This document shows positions 1 to 64,000 of a stretch of DNA of 64,000 nt, piece after piece (within the stretch, counting starts at the first letter, position 1; each line of letters opens with the position of its first letter). Position numbers and translations under genes: made by a program. Source of the stretch: Malacoraja senta (lineage: Eukaryota); the NCBI GenBank assembly GCA_038087875.1, contig CM075991.1:8806001-8870000 (forward strand), given 5' to 3'. A model generated the notes under the pieces. The model was given only the letters and a program-made list of their open reading frames with translations. It was not told the DNA's origin and ran no database searches.

Positions 1-417
1 CCTTGCAGACACCAGAGACCCAGGTTCAATCCTGACTACGGGTGCTGTCAGTGCGGAGTTTGCGCCGGTTACCTCCCACATTCGAAAGACGTGCAGGTTT
101 GTAGGTTAATTGGCTTCTGTAAAAAGAAATAGCCGCTAGCGTGTAGGATGCGTTAGTGCAATGGAACGGAATATTTTATTGTCACAGGTGACTAGGCACA
201 GTGAAATCCTTTGCTTCCATGACCAAGGTATACAAATAGTGGCCATCTACGGTGCTGACAACGTTACAAAGCATGCCGGCACCTCCTTTGTTCTCCCCCC
301 CCCCCATACCGGTTCCTCCACACATATTGGTCCCCATTGTCCACTGTTTGCCCCCTCCCTCCCCATTGTCCTCCCTCACCCAGCCCCCCCCCCCCCCCCC
401 GTGTACATAGTGCGTAG

Positions 418-790
418 TTCAGTTTAGAGATACAACGCGGAAACAGGCCCTTCGGCCATCAGGCCCGCGCCGACCAGCGATCCCCGCACACTAACACTAT
501 CCTACACACACTAGGGACAATTACATTTACATTTACCAAGTATTTCATTGTCCTATCTGGGACACATGACATTAAACTCTCTTGAACCTGAACTTGAATT
601 AACCTGCAAACCTGTACGTCTTTGGAGTGTGGGAGGAAATCGAAGATCTGGGAGAAAACCCACGCAGATCACGGGGAGAACGGACAAACTCCGTACAGAC
701 AGCACCCGGCGTGTGGATCGAACCTGGGTGTCCGGCACTGCATTCGCTGTAAGGCAGCAACTCTACCGCTGCGCCACCGTGACTGCCGGT
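418..790 (-). mobile_element. tRNA-derived V-SINE (HE1-like)
   Basis: Minus strand reads GCGGTAGAGTTGCTGCCTTACAGC, then box-B-like GGTTCGATCC, the V-domain GGAGTTTGTCCGTTCTCCCCGTGATCTGCGTGGGTTTTCT, and a CR1-type tail GAAGGGCCTGTTTCC...TCTCTAAACTGAACT. Many further whole or partial copies occur, e.g. 1-160, 2770-3035, 4485-5060, 13004-13430, 13735-14015, 16915-17180, 21790-21975, 34340-34600, 50835-51115, 56875-57140, 59420-59700, 62985-63260. Confidence 0.85.
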
Positions 791-1249
791 GATACGCAGT
801 GAACGGGTATTTGGTGGTCGCCATAGACTCGATGGGCTGAAGGGCCTGTTTATGAGCTGTGTCCTTAATCTAAAGCAAACTCAACTAAACTAGATTGGTT
901 CTGAGCGTTTTCCACAGACTGCATTTGCCCTACTTCCTGGCAGCAGCTCTTCAAAGTGTTCTGTCTCAATCCAGATTCACACAAGCACAAAGTCAAACAG
1001 TAAATATTTACACAACGGCTCATTTTAATAATTTATTCAGCAACAATATCAAAAAGAAGCTATTTAACGGAAAGCGATTTTGCACCAAAGTAATTAGATT
1101 TCTCAAATAGGCTGCAGTTTCTCATTAAAATTTGGCCGCCCTCCACTGTGGCAATATATAGAACAATATCAGGCATGAACTGTCTCTGCTTCCCCTCCCC
1201 TGACCATAGTGGGATGGGTGAGGGTGGGTAAGGATGGTGTTTGGGCTAA

Positions 1250-1568
1250 AAGCCCTGTCCCACTGTACGAGTTCATTCCAAGAGTTCTCCCGAGTTTGCC
1301 CTGATTCGAACTGGGAGATTTACAGTAATGGCCGCTCGTCGGTACTCGGGGCTCTCGTGGACATTTTTCAACATGTTGAAAAATCTTCACGAGTCTTCCC
1401 GAGCTTACCGCGTTTCCCGAGTACCTGCCGTTAGCGTTACGAGCCGCTAAGAGATGTTCCTGAGCTCTGACGTACCCGCTACGTTCATTCTATGTACTTA
1501 CCACGAGTTTGATTTTTTTTAAAACTCGGGAGAGCTCTTGAATGAACTCGTACCGTGGGACAGGGCCA
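1250..1568 (+). mobile_element. PIF/Harbinger-type MITE, interior family A
   Basis: TIR AAGCCCTGTCCCAC...GTGGGACAGGGCCA; TAA on both sides (1247-1249, 1569-1571); no ORF; seven copies in the window. Confidence 0.85.
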
Positions 1569-1629
1569 TAAGGGGTTATAGCCCTGAATTAGAGTCAATG
1601 CCTTCGAGTGTGGGACTCCAGGTTTTGGG

Positions 1630-1965
1630 AAAACATGTTCCCCATGTTGGGGGGGAGTCTAGAACCAGGGGTCACAGTTTAAGAATAAGGGGTAGGCCAT
1701 TTAGGACTGAGATGAGGAAATTCTTTCTCACCCAGAGAGTTGTGAATCTGTGGAATTCCCTGCCACGGAAGGCAGTGGAGGTCAATTCAAGGATGTTTTC
1801 AAGAGAGAGTTAGATTTAGCTCTTAGGGCTAACGGAACCAAGGGCAATGGGGAGAAAGCAGGAACGCGGTACTGATTTGGAATCATTTTAAATGGCGGTG
1901 CTAGCTTGAAGGGCCGAATGGCCTCCTCCAGCACCTATTTTCTATATTTCTATGTTTCCATGTTT
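1630..1965 (+). mobile_element. CR1/HER1-like LINE 3' fragment
   Basis: Translation [38 protein letters not shown] (CR1 ORF2 C-terminus); tail of (TTTCTATG)-like repeats. Confidence 0.85.
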
Positions 1966-1980
1966 CGGTTGTTGGCCATT

Positions 1981-2112
1981 AGTCTGAAGAAGGGTTTCGG
2001 CCCGAAACGTTGCCTATTTCATTCGCTCCATAGATGCTGCTGCACCCGCTGAGTTTCTCCAGCATTTTTGTGCACCTTCAATTTTCCAGCATCTGCAGTT
2101 CCTTCTTTAACA
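1981..2112 (+). mobile_element. Penelope-like element pLTR fragment with hammerhead core
   Basis: CTGAAGAAGGGTTTCGGCCCGAAACGTTG followed by the conserved GATGCTGC...GCTGAGTTTCTCCAGCA...CAGCATCTGCAGTTCC block. Elsewhere (14940-15600, 18785-19093, 41265-41670) this block follows a GIY-YIG C-terminal remnant. Confidence 0.75.
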
Positions 2113-3339
2113 ACCTGAACTGGTAGACTTCCGTGGGGGTGTATCAGAGAATTCCACAGATTCACAACTCTCTGGCTGAAAAAGTTTTTCCTCATCTCAG
2201 TCCTAAATGGCCTACCCCTTATTCTTAAACTGTGACCCCTGGTCCTGGACTTCCCCCAACATCGGGAACATTTTTCCTGTATCTAGCCTGCCCAATTCCT
2301 CATCAATCGATTCTGTACTCCCCTTCCATTGCATCAAGCATAAAAAAAATACTGTGTTATACGATCGAAGTTTCAGACCACTGAGTTTTTAACCTTTTAA
2401 GCTGAAGAGATCAGTTCTTTAAGATGCTGCTCACACTGCAGCATAAAGCGCGTTAAACTCCATGCCACTGACATCTCTTTTCTCATGCTGCTGAAATTAC
2501 AAGACTAAAAGGGTAACCATTCAAACCCACCGTGATGTGAATCACCAATCAAAATATTCTCCGTCTTATCTCCTTCTGACAATGCCAGACCCACGGCGGA
2601 GTTTCATCGTATTATATTTTGATTTCAGGTATCCTGATTTCATATTTTATCAGTGGACGTGGTGAAAATAAGCCTGGGGATCCAGAGAGCATAGCTGATG
2701 GTGTACGGAGAGATGAAAATGCCAGTGGACATCTGCCCTTTCATCCAGAAGTTTTGTTTTTTTTAAGCGCCTGACAGCGCCAGGGACCCCGGTTCGATCC
2801 CGACTACGGGTGCTGTCTGTACGGGGTTTGTCCGTTCTCCCCGTCACCCGCGTGGGTTTTCTCCAGGTGCTCCGGTTTCCTCCCGCACTGCAAAGTAGTA
2901 CAGGTTTGTAGGATAATTGGCTTTGGTAAAATTGTAACTCGTCCCCAGTGAGTAGGATAGTGCTCGTGTACGGGGCGATCGCTGGTTGGCGCGGACTCGG
3001 TGGGCTGAAGGGCCAGTTTCCACGCTGTATCTCTGCTGTCTAAAGAACGAGTGCTGCATGTTGGGAGGGGTGGTATGGAGGGAAGGTTGCACCATGCGAG
3101 GGGCTGTATTGAGAGAGTGCTGCAATGTGGGAGAAGCAATATGGAAAGAAAACTGTGCTTGAGGGGCAGTACTGGGGGAGCGCTGACAGAGACAGAGATA
3201 GGGAGAGACAGAGAGAGGGACAGAGAGAGACAGTCGGTGTATGTCTGTATACATGCATGAGAATTTGTGCGATACGTGAGATTGTATCTGCATGCTTGCA
3301 CATGCATGTTTAAATGATGAGTACGCACTCATGCCTTTG

Positions 3340-3571
3340 TGCATGTGTGTTGTTTGTGTGGATTACATGTGTGTTGTGTGTAGATTACATACATGTATGT
3401 GTATTACATTTGTGTGTGTGTGTGTGTGTGTAATGCGTGTGTGTGTGTAGTGCATGTGTGTATGTGTGCATGTGTGCGTGTCTGTGTTTGTGTGTGTATG
3501 CGTGTGTGCGTGTGTATGCGTGTGTGCGTGTGTATGCGTATGCGTGTATGCGCATGTGTGTGTATGTGTGT

Positions 3572-3609
<38 letters not shown>

Positions 3610-3628
3610 ATGTGGGTGCGTGCGTGCG

Positions 3629-3690
<62 letters not shown>

Positions 3691-3691
3691 A

Positions 3692-3756
<65 letters not shown>

Positions 3757-3767
3757 TGTGTGTGTAT

Positions 3768-3815
<48 letters not shown>

Positions 3816-3842
3816 ATGAGTGTGTGTGTGCGCGTGTATTGG

Positions 3843-3883
<41 letters not shown>

Positions 3884-3884
3884 A

Positions 3885-3917
<33 letters not shown>

Positions 3918-3954
3918 AGTGTGTGTGTGTGTGTGTGTGTGTCTGTGTGTGTAT

Positions 3955-3994
<40 letters not shown>

Positions 3995-4021
3995 ATGAGT
4001 GTGTGTGTGCGCGTGTATTGG

Positions 4022-4058
<37 letters not shown>

Positions 4059-4069
4059 TGTGTGTGTAT

Positions 4070-4117
<48 letters not shown>

Positions 4118-4144
4118 ATGAGTGTGTGTGTGCGCGTGTATTGG

Positions 4145-4243
<99 letters not shown>

Positions 4244-4262
4244 ATTGGCTCTGTGTGTGCAT
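3340..4262. repeat. Compound (TG)n microsatellite with higher-order repeats
   Basis: ~920 bp of TG interrupted by recurring TATGAG and CGTGTATTGGCTCTG motifs. Confidence 0.97.
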
Positions 4263-5377
4263 GTACTTTCTGAGGAGGAAACGGTTACAATAAATGAGCC
4301 ATTATTCACAATCCATCAGAAATGCTTTAAAATGGGGCAGGATAATGTGCAGTTAATGCTGTGTAATTTACGCTGATGTCTGGACATGTTCAGTGGGAGA
4401 ACGCTGATTACAGATAATTGTTGTAGGTGATGCACAGGCGACAGGAGTGTGTTGTGCAAATGCTGAGGAGAGACATTTAGTCTCAGTTTAGTTTTGAGAT
4501 ACAGCGCGGAAACAGGCCCTTCGGCCCACCGAGTCTGCGCTGACCAGCGATACCCGCACATTCTTCTACTTGCATATGGCGGGCCACGGGGAGAACGTAC
4601 AAACTCCGTACAGACATCACCCATAGTCAGGAACAAACCCAGGTCTCTGGCATGGCTGCCACCGTGCCGTCGGTATCATTGAGATACCCAGCCAGGATCA
4701 TAGAGGGAGCATTGCTGTGCTACAGTGCTCCTTGCTGCCTGACAGCATTGGCTTAGTTTAGTTCAGCGATACAGCATGGAAACAGGCCCTTCGGCCCACC
4801 AATGTCCATGCAGACCATCGATCACCCGTACGCACTAGTTCTATGCTGTCCCCACTCCCTGCACAATGTGGGGCAATTTACAGATGGCCAATTAACCTAC
4901 CAACCTGCACGTCTTCGGGATGTCAGAGGAAACCATAGCACCCGGAGGAAACCCACGCGGTCACAAGAAGAACACGCAAAGAACGTCACAGACAGCATCC
5001 AAGGTCAGGATCGAACCGGAGTCTCTGGAGCTGTGAGGCAGGAACTCTACCAGCTGTGCCCTCGATTCACACCCAGATGAAATTGGGTGCTCAGTTACAC
5101 CAGGGGTGAGAAGACCGTCAGTGGATATTTTTAAGGCAGAGATAGACGAATTCTTGATTAGAACAGGTGTCAAGGGTTATGGGGAGAAGGCAGGAAAATG
5201 GGGTTAGGAAGCAGAGATCAGCCATGATTGAATTCGATGGGCTGAATGGCCTAATTCTGCTCCAATCACTTTCTGAACCTATTAACTAAGTATTCTATAT
5301 CTTCAAAATGATGTTAAGACTCATTGAAACTTCAAGTTATCTAGATTGCATCTTTATCCCATGCGGCAGTTATAGGA

Positions 5378-5670
5378 TGGCACGGTGGAGCAGCGGTAGA
5401 ATTACTGCGCCAGAGACCCAGGTTCGATCCTGACTACGGGTACTGTCTGTACAGAGTTTGTACGTTCTCCACCAGACCGCGTGGGTTTCCTTTGGGTGCT
5501 ACGGTTTGCTCCCTCATTCCAAAGACGTACAGGTTTTGTAGGTCAAATGGCTTCTGTAAATTATAAATGATCCCCAGTGTCTAGGACGGTGCAAGTGTAT
5601 GGGGTGATCGCTGGTCGGCGTGGACTCGAAGGGCCGAAGGGCCTGTTTCCATGCTGTATCTCTAAAAATC
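5378..5670 (+). mobile_element. V-SINE, near full length
   Basis: GGCACGGTGGAGCAGCGGTAGA...GGTTCGATCCTGACTACGGG head, V-domain, and GGGCCGAAGGGCCTGTTTCC tail. Confidence 0.85.
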
Positions 5671-5809
5671 TAAAGGCAGTTTCCTTCATTTTACTAACCG
5701 TGCCAGACCAAAGTTTTTCATCTCCTGTACTACCTGGTGTCATGGCAACAAGAATCTCATTAGAACATAAGCTGCGCCTTTGACCAGTGTTTTACCATCC
5801 TCCCTCTTT

Positions 5810-6190
5810 AAAAAAAAAATAGATTTATTCAATTATTATCAATGTTATTTACAATACCAAAAAAACTCAAACAAACCCACCACCATAGTCCAAGTAAAAC
5901 AAATACACTGAACATTAGTTAATTTTTTTCCCCATCCTTATTAAGGATGCATTCCACCCGCCGTGGTGCTCAGCGGACCCGGAAACCTTGCAAGATGCCC
6001 GTGGGCAGCGGGTAGTACCTCGCTAGCACCACCCGGGCGCGGACGTAGCCCCGGAAATAGGGCAGGCAGCCGGCTTGGGTGGAGCCCTCTCCCTCCTGGC
6101 GCCATGACTCGCGGATGGCCAGCTTGGCCAGGCCCAGGAGCAACCCAACCAGGACACCTCCAGCCCTACCCTCTCCCCTACGCACATCCT
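5810..6190 (-). mobile_element. Tx1/L1-clade LINE 3' end
   Basis: Minus-strand translation VLVGLLLGLAKLAIRESWRQ...CLPYFRGYVRARVVL...FRVR*APRRVECIL resembles a Tx1-type ORF2 C-terminus, followed by a short UTR with AATAAA. Confidence 0.6.
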
Positions 6191-7399
6191 CTCTAGTGTT
6201 TTTCCAAGCAGTTCGCTGTTCGCCTGGAGAGACACGTTATGACATCTCTACCTCCTGTGTCAGCTTTGTGATATAAACCCTAAAGAAAAAAATGATATAA
6301 ACCCTAAAGATAATCACTCGAATCATCTCAAGAATTCTAATATTGACTATATTAATATTCATAAATAATCCAGCACTAATTTAGTTTAATACTTATCCTC
6401 AGTCCTTGCTTCTTGCAATGGTTTTAAAGCCTTCTCTGGCTCTCTACTTAATCTTGCTGGGAGCCTGCATATTAATCCTCTCTGTCAATTAGTGAGGCGG
6501 ATGGGGTGGGCTGCTTCAGTCTGAGGGATCTGGGCCAGCACAACACGCAAGTGGAAAAGGCTTTTTAAATGTCTGTTTCTGAATATTAACCACTTATTAC
6601 TGCATGAAAGGAGGCCGTTCAGCCCATTGCACCTGTACCAGCCCCCAAGGTATCAATTCAGGTATTCACTGCCAATACTGTGACAACCGGTCCACTGGAG
6701 GTCAGTCAAGACAAAGGCTATTAGAGTATGTAAATCGAGGTGTTCACTGACCAATGAACCTGTACATTAAGCACAGGGATGAGGAATGATGGATGATTGT
6801 GGGTATGTGTCAGCAATGATTTCAATGAACATTTCTGCCTCTTCTCCAAAGTGCAGCCACAATACACATATCATTCTGTGAATGAGTAATCAGAGCATGC
6901 ACGGACGGTTCGGGCTTGCTGGCAGTCTATACCACAGCTCCCTCTGTGCCTCGAGCCAGATCCAGGCTCATTGAAAGCTCCGCTTGGTTGGGCGAAAGCC
7001 CGCAACGCTTCAATGAGGACTGCATCAAAATTAACCCTTCCTGACTGGCAAAGATCCCAAACTGCCAGTTTCATTTCCTAGTCCTGTGGTCTCCTCGCCA
7101 ACATTCCCTCACTGGGAAACATTCCGTCACTGGGAGAAAACTTCATTCTGCGTTGAACCATACTAATTCCGGATTGTGGAAGTGTACAACCACAGAGCCA
7201 CGGAAACCACCATCCCAGGATGTCCATGCCCCACTCCAAAGAAGGTCTGAAGAAGGGTCTCAACCCAAAATGTCACCTATTCCTTTTCTCCAAAGATGCT
7301 GCCTGACCCGCTGAGTTACTATAAGCATTTTGTGACTATCTTCAGCGTAAACCAGCATCTGCAGTTCGTTCCTAACCCACTCGTAAGTAGCCACCAGCC

Positions 7400-7700
7400 A
7401 TAGAAACATAGAAACATAGAAACATAGAAAATAGGTGCAGGAGGAGGCCATTCGGCCCTTAGAGCCAGCACCACCATTCAATATGATCGTCCCCTATCAA
7501 TAACCTGCCTTCTCCCCATATCCTTGACTCCACTAGCCCCTAGAGCTCTATCTAACTCTCTCTTAAATCCATCCAGTGTTTTGGCCTCCACTGCCCTCCG
7601 TGGCAGGGAATTCCATAAATTCACAACTCTCTGGGCGAAAAAGTTTTTTCTCACCTCAGTCTTAAATGACCTCCCCTTTATTCTAAGACTGTGGCCCCTG
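7400..7700 (-). mobile_element. CR1/HER1-like LINE 3' fragment
   Basis: (CATAGAAA)n tail and reverse complement of the RGHSLRIKG...RVVNLWNSLP region. Confidence 0.85.
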
Positions 7701-7881
7701 TAACCAAAGACACGTTATGACATCTCCAACTCCTGCGTCAGCTTTGTGATATAAACCCTAAAGGAAAAATGCAGTGATAATCACTCGAATCATCTCAAGA
7801 ATTCGAATATTGACTATATTAATATTCATAAATAATCCAGCACTAATTTCGTTTATTACGTATCCTCAGTCCTTGTCCATT

Positions 7882-7935
7882 AGGGTGGGAGATTGCAACC
7901 TTCACGTGGTCCACTCTGTTTCGACGAATGCAATC
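7882..7935 (+). ncRNA. Minimal HDV-like (CPEB3-type) self-cleaving ribozyme motif
   Basis: P1 AGGGTGG(7882-88)/CCACTCT(7911-17); P2 GATTGCA(7891-97)/TGCAATC(7929-35); P3 ACC/GGT with L3 TTCACGT; GT after P1; vestigial P4 TTCGA; J4/2 C(7925)GAA. Confidence 0.85.
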
Positions 7936-8020
7936 AACCCAGCATGCACAATCAAATAAGATCAAATGGAACAAGTTGTCCTACAACTTTAGGCTGCGCA
8001 CGCCATACACAAGAGGAAGG
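7882..8020 (+). mobile_element. Short non-autonomous non-LTR retroposon with ribozyme head (Ingi/Vingi-like tail suspected)
   Basis: Homologous to 52561-52648 with the same 5' start; internal hairpin AAGTTGT-CCT-ACAACTT; 3' end GCCATAC(A/G)CAAGA(A/G)GAAG. Confidence 0.7.
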
Positions 8021-8933
8021 AAAAGTAGCCATCTATACCAATCCCAACTCCTAGTCTTTAACATTCCTTGACCCAACATAAGGTTCCTTCAAAACACCCT
8101 CTGCCACTATTCCAACCATGCAAATCAAAGATCGTTCAACGTGACAGAAGATTAGCACAAGCTTCTTCAGACCCTGCAGGGATAAGATCCTCTTGCCTGG
8201 TTGCCCAAGAAACACAAGACAATACATTGCATTTTTATAGAGTGCTCGGAAAGTAAGCCCAACATGCAGTGAGCATAACAAACCGTGTTACTAATTAATG
8301 TACTTAACGTATCATTTTCTGTGGAGAAGGCAGGTCAATTTTACTTCGGAGTCACGTGAGTGACTTCGTGAAGAACCCGCTCAGTGCGCAGGCGCGGCGT
8401 TACGCCAGCAGTGCAACAGCGGCGGCAGCTGGAGGAAGGCGCTCCGGCTGCATTTTGAAACGGACGGTTGGGTGAGTATATTCAACTAGTCTAACAGAGA
8501 AAGAGAGTGTGGGTGTTCTTAGCAAGTAAGTACACTCACCAGAAGATTCTCCAACAGAACTGCCCCAGCTCAACTCCACCAGAGGAGCGTTTAATCTCAG
8601 GGGGGCAGCAACAGGCGGCAGGACCGCTCATAGAGCACTCCGCTATCCCCGACACCGAGCCGAGCCCAGTCCCACTAATGCCTGCACAGCGGACAGGGAG
8701 CAAAGCCATGAGAGCAACCGGCCGGTAATGTCTGATTTGTCGGATGGGGACATGTCTCCACCTACACGGAGGAGAGACAGCCGCCAGAGCTTACAACAGC
8801 TCTTGGAGCAGATGCTCCAGCGAGCTACGCAGAAGGAGCGTTCTCGCGGAGGTAGGTCAGGCACCTCCTCCACAGTGTCTTGGGCACTGCCCTCTGCTCC
8901 CTCATTACTGGAGGCTAGCATTGGTGACCAGGG

Positions 8934-9605
8934 TTGGGCTGGTCTGGAAAGGGGCTGGCGGAAGAATTCGGCAGAATGCAAGGGGTGCAGGAGCAGGAAG
9001 AGCTGCTGGGTGTCGTGGACCGCTATGTAGCAACCCCACGTGCTGGAAGACCGCTGGAACCAAACATGGCGGCCAGCATCAATCATCTGTCAAATAAGCC
9101 CTTGCAGGAGAAGGTACTTCTTGAGGTGCTTGAATTTTATACAGCACCAGAGAACTGTGAGGCCCTCAGAGTGAAGACTGTGAACAGCCAGATCTGGGGT
9201 CACGTGGGGTCAAACATGTGTAACCATGAAATCAAGCTACAGCGGATCCTAAGGCTCCGGACGTCGGCCATTACAGCCTTTGCTCGTTCTGTGCAAAGTA
9301 TGGAGATGGATACTTGCCAGCAGGATGTGCTGGCACTGATGTGCAATACACAATCTCCGGCGGGGAAACATAAGACCTGCCCTCAATCCCAAATTTGCTG
9401 GGTTGTGCAGAGCCTCAGCTGCAGAGATGGATGCTCTGTTATTTGGGAAAGACCTCAACAAAAAACTGAGGGACATGGAGGAAGCAGCGACATCTTTCGG
9501 CCTCATGAGGGCAGGCCCTGGGACGAGCAAACCAAGAGCTACAATACCCAAGCGGCAGCACCCCATGGCATCCACCAGTCGACGTCCTCAATATGGGACT
9601 GGTGA
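8934..9605 (+). pseudogene. DIRS gag-like ORF1 (frameshifted)
   Basis: YTAPENCEALRVKTVNSQIW motif (P.N...L....VN..IW) typical of DIRS ORF1; continues in another frame (LLFGKDLNKKL). Confidence 0.7.
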
Positions 9606-9759
9606 AAGCTCGGGGACCGCATTTTATCCCCAAAAGATCTTTTTTAGATCAGGGCCCACAGCGGACCCCATGGAAAATGCGCCACCCCCCAACATCGCCA
9701 GCACGTCAGACAAGCAAAACCTACAAAAACATCAGGAAACAAAAGAAACACCACTGAAC

Positions 9760-10690
9760 ATGGAGGTAGGTGGGTCTGGTTCCTGCCAGCATATAGAGAA
9801 TAAGGGTGCTTTACTAACAGAGGGGAGCTTACACTGGTTTAAACAAGCATGGGTTACTGTCACGTGTGATAAGTATATACTCAACAGCATTAGTGGAGAG
9901 GTCATCCAAAAGACCAAACATGAACCTTTGGAATTTGTATCAAATAAAACCAAAAAAGATGGTGGATGTCGCATCATCATTGCCTTAACATCACTAAATA
10001 AGTTTGTTGAGTATATACATTTCAAAATGGAGACAGTTGTTACTGCCAAACAACTGATTTCCAAAGGATACTTCATGGCAAGCATTGATCTGAAAGATGC
10101 TTACTATCTAATACCCATACACAAGGATCATTGCAGATACCTACAATTTATCTGGTTGGGGCAGCTGAGGCAGTACAACGCATTGCCCAATGGGCTAACC
10201 TCAGCCCCAAGATTATTCATCAAAATATTGAAAATAGCCATGGCAAGACTAAGAAACATATTGTCATGGCATACCTGGATGATATTCAGATAGTAGGGAA
10301 AACGATGGAATTGGCTGTGGCAGCAGTATCAGCTACAAAATAGCTCCTCGAAACTCGGGTTCATCCTACATCCAGATAAATCTAAGTTGAAGCCATCCAC
10401 TATTATGGACTACCTGGGCTTCACAATTAACTCAGTCCATATGACTGTTACCTTGCCAAAAGGAAAATAAAAATAAAAAATAAAAATAAAAATGGTTGCA
10501 TTAGCACAATCATGCAACTATTTAATGGTCAACAAAGGACCAACTATTCGACAAGTCCCAAGAGTGATTGGGAAAATGGTAGCAGCATTTCCAGCTACAC
10601 AATGCGGACCTTTGCACTATCAAAATTTACAAACAGCAAAGGTACAGGCACTAAAACGACATACAGGTCACGATGTTCGTGTCATGTAAT
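9760..10690 (+). pseudogene. DIRS reverse transcriptase
   Basis: KKDGGCRII, HFKMET, SIDLKDAYYLIPI (from 10081), LPNGLTSAPRLF, and AYLDD (10269-10283, shifted frame); contains stops, deletions and an (AAATA)n expansion at ~10465-10492. Confidence 0.92.
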
Positions 10691-10769
10691 TACCCACTGA
10701 AGCAATATCAGCTACAGTGGTGGGCAGAAAATGTTTGGCATAGTTTCAGCTCTATCATCATCACTAACC

Positions 10770-11090
10770 TTACTTTAGTTCTTCAAACAGATGCCAGTGC
10801 TCAAGGCTGGGGAGCAACTTACTCCATATCCAGCATAACTATCTAGAGATGTTGGGCGCCTTTTATGGGTTAAAAGCATATGTAGCTAATATGCAGCACT
10901 TGCATGTTCGGTTACAGATTGATAATACTACGGTGGTGGCTTATATTAACCATATGGGCGGCATAAAATCATTATCATGCGACAAATTGGTCAATGTGAT
11001 TTGGCTATGGTGTGTCTAAAGACATATTTGGCTATCAGCTACTTATCTACCAGGTAAGCTAAACACAGTGGCAGACACCAGGTCACGCAA
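10770..11090 (+). pseudogene. DIRS RNase H domain
   Basis: LQTDASAQGWGA, YLEMLGA, IDNTTVVAYINHMGG and YLPGKLNTVADTRSR motifs; frameshift/deletion and an internal stop. Confidence 0.88.
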
Positions 11091-11520
11091 ATTCAATGAT
11101 AACATCGAATGGATGTTCAACCCTAAAGTATTTGCTAAAGTTATTAAGCAGTATGGAACGCCAGATATCGATGTATTTGCATCAAGACGAAATCACCCGT
11201 TACCTATATATGTCGCTTGGGAACCAGACCCAGAGGCAGCAGCGATACATGCCATCACGCTGGATTGGGGAAATGTCTTCTATGCTTTCCCTCCCTTCTG
11301 CCTCATCAGTCGGGTACTTCGCAGAATACAGATGGACTCTGCTTCTGGAATTTTGATGGTGCCCGACTGGCCTACACAGTCATGGTTCCCGGTTCTACAT
11401 GACATGGTGGTTGAGTCACCAATGGTCTTTCCCAGTGATCCAGGATTATTAACTCACCCAGTATCAGGCATAAGCCACCCATGCCATGAGAAAATTAAAC
11501 TCCTGGGTTGCAGGCTTTGA
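11068..11520 (+). pseudogene. DIRS DNA N6-adenine methyltransferase-like domain
   Basis: EW...PDIDVFASRRN...FYAFPPFCLISRVL...MVPDWPTQSWFP; open frame downstream of RNase H. Confidence 0.85.
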
Positions 11521-12489
11521 ATAGATCTTACCTGGAACAGGGATTGTCCGAACGAACCATCACCACCATGTCGGCATCCCTTTGAACATCCACCAAGAGG
11601 CAGTACTGAATCAGCATAAGAAAATGGGAGAAGTACTGCCAGGAAACAGGGACAACGTATGCAACAGCCACAGCCACCAACGTACTGGAATTCCTGGCCC
11701 ATCTACACCATGATGAAGGGATCAGTTACAGTGCCATCAACACAGCGCAAAGTGCTCTTTCTGCTTATCTCAAACCAGCAGGACAACAGGTAATGGGATC
11801 CCATCCACTGGTGGTAAAACTGATGAAGGGCATTTATGATATCAAGCCCCTAAACCCAGGTATACCCATATTTGGGATATCAGTGTGGTCCTGACATACC
11901 TCAGGGAATGGCCACCAGCCAGATCCCTCAGCCTCGAGCAATCTACACTAAAGACGCTCATGTTGATGGCACTCGTATCCGCTCAGAGGGTCCAGTCACT
12001 ACACAAGTTAAGGCTGGACAACATGGTGACCACCCCAGATCAGATCACATTCATCATACCGGGTCTGGTGAAGCAAAGCAGGCCAGGAACAGCTAATCCA
12101 CTGGTGGTATTCCGGGCCTACCCACAAGAGCCACGGTTGTGTGTCGTGACCCATCTACAACATTATATAGACACAACCCACAATATCAGAGGGAGTGAAA
12201 AAGCCTTATGGGTCAGCCACAAGTAACCTCATGGCCAGGTAACGAGCCAAACCATTTCAAGATGGCTCAAACAGGTACTGAAGGCTGCCGGAATAGATAC
12301 TAATACATTTAAATCTCATTCCACTAGGGCAGCATCTACATCAACGGCCGACAGAATGGACGTACCAGTTGACCATATTCTGAATACAGCAGGATGGTCG
12401 AGGGAAACGACATTCAGAACTTTTATAATAAGCCGTTGATGAAACCTGATTTATTTGCAGAGAAAATATTACAAGCTGCAAATATTTAA
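11521..12489 (+). pseudogene. DIRS tyrosine recombinase
   Basis: SYSAINTAQSALS, HPLVVKLMKG, LVSAQRVQSL, KQSRPG, HSTR (12317-12328), AGWS; the catalytic Tyr codon is out of frame because a T is missing at ~12421; several stops. Confidence 0.92.
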
Positions 12490-12656
12490 GTTAAGCCCGG
12501 GGGAGCACTTTAATTTTGTTATTGTTAATAACTACCTTTTGTGTTTCTTGAGAAACAGATTCAGAGGTTGATTACGATAACACTTCCTCCCTCAAGAACT
12601 TTCGGCAGTGAGTGAAATAAAACTGTTACACGGTTTGAAATCACAGAGCTTTGAAA

Positions 12657-12769
12657 TCTTCACGAAGTCACTCACGTGACTCCGAAGTAAAATAGTAAGA
12701 TTAAACGAGAACTTACCAGTTTGAAGTTTGATCTGTATTTTATGAGGAGTTACGATGAGGGATTACGTG
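12657..12769 (+). repeat. DIRS internal complementary region (ICR)
   Basis: 12657-12693 is the exact reverse complement of 8338-8374; 12691-12769 is the exact reverse complement of 12918-12996. Confidence 0.95.
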
Positions 12770-14146
12770 CCCTCCGCTCCCACCCTCATTATATGGATCA
12801 AACTAATAAATTGATGTCTCCTTTTCTTTACTATGTTTACTTCAAATACCTGTGTCTATCTGTGATTCCACACCGCTGCTTGGAAGTATGCCGCGCCTGC
12901 GCACTGAGCGGGTTCTTCACGTAATCCCTCATCGTAACTCCTCATAAAATACAGATCAAACTTCAAACTGGTAAGTTCTCGTTTAATCTTACTATTCTAT
13001 TTCACAGCTCCAGAGACCCGGTTCGATCCTGACCTCGGGTGATGCAAATGCTTTGCCTGTAACTGCGTGGGTTTCCTCCAGGTGCTCTGGTTTCCTTGCA
13101 CATCAGTTCAGTTCAGTTCCTTTGAGTTTATTGACAAGTGTACCGAGGTACGGAGATGCTGCCTCACAGCGCCAGACATCTGGGTTCAATCCTGCCTATG
13201 GGTGCTGTGTGTGAGGAGTTTATACATTCTCACCATGACCATTTTTGGGTTTCCCTGGGATCTCACAGTCCAAAGGTGGAGAGGTTTGTCGGTTAATTGG
13301 CTCGGTATAATTGTACAAATTGTCTCTGGTGCGTGTTGGATAGTGCTAGAATACGGGGATCGCTGGTCGGCGCAGACTCGGTGGGCTGAAGGGCCTGTTT
13401 CCACGCTGTATCTCTAAACTAAACTAAGCTTCCCAGAGTGGATATCTATCTATTCAGTTCTGGGAAGCCACACAGCTAATTCCCTTTAAATTAGTTATTT
13501 CTCAGAGCATTATTCTGTCTGATCTTCACTGAGCTCTCTGACTGGAACCACATCTTGGTGCTTCTGCTACAGTCCTGGAAAATTTCACCTTTCACATCTT
13601 CCAGCAACGTCAGTAGTTAATATTGAAAAAAAACCCAATTCCGTTGCAGAGCAGAACATATTTGCGTCCACTACCCAAAACGGTTTAATCAAAACACCCA
13701 GAGCCACACAAAACTGTCCAGTATTTGGGGCAGCAAAGTGGCCCAGTGGTAGAGTTGCTGCCTCACTCTACCGCTCACAGAGACCCCGGTTCAATCCCAA
13801 CTACGGGTGCTGTCTGTATGGAGTTTTCACGTTCTCCTTGTGACCGTGTGGGTTTTCTCCTGGTGCTCCGGTTTCCTCCAAAGACGTATGTTAATCGGCC
13901 CTCTAAAAAATTGTTCCCAGTGAGTAGGATAACACTAGTGTATGGGTGATTGCAGGCCAGCACGGACTCAGTGGGACGAAGGGCCTGTTTCCCTGCAGCA
14001 TCTCTAAACTAAACTAAGAAAAGTGACATATTTTTCAACAGTTCACAAGTCGTGACAGCATGTTGTACATCCAGTTGCTCTTCACATTTTATTGATCGTT
14101 TTAAATCCTCTTTTTGACACATATTGTCCTGAACTCTGTGATCTTA

Positions 14147-14610
14147 AGGTCATAAGTGATAGGAGTAGAATTAGGCCATTCGGCCCATCAAGTCTACTTT
14201 GCCGGTAGACAAAACTGCTGGAGAAACTCAGCGGGTGCAGCAGCATCTATGGAGCGAAGGAGATAGGCAACGTTTCGGGCCGAAACCCTTCTTCAGACCT
14301 TCTACTTCACCATTCAATCATGGCTGATCTATCTCTCCCTCCGAACCCCATTCTCCTGCCATCTCCCCAAAACCTCTGACACCAGTAATAATCAAGAATC
14401 TATCTATCCCTGCATTAAAAATATCCACTGACTTGGCCTCCACAGCTTTCTGTGGCAAAGAATTCCACAGATTCAACACCCTCCTCATCTCCTTCCCAAA
14501 AGAACGACCTTTAATTCTGAGGCTATGACCTCTAGTCCTAGACTCTCCCACTCGTGGAAACATCCTCTCCACATCCACTCTATCCAAGCCTTTCACTGTT
14601 CTGTATGTTT
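14147..14610 (-). mobile_element. CR1-like LINE 3' fragment interrupted by a Penelope pLTR (14205-14300)
   Basis: [33 protein letters not shown]; the insert carries an intact minus-strand hammerhead core. Confidence 0.8.
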
Positions 14611-14934
14611 GTGATAAAGGTGCATGCTTGCTCGGATGCCATTGGGACCAGGTACATTGATATCACCAAGATCACACACAGACAGGGTCAGTGGTTGGTC
14701 CACGGATGACAAGTGCTGATCATTGGGAACATGTCAAATTTCAGGCTTTTGTGTGAGGTTTTGATAGTACGGGCTTTACCCATCACAGACACCAATGTGG
14801 GACCAACATGTGAGTGAATATACTGCCTTAACAAACCAGTGTCATAATCCATTGTAGGACCAACATAACTTGCCATGTAACCTCTCTCCATGATCGGGCC
14901 GGTATCACGCTGCTTTTAATGTGAGCCTGCAATG

Positions 14935-15602
14935 CATATATCGCTTGGGCAGCTTACAACCCACCGGTTTGAAGAAGGGTTTCGGCCTGAAACGTTGCCT
15001 ATTTCCTTCGCTCCATAGATGCTGCCTCACCCGCTGAGTTTCTCCAGCACGTTTGTCTACCCAGCGGTATGAATAATGGCTTCTCCAACCAAGTAACCCT
15101 TGCTTTCCCCCTCTCCCCCTCTCCCCATCCTAGTTCTCCGGCTAGTTTGACTGTCCTCCCGATTAAATGTAATCTTTCCACGCCTTGTTGTCACCTTCCC
15201 ATAGCCAACAATGATCTACTCTTAAATCTTCCTTGATCTCCGTCCCCTTTGATCTGTCATTGTCACACCTTGCCCTTCCGTGTGTCTCCCTCTCCCCTGA
15301 CTCCAGGTCTGGAGAAGGGTCTCGACCCGAAACATCACCCATTGCTTCTAAGGTAGACAAAAATGCTGGAGAAAAGCAGCGTGTGCAGCGGCATCTATGG
15401 AGCGAAGGAAATAGGCAACGTTTCGGGCCAAAACGTTGCCTATTTCCTTCGCTCCATAGATGCTGCCGCACCTGCTGAGTTTCTCCAGCATTTTTGTCTA
15501 CCTTCGATTTTCCAGCATCTGCAGTTCCTTCTTAAACCCATTGCTTCTATCCAGAGGTGCTGCCTGTCCCGCTGAGTTACACCAGCATTTTGTGTCTATC
15601 TT
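14935..15602 (+). mobile_element. Penelope-like 3' end with nested and fold-back pLTR pieces
   Basis: RLGSLQP/PSGMN C-terminal remnant, pyrimidine-rich UTR, degenerate hammerhead at ~15309, and inverted pair 15350-15535. Confidence 0.7.
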
Positions 15603-16447
15603 CCCTGCTGTGCATCAATTGGCTGCTGCATCGCCTCCAAAATGACAGTGACTGCACTTGGGAAAAATTCTCTGGGACAGCAGGTGAGTTTGTAGAAACA
15701 TTTTACCCCCCTTCATCTTTGTTCTAAGCCTGTCGACGACACTTGTTTTGTTGTTGCTTCCACATCCTAAGCCTTTGATGATCTCGATTTAAAATAAACC
15801 AGCTTGCTTGGAAATGGAGATCACCTAATGGTATGGATGTTGTTAATGAAAGGCAAGGCTCCTTTGCATGTTATTAAGACAGGTTAATCCGAGCAAGCTG
15901 TTCCGATCCGTAGGGACCTCAAATGTGATTTCAAAGGAAATTGCTTCTTTGAAGTTGATCTCGCCAGCTTCCCCGGTCTCGAACAAGTGTCACAACAATC
16001 CGGAAGTTACAGAAATCAATAATGTTTGCCATATCTGCGGGGGCAATGCAGGCACTTCAAAGGGGGAAGATCTTTCGGAGACGGCTCCGTCTTTCTCCCC
16101 ATGCTCGTGTTGGTTTGTCCAATAACTTGTGGCTTCAAATATAACAGCCGGCCTCAAGCAATGGGTCTTACGAAATAACGCTCGCTTTGATCAATAGATC
16201 ACAAGGTGCAGAATTAGATTCCACTGTGCCATGTTGAAAGTAGGCTGTTGCCTCTTGAAGCATTTGTCCTTGGCTCTGATGCACAATTTTAAAACCAAAG
16301 GAAATATTCCAGGAACATGTTTCCTTCATTTCTGTTCCAAGTCAATATGTTTTTCATGAAAGTTGACTGTGCTCTTCATCAATAAACCGTCTGGTTAGTA
16401 CTGATCGTACACTCTTACAGAGAGATGGGATTGTTGGCAACCCCAAC

Positions 16448-16487
16448 ATGGGTCTGAAGAAGGGTGTCGACCCGAAACGTCACCCGT
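16448..16487 (+). ncRNA. Minimal type I hammerhead ribozyme motif (Penelope-associated)
   Basis: Stem I ATGGGT/ACCCGT; core CTGAAGA; stem II GGGT-GTCG-ACCC; GAAA; loopless palindromic stem III ACGT; predicted cleavage after C16481. Confidence 0.7.
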
Positions 16488-17671
16488 TCCTTCCCTCCAG
16501 AGATGCTGCCTGTCCCGCTGAGTTACACCAGCAGTTTGTGTCTATCTAAGGGCAATAGAAGATTCAGGTAGTGTAGGAAAGAAATGCAGATGCTGGTTTA
16601 AATCGAAGATAGGAGAAAGGTCTCAACCTAAAAAGTCACCCATTCCTTCTCTCCAGTGATGCTGCCTGTCCTGCTGAGTTACTCCAGCTTTTTGTGACTA
16701 TCTTAGAAGATTCAGGTTGATCGCCCGAGGTAAATGGAACGTAGAACATAGAACAGTGCAGCACAAGAACAGGCCCTTCGGCCCACAACGTCTCTGCCCA
16801 ACATAATGCTGAAATCCTGCATTTGCCTTTACTCCCACCCAGACTCTCATACACACGGGGGAAAGTTTTTACAAAGGCCAATCAACCTACCAGCCTGCAT
16901 GTGCCTTGGGATTAGTTTAGTTTAGTATAGAGATACAGCAGGGAAACAGGCCCTCCGGCCCACCGAGTCTGCACCGACCAGAGATCTCCCAGTTCTATCC
17001 TCCACACTAGGGACAATTTACAAAAGGCAATTAACCTACAAAGCCCCACGTCTTTGGAATGTGGGAGGAAACCGGGGCTCCCCGGAGAAAACCCACGCGG
17101 TCACAGGGAGAACGTACAAACTCCATACAGTCAGGATCAACCCGGGTCTCTGCGAGGCAGCAACTCTACCCCAGCGCAAGTATGCCACCCTGGGAGGATG
17201 TTGGAAGAAGCCCACTTGGTCACAGAGAGAGCTTGAAAACTCCACACGTACAGCATTTGATCAGGATTGAACATAGGTCTTTGCGACTGCACATAATAAG
17301 TTCCCTGCATTTCCTTGTGCCTATCCAAAAGTTTCTTAAATGTGACTATGGTATCTGCCTCAACCACCAGCCCCACCAGTGCATGCATTCTGGGCACCTC
17401 AGTGTAAAAGAACTAGACTCCTTTAAACATTGCCCCTCTTTCCTTAAAGCTACGCCCTCTAGCATACGATTTCTCTATCTTGGGAAAAGGTTCTGACTGT
17501 CTACCCTATCTATGCCTCTCATAATTTGTATATACTTTTATCAGGTCTCCCTGCAACTTCTGTTGTTCCAGGGAAAATAATCCAAATCTGTCCAATCTCT
17601 CGCAGTAGCTGGCCCTCAAAGATGTGTGGGTTTGCAGGTCAATTGGCCTCTGTAAATTGCCCCAAATGTGT

Positions 17672-18096
17672 ACATAGAAACATAGAAAATAGGTGCAGGA
17701 GGAGGCCATTCGGCCCTTCGAGCCAGCACCGCCATTCATTGTGATCATGGCTGATCGTCCCCTCTCAATAACCCGTGCCTGCCTTCTCCCCATATCCCTT
17801 GACTCCACTAGCCCCTAGAGCTCTATCTAACTCTCTCTTAAATCCATCCAGTGACTTGGCCTCCACTGCCCTCTGTGGCAGGGAATTCCACAAATTCACA
17901 ACTCTCTGGGTGAAAAAGTTTTTTCTCACCTCAGTCTTAAATGACCTCCCCTTTATTCTAAGACTGTGGCCCCTGGTTCTGGACTCGCCCAACATTGGGA
18001 ACATTTTTCCTGCATCTAGCTTGTCCAGTCCTTTTATAATTTTATATGTTTCTATAAGATCCCCCTCATCCTTCTAAACTCCAGTGAATACAAGCC
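17672..18096 (-). mobile_element. CR1/HER1-like LINE 3' fragment
   Basis: [46 protein letters not shown]; near-identical to the copies at 25055-25650 and 57141-57543. Confidence 0.9.
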
Positions 18097-18784
18097 TATG
18101 GATGAGAAAGCTGGATAACAGAACCTGTGCGGACGGGAGATCCAATGGTCAGCATGGACTCAGTGGGCCGAAGGGCCTGTTTCCATATTCCATCTCTAAA
18201 CTGTAAATAAGCTTCAGGGCCGAGGGAAAAAAAGCCCCAGTTTTTTGATGGCAGAAAAGCTGGTGTAAGGCAATGAGAGTCTCTGAAAATGTCAAACATG
18301 AGTGATTAAACTGTGTCTTTAGTGCCGGGTGTAATAAACAGCGGCAGAGGCTGCCATTAACTGTGTTATGACAGTTAATAAGATGGTTCCTAAGGGGATT
18401 CAAGAGCAAGAGAGTCAGGAAGAGCTGGTTGAGCAAAGCATCTTTGGTATAAATGATTGTTGATGGAAGTAGATTGGGAGAGGAGAAATATCTTCTGCTG
18501 CATGCAATAAATATTTGAGCTCTGAACATAAGTGTACTCAGCTCCCCTCCTGAAATTTAGTTCCATTGGGGTCAATGGGATTTCAGAAATACAGTTCAAT
18601 GAGGCATGGATTATAGCTTCATGAATTTACCAGCTCAATAAAATAAGAGCCTTGAGAAGAACAAGAGGTATTCTGAGACATATACTGTGGATGGAGGCAA
18701 AATATGGTGTATCAGAAGAATCATAAGGTGGTGATAGTGCAGAAGGAGGCCATTCGGCCCATTATGTCCAAACTAGTTCTCTAC

Positions 18785-19093
18785 CAGTGTAACTCACTAG
18801 ACCGAAGATAGGCACAAAAAGCTGGAGTAACTCAGCGGGGCAGGCAGCATCTCTGGAGAGAAGGAATGGGTGACGTTTCGGGTCGGTTAAGGATAAGGGA
18901 AACAAGAGATATAGACGGTGATGTGGAGAGATAAAGCACAATGAATGAAAGATATGCAAAGGAAATAGGCCATTGTAAGCTGTTTGTCGGGTGAAAATGA
19001 GAAGCTAGTGCGACTTGGGTGGGGGAGGGATAGAGAGAGGGGGAATGCCGGGGCTACCTGAAGTGAGAGAAATCAATGTTCATACCACTGGGC
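18785..19093 (-). mobile_element. Penelope-like 3' end
   Basis: Minus strand CCCAGTGGTATGAACATTGATTTCTCTCACTTCAGGTAG (PSGMNIDFSHFR*), then UTR and the pLTR block. Confidence 0.7.
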
Positions 19094-19476
19094 AGATGGG
19101 GCTCGTCAGCCTGGGAAGGCAGTCCATCTAGGAGAGGGAAAACTCTGATTTAAAACCTCCACTGCCTTGTGGCCGTATCCAGTCATGGAAAAGGCTCCAG
19201 GAGTAAACCTCAAGAAAATCCGGAGTCGGAGCCCCGAAGGCAGTTCGTCATTGTCTACAACCTCGCTCTGGCAGCTCCTGCGACGGCGCTGGTGCCAAAC
19301 TGTAACGGCCCTGCTGTTCCTTTGGATCGATCGGCGACGTGGAGAGGGGGACGTGCTGCAAGGGGCAACAGCCTGTCCTCCATATGACATCGCCCAGGCT
19401 TGCATCCGACCACACATCACCTGCAAACCAGGATGCATCACCCATGGTCAGTCATGACCGAAGGGGGCGCCTACTA
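19094..19476 (+). mobile_element. Bipartite (internally deleted) RTE-like non-autonomous element
   Basis: 12-bp TSD ATACCACTGGGC (19082-19093, 19477-19488); RTE-like 5' UTR motif GGCAGTCCATCTAGGAGAGGGAAAACTCTGATTTAAAACC; 3' hairpin GGTCAGTCATGACC and (CTA)n tail. Confidence 0.7.
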
Positions 19477-19960
19477 ATACCACTGGGCTGTAAGGGGGAG
19501 GGAGGGGGGGTGGTAGGGGGAGGGGGAGGGGGAGGGGGGGCAGGGGGAGTGGTGGTGAAGATTCATCCCTTGACACCCTGCCAACAATATATGGAGGGGA
19601 GGTAATTTACAGTGGCTGTATGTGTTTGGGATGTAGGAGGAAGTCGGAGCCTCCAGCAAAATATCCAGGAAGAATACAGAAACGCCACACTGGCAGCATC
19701 CAAGGTTAGACTCAAATCTGGCTCACTGGAAATCCCAGGCAGCAGTGCCCTGTTCCTCTCATACACGCTCCCTGGGTTTCTCCCAGTCTCCCCCCATTTT
19801 TCACAATCTATTTCTGTATTTCTCACATTCTATATCTCTCCTAATCCCACTCTGTCTCCCCCCCTCAATCACACACACACACACACACACTCCATCTCCA
19901 CCCCCCACACACACTCATCTTTCTCACTCCCTCTCACTATCGCTCTGTGTCTCTCACTAT

Positions 19961-20434
19961 TAGGCACAAAAGGTCAAAATATGGGACAAAATTCCTGACG
20001 GCAATTCGTTGACCGACTCGGCCGGGTGCTGGACTGCACACAAAGCCCAGCTCGGCGGACCAGCTGAGGAGTTTTGGCCCGGGCAGAGTCCGGCACCCCG
20101 CCCAACTCATGAACCGATGATCGGCCACGAGAAGGAGGGGTGGTGGTGGTGTCGGCGGTAAGCGAAGGTCCGGGGGTCGGACAGTTGGCCGGGCTGCCGA
20201 CCGACCGATGGGGCCACGGGCGAGGCGCTGCTGCTGCTGCTGCTGCACTCCATGGGCTGCACTACGTCGGGACGGGTGAGGCGGGGCCGGACGCGGCGCT
20301 CCCCTCGACCCGACAGTCCCCTCGACCCCGAGTAGTAGCAGTCAAATACGGGACAAGGGCGGTCCGTTGGGGACAAACCAATTTAGCCCAATATACGGGA
20401 TGTCCCGGCTAATACGGGACAGTTGGCAACCCTA
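19961..20434. mobile_element. Non-autonomous hAT DNA transposon with damaged left TIR
   Basis: Right end ...GTTGGCAACCCTA (TIR TAGGGTTGCC); left end keeps only TAGG; 8-bp flanks CTCACTAT/CTCTCTAT (7 of 8 match); subterminal AATACGGGAC repeats. Confidence 0.7.
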
Positions 20435-20754
20435 CTCTCTATTTCTCTGTGCCTCTCACTCTGTCTCACACTCACTCACTCCCTGTCTCTCTCACACACC
20501 CTGACCCTCTCTCGCTCCATCCCTCACTCTCTCCCACACTCTCTATGTCTCTCACTCTTTTTCTCACTCTCTCATTCTATCTCTTTCTTTCTTTCTCTCC
20601 GTCTACAGCGGACGACGGCAGAGCCAAGATAAATTCCGTCTTCCCCTGATTAATTTACTTCCCGCATGGGTCCAACCCATCTGCTGATTAACCAGCTTAT
20701 CCATCTCAAGACAATGCAAAGGCCCTGGAGATTGAGTGTTGGGAGGTGATAAAT

Positions 20755-21143
20755 GAAGAAAGAAGGGTCTCGACCCGAAACGTCGCCCATTCCTTCTCTC
20801 CAGAAATGCTGCCTCACCCGCTGAGTTACTCCAGCAATTTGTGTCTACCTTGGATTTTACCAGCATCTGCAGTTCTTTCTTACACAAATAGAAAGGTAAT
20901 GTGTAGGAAGGAACTGCAGATGCTGGTTTAAACCGAAGATAGACTCAAAAAGCTGGAGTAGCTCAGCGGGACAGGCAGCATCTCTGGAGAGAAGGAATGG
21001 GTGACGTTTCGGGTCGAGACCCTTCTTCAGTGTAGTAGTGCGGAGTCTGAAGAAGGGTCTCGACCTGAAACGTCACCCATCCCTTCTCTCCAGAGACGCT
21101 GCCTGTCCCGCTGAGTTACTCCAGCATTTACTGTCCATCTTCA
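20755..21143. mobile_element. Three Penelope pLTR units (forward, reverse, forward)
   Basis: Repeated GAAGGGTCTCGACCCGAAACGTC...CAGCATCTGCAGTTC blocks in alternating orientation. Confidence 0.75.
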
Positions 21144-22713
21144 AAGAGAAGTGCATTCTTGAATAAAATATAATTATCAGCCCTTGATGCACCTCATGCA
21201 CGTTGCTCCATTGAAATGTCAAGGAGAATAAAGAATCCAGGCTTTGGAAGTGATCAATGGCAATTATGACACTATTTCCTGCATCTGCATTTACATGAAG
21301 GCACCTGCTATGCCTTGTCTTGCTTTTGATTCATAAATAGTACAAAGGTGACCATGAATAGTTTACCTTCCCGACAGAATCTGATTCTTCTTAGATATAA
21401 TATTGTAGGAGACATGACAATTACAAAAAAATATTCAATTAAATATGAGCATTCTTCATAAATTATTTATCCCCAATGTAATTGGCACTGACCTAACTTG
21501 TCATATTAAATTTGCTAGTGATTTGTTCTGCCTCTTTCTCTATATGCACTTTGTGAATCACATTTACTATTCTCTCCCTCTCTAACCCATTGAATGCACA
21601 CACATTTCCTGATATTTACGTACAACACCACACAGGGAGGCTATTCCACCCATTGAGTACATGCCTGCTCCAGCCCTTGCAATCTCCTCCATCGAATTCT
21701 CCCTTTTTCTGCATCGTTCAGCTCATTCTCTCTCCCACTCCCACCTTTTTATTAACTCATTCCTTTTGCTGCTGATCAGTGCAGGAGGCAATTTACAGCA
21801 GTCAATCAACCTACCGGACGTTCGTTGGGGATGTGGGAGGAAACCGGAGCATCCGGAGAAAACACACATGCGGTAACACGCCGAACGCGCAAACTCCGCA
21901 CAGACAGCAGCTGAGGTCAGAATCGAACCCAGGACCCACATGCTTCGGAGCTGTGAGGTGGCAGCATTAACTGCAAAGTCACTAGGCAGAGATCTAGACT
22001 CTTTGCGTACTTATCCCAGAAGAGGATTAGAGTCAGAGAGTCATACGGCGTGGAAACAGGCCCTTCGGCCCAACCTGTCCATGCTGACGAAATGCCCTTT
22101 CTGCACTAGTCCCACCTGCCTGCTCTTGGCCCATATCGTTCTCAACCTATCCTCTCCATGTACCTGTCCTAATGTCTTTTAAATGTTGTGAGAGCACCTG
22201 TCTCAACTTCCTCTTATGGCAGCTCGTTCCATATACCCCCCAACATTTGTGTGAAAAATTTACTATTAAATCTTTCCCCCCCTCACCTTAAATCGGTTCT
22301 TAATTATACAATGTCTGTGCCGAACATAATACCAAGACCATTTCCTATCTAACTGCATTATCCGTATCCCTCCATTCCTTGCATATCCATATGCCAATCC
22401 AAAATCATCTTGAATGCCACCATCATATCTGCCTTAACCACCAACCCTGGCAGCATGTTCCAGGCATTCACCACTCAGTGTAAAAAAGTTATTAATACAC
22501 AGCATTTTATAATGCAATTGGATAACACACAAACACAAGCTTTTCACTGTACCTCGCTACACATGGCAATAAAAAAATCAATACTAATGCCAATACTGCT
22601 GTATCATCGAGCCACCCCTCTCTCTCCCCTTCTCCCTCTCCCTCTCCCTCTCCCTCTCCCTCTCCCTCCCTTCTCCGCCTCCATAAGCTCCATAAGTTCT
22701 CGGAACTGAGTTA

Positions 22714-23021
22714 TGGGGCTGTCCCACTGTACGAGCTAATTCAAGAGTTCTCCCGAGTTTCCCCCGATTCGAACTCGGAGATTTACGGTAATGGCCGCCC
22801 GTCGGTACTCGGGGCTCTCGTGGACATTTTTCAACATGTTGAAAAATCTTCACGAGTCTTCCCGAGCTTACCGCGTTTCCCGAGTACCTGCCGTTAGCGT
22901 AATGGGCCGCTAAGAGACGTCCTGAGCTCCGACGTACCCGCTACGTACATTCTCCACGAGTTTGATTTTTTTTTAAACTCGGGAGAGCTCTTGGGTGAAC
23001 TCGCAGAGTGGGACAGGCCCA
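22714..23021 (+). mobile_element. Harbinger-type MITE family A inserted in a CR1 tail
   Basis: TIRs with TTA TSD (22711-13, 23022-24); removing the element restores GAGTTAGGCCATTC of the CR1 3' end. Confidence 0.85.
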
Positions 23022-23184
23022 TTAGGCCATTCAGCCCATCAAGTCTTCCCCTCCATTCAATCTATCTCTCCCTCTCAACCCCATTCTCCTTCCTTCTCCC
23101 CATAACCCCTGATACCCGTACTAATCAAAAATCTGTTAATCTCCACTTTAAAAATATCCATTGACTTGGCCTCTACAGCTGTCA

Positions 23185-23975
23185 CAAATTAATCTTTCAA
23201 CATATCTCACCTATATGTGATAAATGTCAACATTTAGAAGCTACCTTATCTCATATGTTTGCAAACTGTATAAAAATTAAAAAATTCTGGGTAAATATTT
23301 TTAGTATAATATCTAAAGTGACCAGCACACAATTGGACCCGGATCCAAAATTAATAATACTCGGAACATCAGAATTAAATCAAACATTTACAACAACACA
23401 AAGAAACTTTATTGATTATAGTATAATAACAGGAAAAAAATTAATTCTAAAATTTTGGAAAGGCCCCCACAATCAAAATGTGGATTATAGAAATGACAGA
23501 GACCTTAAACGTGGAAAGAATCAGATTTTCCCTGTTGGACAAACAGGAATTATTCGTTGGAACATGGTCTCCCTTTATTGATTATTTAAAGGGTCAGAAT
23601 GGTTCAGCACGGGAACCTGACTAATGCTCGGGCTAAAAAATGGATGAAATACTATATTCTGAAATGTACGAACATATCTCGAATGAAGTTTTTTATTTTA
23701 ATAAATTTTTCCACTCTTCTTTAACTATCTTTCTCTTTTTTTTTTTTTTTTTTCTTTTTTTTTTTCTCTTTTTCTTCTCTCTCTTTTCTTTCTTTACTTC
23801 ATCTATCTTTTTAGTTCTATCTAGTTTAAAATAAAAAAAAAGGCAAAAGGTATTGGAGACAATGTAATAATAATTGATAATATTATCAATTTAAAAATGT
23901 AAGACTGTAATGATGTTAATAGGTTGTGTACTTATCTCCAATAAAAAATATTTTCAAAAAAAAACAAAACAGATC
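23185..23975 (+). mobile_element. L1-clade LINE 3' end (5' truncated)
   Basis: CDKCQHLEATLSHMFANCIKIKKFW CCHC knuckle; T-rich 3' UTR; AATAAA at ~23940; A-rich tail; CAGCTGTCA duplicated at 23176-84 and 23976-84. Confidence 0.8.
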
Positions 23976-24529
23976 CAGCTGTCATAGTTCCTCTGACTAA
24001 AAAAAATCAGCTGCATCTCCCTTCTGAAGGTACTTCCTTTTATTCTGAGGCTGTGGCCTCTGGTCCTAGACTCTCCCACTAGTGGAAACATCCTCTCCAC
24101 ATCCACTCAATCCAGGCCTTTCACTATTCGGCAAGATTCAATGAGGTCCCATCCACATTCCCTCTCTCTCCTCTGTTTCCTTCAATCCGTCTCTTTACCT
24201 TCTTGACTGTGAAAGACTGAACAATTGAGATAAATACTCACTGTCCTCACCTGATCCTCTCAGGCATTTAATTCCAGCAGTGGTCAGTGGACAGGAAATG
24301 GAGATAGAGATTGGCTTAACTAGTTTCTCAGCACCAGTGTAATCGCACAAATTACGACTATTCAGAAGAAAGGAAATCGACTAGAAAACAAATCTCTTCA
24401 GGTTAAAGGCTGAATCACCTCTTTCATTAACAGCCTCTGATGGGTTTCTCAATGCTATCATTGAATGGGGTTTGCCCGCAGAACTTTGGAAAGATTACAT
24501 TCCTGTTCATCTTAATTTAATATGGAGCG

Positions 24530-24781
24530 TCACGGTGGCGCAGCGGTAGAGACCCGGGTTCGATCCTGACTACGGGTGCTGTCTGTACGGAGTTTGTACC
24601 TTCTCCCTGTGACCTTGTGGGTTTTCTCCGGGTGCTCCAGTTTCCTCCTACATCCCACGGACATGCAGTTTTGTGGCTCCATAAATTGTCCCCAGTGCGT
24701 AAGATTGAACTAGTATTGCTGGTCAGAGCGGACTCGGTGGGCCGAAGGGCCTGATTCCACGTTGTATCTCAAAACTAAACA
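24530..24781 (+). mobile_element. V-SINE
   Basis: tRNA-like head, V-domain and CR1-type tail. Confidence 0.8.
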
Positions 24782-25054
24782 TCCCAATTCACAATAATAA
24801 AACATCAAAAAAACATTCTATGTGTAGGAAGGAACTGCAGATACTGGTTTACACCGAAGATAGACACAAAATGCTGGAGTAACTCTACGGGTCAGGCAGC
24901 TTCTCTGGAGAAAAGGAATAGGTGACGTTTCGGATCGGGACCCTTCTACAGACTCAAAACATTCTAGTTTGGTCCCATGTAAAATTAATCTTGGTGTGAT
25001 AAACTCATCCACAGTAGGCATTGAACTTCAGTTCTTCTGCAGTTTCTTCTGCAG

Positions 25055-25650
25055 TTGTATAGGGCTCTGGTGAGACCACATCTGGAGTATTGTGTACAGT
25101 TTTGGTCTCCTAATTTGAGGAAGGACATCCTTGTGATTGAGGCAGTGCAGCGTTGGTTCACGAGATTGATCCCTGGGATGGCGGGACTGTCGTATGAGGA
25201 AAGATTGAAAAGACTAGGCTTGTATTCACTGGAGTTTAGAAGGATGAGGGGGAATCTTATAGAAACATATAAAATTATAAAAGGACTGGACAAGCTAGAT
25301 GCAGGAAAAATGTTCCCAATGTTGGCGAGTCCAGAACCAGGGGCCACAGTCTTAGAATAAAAGGGAGATCATTTAAGACTGAGGTGAGAAAAAACGTTTT
25401 CACCCAGAGAGTTGTGAATTTATGGAATTCCCTGCCACAGAAGGCAGTGGAGGCCAAGTCACTGGATGGATTTAAGAGAGAGTTAGATAGAGCTCTAGGG
25501 GCTAGTGGAGTCAAGGGATATGGGGAGAAGGCAGGCACGGGTTATTGATAGGAGACGATCAGCCATGATCACAATGAATGGCGGTGCTGACGCGAAGGGC
25601 CGAATGGCCTCCTCCTGAACCTATTTTCTATGTTTCTATGTTTCTATGTT
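25055..25650 (+). mobile_element. CR1/HER1-like LINE 3' fragment
   Basis: [18 protein letters not shown]...[22 protein letters not shown]; (TTTCTATG)n tail. Confidence 0.92.
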
Positions 25651-26757
25651 TGAACATAAACTCTTCTAACATATCCCAGCTAGGTTACAGAGGGCACACA
25701 TTTGGGGAATAGTATAAATGTAAGATAGGTGCAGTACATGGACTTATGGAATTGAATTTCAGAGGCTGGCTACAACACACTGATGCTATTATACACCATG
25801 TTCAGCAACATGCCTGGGGACTTCCAATGCAATGCTGTCTGGAGAAAGAAATGAGGCTTTGGATGGAGGAACAAGTTATGGATTTAAACCTTATTTAAAT
25901 CTTCTGAAAAAAGTAGAACTTTGCCCATGGATACGAAGGGGAGATGATTTCAGGTGAAAGTTATTCTCCTCATTTTTCCATCAATTTTCTGCAGATTCTA
26001 CCCCTCTGCTGCACAGTTGGGACAATATACAATGGCCAAGTGAGTCTCACAAGGCTCCTGGTCCAAAACGTCACCCACCCATGTTCTCAAGAAATGCTGC
26101 CTGACCCATTGAGTTATTCCAGCATTTTGTGTCTTGTTTTGTAAACCTGCATCTGAGGAAACTTGTGGCTATCCTACTAACCCACCTGTTCACCTTATAA
26201 GAATAGAATTAGGCCATTCGGCCCATCAAGTCTACTCCACCATTCAATCATGGCTGATCTCTGCCTCTTAATCCCATTTTCCTGCCTTCTCCCCATAACC
26301 CTTGACACCCGTTCTAATCAAGAATCTATCTATCTCTGCCTTAAAAATATCCACTGACTTGGCCTCCACGGCCCTCTGTGGCAATGCGTTCCACAGATTA
26401 ACTACCCTCTGACTACCCTCCCACATCCCATGTCTTTGGGATGCAGGAGGAAGTTGAAACACCCCAGGAAATGGTCACAGGGAGAATGTGCAAACTGTTC
26501 ACAGATGGGCCCAAATGCAGGCTCAGGTCTGACTGGTACGCCCTGCGTACGTGAGCAATGGTAGTAAATGTATACACTTACAAAGGTAGTAAATCATACA
26601 TTTACACACACTGCGATTACATCTGTGGAACAGATGAAGGACCTGCGTGAGAGAATGACAGTGATCTCAGATGGTTGTATTTTTGGATGAGTTTATTAAG
26701 GTACAGAACGACAAGCCCTGAGGACTTAGACCAGAAGACATATGAATAGAAAGTCGA

Positions 26758-27052
26758 CGGCACGGTGGTGCAGCGGTAGAGTTGCTGCCTTACAGCGCCA
26801 GACCCGGGGTGGAACCTGACTACAGGTGCTGTCCGTATGAGTTTGGATGTTCTGCCCACATGGGTTTGCCCAGGTGCTCCAGTTTCCGCCCACAGCAAAG
26901 ACCACAGTCCGGTTTGTTGGTTAATTGGCTTTGGCAAGAATTGTAAATTGTCCCTAGTGTGTTGGACTGCGTTGCTGTGCGGAGATCACTGGTTGGTGTG
27001 GACTCGGTGGCCGAAGGGCCTGTTTCCGCCCTGTATCCCAAACTAAACTAAA
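26758..27052 (+). mobile_element. V-SINE
   Basis: GGCACGGTGGTGCAGCGGTAGAGTTGCTGCC head through to the (AAACT)n tail. Confidence 0.8.
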
Positions 27053-27099
27053 CATTAGGCCATTCAGCCCATCGAGTCTACTCCGCCATTCAACAAGAG

Positions 27100-27445
27100 A
27101 GATTAGAGATTAGAGATTAGAGATTAGAGATTCCTTTATTTGTCATTCAGACCTTTCGGTCTGAACGAAATTTCATTGCCTGCAGTCATACATATAATAA
27201 TAAATAACAAAACACACAATAAACACAAATTAACATCCACCACAGTGAGTTCACCAGGCACCTCCTCACTGTGATGGAGGCAAAAGTCTTAAAGTCTCTG
27301 TCTCTTCCCTCTTTGTTGTCCCTCTGCGCTGAGGCGATCCAGGCTTCTGACGTTGTGACCCCGCCGGGTGATGGTAAGTCAATCCCGCGGCTGAATCCGT
27401 GCTCCGCGATGGGCCGGTTCAAACTCCACGGCCCGGGGTGGAGTT
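27100..27445 (-). mobile_element. GC-rich non-coding retroposon family (Rex1/L2-like tail), truncated
   Basis: Minus 3' end AATTTCGTTCAGACCGAAAGGTCTGAATGACAAATAAAGG plus (AATCTCT)n; homologous to 28181-28627. Confidence 0.6.
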
Positions 27446-28180
27446 TGGAAAAATAAACCATGGCTGGTCTATATTTTCCCCCTCTCAACCCTGTTCTCCT
27501 GCAGTTTGAAAGACAAGTTAAAAATCAAGCCTTTCTCTGACTTGGAGCCAAAGTAAGTTAGCATGTCTGATGATGACGTGGGAAGCACAGCTTGGCACAA
27601 GTCTGAATGCCACAGCAATCTTCCTTGGCTTCCAAGTTTACAGACAGCAGACCAAAGATGTCTGGGGTTGAGATGCGGTGAATGAGCAATGGTCTCCGTT
27701 AAAGGAGCAATCTTGCCCACCACACATAGATTGTTCTGTTCATTCAAATTGTGTCTCAGGATTTTGAATTTCAATCAGAGCAAGCAGGAAGGCTTTCGAT
27801 TAACATTTCAGTTACAGGTCAACACATTTGCAATGCAATTTTTCTTCAGACAGCCACCAATAACTCCGATTGTGAGCACAAAAGGTATGGTTCTGACTCA
27901 AAACGGAGACATCAATTGAGTCATGATTACTCCGCTGGTGGGTCAGTTTTGGTGTACAGTCCATATGACAAGGTTAAGCAGAAGTGGAATAATATAATGC
28001 CCTCCCAGCAAAGCCTCCAAATAGAATAAATGTTAGAAAACTGGTAACATCAGATTCAATCAGCAACAATGATTTCATGCAGATATACAACCATAAACCC
28101 TTTCATATTTATGTACAACTGTAAATTCATTTACTTTTTAATTCAATTCTTTTAAATGTATGCTTTGATAAGTTGCATTT

Positions 28181-28627
28181 AGATAGATAGATTCCTTTAT
28201 TGTCATTCAGACCTTTCGGTCTGAACGAAATTATGTTGCCTGCAGTCATACATAGAACCACTAATAACAAAACATACAATAAACACAAATTAAACATCCA
28301 CCACAGTGAGTTCACCAAGCACACCCTCACTGTGATGGAGGCAAAGTCTTAGTCTCCGTCTCTTCCCTCCTTGTTCTCCCTCTGCGCTGAGGCGATCGAT
28401 CCAGGCCGAAGATGCCGCCCTCCAGTCCAGCAGACCTCCGTGGTGATGTCGCCGCCGCCGAAAGCCGGAACGCCGTCTCCGCTCCGAGGCGGCCCGCCAC
28501 AGCATCAGCTCCAGGCCGCCGCCCCAGCTCCAGGCCGCTGCCCCAGCTCCGGGTCCCACAGTCTCCGCTCCAGGCCGCCGCCCCAGCTCCGGGTCCCGCA
28601 GTCTCCGCTCCGGGCCGCCGCCCCATT
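28181..28627 (-). mobile_element. GC-rich non-coding retroposon family with internal minisatellite
   Basis: Same 3' hairpin and tail as 27100-27445; GCTCCAGGCCGCCGCCCCAGCTCC repeats at 28508-28625. Confidence 0.6.
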
Positions 28628-29285
28628 TGAGATGTGAAATTATGTATCTGCACACAAGCCCACTCTCAGACACAATACACGCACACAGTTTCAAAGAGCA
28701 CACGCAGACATACATGCACACATGCAGAAACTACATATAACATGCATTCTATATATTGAAATCTATTTTAATTATTGCAAGAATTTACTACCATTGCATT
28801 AAATATCTTAAATGACTGCGCTCCTAGGACTCTATTCCTTAGAGCTCAGGAGGATGAGGGGTGATCTTATAGAGGTGTGCATAATCGTGGGAGGAATAGA
28901 AAGGGTAGTTGCACAGATTCTCTTGCCCAGAGTAGGGGAATTGAGAACCAGAGGACGTAGGTTTAAGGTGAGGGGGGGGGGGGGGGGAGATTTCATAGGA
29001 AACCGAGCGATATCTTTTTTTGCACAAAGGATGGTGGGTGTATGGAACGAACTGCCAAGAAGGTAGTTGAGGCAGGAACTATCACAACTTAAAAAAATTA
29101 TTTGGACAGGTACATGGATAGGACAGGTTTAGAGGGGTATGGGCCAAGCGCAGGAGTAATTGTAAATCATCCCCAATGTGAGGAGGATAGTATAAGTGTG
29201 CAGGGATCGCGGGGCGGCCCAGACTCGGTGGGCCGAAGGGCCTGTTTCCGCGCTGTATCTCTAATCTAAACGTCACATCTGTTAA

Positions 29286-29604
29286 GGGGCCTGTCCCACT
29301 GTACGAGCTAATTCAAGAGCTCTCCCGAGTTTAAAAAAAAATCAAACTCCTGGTAAGCACGTAGAATGTACGTTGCGGGTACGTCGGAGCTCGGGGACGT
29401 CTCTTAGCGGCTCGTAACGCTAACGGCAGGTACTCGGGAAACGCGGTAAGCTCGGGAAGACTCGTGAAGATTTCTCAACATGTTGAAAAATGTCCACGAG
29501 AGCCCCGAGTACCGACGAGCGGCCATTACCGTAATTCTCCGAGTTCGAATCAGGGGAAACTCGGGAGAACTCTTGAATTAGCTCGTACAGTGGGACAGCC
29601 CCCA
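29286..29604 (-). mobile_element. Harbinger-type MITE family A
   Basis: Reverse-orientation copy; TIRs; TAA flanks. Confidence 0.85.
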
Positions 29605-30352
29605 TAAATGATCTCCACCAGCAAGGAAACAATTGGATGTTTTTTTTAGATCAGCCTCTGCTGTTTACAGCCAGTATGTTGATGTTATCATGACTTGCCG
29701 ACTGTGCTCGGTAGAGGTGGAAAGGCAGGAGAAGACCCCTGTGTGATATTTGCCTTCTCCGTCCCACTCCCACTCCCACACTCTGTAATCCTACACTATG
29801 TCAACAAAGCTCAAGGAAGAACATCTCATCTTCTGACATGGCACATCACAGCCTTCAGGACTCCACATCAGATTCACAATTTCAGATCATCAAACGTTCC
29901 AGTTACGAATCCCACATTTCCAGATATCTTTCCTCTCGCCTCTTCTAGTATTTGAGATTCCTTTCATCTCCACCTATTTACTCAACACCCGATACACCTT
30001 CATCACCTTCTCTTACCTCTGCCTGCAGCACTGCATGTGCTAACTAATCTCTCCACGTCATAGAGTGATACAGTGTGGAAACAGGCCCTTCGGCCCAACT
30101 TGCCCACACCGACCAACATGTCCCAGCTACACTAGTCCCACCTGCCAGCATTTCCTCCATATCCCTCCAAACCTGTCTTATCCACGTACACGTCTGACTG
30201 CTTCTTAAATGTTGGGATAGTAGTCCTTATCTCAACTACCTCCCCTGGCAGCTTGTTCCATACATCCATCACCCTTTGTGTGAAAAAATTACCCCTCAGA
30301 TTCCTGTCATATCTTTTCCTTTTCAATCTAAACCGATGTCCTCTCACCTTAA

Positions 30353-30573
30353 AGGGCCTGTCCCACTTGCCGATTTTTTCGGCAAATGCCAGCATCAGGT
30401 CACCGAAAAATTTGCGGCGTGTCGTGGCGTGATGACGTATGACGAGCGGTGTTTTTTCGAGTGTCGCAACATTTTCTTTGTCGCCGCTGGATTTTCAAAT
30501 GTTCAAAATCTTTTGACGAGACTGATATGACGCTGGCAGTCGCCGAAAAAAATCGCCAAGTGGGACAGGCCCT
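30353..30573. mobile_element. Harbinger-type MITE family C
   Basis: AGGGCCTGTCCCACTTGCCGATTTTTT...AAAAAATCGCCAAGTGGGACAGGCCCT; TAA TSD. Confidence 0.85.
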
Positions 30574-30784
30574 TAAACCTTTGTCCTCTACCTGCCTCCA
30601 TCCTATTGTCCTTGTTTGTTTCCGCTACCTGTGACAACCAGAGGACATAGGTTTAAGGTGAACGGGGAAAGATTTCATATGAATCTGAGGGGAAAACTTT
30701 TTCACAATGTTGCAACGTGGGGCCGCTAATTGTCAACTGAAACAGAGACATAACTGCAGATAGACACAAAAAAAGATGAAGTAA

Positions 30785-31115
30785 TAGCCCTGTCCCACGG
30801 TGCGAGTTCATTCCAAGAGCTCTCCTGAGTTTGCCCTGATTCGAACTCGGAGATTTACGGTAATGGCCGCTCGTCGGTACTCGGGGCTCTCGTGGACATT
30901 TTTCAACGTGTTGAAAAATCTTCACGAGTCTTCCCGTGCTTACCTGCCGTTAGCGAGTCTTCCCGAGTACCTGCCGTTAGCGTTACGAGCCGCTAAGAGA
31001 CGTCCCCGAGCACCGACGTACCCGCTACGTTAATTCTCCGTGCTTACCACGAGTTTGATTTTTTATTAAACTCGGGAGAGCTCTTGGAATGAACTCGCAC
31101 CGTGGGGCAGGGCTT
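30785..31115 (+). mobile_element. Harbinger-type MITE family A inside a Penelope pLTR
   Basis: TIRs; TAA TSD at 30782-84 and 31116-18. Confidence 0.85.
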
Positions 31116-31589
31116 TAACTCCGCGGGACTGTGCGGCATCTCTGGAGAGAAGGAATGATTGGGTGACCTTTCGGGTCAGCGAGAGGATTTTGCAGAACTC
31201 TCGTCGGAGAGAGGAGGAGAACTTCTTCAAATTAGACGTACCTTGAGGAGATTTCGCAGCGGAGCGGACGAAATGTGTAGGAAGGAACTGCAGATGCTGA
31301 TTTAAACCGAAGATCTGACGTGATCCTTTAAACAACTGAACAGGAGACAAAATCAGAAGAGATATTAAAAGTCTATCTGAAGTTGCTGGTAGAATTAATA
31401 TAGTTTAAGCAGTTCTGTGATAATTGACACTGGAGGCTTATTTGCAGCAAGAATTTAACAAATTGCATCAACATTAATTGGGCTGGGTGGCCTTATAGCA
31501 AGGTTGTTTATGGACCACATACCAAGAAAAGTACAAATATTTAACATTCAAGCATGTACGCTCTATTAGTGAAGAGACAGATAGAGGGT

Positions 31590-31765
31590 AGCCCCTGTCC
31601 CACTTAGGAGACCTAAACAGCAACCTCTGGTGACCTTGCCCGCCACCCAAAACAAAATCAAGGTCGAGGTGACCTGCAACCTCCTACCACCTCCCACGCA
31701 TGAGTTGAAAACCTTCCTCGACTATGAAGAAAACCTGCTTCGACTAGACCTGCGACTAACAAATT
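31590..31765. mobile_element. Harbinger-type MITE family D, one end only
   Basis: Reverse complement of the right half of 40652-41042. Confidence 0.75.
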
Positions 31766-32649
31766 ATGTGTAATATATGCAAAAATAATTTTACTGTGCG
31801 GGTGAATATGTGACCAATAAAGCTGATTGAACCATTGAAAAATTCACAAGACAGTGATGACTTGGAGTTGGGAAAGCTTGGATTTGTCTCCAAACTCACT
31901 GGAAATAGGAAATGGTCAGAGAGCTATTGAACTAAAACCTATTATAATACTATTTCAAAATGCAAACAAACACAGAGCTATTTAATCAAAACTCCATGAC
32001 GTCTCAAGGACAGTTTGTTTACAGAGTGGCGGATCATTGCCTTAATATTTCTCTCACTTTTTCTCATTTCAATGCTTCACTTCACACCAGCAAACCTCCC
32101 GTGGAAATGGAGCTAAACGTCCAAACTAATGGGAATCAGTTCAGCCTACAGCGACTGTTCTCTCAGCATCTCTGGAGAACATGGATAGGTGATGTTTCGG
32201 GTCGGGACCCTTCCGAAGGGTCCCAACCTGAAGCGTCACCTATCCATCTTCTCCAAGATATGCTGCCTGACCGACTGAGTTACTCCAGCACTTTGTATTA
32301 CTTTGTGTATTAACCAGCATCTGCAGTTCCTCGTTCCTGTAAACATCCGTGGGTTCGACACGGCAAAATACCATCTAGTGTCTAGAACTGTCAGCTGTCG
32401 GACTGAAGAATGGACCCGACCTGAAAATTCACTGATCCATGGTCTCCAGATCAGTCGGAAGAAGAAAGTTCACGAAACATCACCTATGGAATTTACTTTA
32501 GAGGAACAGGCACTTTGGCCCACCGAGTCCGCGCCGAACTGCAATCACCCCGTACACGAACACTATCCTACACATGAGGGACAATCTGCAATTTTTTACT
32601 GAAGCCAATTAGCCTACAAACTTGTACGTCTTTGGAATGTGGGAGGAAA

Positions 32650-33095
32650 TGAAACATATAAGATTGTTAAGGGTTTGGACACGCTAGAGGCAGGAAACAT
32701 GTTCCCGATGTTGGAGAGTCCAGAACCAGGGGCCACAGTTTAAGAATAAGGTGTAAGCCATTTAGAACGGAGACGAGGAAACACTTTTTCTCACAGAGAG
32801 TTGTGAGTCTGTGGAATTCTCTGCCTCAGAGGGTGGTGGAGGCAGGTTCTCTGGATGCTTTCAAGAGAGAGCTAGAAAGGGCTCTTAAAAATAGCGGAGT
32901 TAGGGGATATGGGGAGAAGGCAGGAACGGGGTACTGATTGGGGATGATCAGCCATGATCACATTGAATGGCGGTGCTGGCTCGAAGGGCCGAATGGCCTA
33001 CTCCTGCACATATTGTCTATTGTCTATTGTCTATTGAATGTTAATTGGCCTCTATTGAATGGCCTGCTCCTGCACCTATTGTCTAATGTCTATTG
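32650..33095 (+). mobile_element. CR1-like LINE 3' fragment, (TATTGTC)n tail subfamily
   Basis: Near-identical to 44675-45060; TRGH/RVVSLWNSLP motifs. Confidence 0.85.
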
Positions 33096-34600
33096 AAACA
33101 GGAGCAATCGGACAAATCCCACACTGTCACAGGGAGAACGTACAAACTTTGTACAGACAGCAGCTGTAGTCAGGATTGAACCCAGGGTTCTGGTGCTGTA
33201 AGGCAGCAACTCTACCGCTACGCCACTGTGCCACACAAAATCACCTATCCAAGATGCTCCCTGACCTGCCGAGTTACTCCAGCACGTTGTACCCTTTGTG
33301 TAAACCAGCAATAAGTGGTTCCTTGGTTCTACATGCAGGAAAAATGTTCCCGATGTTGGGGGAGTCCATAACCAGGGGTTCACAGTTTAAGAATAAGGAG
33401 TAGGCATTTAGGACTGAGATGAGGAAAAGCTTTTTCGCTCAGACAGTTGTGAATCTGTGGAAATCTCTGCCACTGAAGGAAGTGGAGGCCAATTCACTGG
33501 ATGTATTCAAGAGAGAGTTGGATTTAGCTCTCAGGGCTAATGGAATCAAGGGATGTGGGGAGAAAGCAGGAAAGGGGTACTGATACCAGATGATCAGCCA
33601 TGATTATATTGAATGGCAGTGCTGGCTCAAAGGGCAGAATGGCCTACTCCTGCACCTATTTTAATATATTTCTATGTTCTCCGCATTACATTTGTTAGTT
33701 GAGCATCTGCATGCAGCTTATGTTTGCACGCACATGACTGGAGTTATTCAGAGGAATTGCGAAAGAGAGATAAGTGGACCTTGAGAAGGTCTCGGAGCCA
33801 AGGAGAGACCACAGCTATAACCAGTCCAGTCCATTAGCTGAAACCTCAGTGTTTCATGTGCCATTTGAGAGAGTCGAACACATTAAATGCCACACTTAGT
33901 TCTCAAGACTCCTTGCTAAGGGAAGCAATCACTCTGGCATATTGCAAAGTCAGGAATAATAAAAAGATTTTCTCTCTACGAGCACAACCAAAAATAACCT
34001 CCCTATGTCCTTACGTACTCAAAGTTCATGGGAGAAATTGACTATATTTATAAAGCAGGCATAATATCCGTTTGCGGTGAAGGCATCCTCTACTTTAAAA
34101 ACCACCACACTAGCCTTTGGATCAGGTTGGGGCAAGTTTGAGAGGACTGGTATATTCTGAAAAGGCCTAGGGCTCCACTAAATGATTTTAGCACTTAACA
34201 CTAACATATTAATAATGTATCGTGGAATCAGATCTTTATCACTCTATTCTAGTCTCAGAGAAGGCAAATGCAGCATTTAGCATCCATGTCAAAAGTCTTA
34301 ATAGTCCAACATGGAAACAGGCCTTCAGCCTAACAAGTTCACGGTGGCACAGCGGTAGAGTTGCTGCCTTACAGCGAATACAGCGCCGGACACCCAGATG
34401 GGCGCTGTCTGTACGGAGTTTGTACGTTCTCCCCGTGACCTGCGTGGGTTTTCTCCGAGATCTTCGGTTTCCTCCCACATTCCAAAGACATACAGTTTTG
34501 CGGGTTAATTGGCTTGGTAAACGTAAAAGTTGTCCCAAGCATGTGTAGCATAGAGTTAATGTGCGGGGATCGCTGGTCAGCGCGGACCCGGTGGGCCGAA

Positions 34601-34800
34601 NNNNNNNNNNNNNNNNNNNNNNNNNNNNNNNNNNNNNNNNNNNNNNNNNNNNNNNNNNNNNNNNNNNNNNNNNNNNNNNNNNNNNNNNNNNNNNNNNNNN
34701 NNNNNNNNNNNNNNNNNNNNNNNNNNNNNNNNNNNNNNNNNNNNNNNNNNNNNNNNNNNNNNNNNNNNNNNNNNNNNNNNNNNNNNNNNNNNNNNNNNNN
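34601..34800. other. Assembly gap
   Basis: 200 N; both flanks are V-SINE sequence. Confidence 1.
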
Positions 34801-36884
34801 TGCGTAGGGATGGCACTAGTGTTCGAGTAATCAATTGGGAAGGGATGGCACTAGCTGTTCGAGTAATCATGGTCGGTGCGTGGACCGAAGGGCCTGTTTC
34901 CAACACTGCATCTTTAAACTCATTTATACATCCCATGTCCTCAACAATCAACACCCTCCCAGATTCTATCGCACACTTGGGTCAATTCTGTGGCCATTTA
35001 ATCCACCAACACTCATGTCTTTGGGCTGTATGAGGAACATGAAGCACTCGGAGGAAGCTTTAGCCAGAGGAACTCATTGCCGCAGAAGGCTGAGGAGGCC
35101 AAGTCAGTGGATATTTTTAAGGCAGAGATAGAAAGATTCTTGATTAGTACGGGTGTCAGGGGTTATGAGGAGAAGGCAGGAGAATGAGGTTAGGAGGGAG
35201 AGATAGATCAGCCATTATGGAATAGAAACATAGAAACATAGAAAATAGGTGCAGGAGTAGGCCATTCGGCCCTTCGAACTGGCCTCAACTACCTTCTGTG
35301 GCAGAGAATTCCAGAGATTCACCACTCTCTGTGTGAAAAATGTTTTTCTCATCTCGATCCTAAAAGACTTCCCCCTTATCCTTAAACTGTGACCCCTTGT
35401 TCATGGCTGACCATCCAACTCAGTATCCTGTACCTGCCTTCTCTCCATACCCCCTGATCCCCTTAGCCACAAGGGCCACATCTAACTCCCTCTTAAATAT
35501 AGCCAATGAACTGGCCTCAAATACCTTCTGTGGCAGAGAGTTCCACAGATTCACCACTCTCTGTGTGAAAAATGTTTTTTCTCATCACGGTCCTAAAAGA
35601 CTTCCCCCTTATCCTTAAACTGTGACCCCTTGTTCTGGACTTCCCCAACATCGGGAACAATCTTCCTGCATCTAGCCTGATCAAACCCCTTAAGAATTTT
35701 GTACGTTTCTATAAGATCCCCCCTCAATCTTCTAAATTCTAGCGAATGGTGGAGTAGACTCCAATGGGCCGAATGGCCTATTTCTGCTCCTATCACTTAT
35801 GGAACTCACGCAGTCACAGAGAGTACGTGTAAACTCCACACGGGGAGGGGGGGGGATGAGAGGGGGTGGGGGGGGACAATTTTGAACCTGTGTTGCTGGA
35901 CCATGAGATAGCAACTCTATAAGCTGCACCACTGTGCTGCCTCGACTCAATCGCTGGGGGGCAAAGAAGGACTGGGACGGTAGAGGCTGCAGATACTTGA
36001 CCAAGGAAACTACCTGCTGGAGGACCTCAACATCAGGGAAATGGACGGTCAACGTTGCAGGTCAAGAACGGGGCTTTGTTCTGGAGACATGTGATTGGGA
36101 CAAGTTGGGTTGTCAATAGATGGGACAAATTATCCGAACTTCGGTGTGATACCCTACATGTGAAACAATTTGTCCTCCTAACAGCTTCATTCGTGTGCCA
36201 CACCGTTCTGCCGATGAAACCTTCAACTGCGCTTTATTTCAGCACAATCCGTCAAGCTGTCTTCATTAAAATTCTTCTGCTTAAATCACACAATCTATTA
36301 TTAGCACTGGTATATCCACTTAAATTAGCATGGCACTCTGCATATAGAATACCTTTCTTCTCCGCAGCCTCTGTGTGATTTAGCTGACAGTTCCTTGGGC
36401 AGGTGTATTTCCATAACTCAGTCCAACCATACCCCCACAAAAAACAAATTGAACGCACCCTCACCCTCTTTCATAGCAGTCACACCCTCTCATCACACCA
36501 AGTACGGTTCTGATTTTTAGTACAGTCTGGAATTAATTTAATGTGTTTTTTCCCCCATAAGACAATAGACTAACGTTTTTTGCATTGTGGCTCAATGTTC
36601 CCAACATGCTATGTGAAGGCATTATCATGTAAGATCCAATGGAATATTGGGGGACCTCGTTGAAATCTAACGCCTAGTGAAAGGCCTGGATAGATTGGAT
36701 GTGGTGAAGATGTTTGCACTCTTGGGAGAGTCCAGGACCAGAGGCTAAAGGTACGTCTTTTTATTTGGATGCTGTGTGATGCTGCTTCACCATGGGTTAA
36801 AGGTAGGCCAGGTTACCAGGAAGTGGGAGGGGGGAGGGAGGTGGGGGGGGGGTTAAGCGTGCGGGCACCAATTCTCTGCTTCAT

Positions 36885-37350
36885 AAGGTCATAAGTGCTA
36901 GGAGTAGAATTAGGCCATTCGGCCCATCAAGTCTACTCCGCCATTCAATCACGGCTGATCTATCTCTCCCTCCTCACCCCATTCTCCTGGCTTCTCCCCA
37001 TAAACCCTGACACCTGTACTAATCAAAAATCTATCTATCTCTGCCTTAAAAATATCCACTGAGTTGGCTTTTACAGCCTTCTGTGACAAAGAATTCCACA
37101 GATTCACCACCCTCTGACTAAAGAAATTGCTCCTCGTCTCCTTCCTAAAAGAACGTCCTTTAATTCCAATTAACCTCTAGTCCTTGACTCTCCCACTAGT
37201 GGAAACATCCTCTCCACGTCCACTCTATCCAAGCTTTTCACTATTCCGTACGTCTCAATGAGGTCCCCCCTCATTCTTCTAAACTCCAGCGAGTACAGGC
37301 CCAGTGCCGACAAATGCTCATCATACGTCAACCTACTCATTCCTGGGATC
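36885..37350 (-). mobile_element. CR1-like LINE 3' fragment
   Basis: Same subfamily as 14147-14610 and 51565-51935 (CATAAGGT-type tail). Confidence 0.8.
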
Positions 37351-39285
37351 TCGGTTCGGTTTTATGCTGAATAGAAAGTGAGGAGTGCGTAGGAACAGAC
37401 AAATGAAGCAAGGATGAAGTGTTACCTGACGTCCATATAACTCTTATGACTTCATTCCTCCCGCGATGAGCGTGCATTTTCTTGGGTCTGCTCACTAGTA
37501 TCTCCATGTGATGCATGTTGCTGCACTCATTGTAAAGGAAACCTAAGAGGGGACCTGGCAGGGGGGGGGCGTTGAGAACTAAGGGGGACTCTGTGGAGTG
37601 GGGGGGGGGGGGTGCGCTGCTACCATGTGTGGCGGTTCGGTGAACTTTTATAACTTTGTTGGCACTAATATGTAGCGACACGTGCGTACAGCATCGTTGA
37701 GGTCTGCTGTATGATTTTTTTTTCAAGCTCAAGTTCGAGCTCAAGTTCGCATTTATTGTCACTTAACCAATTAAGGTACAGTGAAATTTGAGTTTTTTAC
37801 TGGGTTGTATGCAAAACAAAGCATTTCACTTGTGACAATAAATATAATTGATTTTTATTTAAGAAGGAACTGCAGATGCTGGAAAGTCGAAGGTAGACAA
37901 AAATGCTGGAGAAACTCAGCGGGTGAGGCAGCATCTATGGAGCGAAGGAAATAGGCAATTTCGGGCCAAAACCCTATACATAATTGAATTGATTCATTGA
38001 TTCCTTCCAGTAATGACTTCAGAGAAACCGGTCCGTGATAACATCCACATATAGAATAAAAATCAGCAATATGTTTATATTTTAAATAAGAAAAGGACAT
38101 TATATAGAGCACAGATGGTGTTTCAGGTTATAATTTCATGAAAGTCTCTCTACAAGTGCGCAGAGCAGATCAGTTAGAAGAGTGCAGGAAGGAACTGCAG
38201 ATGCCAGTTTAGATTGAAGATAGACTCAAAGTGCTGGAGTAACTCAGTGGGTCAGCCGGCATCAATGGAGGAAAAGGATGGGTGGCAGTTTGAAATGTCA
38301 CCTATTCTTTTTCTCCAGAGATGCTGCTTGACCCGCTGAGTTACTCCATCACTTTGTATCCGTCTTCAGTCAGAAGAGAACAGGCTGCAGAAACTGAAAC
38401 TTGTAACCTCATTGTCTTGTGTATAAAATATCAAATAGCTGGACTGCACACAGACAAAAATATCCCATGGACATCCAGTGGAATCTGTCCCCGTTGAAAG
38501 TTAATAGCTCGTGACAAATCATGATTAAAAAAATGATAAATGTACCTCATAAACGCTTCAAGACATGGAAACATAGAAACATAGAAAAATAAGGTGCAGG
38601 AGTAGGTCATTTGATCCTTCGGCCAACACGCCACCTCCACCACCTCCAGTTTAAATTCCATTTGGAATATTTTGGAGGACCAAGAAACCAAGAAACCAAG
38701 AACCAATATGATCATGGTTCAGTAACCCATTCCTGCTTTTTCCTCATATCCCTTGATTCCTTTAGCCCCAAGAGCTAAATCTAACTCTCTCTTGAAACAC
38801 CCAGTGAATTGGCCTCCACTGCCTTCTGTGGCAGAGAATTCCACAGATTCACAACTCTCTGGGTGAAGATTCCACATATTCACAATTTTCTGGGTGAATA
38901 TTCCACATATTCACAACTCACTGGGTGAAGAGAGTGAACGTGAGGAAACGCAAAGGAGGACCTTCCTGAGACACTGCGTGTATTGCAAAGGACTCTCCAG
39001 GGTGCAATGATACATCCTCCCCAAAGTCCACTCCGATCCCTGTCACTGGAAAGCAGGCCAGAAGAAGCCTACTAACCGTTTAGCCTAGTTTATTGTCACG
39101 TTTAAACGGTAGTTTAGTTTAAAACCAAACAGTGCCTCGCTACGAGAAAACGTCACACACTCTGCTCTGGCTGAGCTGAGGCCGCAGTCAAATGAGCTGC
39201 ATCTGGATCCCATTAGTGATTATTGGATCAACTCACCTGCACCTGGTCAGCCCCACTCCTTATGAACCCAGGGGTTGCAGTCTAA

Positions 39286-39513
39286 AGGGCCTGTCCCACT
39301 TTCACGACCTAATTCACGACCTCTGCCGAGTTTGCCGTTGACTCATACTCGCAGCATGGTCGTCACGAGGTCGTAGGTAGGTCGTAGCAGGTCATGATGC
39401 TAGTTGTAGGAACTCGTGGCATCAAGTAGATCGGGGCGTTTTTTCTAGCCTGATGAAAAATGTCCACGAGTAAAAAAGGTTGTGAATTAGGTCGTGAAAG
39501 TGGGACAGGCACT
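39286..39513. mobile_element. Harbinger-type MITE family B
   Basis: ~35-bp TIR AGGGCCTGTCCCACTTTCACGACCTAATTCAC; TAA TSD; reverse copy at 49824-50062. Confidence 0.88.
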
Positions 39514-39606
39514 TAATGAAAGGAGGGGGAATGAGTAAGATGAACGCTGGGGCTGGGCGGGGTACATCTAAACTAGTTATGGGCACCTACAGCATTCATT
39601 CATTCA

Positions 39607-40489
39607 TAGTATAGTATGGTATAGTATAGTATAGTATTTTAATGACCACACAGCCAAGCTGGTGGAATGTTTGGGTTGTCAGCAGCGATACAATAATAAA
39701 GAACACACAACCACAATAAATAAATGTAACACAAATATCCACCACAGCATTCAACACTGTGGTGGAAGGCACAAAAATGTGGCCAATCCTCCTCCATTCC
39801 CCTCCGTGGACAGGACCAGAGTCCAGAGTCAGTCCAGGATCGGCTCTTCCTCACCGGAGACCGCGGCTTTAAGTTGTTGCAGGCCGCAGGCCGGCTGTCG
39901 AGATTTAAAGTCTCCGCCGCAGCCAGAAGCACCGTAGACTGCAGGGCCGGCGGTCGAAGCTCCCCTGCAGGGGTGATGGTAAGTCCATGCCGGCCCCGCG
40001 GTAGAAGTTGGCCGCGGGCTGGCAGTGATGGCTTCTTCTTCTTCCCCCGGGTCCCCCACGAGGGATCCCGGGCTGTAGAACGCCGCACCAGCTGGAGCAC
40101 TGCAGACCGCGACTTCAGGCTGCGACTTCAGGCTGCCGGCTGCCCCGGGCCAGCGAAACGGAGCGCTCCCCTCCAGCGAGCCCCAGCGAGGGTTCACCCG
40201 CTCCACGCCGAGAGTCCATGCTGCGCCCACCGCTGAAGCCCCGGGCACGTCTCCGGGAAAGGCCGCGCCGATCCTTGATGTTAGGCCACGGGGGAGGCGA
40301 CCTGGAAAAAGTCGCCTCTCCATGGAGGAGGCGACCGAATCGATTTCCCCCTTAGCCCCCCACACCACCCCCCCACACAAGACACACAAAGAAACACACC
40401 ATACATACTTTAAAACATACTAAAAAATAAGAAAAAGTTGAAAAAACTGACGCGCTGCTGACATGGCCGCTGCCCAGAGCAGCGCCCCC
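39607..40489 (-). mobile_element. GC-rich non-coding retroposon, apparently full length
   Basis: Minus strand starts GGGGGCGCTGCTCTGGGCAGCGGCC; CpG-rich body; shared CCTTCCACCACAGTG...GTGGTGGAT block; (ATACT)n tail. Confidence 0.55.
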
Positions 40490-40651
40490 TACCACTCATT
40501 CATCATCGTTGAAAACATTAGCGACGCAGTGGTGCCGGTTTCCGACGGGAACGGTGACGGACGAACCACACATCTCTGTCCTCCAGTTCCTGCGGACTTC
40601 CGCCACTGGAAGTACAGGATTTTGGTGCGTGCGCTTAATCATCATTCCTTA

Positions 40652-41042
40652 AGCCCCTGCCCCACTTAGGAGACCTAAACAGCAAACCTCTGGTGACCTT
40701 GCCCGCCACCCAAGGTTTCCATGAGGTCACCGGAGGTTTTGGTCACTCTCCCTAATGGTTGAAAGTGGTTTCCGCGGTGGTCGAGGCTTCATCTCGGTTG
40801 CTGCTATTTTTTCATCATGATTAAAACCCGGCCTCGACTAAAAATAGGTTGCCGTTTTAAAATCGCTAATTATTTAGTCGCAGGTCTAGTCGAAGCCGGT
40901 TTTCTTCATAGTCGAGGAAGGTTTTCAACACATGCGTGGGAGGTGGTAGGAGGTTGCAGGTCACCTCGACCTTGATTTTTTTTGGGTGGTGGGCAATGTC
41001 ACCAGAGGTTGCTGTTTAGGTCTCCTAAGTGGGACAGGGGCT
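40652..41042. mobile_element. Harbinger-type MITE family D
   Basis: ~60-bp TIRs AGCCCCTG(C/T)CCCACTTAGGAGACCTAAACAGCAA...; TTA/TAA flanks. Confidence 0.88.
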
Positions 41043-42608
41043 TAACAGTGCCATGTACGACAGTGATCGCAACTTCTACTGAAGTGTGGATGGCCGTTGG
41101 CTCGCTAGAAGCTCATGCACCCTTTAACAGGTCTTGTTTTGGTCCTGCTGGGGGTTCACAGCCCCCTCCTCACCCGGCAAACCAGGTGGGGGGAGACGGT
41201 TTAGTCGCCGACTATCCGACCATGGAGCAGGTAGCACGGGATTACATGGTACCCGTGGCGTCACGGCCCAGCGGTATAAACGTTGATCTCTCTAATTTCA
41301 AGTAACTCTTGCACCCCCCTTCCTCACCCCACTCGAACCACTGTTCGCTTCCTTGTATCCCTGTCATTAGCACCTCTTCCCAAGCCAACAACGGGCCATT
41401 ATGGCTTCCCCCTCCCTGAGGTCATCTGTTGCCTGCATTTTTTTTCTGGCCTTTTCCCACCTCCAGTTCCTCACGCCCCCCTCCCCCTCCCACCACCCTC
41501 CCCCACCCCCCATCCCCCACCACCCACCCCTCACCCCCACCCCTCACCCCTCACCCCCCAACCCCCACCCATCACCACCCACACCCCCACCCACCTCGAT
41601 CTTTCAGTTTGAAGAGTGGTCACGATCCAAATCGTCACCTATTCCTTTTCTGACCCGCTGAGTTACTCCAGCATGTTTAAGAAGGAACTGCAGATGCTGG
41701 AGCAACCGTCTGAAGAAGGGTTTCGGCCCGAAACGTTGCCTATTTCCTACGCTCCATAGATGCTGCCTCACCCGCTGAGTTTCTGCAGCATTTTTGTCCA
41801 CCTTCGAGTTACTCCGGTATGTTGGGTCCACCTTGAACTAGATATGCTGTGGGTTAATTATAGGTTGAGGCCACTTTGTTGGCCTCAGGGGCTTAACAAT
41901 CATGCTAGGTATTGAACTGAGATGACAAGTAGATACAAATGATTTTGCTGGCAACAGTCCTGGTTTGTTTTTGAAGTAAGGATGGTGAGCCAGCACCAAA
42001 CCCATTAAATTTCTCAAGAAAGACTGGTTGCTTGTCAATCAAAAACAAATAATTGTCACATTGAACATCAAATGTATGATTAAGAGAATCGGAGGAACGG
42101 ATTCACTAGCTTTTGAGGAAGGGCCAAGGGAATAGATGCCAATTGTAAGACAACAGTGTGACTACAAAGCAGGGAAGAGAAACGTAACATTAAATTCATC
42201 AATCTCCAGGGAAGCTCAAATACCAGGATCAATATTTAGTAATTAAAAGGAGATTGGAAAGATCAAAGCTTAACTGATGGACATCAGCTGCTGTTAGGCA
42301 AGGATTCTGACAGGTTAGCTTTGCCTACAGGAACTAATAGTCCTTCCTGATTACACCATGGGTTTGGGAAACATCTGGTGCTGGATAGTTAACCGATTAG
42401 CCTAATAACCCAGGATTCAGGACTAACAATTTGACTGCATGAGTTCAGATCCCACTGTGACAAAAGGGGAATGATAATCCTGGATTCAGACATGAGTAAT
42501 ATGGGCCAGGAAGCCACTAGGTTGTGATGGAGCCCATGCTGATTACTGCGTAGGAAGGAACCGCAGATGCTGGTTTAAACCGAAGATAGATACAAAATGC
42601 CGGAGAAA

Positions 42609-42930
42609 ACCCCCTGTCCCACGGTACGAGTTCATTCCAAGAGTTCTCCCGAGTTTGCCCTGATTCGAACTCGGAGATTTACGGTAATGGCCGCTCGTCG
42701 GTACTCGGGGCTCTTGTGGACATTTTTCATCATGTTGAAAAATCTTCACGAGTCTTCCCGAGCTTACCTGCCGTTAGCGAGTCTTCCCGAGTACCTGCCG
42801 TTAGCGCTAAGAGACGTCCCCGAGCTCCGACGTACCCGCTACGTTCATTCTCCATGCTTACCACGAGTTTGATTTTTTTTTTAAACTCGGGAGAGCTCTT
42901 GGAATGAACTCGCACCGTGGGACAGGGCTA
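42609..42930 (+). mobile_element. Harbinger-type MITE family A inside a Penelope pLTR
   Basis: Removing it restores GGAG(T)AACTCAGCGGG of the pLTR. Confidence 0.85.
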
Positions 42931-43204
42931 TAACTCAGCGGGTCAGGCAGCATCTCTGGAGAAAAGGAACAAGTGACGTTTCGGGTCGAGAAGGATCTCG
43001 ACCCGAAACATCACCTATTCCTTTTCTCCAGAGATGCTGCCTGACCCGCTGAGTTAGTCCAGCTTTTTGTGTCTATCCATGCTGTTTACTGTTGTTTTGT
43101 CAGTGAAGGGAAATCGATGATCTCTGCTCTGAAATGGCCCAGTAAACCACTTGGAAAGACAAGTCGTTTTCCCCCTCCAAATGACCCCCAAATCAATACT
43201 AAAA

Positions 43205-43955
43205 ATATAGACAATAGACAATAGGTGCAGGAGTAGGCCATTCGGTCCTTCAAGCCAGCACCGCCATTCAATGTGATAATGGCTGATCATCCCCAATCAG
43301 TACCTCATTCCTGCCTTCTCCCCATATCAATAGACAATAGACAATAGGTGCAGGAGTAGGCCATTTGGCCCTTCGAGACAGCACCGCCATTCAATGTGAT
43401 CATGGCTGATCATCCACAATCAGTACCCCGTTCCTGCCTTCTCCCCATATCCCTTGACTCCGCTATCTTTAAGAGCTCTATCTAACTCTCTCTTGAAAGC
43501 ATCCAGAGAATTGGGCTCCACTGTCTTCTGAGGCAGAGAATTCCACAGATTCACAACTCTCCGGGTGAAAACGTTTTTCTTTATTTCCGTTCTAAATGGC
43601 CTACCCCTTATTCTTAAACTGTGGCCCCTGGTTCTGGACTCCCCCAACATCGGGAAACATGTTTCTTGCCTCTAGCGTGTCCAATCTCTTAATAATCTTT
43701 TTTGTTTCAATAAGATGCCCTCTCATCCTTCTAAACTCTGGTGTATACAAGCTCAGTCGCTCCATTCTCTCAACATATCACCGTCCCGCCATCTTGGGAA
43801 TTAACCTCGTGAACCTCCCTCAATAGCAAGAATGTCTTTCCTCAATTTTGGAGACCAAAACTGCACACAATACTCCAGGTGTGGTCTCACCAGGGCCCTG
43901 TACAACTGCAGAAGGACCTCTTTGCTCCTATACTCAACTCCTCTTGTTATGAAGG
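43205..43955 (-). mobile_element. CR1-like LINE 3' fragment with duplicated tail
   Basis: [24 protein letters not shown] region through TRGH; the 3' ~120 bp is present twice. Confidence 0.88.
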
Positions 43956-44524
43956 AGTGGTAACTTGGTCAGAGTGCAGACTCTAGAAAAAAATTGAAGG
44001 CCGGCATAGTCTGTTTTGTCACTTTACTGAGTAGCCAGGAGAATCCATCTGGATAACCCCAGTCCAGATCTCTGGATTATTTTGCTCTACTTTCACAACT
44101 ATTCTATCATATGCCAAGCCGACACAGTGGTGCAGCTAGTAAAAAGCCAGAGACCCAAGTTCGATCCTGACCTTGTGTGCTCTTTGAATGTGGAGTTTGC
44201 CCATTCTCCCTGTGACCGCGTGGGTTTCCTCCGGGAGCTCAGGTTTCCACCCACATCCCAAAGACATACGGGTTTGTATGTTCACAAATTCACAAGTTAT
44301 AGGAGTAGGATTAGGCCAATCGGCCCATCGTGTCTACTCCACCATTCAATCATGGCTGATCTCTGCCTTCTAATCCCATTTTCCTGCCCTCTCCCTCCCT
44401 GCCATAACCCTTGACACCTGTTCTAATCAAGAATGTGTCTATCTCTGCTTTAAAAAATATCCACTGACTTGGACATCCACAGCCCTCTGTGGCAATGAGT
44501 TTCACAGATTTTCTACCCTCTCAC

Positions 44525-45060
44525 TAATTTGAGGAAGGACATTCTTGCTGTTGAGGGAGTGCATCGTAGGTTTACAAGGTTAATTCCCGGGATGGCGGGA
44601 CTGTCATATGCTGAGAGAATGGAGCAGCTGTGCTTGTACACTCTGGAGTTTAGAAAGATGAGAGGCAATCTCATTGAAACATATAAGATTGTTAAGGGCT
44701 TGGACACACTAGAGGCAGGAAACATGTTCCCGATGTTGGGGGAGTCCAGAACCAGGGGCCACAGTTTAAGAACAAGGAGTTTAGAACAGAGACGAGGAAA
44801 CACTTTTTCTCACAGAGAGTTGTGAGTCTGTGGAATTCTCTGCCTCAGAGGGTGGTGGAGGCCGGTTCTCTGGATGCTTTCAAGAGAGAGCTAGATAGGG
44901 CTCTTAAAAATAGCAGTCAGGGGATATGGGGAGAAGGCAGGAACGGGGTACTGATTGGGGATGATCAGCCATGATCACATTGAATGGCGGTGCTGGCTCG
45001 AAGGGCCGAATGGCCTACTCCTGCACATATTGTCTATTGAATGTTAATTGGCCTCTATTA
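44525..45060 (+). mobile_element. CR1-like LINE 3' fragment
   Basis: [31 protein letters not shown]...TRGHSLR. Confidence 0.88.
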
Positions 45061-45240
45061 AATTCCGGACTGAGACACTTCGGAATTTCTTTTCCTCGAG
45101 TTTGGTGAATCTCTGGAATTTCCTACCCTGGGAGGTTGCGTAGACGGAATCATTGTGGCGTCAGTTGTGATGTTGAATCGCAATGAACACCTTGGCACAT
45201 AGAATACGGTGAACTCAACAAAAGGGCTTTATTTCCAATG

Positions 45241-46574
<1,334 letters not shown>

Positions 46575-47503
46575 AGATATATACATTATTGCTGGGGACT
46601 GGGGAATTGAAGGCTGTGGGGAACTGGTACAGAAGAGGAGATGAGGCCACAAACATATTGAATGGTGGAGCAGGCTTGAAGGGTTGAGGGGAGTGGGAGG
46701 GGGGGGCAATGTGAGAATGGAGGTTGTTGAGAGATGCTGAAATTCAGAAAAAAAGGAAGTAATAGAGCGTGAAGGCATTCGGGAATCATGTTATTTGTCA
46801 GTTTGGTAAAAGCTCGGAGCCACTCAGGGAAGTATAAACAGTTTTTTTGACTTAACAGGCAATGGTTGAAGATTAATCTGTTTTCTGCCAACTTGGTTTA
46901 CCCTTAAAATGCGTCTCAAAGCATTTAAAATGCTTTCAACTCAATTGAATTCCTCCTAATGCTCCGTGTTAGAAAATTTGATTTAGTGGGTCCCAATTTC
47001 TTCATTACTCCTTAAGCACTGGGCAGCTGTGATCCTCCACTTTATTACGCAATTTGTTTAAATAAATTCAAAGAGAATGGTTGTTATTAGAGGAGCAGAA
47101 TAAAATCCCATTTGTTCAACAGATGCTGTGCCAGTGAAGAAGTCCGCCTCTTATCAGCTGCTTATACCCAGGATTACATTGTTCCTGATGGGAACTCACG
47201 TTGTGTCCTAATCGTTTTAACTGGTGCGGTGTCTTGCCTCAATTGCCTATCCATGGGGGATGCAGTGAGAAGATTTGTTTTAATTACGAGCCTTTACGAT
47301 TCATAATGTTCTGATCTGAATTGTACTTCCCAAGAAAGGTGTCAGAGAGTGGGCTCAAAGGCTCCTGGGTGAAGAAAGACAGAAAAAAGCTGGAGGAACT
47401 TGGCGGGCCTGGAGAAAAGGAATAGGTGACGTTTCAGGTCGAGACTGGGATCACTCTCTCATGCCTAAAAAATCGGATTCATAACAATTAGTGTAAATAG
47501 GTG

Positions 47504-47555
47504 GTCAATGGTTGACATGGACTCGAAGGGCAGAAGGGCCATTTTCCATGCTGTG

Positions 47556-47586
<31 letters not shown>

Positions 47587-47781
47587 TTTTAAATATATGT
47601 TTTATATATTTTTATATATATATATATATTTATATGTGTGTGTATGTGTATATATATATATATAATATATTATATTATATTTATATATATATATATGTAA
47701 TATATTATATATATATATATATATATAATATATTATATATATATATATAATATAATATATTATATATATATATATACACAT

Positions 47782-47860
<79 letters not shown>

Positions 47861-47880
47861 TATAAAACATATATTTAAAA

Positions 47881-47911
<31 letters not shown>

Positions 47912-47965
47912 GACACAGCATGGAAAATGGCCCTTCTGCCCTTCGAGTCCATGTCAACCATTGAC
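47504..47965. repeat. AT-rich long inverted repeat (palindrome)
   Basis: Outer ~115 bp of each arm are exact reverse complements (GTCAATGGTTGACATGG.../...CCATGTCAACCATTGAC); (TA)n centre. Confidence 0.95.
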
Positions 47966-48249
47966 TGTATGTATATTTGGATTTTTGGATGATCAGCCAT
48001 GATCATATTGAATGGTAGTGCTGGTCTGAAGAAGGGTCTCGACCCGAAACGTCACCCATTTCCTTCTCTCGCCTGTCCTGCGGAGTTACTCCAGCATTTT
48101 GTGTCCACCTATCACTCGCCAGGCTTTGGCCTGCCGCTGCCTCACTTCCAGCTTTCTTCTACCACCCCCACCACAATGTCTGAAAGAGGGTCCCTCAAAC
48201 ATCACCTGTCCGTGTTCTCCGGGGATGTGTAGGCTGGAAGGAACTGTAT

Positions 48250-49083
48250 TAGATTAGATTAGATTTTATTTCTTGTCATTTGAACCTCAAAGAGGCTCAA
48301 ACGAAACGCCATACAAACAAAACAATTCCTACACGACACACAAACAATTCAATTTACAGAAAAACATCCATCAAAGTGAATCTCCTCCGCACTGTGATGG
48401 AAGGCAAAGTCTTTTCTCTCCCCTGCACCATTTTTCTCCCGATGTTGAAGCCCCAGGCGGGCAATGTTAAGTCCCACGGCCATTGAGGCCGCGCCGGGCG
48501 GTGTACGGCCTCGCTCCGGGCCCAAACGTCACAAGTTGGAGCCCCCGGCGGGCGCTGGAATGTTCCGTGGCCATTAAAGCCGCGCCGGGCGATTTACGGC
48601 CCCGCTCCGGGTCGTTCCAACCCCGCGACACGGGCGGGAGAAGTTGCGTTGCGGGAGCTCCGGAAAGCGGTCTCTCACCCGGACCCGCGAGCTCCCGATA
48701 TCACTGTCCACCGGTCTGCAGCTGGAGCTCCGGAGTCGGGCCGCAGCAGCGAGCCACCACCGCTCCCCACGCTCCGAGGCCGGCCAGCCCCACGATGGTA
48801 AGTCCGCAGCTCCACAGGCGCCACGACTGGAGACCCCGGGTCGTCCCGGTCAGAGGCCGCTCCACGGAGCTAGGCCCCAACGACAACGGAGACCCGACAG
48901 GGAAAAAGTCGGGTCTCCCGTCCAGGGAAAATATTTTTAAAGTTCCCCCTCTCCCCCCCCCCGCCCCCCACATATACACAGTTAAAAACAGTATTTAAAA
49001 AACACAAACAACTACATTTAACTAGACAAAAATAAAAAAAGACAGACAGGCTGTAGAGGCCGCTGCAGTAATCCGCGCAGCCG
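48250..49083 (-). mobile_element. GC-rich non-coding retroposon, apparently full length
   Basis: Shared CCTTCCATCACAGTG...GATGGATGTT block; 3' hairpin TTTGAGCCTC-TTT-GAGGTTCAAA; AATAAA and (AATCT)n tail. Confidence 0.55.
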
Positions 49084-49823
49084 CACGTGATAGATACCGG
49101 TCTACACCGAAGATAGGTGCAAAATGCTGGAGTAACTCAGCGGATCAGGCAGCATCCCTGGAGAGAAGGAATGGGTGACATTTCGGGTCGAGACCAGAGA
49201 AGCTGCCTGACCCGCTGAGTTTGCTTGTGGCTTTTGTTTTTGTAAACCAGCATCCGCAGTTCCTTGTGCCTACACTATAGCCATGCATGCTGATATAGAG
49301 CATGCTGCCTCTTTAAGTATTTAAAGGGAAGAATAAGTTGAGTTCAACTTTCTGGTCACATTGCATAATATAACTACCTCCATAAAGCCCGCAGTCATAC
49401 TGCCCACATACCAGGAGCCAATTTTGTCTGCTTTAGCTGTGAGATGGAATGGAAGGCCATTGAGGTCATGGATGTGGGGGATGAGATGCAGCAGCAAGCC
49501 GTTGTGTTAATTCAGTTTGCAAAAAAGGGATACGCACACTAGTTCCTTCTCCAGTATTGTTCCCAATCTTCAATCATCAAGCTCATTAAAACCAAGAGGC
49601 AGCTCTCTCTCCCCTGAGATTCAATCTCCAACAATTAACATATTGGGCATTCAATAGTTGCACACTTTAAAAAAAAGTCCACAAATGCAGCAGAAGAAAG
49701 AGTTCTCCTCGACTTGCAAAGACAGCTATCCCATTGACAGCAATCTCGCTAACTGAGGCAATAGGTTATGTTGCTATCTCACGGGCATTGTTTGCAAAGC
49801 CAGAATTTAATAGCTACATCTCA

Positions 49824-50062
49824 AGGGCCTGTCCCACTTTCACGACCTAATTCACAACCTTTTTTACTTGTGGACATTTTTCATCGGGCTAGAAAAACGG
49901 CCCCGACCTACTTGATGCCACGAGTACCTACGACTAGCATCACGACCTACTTACGATCTAACTACGGCCTCCTACGACCTCGTGACGACCATGCTGCGAG
50001 TATGAGTCAAGGGCAAACTCGGTAGAGGTCGTGAATTAGGCCGTGAAAGTGGGACAGGCCCT
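49824..50062. mobile_element. Harbinger-type MITE family B
   Basis: Reverse complement of 39286-39513. Confidence 0.88.
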
Positions 50063-50065
50063 TAA

Positions 50066-50626
50066 AGGCTCTGTCTTACCTGTTTGCGGTCATCGGCGGT
50101 GAAGCGCGGCGTCGCCGGTCGAGGGGACCGCACGGCAACGGCGAGAGCGCCGAGCCTATCCACGGGAGCGCAGCACGGATGCGCGGGGGCCGAGTGATTC
50201 AAATACGGCTGGTCCCACGTGCTTGCGGTAAGTAAAAAAAAGGGCGGGCCGACTGTGATGACGTCGGCCCGCCGCACGTGACTCACTAGCGGCGGCTGTG
50301 GCGGCGGCCGTCCTGATCGCGGCGCTGTAGCGGTGGCTGTGCCTGCGGCCGTGCCGCACACGTGCCTCACTGGCAGAGGCTGTGGCAGCAGAAGTTTGAC
50401 GCACGGCGCTCGAGCCACACTGGCGGCGGCCCGTGCGGGCGGCCGTGCCGCACTTGTGCATCACTGGTGGAGGTTGTGCGGTAAGAATATAGTTTTAAAC
50501 AGTGTAGGTTTTATTTTAGCACCGTGCGGTGTTGGGAATTGACCGCGTTCTCACGAGTGCGCGGTCTATGGCGGCAGATTCTTCCCGTTTCGCCGCCAAT
50601 GACCGCAGACTCGTGAGACAGGCCTT
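50066..50626. mobile_element. Harbinger-type MITE family G (CpG-rich)
   Basis: Imperfect ~38-bp TIR AGGCTCTGTCTTACCTGTTTGCGGTCATCGGCGG / CCGCCAATGACCGCAGACTCGTGAGACAGGCCTT; TAA on both sides. Confidence 0.78.
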
Positions 50627-51564
50627 TAAGTGTCCTGACTGGCTTGCTAGGACATTTCAGAGGACACTTCAGGGCTCAGTATATGCCATGGCTCCGGGCT
50701 CACTAAATGGTTGACCGGGTACGGTTGCTTCTCGGAGAGGAAGGGAGCTCCTGAGGGGGGTAGAGGCACCGTGCGTGGGACAGTGAGACGGGAGTTTAAA
50801 TATTTTACAAACAAAACATTACTAGGTCAGCACAATAACACAGCAATAGAGTCGCAACCTCACAGCGCCAGGGACCTGGGTTAGATCCTGACCACGGGTG
50901 CTGTCTGTACAGAGTTTTTATGTTCTCCCCATAACCTGCATGGGTTTTCTCTGGGTGCTCCAGTTTTCTCCCACACTCCAAAGACATACAGGTTTGTTGG
51001 TTAATTGGCTTTGATAAAATTGTAAATTGACCCTAGGATAGTGTTAGTGTGCAGGGACCGCTGGTCGGCACAGACTTGGTGGGCCGAAGGGCCTGTTGCT
51101 GTGCTGTAATTCTAAAAGTATCCTGACTTTCTCCTTGCTAACAATGATCTATTCTACATTTTCCTTGATGTGCATCTCCTTTGGTGTCTCATTTTCACAT
51201 CTAATCCTTCCTTATCTCTGTGTCTCACCTCCCCTGAATCTCAGTCTGAAGAAGGGTCTCGACCTGAAAGGTCACCGATTCCTTCCATCCAGAGATGCTG
51301 CCTGTCCCCGCTGAGTTACTCCAGCATTTTCTGTCTATTCTGGCTGCTTGCTAGGACATCTCAGAGGGAACTTAGGGCTCCGTAGATGCCAAGACTCTGG
51401 ACTCATGTAATGGCCGACTGGTCAAGATTGCATATCGGAGATTGAGGGAGCGCCAGAGAGGGGTGGGGGGAGGGGGTGTGGCCACATACGTGGGGAGGGG
51501 GAGACGGGATTTAAAATATTTTACAAACAAAACATTATTAGGTCAGCACAGTGAGAGGATGGAC

Positions 51565-51935
51565 ACAAGGCTTGGACAGAGTGGATGTGGAGAGAATGTT
51601 TCCACTGGTGGGAGAGTCTTGGACCAGAGGTCACAGCCTCAGAATCAAAGGACGTTCTTTTAGGAAGGAGGTGAGGAGAACTTTCTTTAGTCAGAGGGTG
51701 GTGAATCTGTGGAATTCTTTGCCACAGAAGGCTGTGGAGGCCAAGTCAGTGGATATTTTTAAGGCAGAGATGGATAGATTCTTCATTAGTACGGGTGTCA
51801 GAGGTTATGGGGAGAAGGCAGGAGAATGGGGTTTGGAGGGAGAGATAGATCAGCCATGATTGAATGGCGGAGTAGACTTGATGGGCGAAATTACCTAATT
51901 CTACTCCGATCACTTATGACCTTGTGATCTTATGA
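51565..51935 (+). mobile_element. CR1-like LINE 3' fragment
   Basis: [28 protein letters not shown]...RVVNLWNSLP. Confidence 0.88.
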
Positions 51936-52560
51936 GTGAGGCAGCGGGGAGAGTTGCTCCCTTATAGTGCCAGGAAACTAGGCCCCAGTGAATTTCATGG
52001 GATCACGTAAACTCAACAGGGGGTCAAAAGGAATTAGGGGACAGGTCCCCACTGCGTTAAAGGGAGCGTAGAATTCAACAGGCTGTGAGCCTGATGCTGA
52101 ACCATTGGGATTTCTGAATAGTCAAATCGCAGATTATCAGAGTTTTATTGTACTAAGTACTTCCCAGGAGTTAGACAAATATTTGTTATGGCCTCATTTC
52201 AAACATCTGTTTCTACCCTACATTTCTTGCAGAAACCTCCCTCCGTATGTGGAGCTGTCATTGTGAGGCAGGGCCGTGTGAACGGGATGAGTTGGAACGC
52301 CGTTTTTTTAGTTTAGTTAAGAGTTACATCGCGGAAACCAGGCCCTTCGGCCCACCGAGTCCGTGCTGACCAGCGATCCCCGCACACTAACACTATCCTA
52401 CACGCACTAGGGACAATTTATAAAAACATAAAAACATAAAAACTGTTTTTGTCCACGAGTAGTTGCTCTACTCAACAGCCAAACATCTGTAACCTCCCTT
52501 TGATCTGGTATTTTGTTGGGTCACATGCTTGATCAATGGTGTTTTATCATGAATGTTTTA

Positions 52561-52648
52561 GGGGGTGGGAGATTGCAACCTTCACGTGGTAAAATTAAAT
52601 AGAACAAGTTGTCCGACAACTTTAGGCTGTGCACGCCATACGCAAGAA
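52561..52648 (+). mobile_element. Second copy of the ribozyme-headed retroposon, internally deleted
   Basis: GGGGTGGGAGATTGCAACCTTCACGTGGT then a jump to AAATAGAACAAGTTGTCCGACAACTTTAGGCTGTGCACGCCATACGCAAGA; AATGTTTTA duplicated at 52552-60 and 53348-56. Confidence 0.8.
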
Positions 52649-53337
52649 ACATAGAAACATAGAAAGTAGGTGCGAGAGTAGACCACCAGGCCCATCGAGC
52701 CCGCACCGCCATTCGCTCATGGCTGAACACTAAACAGACACCCTTACCCACAAACAGTAGACACAAGACACAGAACACAAGACACTACCCTCCCCTTTAT
52801 ATCGCTATCACCCCTCTCCACCCCAAGAACCGCGTGATCTCCTGGGGAGGCAAAAAAACGGATAAAAACCCAGGTCCAATTCGGGAAAAAAATCCGGGAA
52901 ATTCCTCTCCGACCCCAATCCAGGCGATCGACACTTGTCCAGGAGATCACTCAGGTCTTACTATACTAACCATACCTAGGTCCATATCCCTGCCCTCTCC
53001 CCGTAGCCCCTTATCCCCTTGGCAGCTAAAAACCCATCTATTTTAGACTTAAATATATTTAATGTTTCTGCTTCCACTGCTCCCTGGGGCAGTGAATTCC
53101 ATAAATTAACCACCCTCTGGCTGAAGAAGTTCTTCCTCATCTCAGTTTTAAAAGAGCCCCCTCTTATTCTACAACTATGTCCCCTAGTTCTAGTTTCCCT
53201 GATCATTGGGAACATCCTCGGTGCATCCACCCGATCAAGGCCCCTCACGATCTTATATGTTTCAATGAGATCGCCTCTCATTCTTCTAAACTCCAAAGAG
53301 TAGAGTTCCAGCCTACTTAACCTTTCCTCATATGTCA
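52646..53337 (-). mobile_element. CR1-like LINE 3' fragment with long 3' UTR
   Basis: [33 protein letters not shown]...TRGHSCRIRG; (CATAGAAA)n tail. Confidence 0.88.
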
Positions 53338-53860
53338 TAAGAAGATTAATGTTTTATTATTATTAATGTCAAGTGTTTTCTGAGTCATTCGTAACTGTCA
53401 CTGTATGTCATGTTCTTACTTGCGGGCGGAGCACCAAGGCAAATTCCTTGTATGTGAATACTTGGCCAATAAACTTACTTACTGACTTATACCAGGCCAA
53501 TTAACCTGCAAACCTGTACGTCTTTGGAATGTGGGAGGAAACCGGAGATGTCGAAGAAAACCCACGCAGGTCACGGGGAGAAGACAAGAAAAGAGGTGGG
53601 CGGCAGGACAAAGCTTGGCAATTGGTAAGTGAAGGCAGGTGGAGGCAGGAAGGCAGGAAGCATATGGGTAGAGTAAGTGGCAAAGGACTGAGCCGAATAA
53701 GAGACAAAAGTGCATCAGATAAGGAGAGAGAAAGAATGAAATATAAATGCAAGGGGCAGGGATATAGGTGGAAGGGGACAGTAGGGGAGGGGGGTATAAA
53801 AGGGGTAGTGGAGAAATGGGTGTGCATCCAGGGTTTGGGGGGCACAAGAAAGAGGGGTTA

Positions 53861-54280
53861 TTATTTAAAATTGGAGAATTCAATGTTCCTACCATTGGGT
53901 TGTAAGCTCCCCAAATGGAATATGAGGCGCTGTGCCTCCAGTTTGGAGGTGGCCTCACTCTGGCAATGGAGGAGGCCCAGGACAGAAAGGTTAGCGTGGG
54001 AATGGAAAAAAGGGGGAGTTAAAAAAGGCTAGCAACCAGGAGATCTGGGAGACCTTGGTGGACCGAGGGCAAGTGTTCGGCGAAATGGTCGCCGAGTCTC
54101 TGCTTGGTCTCGCCGATATTCAGGAGGTCACAGCGGGAACACCTGAATGCAGTAGATGAGGTTAGAGGAGGTGAGCGTGGACCTCTGTCTCACCTGTAAG
54201 GACTGCCAGGGTCCGAGGACGGAGGCGAGAGAGGAGGTATCGGGACTGGTATTGGATCTCGTGCGGTTGCAGGGGAAAGT
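53861..54280 (-). pseudogene. Penelope-like GIY-YIG endonuclease remnant
   Basis: With frameshift correction: FPCNRTRS..., SSNLIYCIQCSRCDLLNIGETKQRLGDHFAEHL, ...KLEAQRLIFHLGSLQPNGRNIEFSNFK*. Confidence 0.85.
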
Positions 54281-55092
54281 AGCTGGGGAAAGGAAAGCAA
54301 CTCCTCCCTTAGACCCTATTCCTATGCAATATATTTCTTCGTCTCCATGACAATGACAGATGCAAGAGGACCTGCCTCGGGCATTGTCATCCTGAGCATT
54401 TAGTATTGCCCCACTTTGAGCGGACAGCAACACACCCTACAGAGCATGCAATCAGCTCTACAACCTGCATTGAATGTTCAGGATTGAGGTGGCAGGATTC
54501 AGGACAGAGAAGGCGGCAGGTTTCATCGGATGGTGTTACTCTTCCTTTCATCTTTTGATGCCTCTTTATGGTCAGGCACATATCAAAGGTTCCTGCAGGA
54601 AGAAAAGTGCAGGCTGCGTTTGGAGACAAAACTTTAAATCCCTCACATCAAGCGGGCAGTTGAATGGCTGGAGGCATCTCTGTCAACAGCTGGGAGGGAG
54701 CCTCGGGCTATCAGCTGTACCTTCTAAACCTGTAACTCCACCGTTTCAAAAATAACACCATCCCATCAATTATCTTTGGCATGCCACTGATTCCTTTTAT
54801 CTCGACGTTTCTTTGGTAACATCAGCCTTAAAAAACGTCCAATGCTTCCAACTTTAGAGTAGACAAGAGGAGGTTGTAAAACTGTCTTCGGAGAGAGGAG
54901 GAGAACTTCTTCAAATTTCCTTCGCTCCATAGATGCTGCCGCACCCGCAGAGTTTCTCCAGCACTTTGGTCTGCCTTCTAACTTTAGACTTTAGACATCA
55001 GAGATACAGAGCGGAAACAGGCCATTCGGCCCACTGAGTCCGCATCAACTAGCGATCCTTCCCTACAATAATTCTATCCCAAGCAGCCTTTA

Positions 55093-55587
55093 AGGGCCTG
55101 TCCCACGAGCATGCGACTGCATGCGGCAAGCGTAACCTTACGTGGTCGCTTGAGCCGTACGGACACGCGAGGCCGGTCCCACTTCGATCGCCGGAGCCGT
55201 ATGGAGTTGTGCGGAGCTGGTCCCGACATCGCGCGGGGCTTCGAAAAACTGACACTGTTCAAAAATTCCGCGCGGCAACGGCCTGCGGCCCGCAGCCGCC
55301 TCGACGCCGTACGTATCGCCTCGACTGCCGTGCGCAGCGTCTCGACGCCGTACGCAGCGTCTTGACGCCGTACGTCACGCGCGAACTTCCGGCGGACTTC
55401 GCTCGAACTTCACGTCACTCACTCGACCTCCGCGTGGCCCTCGCTTCCGGTTTGGTCGCGCTCGCCACTTGCAGTCGCATGCTGGTGGGACCGGCCCTGT
55501 ACGGGGATCACTCGACCTCCGCGCAGCCCCCGCTTCCGGTTTGGTCGCGCTTGCCGCATGCAGTCGCATGCTCGTGGGACAGGCCCT
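55093..55587. mobile_element. Harbinger-type MITE family E (CpG-rich) inside a V-SINE
   Basis: Perfect 40-bp TIR AGGGCCTGTCCCACGAGCATGCGACTGCATGCGGCAAGCG; TTA TSD; internal duplication of the right-end region. Confidence 0.9.
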
Positions 55588-56127
55588 TTAAGGTACAAAT
55601 TACAGAAGCCAATTAACCTACAAACCCTTACGTCTTTGGGGAGTGGAAGGAAACCGGGGCACCCAGAGAGAACCCATGCGGTCACGGGGAGAACATGCAA
55701 GCTCCGTACAGACAGCACCCATAGTCGGGATCGAACCCGGGTCTCTGGCGCTGTGAGGCAGTGCCGCTAGCGCTGCGCCACCGTGCCGCCCATGCTGACC
55801 AACCAACATGACAGCCTATTGCTTTGGTTGTTAGTCAGTACTTATATTACTTATCTATCTTATTTCCTTAAATTTGTTCAGGAACTTAAACAGGCCCTTC
55901 CCCAATGTGATTTATGGAAGTTATTTATTTACAAGGTGTGGATATCAGGGGCAAGGTCAACATTAATTGTCCATCCATAATTAACTCTTGTCCCAAGTAA
56001 TTAATTACATTCAAAGTATCATTGAGTCGGACATACAGCTCTTTAACAGATCCTTAGGTCAACTGAGTCTCTGCCAACTATCAAGCATTCTTTTACACAA
56101 ATCCCATTTTATTCACCCTATATTTGG

Positions 56128-56410
56128 TTTAGTTCAGTTTAGTTTAGAGATGCAACAGGCCCTTCGGCCCACCGAGTCCGTGCCGACCACAATTCCCCTG
56201 CACTAGCACGATCCTACACACTACACGCTAACAATTAGCCTACAAACCTGTACACCTTTGGAGTGTAGGAGGAAACCGGAGCACCCGGAGAAAACCCACG
56301 TGGTCACGGAGAGAAGGTACAAACTCCGTACAGACAGCACCCGCAGTCAGGATCGAACCCGGGTCTCTGGCGCAGTAAGGCAGCAACTCTACCGCTGCGC
56401 CACCGCGCCG
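56128..56410 (-). mobile_element. V-SINE
   Basis: Complete head, V-domain and tail on the minus strand. Confidence 0.85.
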
Positions 56411-57140
56411 CACCAACGACCTCAGATTCTATCGTTCATCTGCACATCAAAGGGCAATCTATTGGTGCCAATTAACCGACCAACCCACGTCTTTGGAATG
56501 TGGGAGTAAACTGGAGCACCTGGAGCAACCCCACGCAGTCACGGAGAGAACGTGCAAACTCCACACGGACATTTCCTGAGGATACGACGGGAGCTGTGAG
56601 ACAGCAGCAACACTGCCTCCTTGCCCACGCCAGGTGTTACATCTGTCATCGACTGACAGATTTCCTTTGATGGCCACCATTAGTGAACCAGATGGGTTTT
56701 TACAGCAATTCTATTGTATCTCATATATTGTTATTGAGCCTTGTATATTTTTTAAATCCCAGATCTTACTTAATTATTTTAATTTAATTTAATTCCCCAG
56801 CTGCCACAGTGAAACTTGAACACATTCCCAAATCTTTGGTCTAGATCTTGAGCACAACAGCACAGTTATGCCAGAGCAGTGGCGCAGTGGTAGAGTTGCT
56901 GCCTTACAGCACCAGAGACCCGGGTTCGATCCAGACTACGGGTGCTGTCTGTACGGAGTTTGCACGTGCTTCGGTTTCCTCCAACACTCAAAAGATGTAC
57001 AGGTTTGTATGTTAATTGGCATTGCTAAAATTGTAAATTGTCCTTAGTGTGCCGGTTGGAACTATGGTAGGGATGATTGCTGGTCGGCATGGACTCAGTG
57101 GGCCAAAGGGCCTGTATCCACACTGTATCTCTAAACTAAA

Positions 57141-57543
57141 AGGATGAGGGGGGGATCTTATAGAAACATATAACATTATAAAAGGACTGGACAAGCTAGA
57201 TGCAGGAAAAATGTTCCCAATGTTGGGCGAGTCCAGAACCAGGGGCCACAGTCTTAGAATAAAGGGGAGGCCATTTAAGACTGAGGTGAGAAAAAACTTT
57301 TTCACCCAGATAGTTGTGAATTTGTGGAATTCCCTGCCACAGAGGGCAGTGGAGGCCAAGTCACTGGATGGATTTAAGAGAGAGTTAGATAGAGCTCTAG
57401 GGGCTAGTGGAATCAAGGGATATGGGGAGAAGGCAGGCACGAGTTATTGATAGGGGACGATCAGCCATGATCACAATGAATGGCGGTGCTGGCTCGAAGG
57501 GCCAAATGGACTCCTCCTGCACCTATTTTCTATGTTTCTATGT
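57141..57543 (+). mobile_element. CR1/HER1-like LINE 3' fragment
   Basis: [34 protein letters not shown] and tail. Confidence 0.9.
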
Positions 57544-58149
57544 AAAACACAAAGTGCCACAGTGCAGGTCCAGCACTTTGTGTTTCACTCAAGATTCCAA
57601 CATCTGCCGCACCTTGTGTCACCCTTTGGCCTCCTCTACATTAACCTCTCCACTGTGCCTGTAAATAATCGCCCTACTACTGCACCCTGCAGAGTTCAGT
57701 GGAAGTTACTCAGACCCAGTGCCTTCTTTGGTTGATTATTTGTTAGTGGTGATATATGTTGACATCTCCAATGGGCCTCTGGTTCAAAGTTCTTCCCTGT
57801 ATCTATCTCAGTGAACGCAAGAATAATAACCCAATACCAATACCGAACTGAGCTGAACCATCCCATCAACAACTAGGGAGCGGTCCTGAGTTACTATCTT
57901 TTCATTGGAGACCCTCGGACTATCTTTAACCAGTTCAGTGCCACTCCCGAGTATACTCGGATCATGACTAATAGTGTAAAAAAAAACTTGGCAGTGAGCC
58001 GGTTAATTGGACTTTATCTTGCACTAGACATTATTCCCTTTATCCTGTATCTGTACACTGTGGCCATCGTGATTGTGATCATGTATAGTTTTTGTCCTTT
58101 GTCCCCTTTGTCTTGTTTTCACACCTTACACATCCTTATCTATATGCTG

Positions 58150-58642
58150 TTTAAGAAGGAACTGCAGATGCTGGAAAATCGAAGGTACACAAAAATGCTG
58201 GAGAAACTCAGCGGGTGCAGCAGCATCTATGGAGCGAAGGAAATAGGCAACCAAGAGAGGTGAAGTTTTGGATCAGGACCCTTCTTCAGATTGAGTGTGA
58301 AATAGGCAACCAAGAGAGGTGAAGTTTTGGATCAGGACCCTTCTTCAGATTGAGTTCTTCACTCAATCTGAAGAAGGGTCCTGATCCAAAACGTCACCTC
58401 TCTTGGTTGCCTATTTCCTTCGCTCCATAGATACTGCTGCACCCGCTGAGTTTCTCCGGCATTTTTGTGTACCTTATCTATATGCTTCCTTATCTATGTA
58501 TCGCCCACTCCTCTGACATCAGTCTGAAGAAGGGTCTCGACTTGAAACCTTCTCTCCAGAGATGCTGCCTGTCCCACTGTGTTACTCCAGCATTTTGTGT
58601 CTATCTTCGATTGAAACCAGCATCTGCAGTTCCTTCCTACAC
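58150..58642. mobile_element. Fold-back Penelope pLTR pair with tandem duplication, nested in another Penelope 3' end
   Basis: Arms 58182-58297 and 58361-58475 are reverse complements; a 59-bp unit is repeated at 58240 and 58299. Confidence 0.75.
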
Positions 58643-59003
58643 ATGTACAATTTTTCCGCTGACTGGGCAGCTGGCAACAAAAAAGCTTTTCATTGTACCT
58701 CAGTACACGTGACAATAGACTAAACTAAACTAAAATACTAGTTCTGATTTCTGACTCGAAGATATTTCTATCTATCGATTGGAAGGTTACTGATTGAAGG
58801 TTGCTGGCAACCATCTCTCACCTGTCTCTGTGTTCCAAGTTCTCCCCAATCTCGCCACCCCTTCTTCTGGCTGTTGCTCATCATCCCTCATTCCTCTTCA
58901 ATCAACCTTTCACCTACAGCTCCCAGCCTCACTCCTCCCTGGCAACAAGCTACTTGACCAGAGGAGGCCAGGAGAAGAAATCCCTTCCCGCCATGATTGC
59001 TAA

Positions 59004-59326
59004 AAGCCCTGTCCCACGGTACGAGTTCATTCAAGAGTTCTCCCGAGTTTGCCCTGATTCGAACTCGGAGATTTACGGTAATGGCCGCTCGTCGGTACTC
59101 GGGGCTCTCGTGGACATTTTTCAACATGTTGAAAAATCTTCACGAGTCTTCCCGAGCTTACCGCGTTTCCCGAGTACCTGCCGTTAGCGTTTTACGAGCC
59201 GCTCAGAGACGTCCCCGAGCTCCGACGTACCCGCTACGTTCATTCTACGTGCTTACCACGAGTTTGATTTTTTTTTTTTAAACTCGGGAGCGCACTTGAA
59301 TGAACTCGTACAGTGGGACAGGGCTT
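59004..59326 (+). mobile_element. Harbinger-type MITE family A
   Basis: TIRs AAGCCCTGTCCCAC/GTGGGACAGGGCTT; TAA TSD. Confidence 0.88.
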
Positions 59327-61069
59327 TAAATCTTCCGGCATCCTCTATCCCAGAGGACCGTGGTTTTACTGATGGAATTGAAAACTGAGAACAACGAATT
59401 CTCGGATTTTACTTTAGGCTTTTAGTCTTTAGAGGTGCAGCAGGGAAACAGTCCCTGCAACCCACCAAGTCCGCGCCAACCAGCGCTCACCCCGTACGCT
59501 GGTATTACGCTACACACTAGGAACAATTTATAATTTTACAGAAGCCAAATAACCTACAAACCTGTGAGTTTTTGGAGTGTGGGAGGGAACCAGAGCACCC
59601 GGAGAAAACCCACGCAGTCACAGGGAGAACGTACAAATACGTACAGACAGCACCCGTAGTCGGGATCGAACCTGGATACCTGGCGTTGTAAGGCAGCAAC
59701 CCTATCTAAAGGATAGCGGAACGGAGAGGAAGGTGAGGTAAATGATCAGCCTCATCCTGCTGAGCGAACTCAAGCAGTGAAATAGCTCCCTACTGCTCCT
59801 GTGTAGACTACATGGAGCGATACAGCACGGAATCAGGCCATTTGGCCCACCAAGTCTGTGCTAACCAACAACCGTCCATTATTTCTTATCCTTCAATAAA
59901 TCAATGCGAATCTATCATCACTGCAAACAACACACATGGTCACTTCTTTCATAAGCCACTGGGATCATTGTACCTTTATCTCCCAATAACCCAGCCATCA
60001 GGCAGCCCACTTGAATCGCAGTAAGGTGGATTGTCAAAATTGCCCGTATATTGTGTATCTCCAGTTGGTAAAACAATTTCAAAGGTTCCAATTTGCAGAG
60101 AATTACAATTAAAGTTAATGAAGGCTCATCATGGGAGTGGAACACAATAGGACGGGGTTTTCTCTGTCAATTGCCATGGAAATGGGTCTGGTCTGTCAAA
60201 TTCACCCTCCCAGCCAACATAAGAGTGGTAACCTAGGAAACAGCATTGCTGCCCGTTCTAACTAGCAATGGTCCTGGCTCAACAATGTTACCCAATACTT
60301 TATCCCATGTTTCAGAGCTGTCTCAGTGATTGCATTTCCAGGGGCCATCAGTTTAATTCCAAACCCAAACGTAGAATCAAACTGCCACACTGCAGAACAA
60401 CAGGCCCTTCAGCCCACCCTGTCCATGCTGACCACAAGTAGTTGTCTAAACTATTCCCATTTACCAGCATGGTTTGTCGTTTCAAGTAATTCCCACTTCC
60501 TTCCGCTCCCCTCCCCGCTCTGCCCCATCCTATTCATCCTACTAGTTCCACTATTCATATCCTTGTATCCCTATCATTAACATATCTTCCCCATCCAGCA
60601 TCTGCGGTTCCTTATTTCTACACTCTAACTCATTGCATGGTATGATTTAACTGGATACTGTATATCGGTACACAAATACAATAATAAGCCAATACCGATA
60701 CCAACATCAATCAAATTTTATTCATCACGTGCACATAAGTGCAAGTGAAATGAATTTGCCAGCAGCGGTACAATTAAAAAGTACACACAATACACAATTT
60801 AAAAAAAAATGTTACACAAACATCCACCACAGCATTCATCACTGTGGTGGAAGGCACAAAATTTGGCCAGTCCTCCTCCATTTTCCCCTGTGGTCGGAAC
60901 CTCAACCCTCCGCAGTCGTCGCTGCGGGCGTCCAGATGTAAGTCCAGGTAAGTCCTGAATAAGTCCCCCAATCTGCGTTTGGTGTCTCCTGAAAAGAGGA
61001 GACCAAATCGCGTTAAAATCCTGAAGCCTGCCATCAACTGCGGCAGCCTTGCTGCATTTACACCGCAAG

Positions 61070-61332
61070 TTTGAATCCCGACTACGGGAGCTGTCTGTAC
61101 GGAGTTTGTACGTTCTCCCTGTTTGATCTGCGTGGGTTTTCTCCGAGATCTTCGGCTTCCTCCCACGCTCCAAAGACGGACAGGTTTGTATGTTGATTGG
61201 CTTGGTAGAAGTGTAAGTGAAATTTGTCCCTAGTGTAGGATAGTGTTAATGTGCGGGGATCGCTGGTCGGTGCGAACTCGGTGGGCCAAAGGGCCTGTTT
61301 CTGCGCTGTATCTCTAAACTAAACTAAACTAG
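61070..61332 (+). mobile_element. V-SINE, 5' truncated
   Basis: V-domain plus tail ending (AAACT)n. Confidence 0.85.
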
Positions 61333-63279
61333 ACTAAGGGGAGGGAGTAAGTGGGTGAGGCATATGCTCAGTGGAGTTTGGAACACTGAGGGGTGATCTG
61401 ATTGAGATGTTATGTAGAAGCCAGAACTGCTGGTTTGCGCACTGGCTAATTATCCTATCTTCTCTCAGTTGGTCTTTCTCCCTTGACGACATGGATATCC
61501 AGAGGAGCCTTGGGACATCAATTATCAGTCCTAACACCAACTAAGTGAAAGCAATGCTGGAGCTTTGCATGGAGGCATCAAGGGCGTTGTGCCAATTCAA
61601 TTTCCAGTGAGAGTCTCAGGCACAAGAAACAATTTTAAAAATCTTACCCTCTGACCTGAACCAAACCGCCAATCCGAGTCCCAGTGACAAGAAAAAAACC
61701 ATGTAATGCAATTTTAGCAGTCATTTCACATTTAATATTAATTGCTTGCTTCCTCTGTACACTTCTGACAGCAATTTGTCAATTTCTGGATGGAGCAGAG
61801 ATGAATTATAAATGTATTTAAACGATAAATTGTATTTAAACTGCGTACAAGTGATTACTTAGGATAAACAGCAAGATGTCCTGACGTTATCTTGTTGTCC
61901 TAGAAATGAAAAGTGACATTAACATTCCCCTCAGCATCCCGAGAATGAAATTCTCACACAAATGACTCAGTGTTCTGGAGAAGTAGACAAGCAGCTCCCT
62001 TCTTCCGGTCGACCGCACAATAAGCATTTCCAAACACGCAGACAGCCCATTTGGAAAAAGTACAGATAGATTTCTCACACCCTGATGCCTGGAGCAAATC
62101 CCTGATTGGGTTGTTCCTCCTTCTGACCAACTATTTTCAATTATGGGCACTTTTGCGCTGCAGTCTGTCTAGCCAGCCGCATGTCGTTTTACAGCAAATG
62201 GGATGCCTCACTGGTACTCCACATTGGTCTTATTACCATCCTTGTTCTTCTTTAGTTCAGTTTAGTTTATTGTCACGTGTACCGAGGTACAGTGAAAAGC
62301 TTTTGTTGCGTGCTATCCAATCAGACAATACGTGATTACAATCGAACCACTTACAGCGCGTAGATACATGATAAGGGAATAACATTCAGTGCAAGGCAAA
62401 GCCAGCAAATTCCGATCAAGGATAGTCCAAGGGTCATCGAAGAGGTAGATAGTAGATCAGCGCTGCTCTCTGGCTGTGGTAGGATGATTCGGTTGCCTGA
62501 TAACAGCTGGGAAGAAACCGTCAGGTTTCGGGTCAAAATCTCACCCATTCCTTCTCTCCAGAGATGCTGCCTGTCCCGCTGAGCTACTCCGGCATTTTGT
62601 GTCTATCTTCGATTTTAAACCAGCATCTGCAGTTCCTTCCTACACAGGAAGTAATGTCAAGTGGATGATGGGAGAGGATTGGTCGGACATCAGCAACAAG
62701 GTGGGGATTGGTGGCGATGAACAGAAAATGAATGAAGGACTCCCATTAACTGAGGTTCTCCAGCTCCGGGCTATTTTGCTCGATCTCAGCCCTCCGGTTA
62801 ACAGAAGTGTCTAATATTCTTGTAGACCACATGTGCACAACAGATTACAAAATGGAGCACCTCTTCACTTAACTTCTGCTAGACGCTCATAAGAGTGCAG
62901 GGCTTCTGCTCTTATGGGATGATGGTCCTCAAGACCCAAACTTTGGGTCCCTAGTCCAGAAGAAGCTTTGTCTGAGTGGTAATGCTGCTGCCTTACAGCG
63001 CCAGAGACCCGGTTCGATCCTGATTAAGTGTGCTATCCGTACGGATATTTTTATATTTTCCCTGTGACCATGTGGGTTTTCTCCAGGTGCTCCGGTTTCC
63101 TCCCACACTACAAAGACATATAGGTTTGTAGTTTAATTGGCTTTGGTAAAATTGTAAATTGTCCCCAGTGTGTAAGACAGTGCTAGTGGTTGGGGTGATC
63201 ACCGGCTGGCGCGGACCCAATGGGCCGAAGGGCCTGCATCCGCACTGTATCTCTAAAGTATCGAAAGTCGAAAGTCTAA

Positions 63280-63478
63280 TGGGCCTGTCCCACTTAGGCG
63301 ATTTCTTGGGCGACTACAGGCGACTGCCACAAAATTTTCAACATGTTGAAACATTTTCGGCAACAATTTTTGCTGTCGTAGGTTGTCGTAGGTGCTGGCG
63401 TAGGTTGTCGCCAGCTGTCGTAGGTGAGTTCCATTAAAACTAGTCCCTGGAAGTCGCCTAAAGAGTGGTACAGGCCCT
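63280..63478. mobile_element. Harbinger-type MITE family F
   Basis: TGGGCCTGTCCCACTTAGGCGATTTC...GAAGTCGCCTAAAGAGTGGTACAGGCCCT; TWA flanks. Confidence 0.75.
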
Positions 63479-63498
63479 TTAAGTCCACAACACAGTTA

Positions 63499-63805
63499 AG
63501 GGCCTGTCCCATTGTACGAGGTAATTCAAGAGCTCTCCCGAGTTTAAAAAAAAATCAAACTCGTAGTAAGTACGTAGAATGTACGTAGCGGCTACGTCGG
63601 AGCTCGTGGATGTCTCGTAGCGGCTCGTAACGCTAACAGCAGGTACTCGGGAAATGCGGTAACTCGTGAATTTTTTTGAACACTGTGAAAAATGTCCACG
63701 AGAGCCCCGAGTACCTACGAACGGCTATTACCGTAATTCTCCGAGTTCGAATCAGGGGAAACTCGGGAGAACTCTTGAATTAGCTCGTACAGTGGGACAG
63801 GCCCT
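63499..63805 (-). mobile_element. Harbinger-type MITE family A (divergent)
   Basis: TIRs; TTA TSD at 63496-98 and 63806-08. Confidence 0.85.
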
Positions 63806-64000
63806 TTAAGCTTCATGTTAACACTGTGCCAATATTCTGAAAGTGTTTTTGTTCTCCAGCGTACATATTTCTTACTTTATTCAAGGAAACTTGGAAAACA
63901 TGAGGACAGCCAGCAACTAGAGAAAACTATAACCTATTGAGCTGAAACACATTGAGCATGGTGCACAATGAAATGGTTTAATTTATAATTATGTCAGGAA

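What the first reader, a model, noticed from the sequence alone, without database searches (positions are those of the whole stretch)
7882..8020. Minimal HDV/CPEB3-type ribozyme forming the head of a ~135-nt SINE-like element
Seen: all elements of the nested double pseudoknot in the correct order within 54 nt. P1 AGGGTGG/CCACTCT (7 bp, one G-U), J1/2 GA, P2 GATTGCA/TGCAATC (7 perfect bp), P3 ACC/GGT, L3 TTCACGT, GT, P4 reduced to TTCGA, then C7925-GAA. Established: L3 UUCACGU, the GU after P1 and CGAA in J4/2 match the mammalian CPEB3 ribozyme; HDV-like ribozymes process the 5' ends of R2, RTE and L1Tc/ingi elements; P4-less minimal forms are described mainly from microbiome and phage sequences. 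Inference: this is a promoterless retroposon consisting of a ribozyme, an ~85-nt hairpin body and a CATAC-(AAG)n LINE-recognition tail. It would cut itself out of read-through transcripts and borrow a LINE's RT (Ingi/Vingi-like partner suspected). No tRNA box A/B is visible. Position 1 is A here but the canonical G in the second copy.
Basis: partly seen in the sequence, partly recalled or inferred. Interest (0 to 1): 0.92.

Follow-up and report, generated by a model that had tools for sequence, protein, structure and literature searches.

The report
Ribozyme-headed short retroposon family
A 137-base mobile element found in thousands of copies starts with a miniature HDV/CPEB3-type self-cleaving RNA fold, and the same genome carries an autonomous element with the full-size version, hinting at where the mammalian CPEB3 ribozyme came from.

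Summary
Window 7882-7935 fits every helix and junction of an HDV-like nested double pseudoknot. It is the head of a ~137-nt retroposon ("SINE1"). The 54-nt head occurs 5,708 times in the genome at 3 or fewer mismatches. Copies begin at the predicted cleavage base G1, end in (AAG)n and carry ~11-bp target-site duplications.

The main new result comes from searching the genome with Rfam's CPEB3 ribozyme model. Of 59 candidates scored, 39 passed the curated cut-off. They head several other retroposon families. One is a ~3.1-kb endonuclease/reverse-transcriptase LINE with RTE-like architecture that also ends in (AAG)n and also has 11-bp duplications abutting G1. Another is a second P4-less short element.

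Across six families, P1, P2, P3 and P4 change sequence but stay paired (18 of 26 pairs compensatory; 0 of 500 shuffles as good). L3, J1/4 and the J4/2 adenines never change.

Cleavage itself is untested. PolyA RNA reads mostly cross the 5' junction uncut. No LINE shares SINE1's 3' body, and Ingi/Vingi is unsupported.

Verdict: a real, probably functional ribozyme head; a new variant of a known kind.

The parts
7882..7935 (+). Minimal HDV/CPEB3-type ribozyme head (54 nt); predicted cleavage is 5' of 7882
   Evidence: Only descriptor hit in the window. A sister copy gives an end-to-end Rfam RF02682 alignment over exactly these 54 nt. Covariation across six families supports the fold.
7882..7888 (+). 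P1 5' strand. This copy has A1; the family consensus has G1.
   Evidence: Pairs with 7911-7917 in 7 of 7 positions.
7891..7897 (+). P2 5' strand (GATTGCA), pairs with 7929-7935
   Evidence: Across families, 6 of 7 P2 pairs show compensatory changes.
7898..7910 (+). P3 (ACC/GGT) closing the 7-nt loop L3 TTCACGT (7901-7907)
   Evidence: L3 is identical to the Rfam CPEB3 consensus. T20, T21, C22, C24 and T26 are invariant in 15 of 15 sequences.
7911..7917 (+). P1 3' strand (CCACTCT; consensus CCGCCCT or CCACCCT)
7918..7924 (+). J1/4 (GT, the P1.1 partner of L3) followed by a 5-nt linker TTCGA in place of P4
   Evidence: The C22-G37 pair is invariant in 15 of 15 sequences. The linker aligns with that of the second minimal family.
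7925..7928 (+). J4/2 CGAA, with the putative catalytic C at 7925
   Evidence: Same as the Rfam CPEB3 consensus. The two A's are invariant across families.
7929..7935 (+). P2 3' strand (TGCAATC)
7936..8010 (+). Non-coding body. It has a long-range stem (7941-7950 with 7995-8004, decayed in this copy), an apical hairpin (7973-7979 / 7983-7989, loop CCT), then CATACAC.
   Evidence: MFE fold of a consensus-like copy. The window copy folds worse.
8011..8025 (+). Degenerate (AAG)n tail (AAGAGGAAGGAAAAG)
   Evidence: Sister copies end in (AAG)3-6 followed by the target-site duplication.
52562..52650 (+). Second copy of the family in the window. It starts with G1 but is internally deleted: the ribozyme 3' half and part of the body are missing.

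Best explanation
Window 7882-~8025 is an old copy of a ~137-nt non-autonomous non-LTR retroposon (SINE1).

Shown:
- Its first 54 nt encode a P4-less HDV/CPEB3-type double-pseudoknot ribozyme fold.
- The element is transcribed passively inside host transcripts, on both strands.
- Copies start at G1, end in (AAG)n and carry ~11-bp target-site duplications.
- Related heads in the same genome covary to keep the fold.
- An APE+RT LINE has the same end types.

Inferred:
- In a source transcript the head folds and cuts immediately 5' of G1, giving the RNA its exact 5' end without a promoter of its own.
- A LINE reverse transcriptase primes on the (AAG)n tail at a nicked target and copies the RNA to its very 5' end. 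The best candidate is the ~3.1-kb single-ORF APE+RT element of RTE-like architecture in the same genome. It has a full-size CPEB3-type ribozyme head and the same (AAG)n tail.
For: (1) Fold. All helices and junctions are present. The generic descriptor gives 1 hit in the window against about 1 per Gb of random sequence. The MFE of the 54-mer is exactly P1+P3, and the MFE of the whole element uses P2.

(2) Family membership by model. On sister copy L006 the only Rfam match at E<=10 is HDV-F-prausnitzii. It aligns model positions 1-74 to exactly the predicted 54 nt (14.4 bits).

(3) Relatives. RF00622 (CPEB3) searched in the own genome scored 59 candidates, and 39 were over the 35-bit cut-off (best 64.2). 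Six fetched examples re-scored 43.7-59.7 bits.

(4) Covariation across six families (15 sequences, MAFFT alignment not fitted to the structure):
- 92.2% of cells are paired against 76.1% in shuffles (0 of 500 shuffles as high).
- 18 of 26 pairs changed on both sides (0 of 500).
- Slid controls gave 36-45% paired.
- SINE1 differs from the others in all of P1 (positions 5-7), P2 and P3, yet pairs 7/7/3. Its L3, J1/4 and J4/2 are those of CPEB3.

(5) Retroposon anatomy.
- 5,708 heads at 3 or fewer mismatches, reversed-pattern control 0.
- 63 of 72 HSPs in 68 loci start at position 1 or 2.
- 52 of 56 non-redundant full-length copies have a duplication of 7 bp or more (mode 11), and in 37 it abuts G1.

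(6) Candidate partner.
- The LINE head is followed by an ORF with Exo_endo_phos, Exo_endo_phos_2 and RVT_1.
- It ends in (AAG)n.
- 3 of 4 full-length copies have 11-bp duplications at G1.
- There are 174 3' ends (the first 96 rows listed are exact) against 11 heads, so it was active recently.

(7) No Pol III signal. ARAGORN found nothing. The A/B-box match is as good in 374 of 2000 shuffles.

(8) Precedent. HDV-like ribozymes process the 5' ends of RTE, R2 and L1Tc elements and their non-autonomous derivatives (PMC6765202 and PMC11620745, passages read).
Against: - No cleavage assay exists.
- PolyA RNA-seq raw reads of one related organism (run X24, about 6% of the run read) were laid on sister copy L006. 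1,340 of 1,373 reads run on into unrelated flanks. 231 reads carry upstream sequence across the 5' junction. The tool lists no place where many molecules begin. So most steady-state transcripts are uncut, or cut products are lost.
- Rfam scores for SINE1 are far below gathering (14.4 against 44 bits). The window copy gets no HDV or CPEB3 hit at E<=10.
- Within the family there is no covariation. At pair 7-30, 1 of 36 A7 copies has T30, while 33 G7 copies have T30. This is as expected for neutral decay.
- The LINE link is circumstantial. Apart from the head core and the tail, SINE1 and the LINE share no sequence. Five exhaustive junction searches found no longer element sharing SINE1's ends.
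- The window copy has A1 instead of G1.
Confidence: 0.7

Rival explanations
1. The fold is kept mainly as a protein-binding or RNP-assembly element for the LINE machinery, as proposed for the R2 5' pseudoknot. The 5' end would be set some other way, and self-cleavage would be weak or absent in this P4-less form.
For: RNA reads mostly cross the 5' junction and there is no pile-up of starts at G1. R2 protein is reported to bind a pseudoknot within its HDV-like ribozyme (PMC6765202 passage). Covariation shows selection for structure, not for catalysis.
Against: The nucleotides needed for catalysis rather than for shape are invariant or present in all six families: C in J4/2, the U20/G25 positions, C22-G37, and G1.U at the cleavage site. 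Copies of both the SINE and the LINE begin exactly at G1, which a binding role alone does not explain.
Confidence: 0.12
2. SINE1 is an ordinary promoter-driven SINE whose transcription starts at G1. The head is a vestigial, now inactive descendant of a LINE ribozyme.
For: Any SINE with an internal promoter has a fixed 5' end. The element has no TTTT run inside. Loss of P4 and the low Rfam score could mean decay. No cleavage signal appears in RNA reads.
Against: No tRNA, 5S, 7SL or snRNA similarity was found. The A/B-box match is no better than in 19% of shuffles. All three helices were rebuilt with different sequence yet pair perfectly, with an intact core, which a vestige would not do. A second independent P4-less family exists.
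Confidence: 0.12
3. The resemblance to an HDV-like ribozyme is a chance match.
For: A generic descriptor is expected to hit a genome of this size a few times by chance (about 1 per Gb).
Against: It is the only hit in the window, and it sits exactly at the 5' terminus of a 5,708-copy element. The core is identical to CPEB3. Rfam-passing relatives and covariation exist in the same genome.
Confidence: 0.01

Closest known systems
Mammalian CPEB3 ribozyme (Rfam RF00622)
   Same: L3 UUCACGU, J1/4 GU and J4/2 CGAA are the same, as are the helix order, 7-bp P1 and 3-bp P3 (consensus). Sister families in this genome pass the RF00622 gathering score.
   Different: SINE1 itself does not reach E<=10 against RF00622. 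It has no P4, and its P1, P2 and P3 sequences differ. It is multi-copy and sits at a retroposon 5' end, whereas CPEB3 is a single intronic locus reported only from mammals (PMC8233481 passage).
HDV-like ribozymes at the 5' ends of RTE, R2, Baggins and L1Tc retrotransposons, and their non-autonomous derivatives (NARTc/SIDER, R2 SIDEs)
   Same: The ribozyme is the first sequence of a promoterless non-LTR element, and copies start at the cleavage site. A non-coding short derivative coexists with an autonomous element (PMC6765202, PMC3414825, PMC4035085; listings and passages).
   Different: SINE1 is not an internal-deletion copy of the LINE found here. Only the ribozyme core and the (AAG)n tail are shared. 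It is much shorter (137 nt), P4-less, and far outnumbers its candidate partner (5,708 heads against 11).
Minimal (P4-less) HDV-like ribozymes and theta ribozymes of gut phages and metagenomes
   Same: The double pseudoknot has P4 replaced by a few nucleotides, and the size is about 54 nt.
   Different: Those were detected only in bacteriophage genomes from gut metagenomes and are linked to tRNA processing (bioRxiv 10.1101/2023.06.13.544163 passages). This one lies in a large eukaryotic genome at a retroposon head.
HDV ribozyme of Faecalibacterium prausnitzii (Rfam RF02682)
   Same: It is the only Rfam model that aligns end to end with the SINE1 head. P3 ACC/GGU is the same and L3 is nearly the same.
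   Different: The score is 14.4 bits against a 44-bit cut-off. RF02682 is a bacterial family with a 20-nt P4 region.
Schistosome Sm-alpha SINE-like elements with hammerhead ribozymes
   Same: A short interspersed element carries a self-cleaving ribozyme (PMC6765202 passage).
   Different: The ribozyme class differs. Sm-alpha elements are Pol III-transcribed and depend on tandem copies.

Membership tests
HDV-like (delta-like) self-cleaving ribozymes | Nested double pseudoknot: P1, P2, P3 and P1.1 in the canonical order and spacing | tested here: met
   The descriptor parse gives P1 7/7, P2 7/7 and P3 3/3 pairs in the window copy and in sister copies. Covariation across six families supports the fold.
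HDV-like (delta-like) self-cleaving ribozymes | G1.U wobble at the cleavage site | tested here: met
   The family consensus has G1.U36. The window copy itself has A1-U36, so this one copy departs from the feature.
HDV-like (delta-like) self-cleaving ribozymes | Catalytic C in J4/2, and the L3 positions that form the active site (U20/G25, C22 pairing with G37) | tested here: met
   C7925 is present. L3 and J1/4 are identical to CPEB3, and C22-G37 is found in 15 of 15 sequences. The roles of these residues are taken from PMC4836649 passages.
HDV-like (delta-like) self-cleaving ribozymes | Site-specific self-cleavage giving 5'-OH and 2',3'-cyclic phosphate | not testable with these tools
   There is no biochemical assay. 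RNA reads show no excess of starts at G1.
HDV-like (delta-like) self-cleaving ribozymes | Score at or above a curated Rfam gathering threshold | tested here: not met
   No gathering-level hit in the window. The best for a sister copy is 14.4 bits against 44 for RF02682. Related families in the genome do pass RF00622.
Mammalian CPEB3 ribozyme (RF00622) | Match to the family model over the cut-off, including P4 | tested here: not met
   SINE1 gets no hit at E<=10 and lacks P4. It is filed as a relative of this family, not as a member.
Non-LTR non-autonomous retroposon (target-primed reverse transcription) | Target-site duplications, a 3' simple-repeat tail, many dispersed copies, no ORF | tested here: met
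   Duplications in 52 of 56 copies, mode 11 bp. (AAG)n tails. 5,708 heads. Paralogous empty sites for the L006 insertion.
Non-LTR non-autonomous retroposon (target-primed reverse transcription) | An autonomous partner sharing the 3' end | tested here: inconclusive
   A LINE with the same (AAG)n tail, the same duplication length and the same head type exists. No LINE shares the 3' body.
Classical SINE (Pol III, tRNA/5S/7SL-derived head) | Internal A and B boxes, or similarity to a small RNA gene | tested here: not met
   ARAGORN found none. Rfam found no small-RNA hit. The best A/B-box match has 3+3 mismatches and is as good in 374 of 2000 shuffles (the box consensus was recalled from memory).
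RTE clade (for the candidate partner LINE) | About 3.2-3.9 kb, a single ORF of about 920-1070 aa with APE and RT, and a short 3' UTR ending in short repeats | tested here: met
   About 3.1 kb, a 940-aa open frame, Pfam APE and RT domains, about 220 nt after the frame's stop, and an (AAG)n end. The criteria come from PMC1291365 passages.
RTE clade (for the candidate partner LINE) | Placement within the RTE clade in an RT phylogeny | not tested
   No reference RT sequences were at hand.

The most novel reading that the evidence does not exclude
This genome preserves the ancestral setting of the CPEB3 ribozyme. In it, a superfamily of RTE-like LINEs and their SINEs have heads that are CPEB3-type ribozymes, some passing Rfam's 'mammalian' CPEB3 model at up to 64 bits. 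On this reading the single intronic CPEB3 ribozyme of mammals would be an exapted retroposon head. These families would supply the missing outgroups. The two P4-less SINE heads would be the first natural minimal HDV-like ribozymes working in a eukaryote. Because they sit in elements with no ORF, they would also show that the selected role is 5'-end processing, not translation initiation.
Probability: 0.3. Interest if true: 0.88.

Novelty: new variant of a known kind. Interest (0 to 1): 0.72.

Why it matters
Ribozyme-headed non-LTR elements are already known. Three things here are not in the papers I could search.

- **A P4-less ribozyme in a eukaryotic mobile element.** It has been amplified to thousands of copies, so the minimal fold was good enough for repeated rounds of retroposition.
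- **Multi-copy ribozymes that satisfy the curated CPEB3 model.** They sit at the heads of a LINE and several short elements. [quoted passage not shown] If this genome is non-mammalian, as its DIRS-like elements and repeat content suggest (inference, not tested), the origin of the CPEB3 ribozyme becomes directly testable.
- **A natural covariation series.** Six families, with and without P4, are ready for kinetic comparison. Because the short elements have no ORF, they also separate the cleavage role of such heads from the proposed IRES role.

Tried and rejected
**Rfam**
- The gathering scan of the window gave 0 hits.
- The E-value scan of 7780-8100 gave only a chance lncRNA hit on the other strand.

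**A LINE sharing SINE1's exact ends.** Five exhaustive pattern searches asked for SINE1 sequence next to non-SINE1 letters.

| Anchor | Matches |
|---|---|
| ribozyme 3' end | 74 |
| body | 127 |
| stem-loop | 28 |
| 3' 22-mer | 8 |
| 3' 17-mer | 23 |

- All matches were indel variants or truncated copies, with no recurrent foreign flank.
- Each search demanded a difference at three chosen positions, so a given LINE had roughly a 40% chance of passing any one filter.
- A search for the P3-L3 13-mer next to a non-SINE1 P1 strand gave 24 matches and no other family. The related families differ in P3, which is why it missed them.

**Covariation within the family**: no signal.

**Ingi/Vingi partner:** nothing found for or against. 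It was set aside once an RTE-like candidate turned up.

**Other dead ends**
- The look-up of sequencing runs: no RNA holder listed.
- The search of earlier findings: nothing.
- The Protein Atlas on the window's DIRS-like RT and on the LINE RT gave no usable taxon or clade.
- The full-text search for the L3 heptamer returned only unrelated papers.
- A search for HDV ribozyme + SINEs + self-cleaving + genome-wide from 2018 on found 0 papers.
- Ruminski et al. 2011 and Webb et al. 2009 are not held. I could not check which SINEs or vertebrate examples they list, and that bears directly on novelty.
- The second full-length LINE copy (L101) has a broken frame, so domain calls used pieces of two copies.

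Full report
**1. The observation**

| Element | Coordinates | Sequence / note |
|---|---|---|
| P1 | 7882-7888 with 7911-7917 | AGGGTGG / CCACTCT; seven pairs, one G.U |
| J1/2 | 7889-7890 | GA |
| P2 | 7891-7897 with 7929-7935 | GATTGCA / TGCAATC |
| P3 | 7898-7900 with 7908-7910 | ACC / GGT |
| L3 | 7901-7907 | TTCACGT |
| J1/4 | 7918-7919 | GT |
| Linker | 7920-7924 | TTCGA; five bases where P4 would be |
| J4/2 | 7925-7928 | CGAA |

I wrote a generic HDV-like descriptor that does not use the CPEB3 letters.
- It found this site and no other on either strand of the window.
- It hit once in 20 Mb of first-order Markov sequence.
- It hit once in 1 Gb of random sequence of window composition.

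One such hit in a 64-kb window is therefore not expected by chance.

The claimed identity with CPEB3 in L3, J1/4 and J4/2 is correct.
- It matches the Rfam CPEB3 consensus printed.
- It matches residue numbers given in passages of bioRxiv 10.1101/2022.09.22.508989.
- It matches residue numbers given in passages of PMC4836649.

**2. It is the head of a high-copy retroposon**

Copy number:
- A BLAST-type search of the window's own 1.94-Gb genome gave 2,052 first-look candidates. The 40 that were scored had 93-100% identity.
- The 54-nt consensus head occurs at 5,708 places with at most 3 mismatches. The reversed-pattern control gave 0, and the first 100 rows listed are exact.

The 5' boundary:
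- In 68 fetched loci, 59 of 72 HSPs start at element position 1 and 4 start at position 2. The other 9 are 5'-truncated or partial.
- Thirty-eight of those loci were chosen on features of the 3' part, so the sharp 5' boundary is not a selection artefact.

Target-site duplications among 56 non-redundant full-length copies:
- 52 have a duplication of 7-15 bp, and 11 bp is the mode (19 of 52).
- The duplication abuts G1 directly in 37 copies and lies 1-3 nt away in 15.
- A few of the script's calls are doubtful, including the window copy and a poly-G flank.
- The base before G1 is T in 28 of the 56.

Other features:
- Copies end in CATAC(G/A)CAAG(AAG)n.
- The L006 copy sits inside another repeat, and reads and contigs from other copies of that repeat join across the insertion point. 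These are paralogous empty sites.
- Contigs from three other coded organisms show the same 5' boundary.

The window copy is old. It has A1, G3.U34, three mismatches in the body stem, a decayed tail that runs to about 8025, and no clear duplication. The second window copy (52562-52650) has lost the 3' half of its ribozyme.

**3. It is not a classical SINE head**

- ARAGORN finds no tRNA.
- Rfam finds no small-RNA similarity.
- The best A-box and B-box matches have three mismatches each. The joint match is as good in 374 of 2000 shuffles (the box consensus was recalled from memory).

**4. Model-based evidence for the ribozyme**

- The window copy gets no HDV-type Rfam hit at E<=10.
- The consensus-like sister copy L006 gets exactly one hit among 4,227 families: HDV-F-prausnitzii. 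Model positions 1-74 align to exactly the predicted 54 nt, P1 and P3 are in register, and a 20-nt P4 region is replaced by 5 nt. The score is only 14.4 bits against a cut-off of 44.
- The nested MFE of the 54-mer is exactly P1+P3.
- The MFE of the whole element uses P2 plus a long body hairpin.
- The z-scores are unremarkable, as expected when a pseudoknot is folded by a nested algorithm.

**5. The decisive result: relatives in the same genome**

I searched the genome with the Rfam CPEB3 model. It scored 59 candidates out of a rough first-look count of 102,231. Of these, 39 exceed the 35-bit gathering score, all match the model end to end, and the best scores 64.2 bits. I fetched 28 of them. 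Together with SINE1 they fall into at least six families.

| Family | Description |
|---|---|
| A | Head with a 24-nt P4, followed after about 35 nt by an ORF |
| B | Long P4; J4/2 is CTAA |
| C | Old and CpG-decayed; closest to the CPEB3 consensus |
| D | Short P4 hairpin |
| E | 172-nt non-coding element; P4-less head; 5-nt linker that aligns with SINE1's; (AAG)n tail; 11-bp duplication; 42 heads |
| F | SINE1, the finding |

Six representatives re-scored at 43.7-59.7 bits against RF00622.

**6. Covariation**

A MAFFT alignment of 15 heads put all helices in register without any structural guidance. These were 15 of the 31 ribozyme-bearing sequences I had parsed or viewed. I left out near-duplicates of family A and the most decayed or 5'-truncated copies.

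Counting pairs for P1, P2, P3, P1.1 and P4:

| Measure | Observed | Shuffle mean | Shuffles as high |
|---|---|---|---|
| Cells forming standard pairs | 92.2% | 76.1% | 0 of 500 |
| Pairs changed on both sides | 18 of 26 | 11.3 | 0 of 500 |
| Covariation score | 0.452 | 0.182 | 0 of 500 |

- Sliding the partner by 1-3 columns drops pairing to 36-45% and the score to 0.05-0.12.
- Pairs with changes on both sides: 6 of 7 in P2, 3 of 7 in P1, 2 of 3 in P3, 7 of 8 in P4.
- C22-G37 (P1.1) is invariant in 15 of 15 sequences.
- Five of the seven L3 positions, both J1/4 bases and the two J4/2 adenines are invariant.
- SINE1 is the most divergent member. P1 positions 5-7, all of P2 and all of P3 differ from the other families, yet it pairs 7/7/3.

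Caveat: the sequences are related and come from one genome, so the shuffle counts overstate independence. The slid controls are the fairer comparison.

Within SINE1 itself I found no covariation. Of 36 copies with A at position 7, one has T at position 30, while 33 copies have T30 with G7. This is what neutral decay of dead copies predicts.

**7. A candidate partner**

Family A is an autonomous element. In one full-length copy (L070+L077, contiguous in the genome) the structure is as follows.
- The head is followed by a 940-codon open frame.
- Pfam finds Exo_endo_phos (E 6.6e-8), Exo_endo_phos_2 (E 5.9e-9, on a second copy) and RVT_1 (E 2e-32 to 1e-33).
- About 220 nt follow the stop, and the element ends in (AAG)4.
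- The total length is about 3.1 kb.

Further points:
- Three of four full-length copies have 11-bp duplications at G1.
- The genome holds 11 heads but 174 3' ends, and the first 96 rows listed are exact. This is a young, mostly 5'-truncated LINE.
- The architecture matches what PMC1291365 (passages) gives for the RTE clade: 3.2-3.9 kb, one APE+RT ORF of 922-1066 aa, and a short 3' UTR ending in short repeats, with RTE-derived SINEs known.
- HDV-like ribozymes are reported in RTE 5' UTRs (PMC11620745 and PMC6765202 passages).
- I did not run a phylogeny, so 'RTE-like' is by architecture only. Nothing points to Ingi/Vingi.

The link to SINE1 is circumstantial. The two share the head type, the start at G1, the tail repeat, the duplication length and recent activity. 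BLAST finds no other similarity. Five exhaustive junction searches found no longer element carrying SINE1's 3' body or its exact head.

**8. Transcription and cleavage in vivo**

I laid polyA RNA raw reads of one coded related organism on sister copy L006. About 6% of the run was read.
- 1,373 reads were laid, and 1,340 continue into sequence unlike the locus.
- Both strands are covered.
- 231 reads carry heterogeneous upstream sequence across the 5' junction.
- The tool reports no place where many molecules begin.

So the copies are transcribed passively as parts of longer RNAs, as the model requires. The bulk of steady-state polyA RNA is not cut at G1, which counts against efficient cleavage. 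It is not decisive, for three reasons.
- Most copies are mutated.
- Cut pre-mRNA fragments may be short-lived.
- CPEB3-type ribozymes can be slow. This last point comes from general knowledge, not from a call.

**9. Mechanism, with status**

| Step | Status |
|---|---|
| Fold conserved by selection | shown |
| Copies begin at G1, with duplications and a simple-repeat tail | shown |
| Passive transcription | shown |
| Existence of an APE+RT element with the same end types | shown |
| Self-cleavage 5' of G1 sets the RNA 5' end | inferred |
| Priming on (AAG)n by that LINE's RT | inferred |
| The extra T before G1 in some copies is a non-templated addition at run-off | speculative |

**10. Comparison and novelty**

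- Ribozyme-headed non-LTR elements and non-autonomous derivatives are established. Examples are R2 and its SIDEs, and L1Tc with NARTc and SIDER. A review also says some SINEs use HDV-like ribozymes (PMC6765202).
- I could not read that review's primary source, Ruminski 2011, or Webb 2009.
- Minimal P4-less forms are described only from gut phages and metagenomes in the preprint I read.
- The CPEB3 ribozyme is stated not to occur outside mammals (PMC8233481).
- My searches of the held library listed no paper describing a P4-less HDV-like head on a eukaryotic SINE, or CPEB3-model-passing ribozymes on LINEs.

I therefore rate this a new variant of a known kind.

The taxon is not known to me. Intact-looking DIRS-like RT ORFs in the window and repeat content that I recall from non-mammalian vertebrates suggest it is not a mammal, but I did not test this.

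**11. Verdict**

The ribozyme-headed retroposon is supported, the partner clade and the 'recognition tail' are not, and catalysis is untested.
- Confidence in the mechanism as stated: 0.7.
- Interest: 0.72. This rests mainly on the genome-wide set of CPEB3-type heads and the natural minimal variants.

Noticed in passing
Own genome, e.g. L069-L097 (C21:8958106-8958189, C1:217550485-217550568 and others): 39 of 59 scored candidates pass Rfam's 'mammalian' CPEB3 ribozyme cut-off (up to 64.2 bits). They form at least five families besides the finding, each with unrelated upstream flanks and conserved downstream sequence.
   Followed up: partly
L070+L077 (C1:217550385-217555300); second copy L101: A full-length ~3.1-kb LINE: a CPEB3-type ribozyme head with P4, a 940-codon APE+RT frame, a short 3' end, an (AAG)4 tail and an 11-bp duplication. 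The genome has 11 heads against 174 3' ends. The L101 copy has its frame broken into pieces.
   Followed up: partly
L075, L076, L096, L097; also L039 minus strand near 1332: A second short element (172 nt) with its own P4-less head (P2 GGAAAGA/TCTTTCC, J4/2 CCAA), a 3' hairpin and a ...CGAT(AAG)n tail. It has 42 heads at 3 or fewer mismatches.
   Followed up: partly
L073, L080, L084; read laying position 1544 of L006 (element position 45): The second base of J4/2 is U instead of G (CTAA) in family B. In SINE1 itself a G-to-T variant at this position is carried by 15-49% of depth in four runs, so a large subfamily has it. This fits a tolerated position.
   Followed up: no
Own genome, about 25 of the first 100 rows: A recurrent SINE1 variant lacks 16 nt between two TGCA repeats (…CGAATGCA|CAATC…). 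This rebuilds the P2 3' strand from the downstream CAATC. It could be a small subfamily or a recurrent slippage deletion.
   Followed up: no
Flanks of SINE1 copies: The base just 5' of G1 is T in 28 of 56 copies. In 10 copies one extra base lies between the duplication and G1. About half of the RNA and contig loose ends also start one base early, on a T. This may be a target preference or a non-templated addition.
   Followed up: partly
window 8934-11520 (+): ORFs with DIRS-like reverse-transcriptase motifs (9403-10293) and a following conserved ORF (11068-11520). This is probably a DIRS-type retroelement about 1 kb downstream of the finding. The label comes from recalled motifs only. The Atlas hits carried RVT_1 at scores under 0.9.
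   Followed up: partly
window 3363-4309 and 45263-46687: Two imperfect (AC)n/(GT)n microsatellite arrays, roughly 0.9-1.4 kb long, which give long spurious ORFs.
   Followed up: no
L006:1445-1500 and 1658-1750: The L006 SINE1 copy is inserted in another abundant repeat. Reads and contigs from four runs join 1500 to 1658-1664, which are paralogous empty sites.
   Followed up: no
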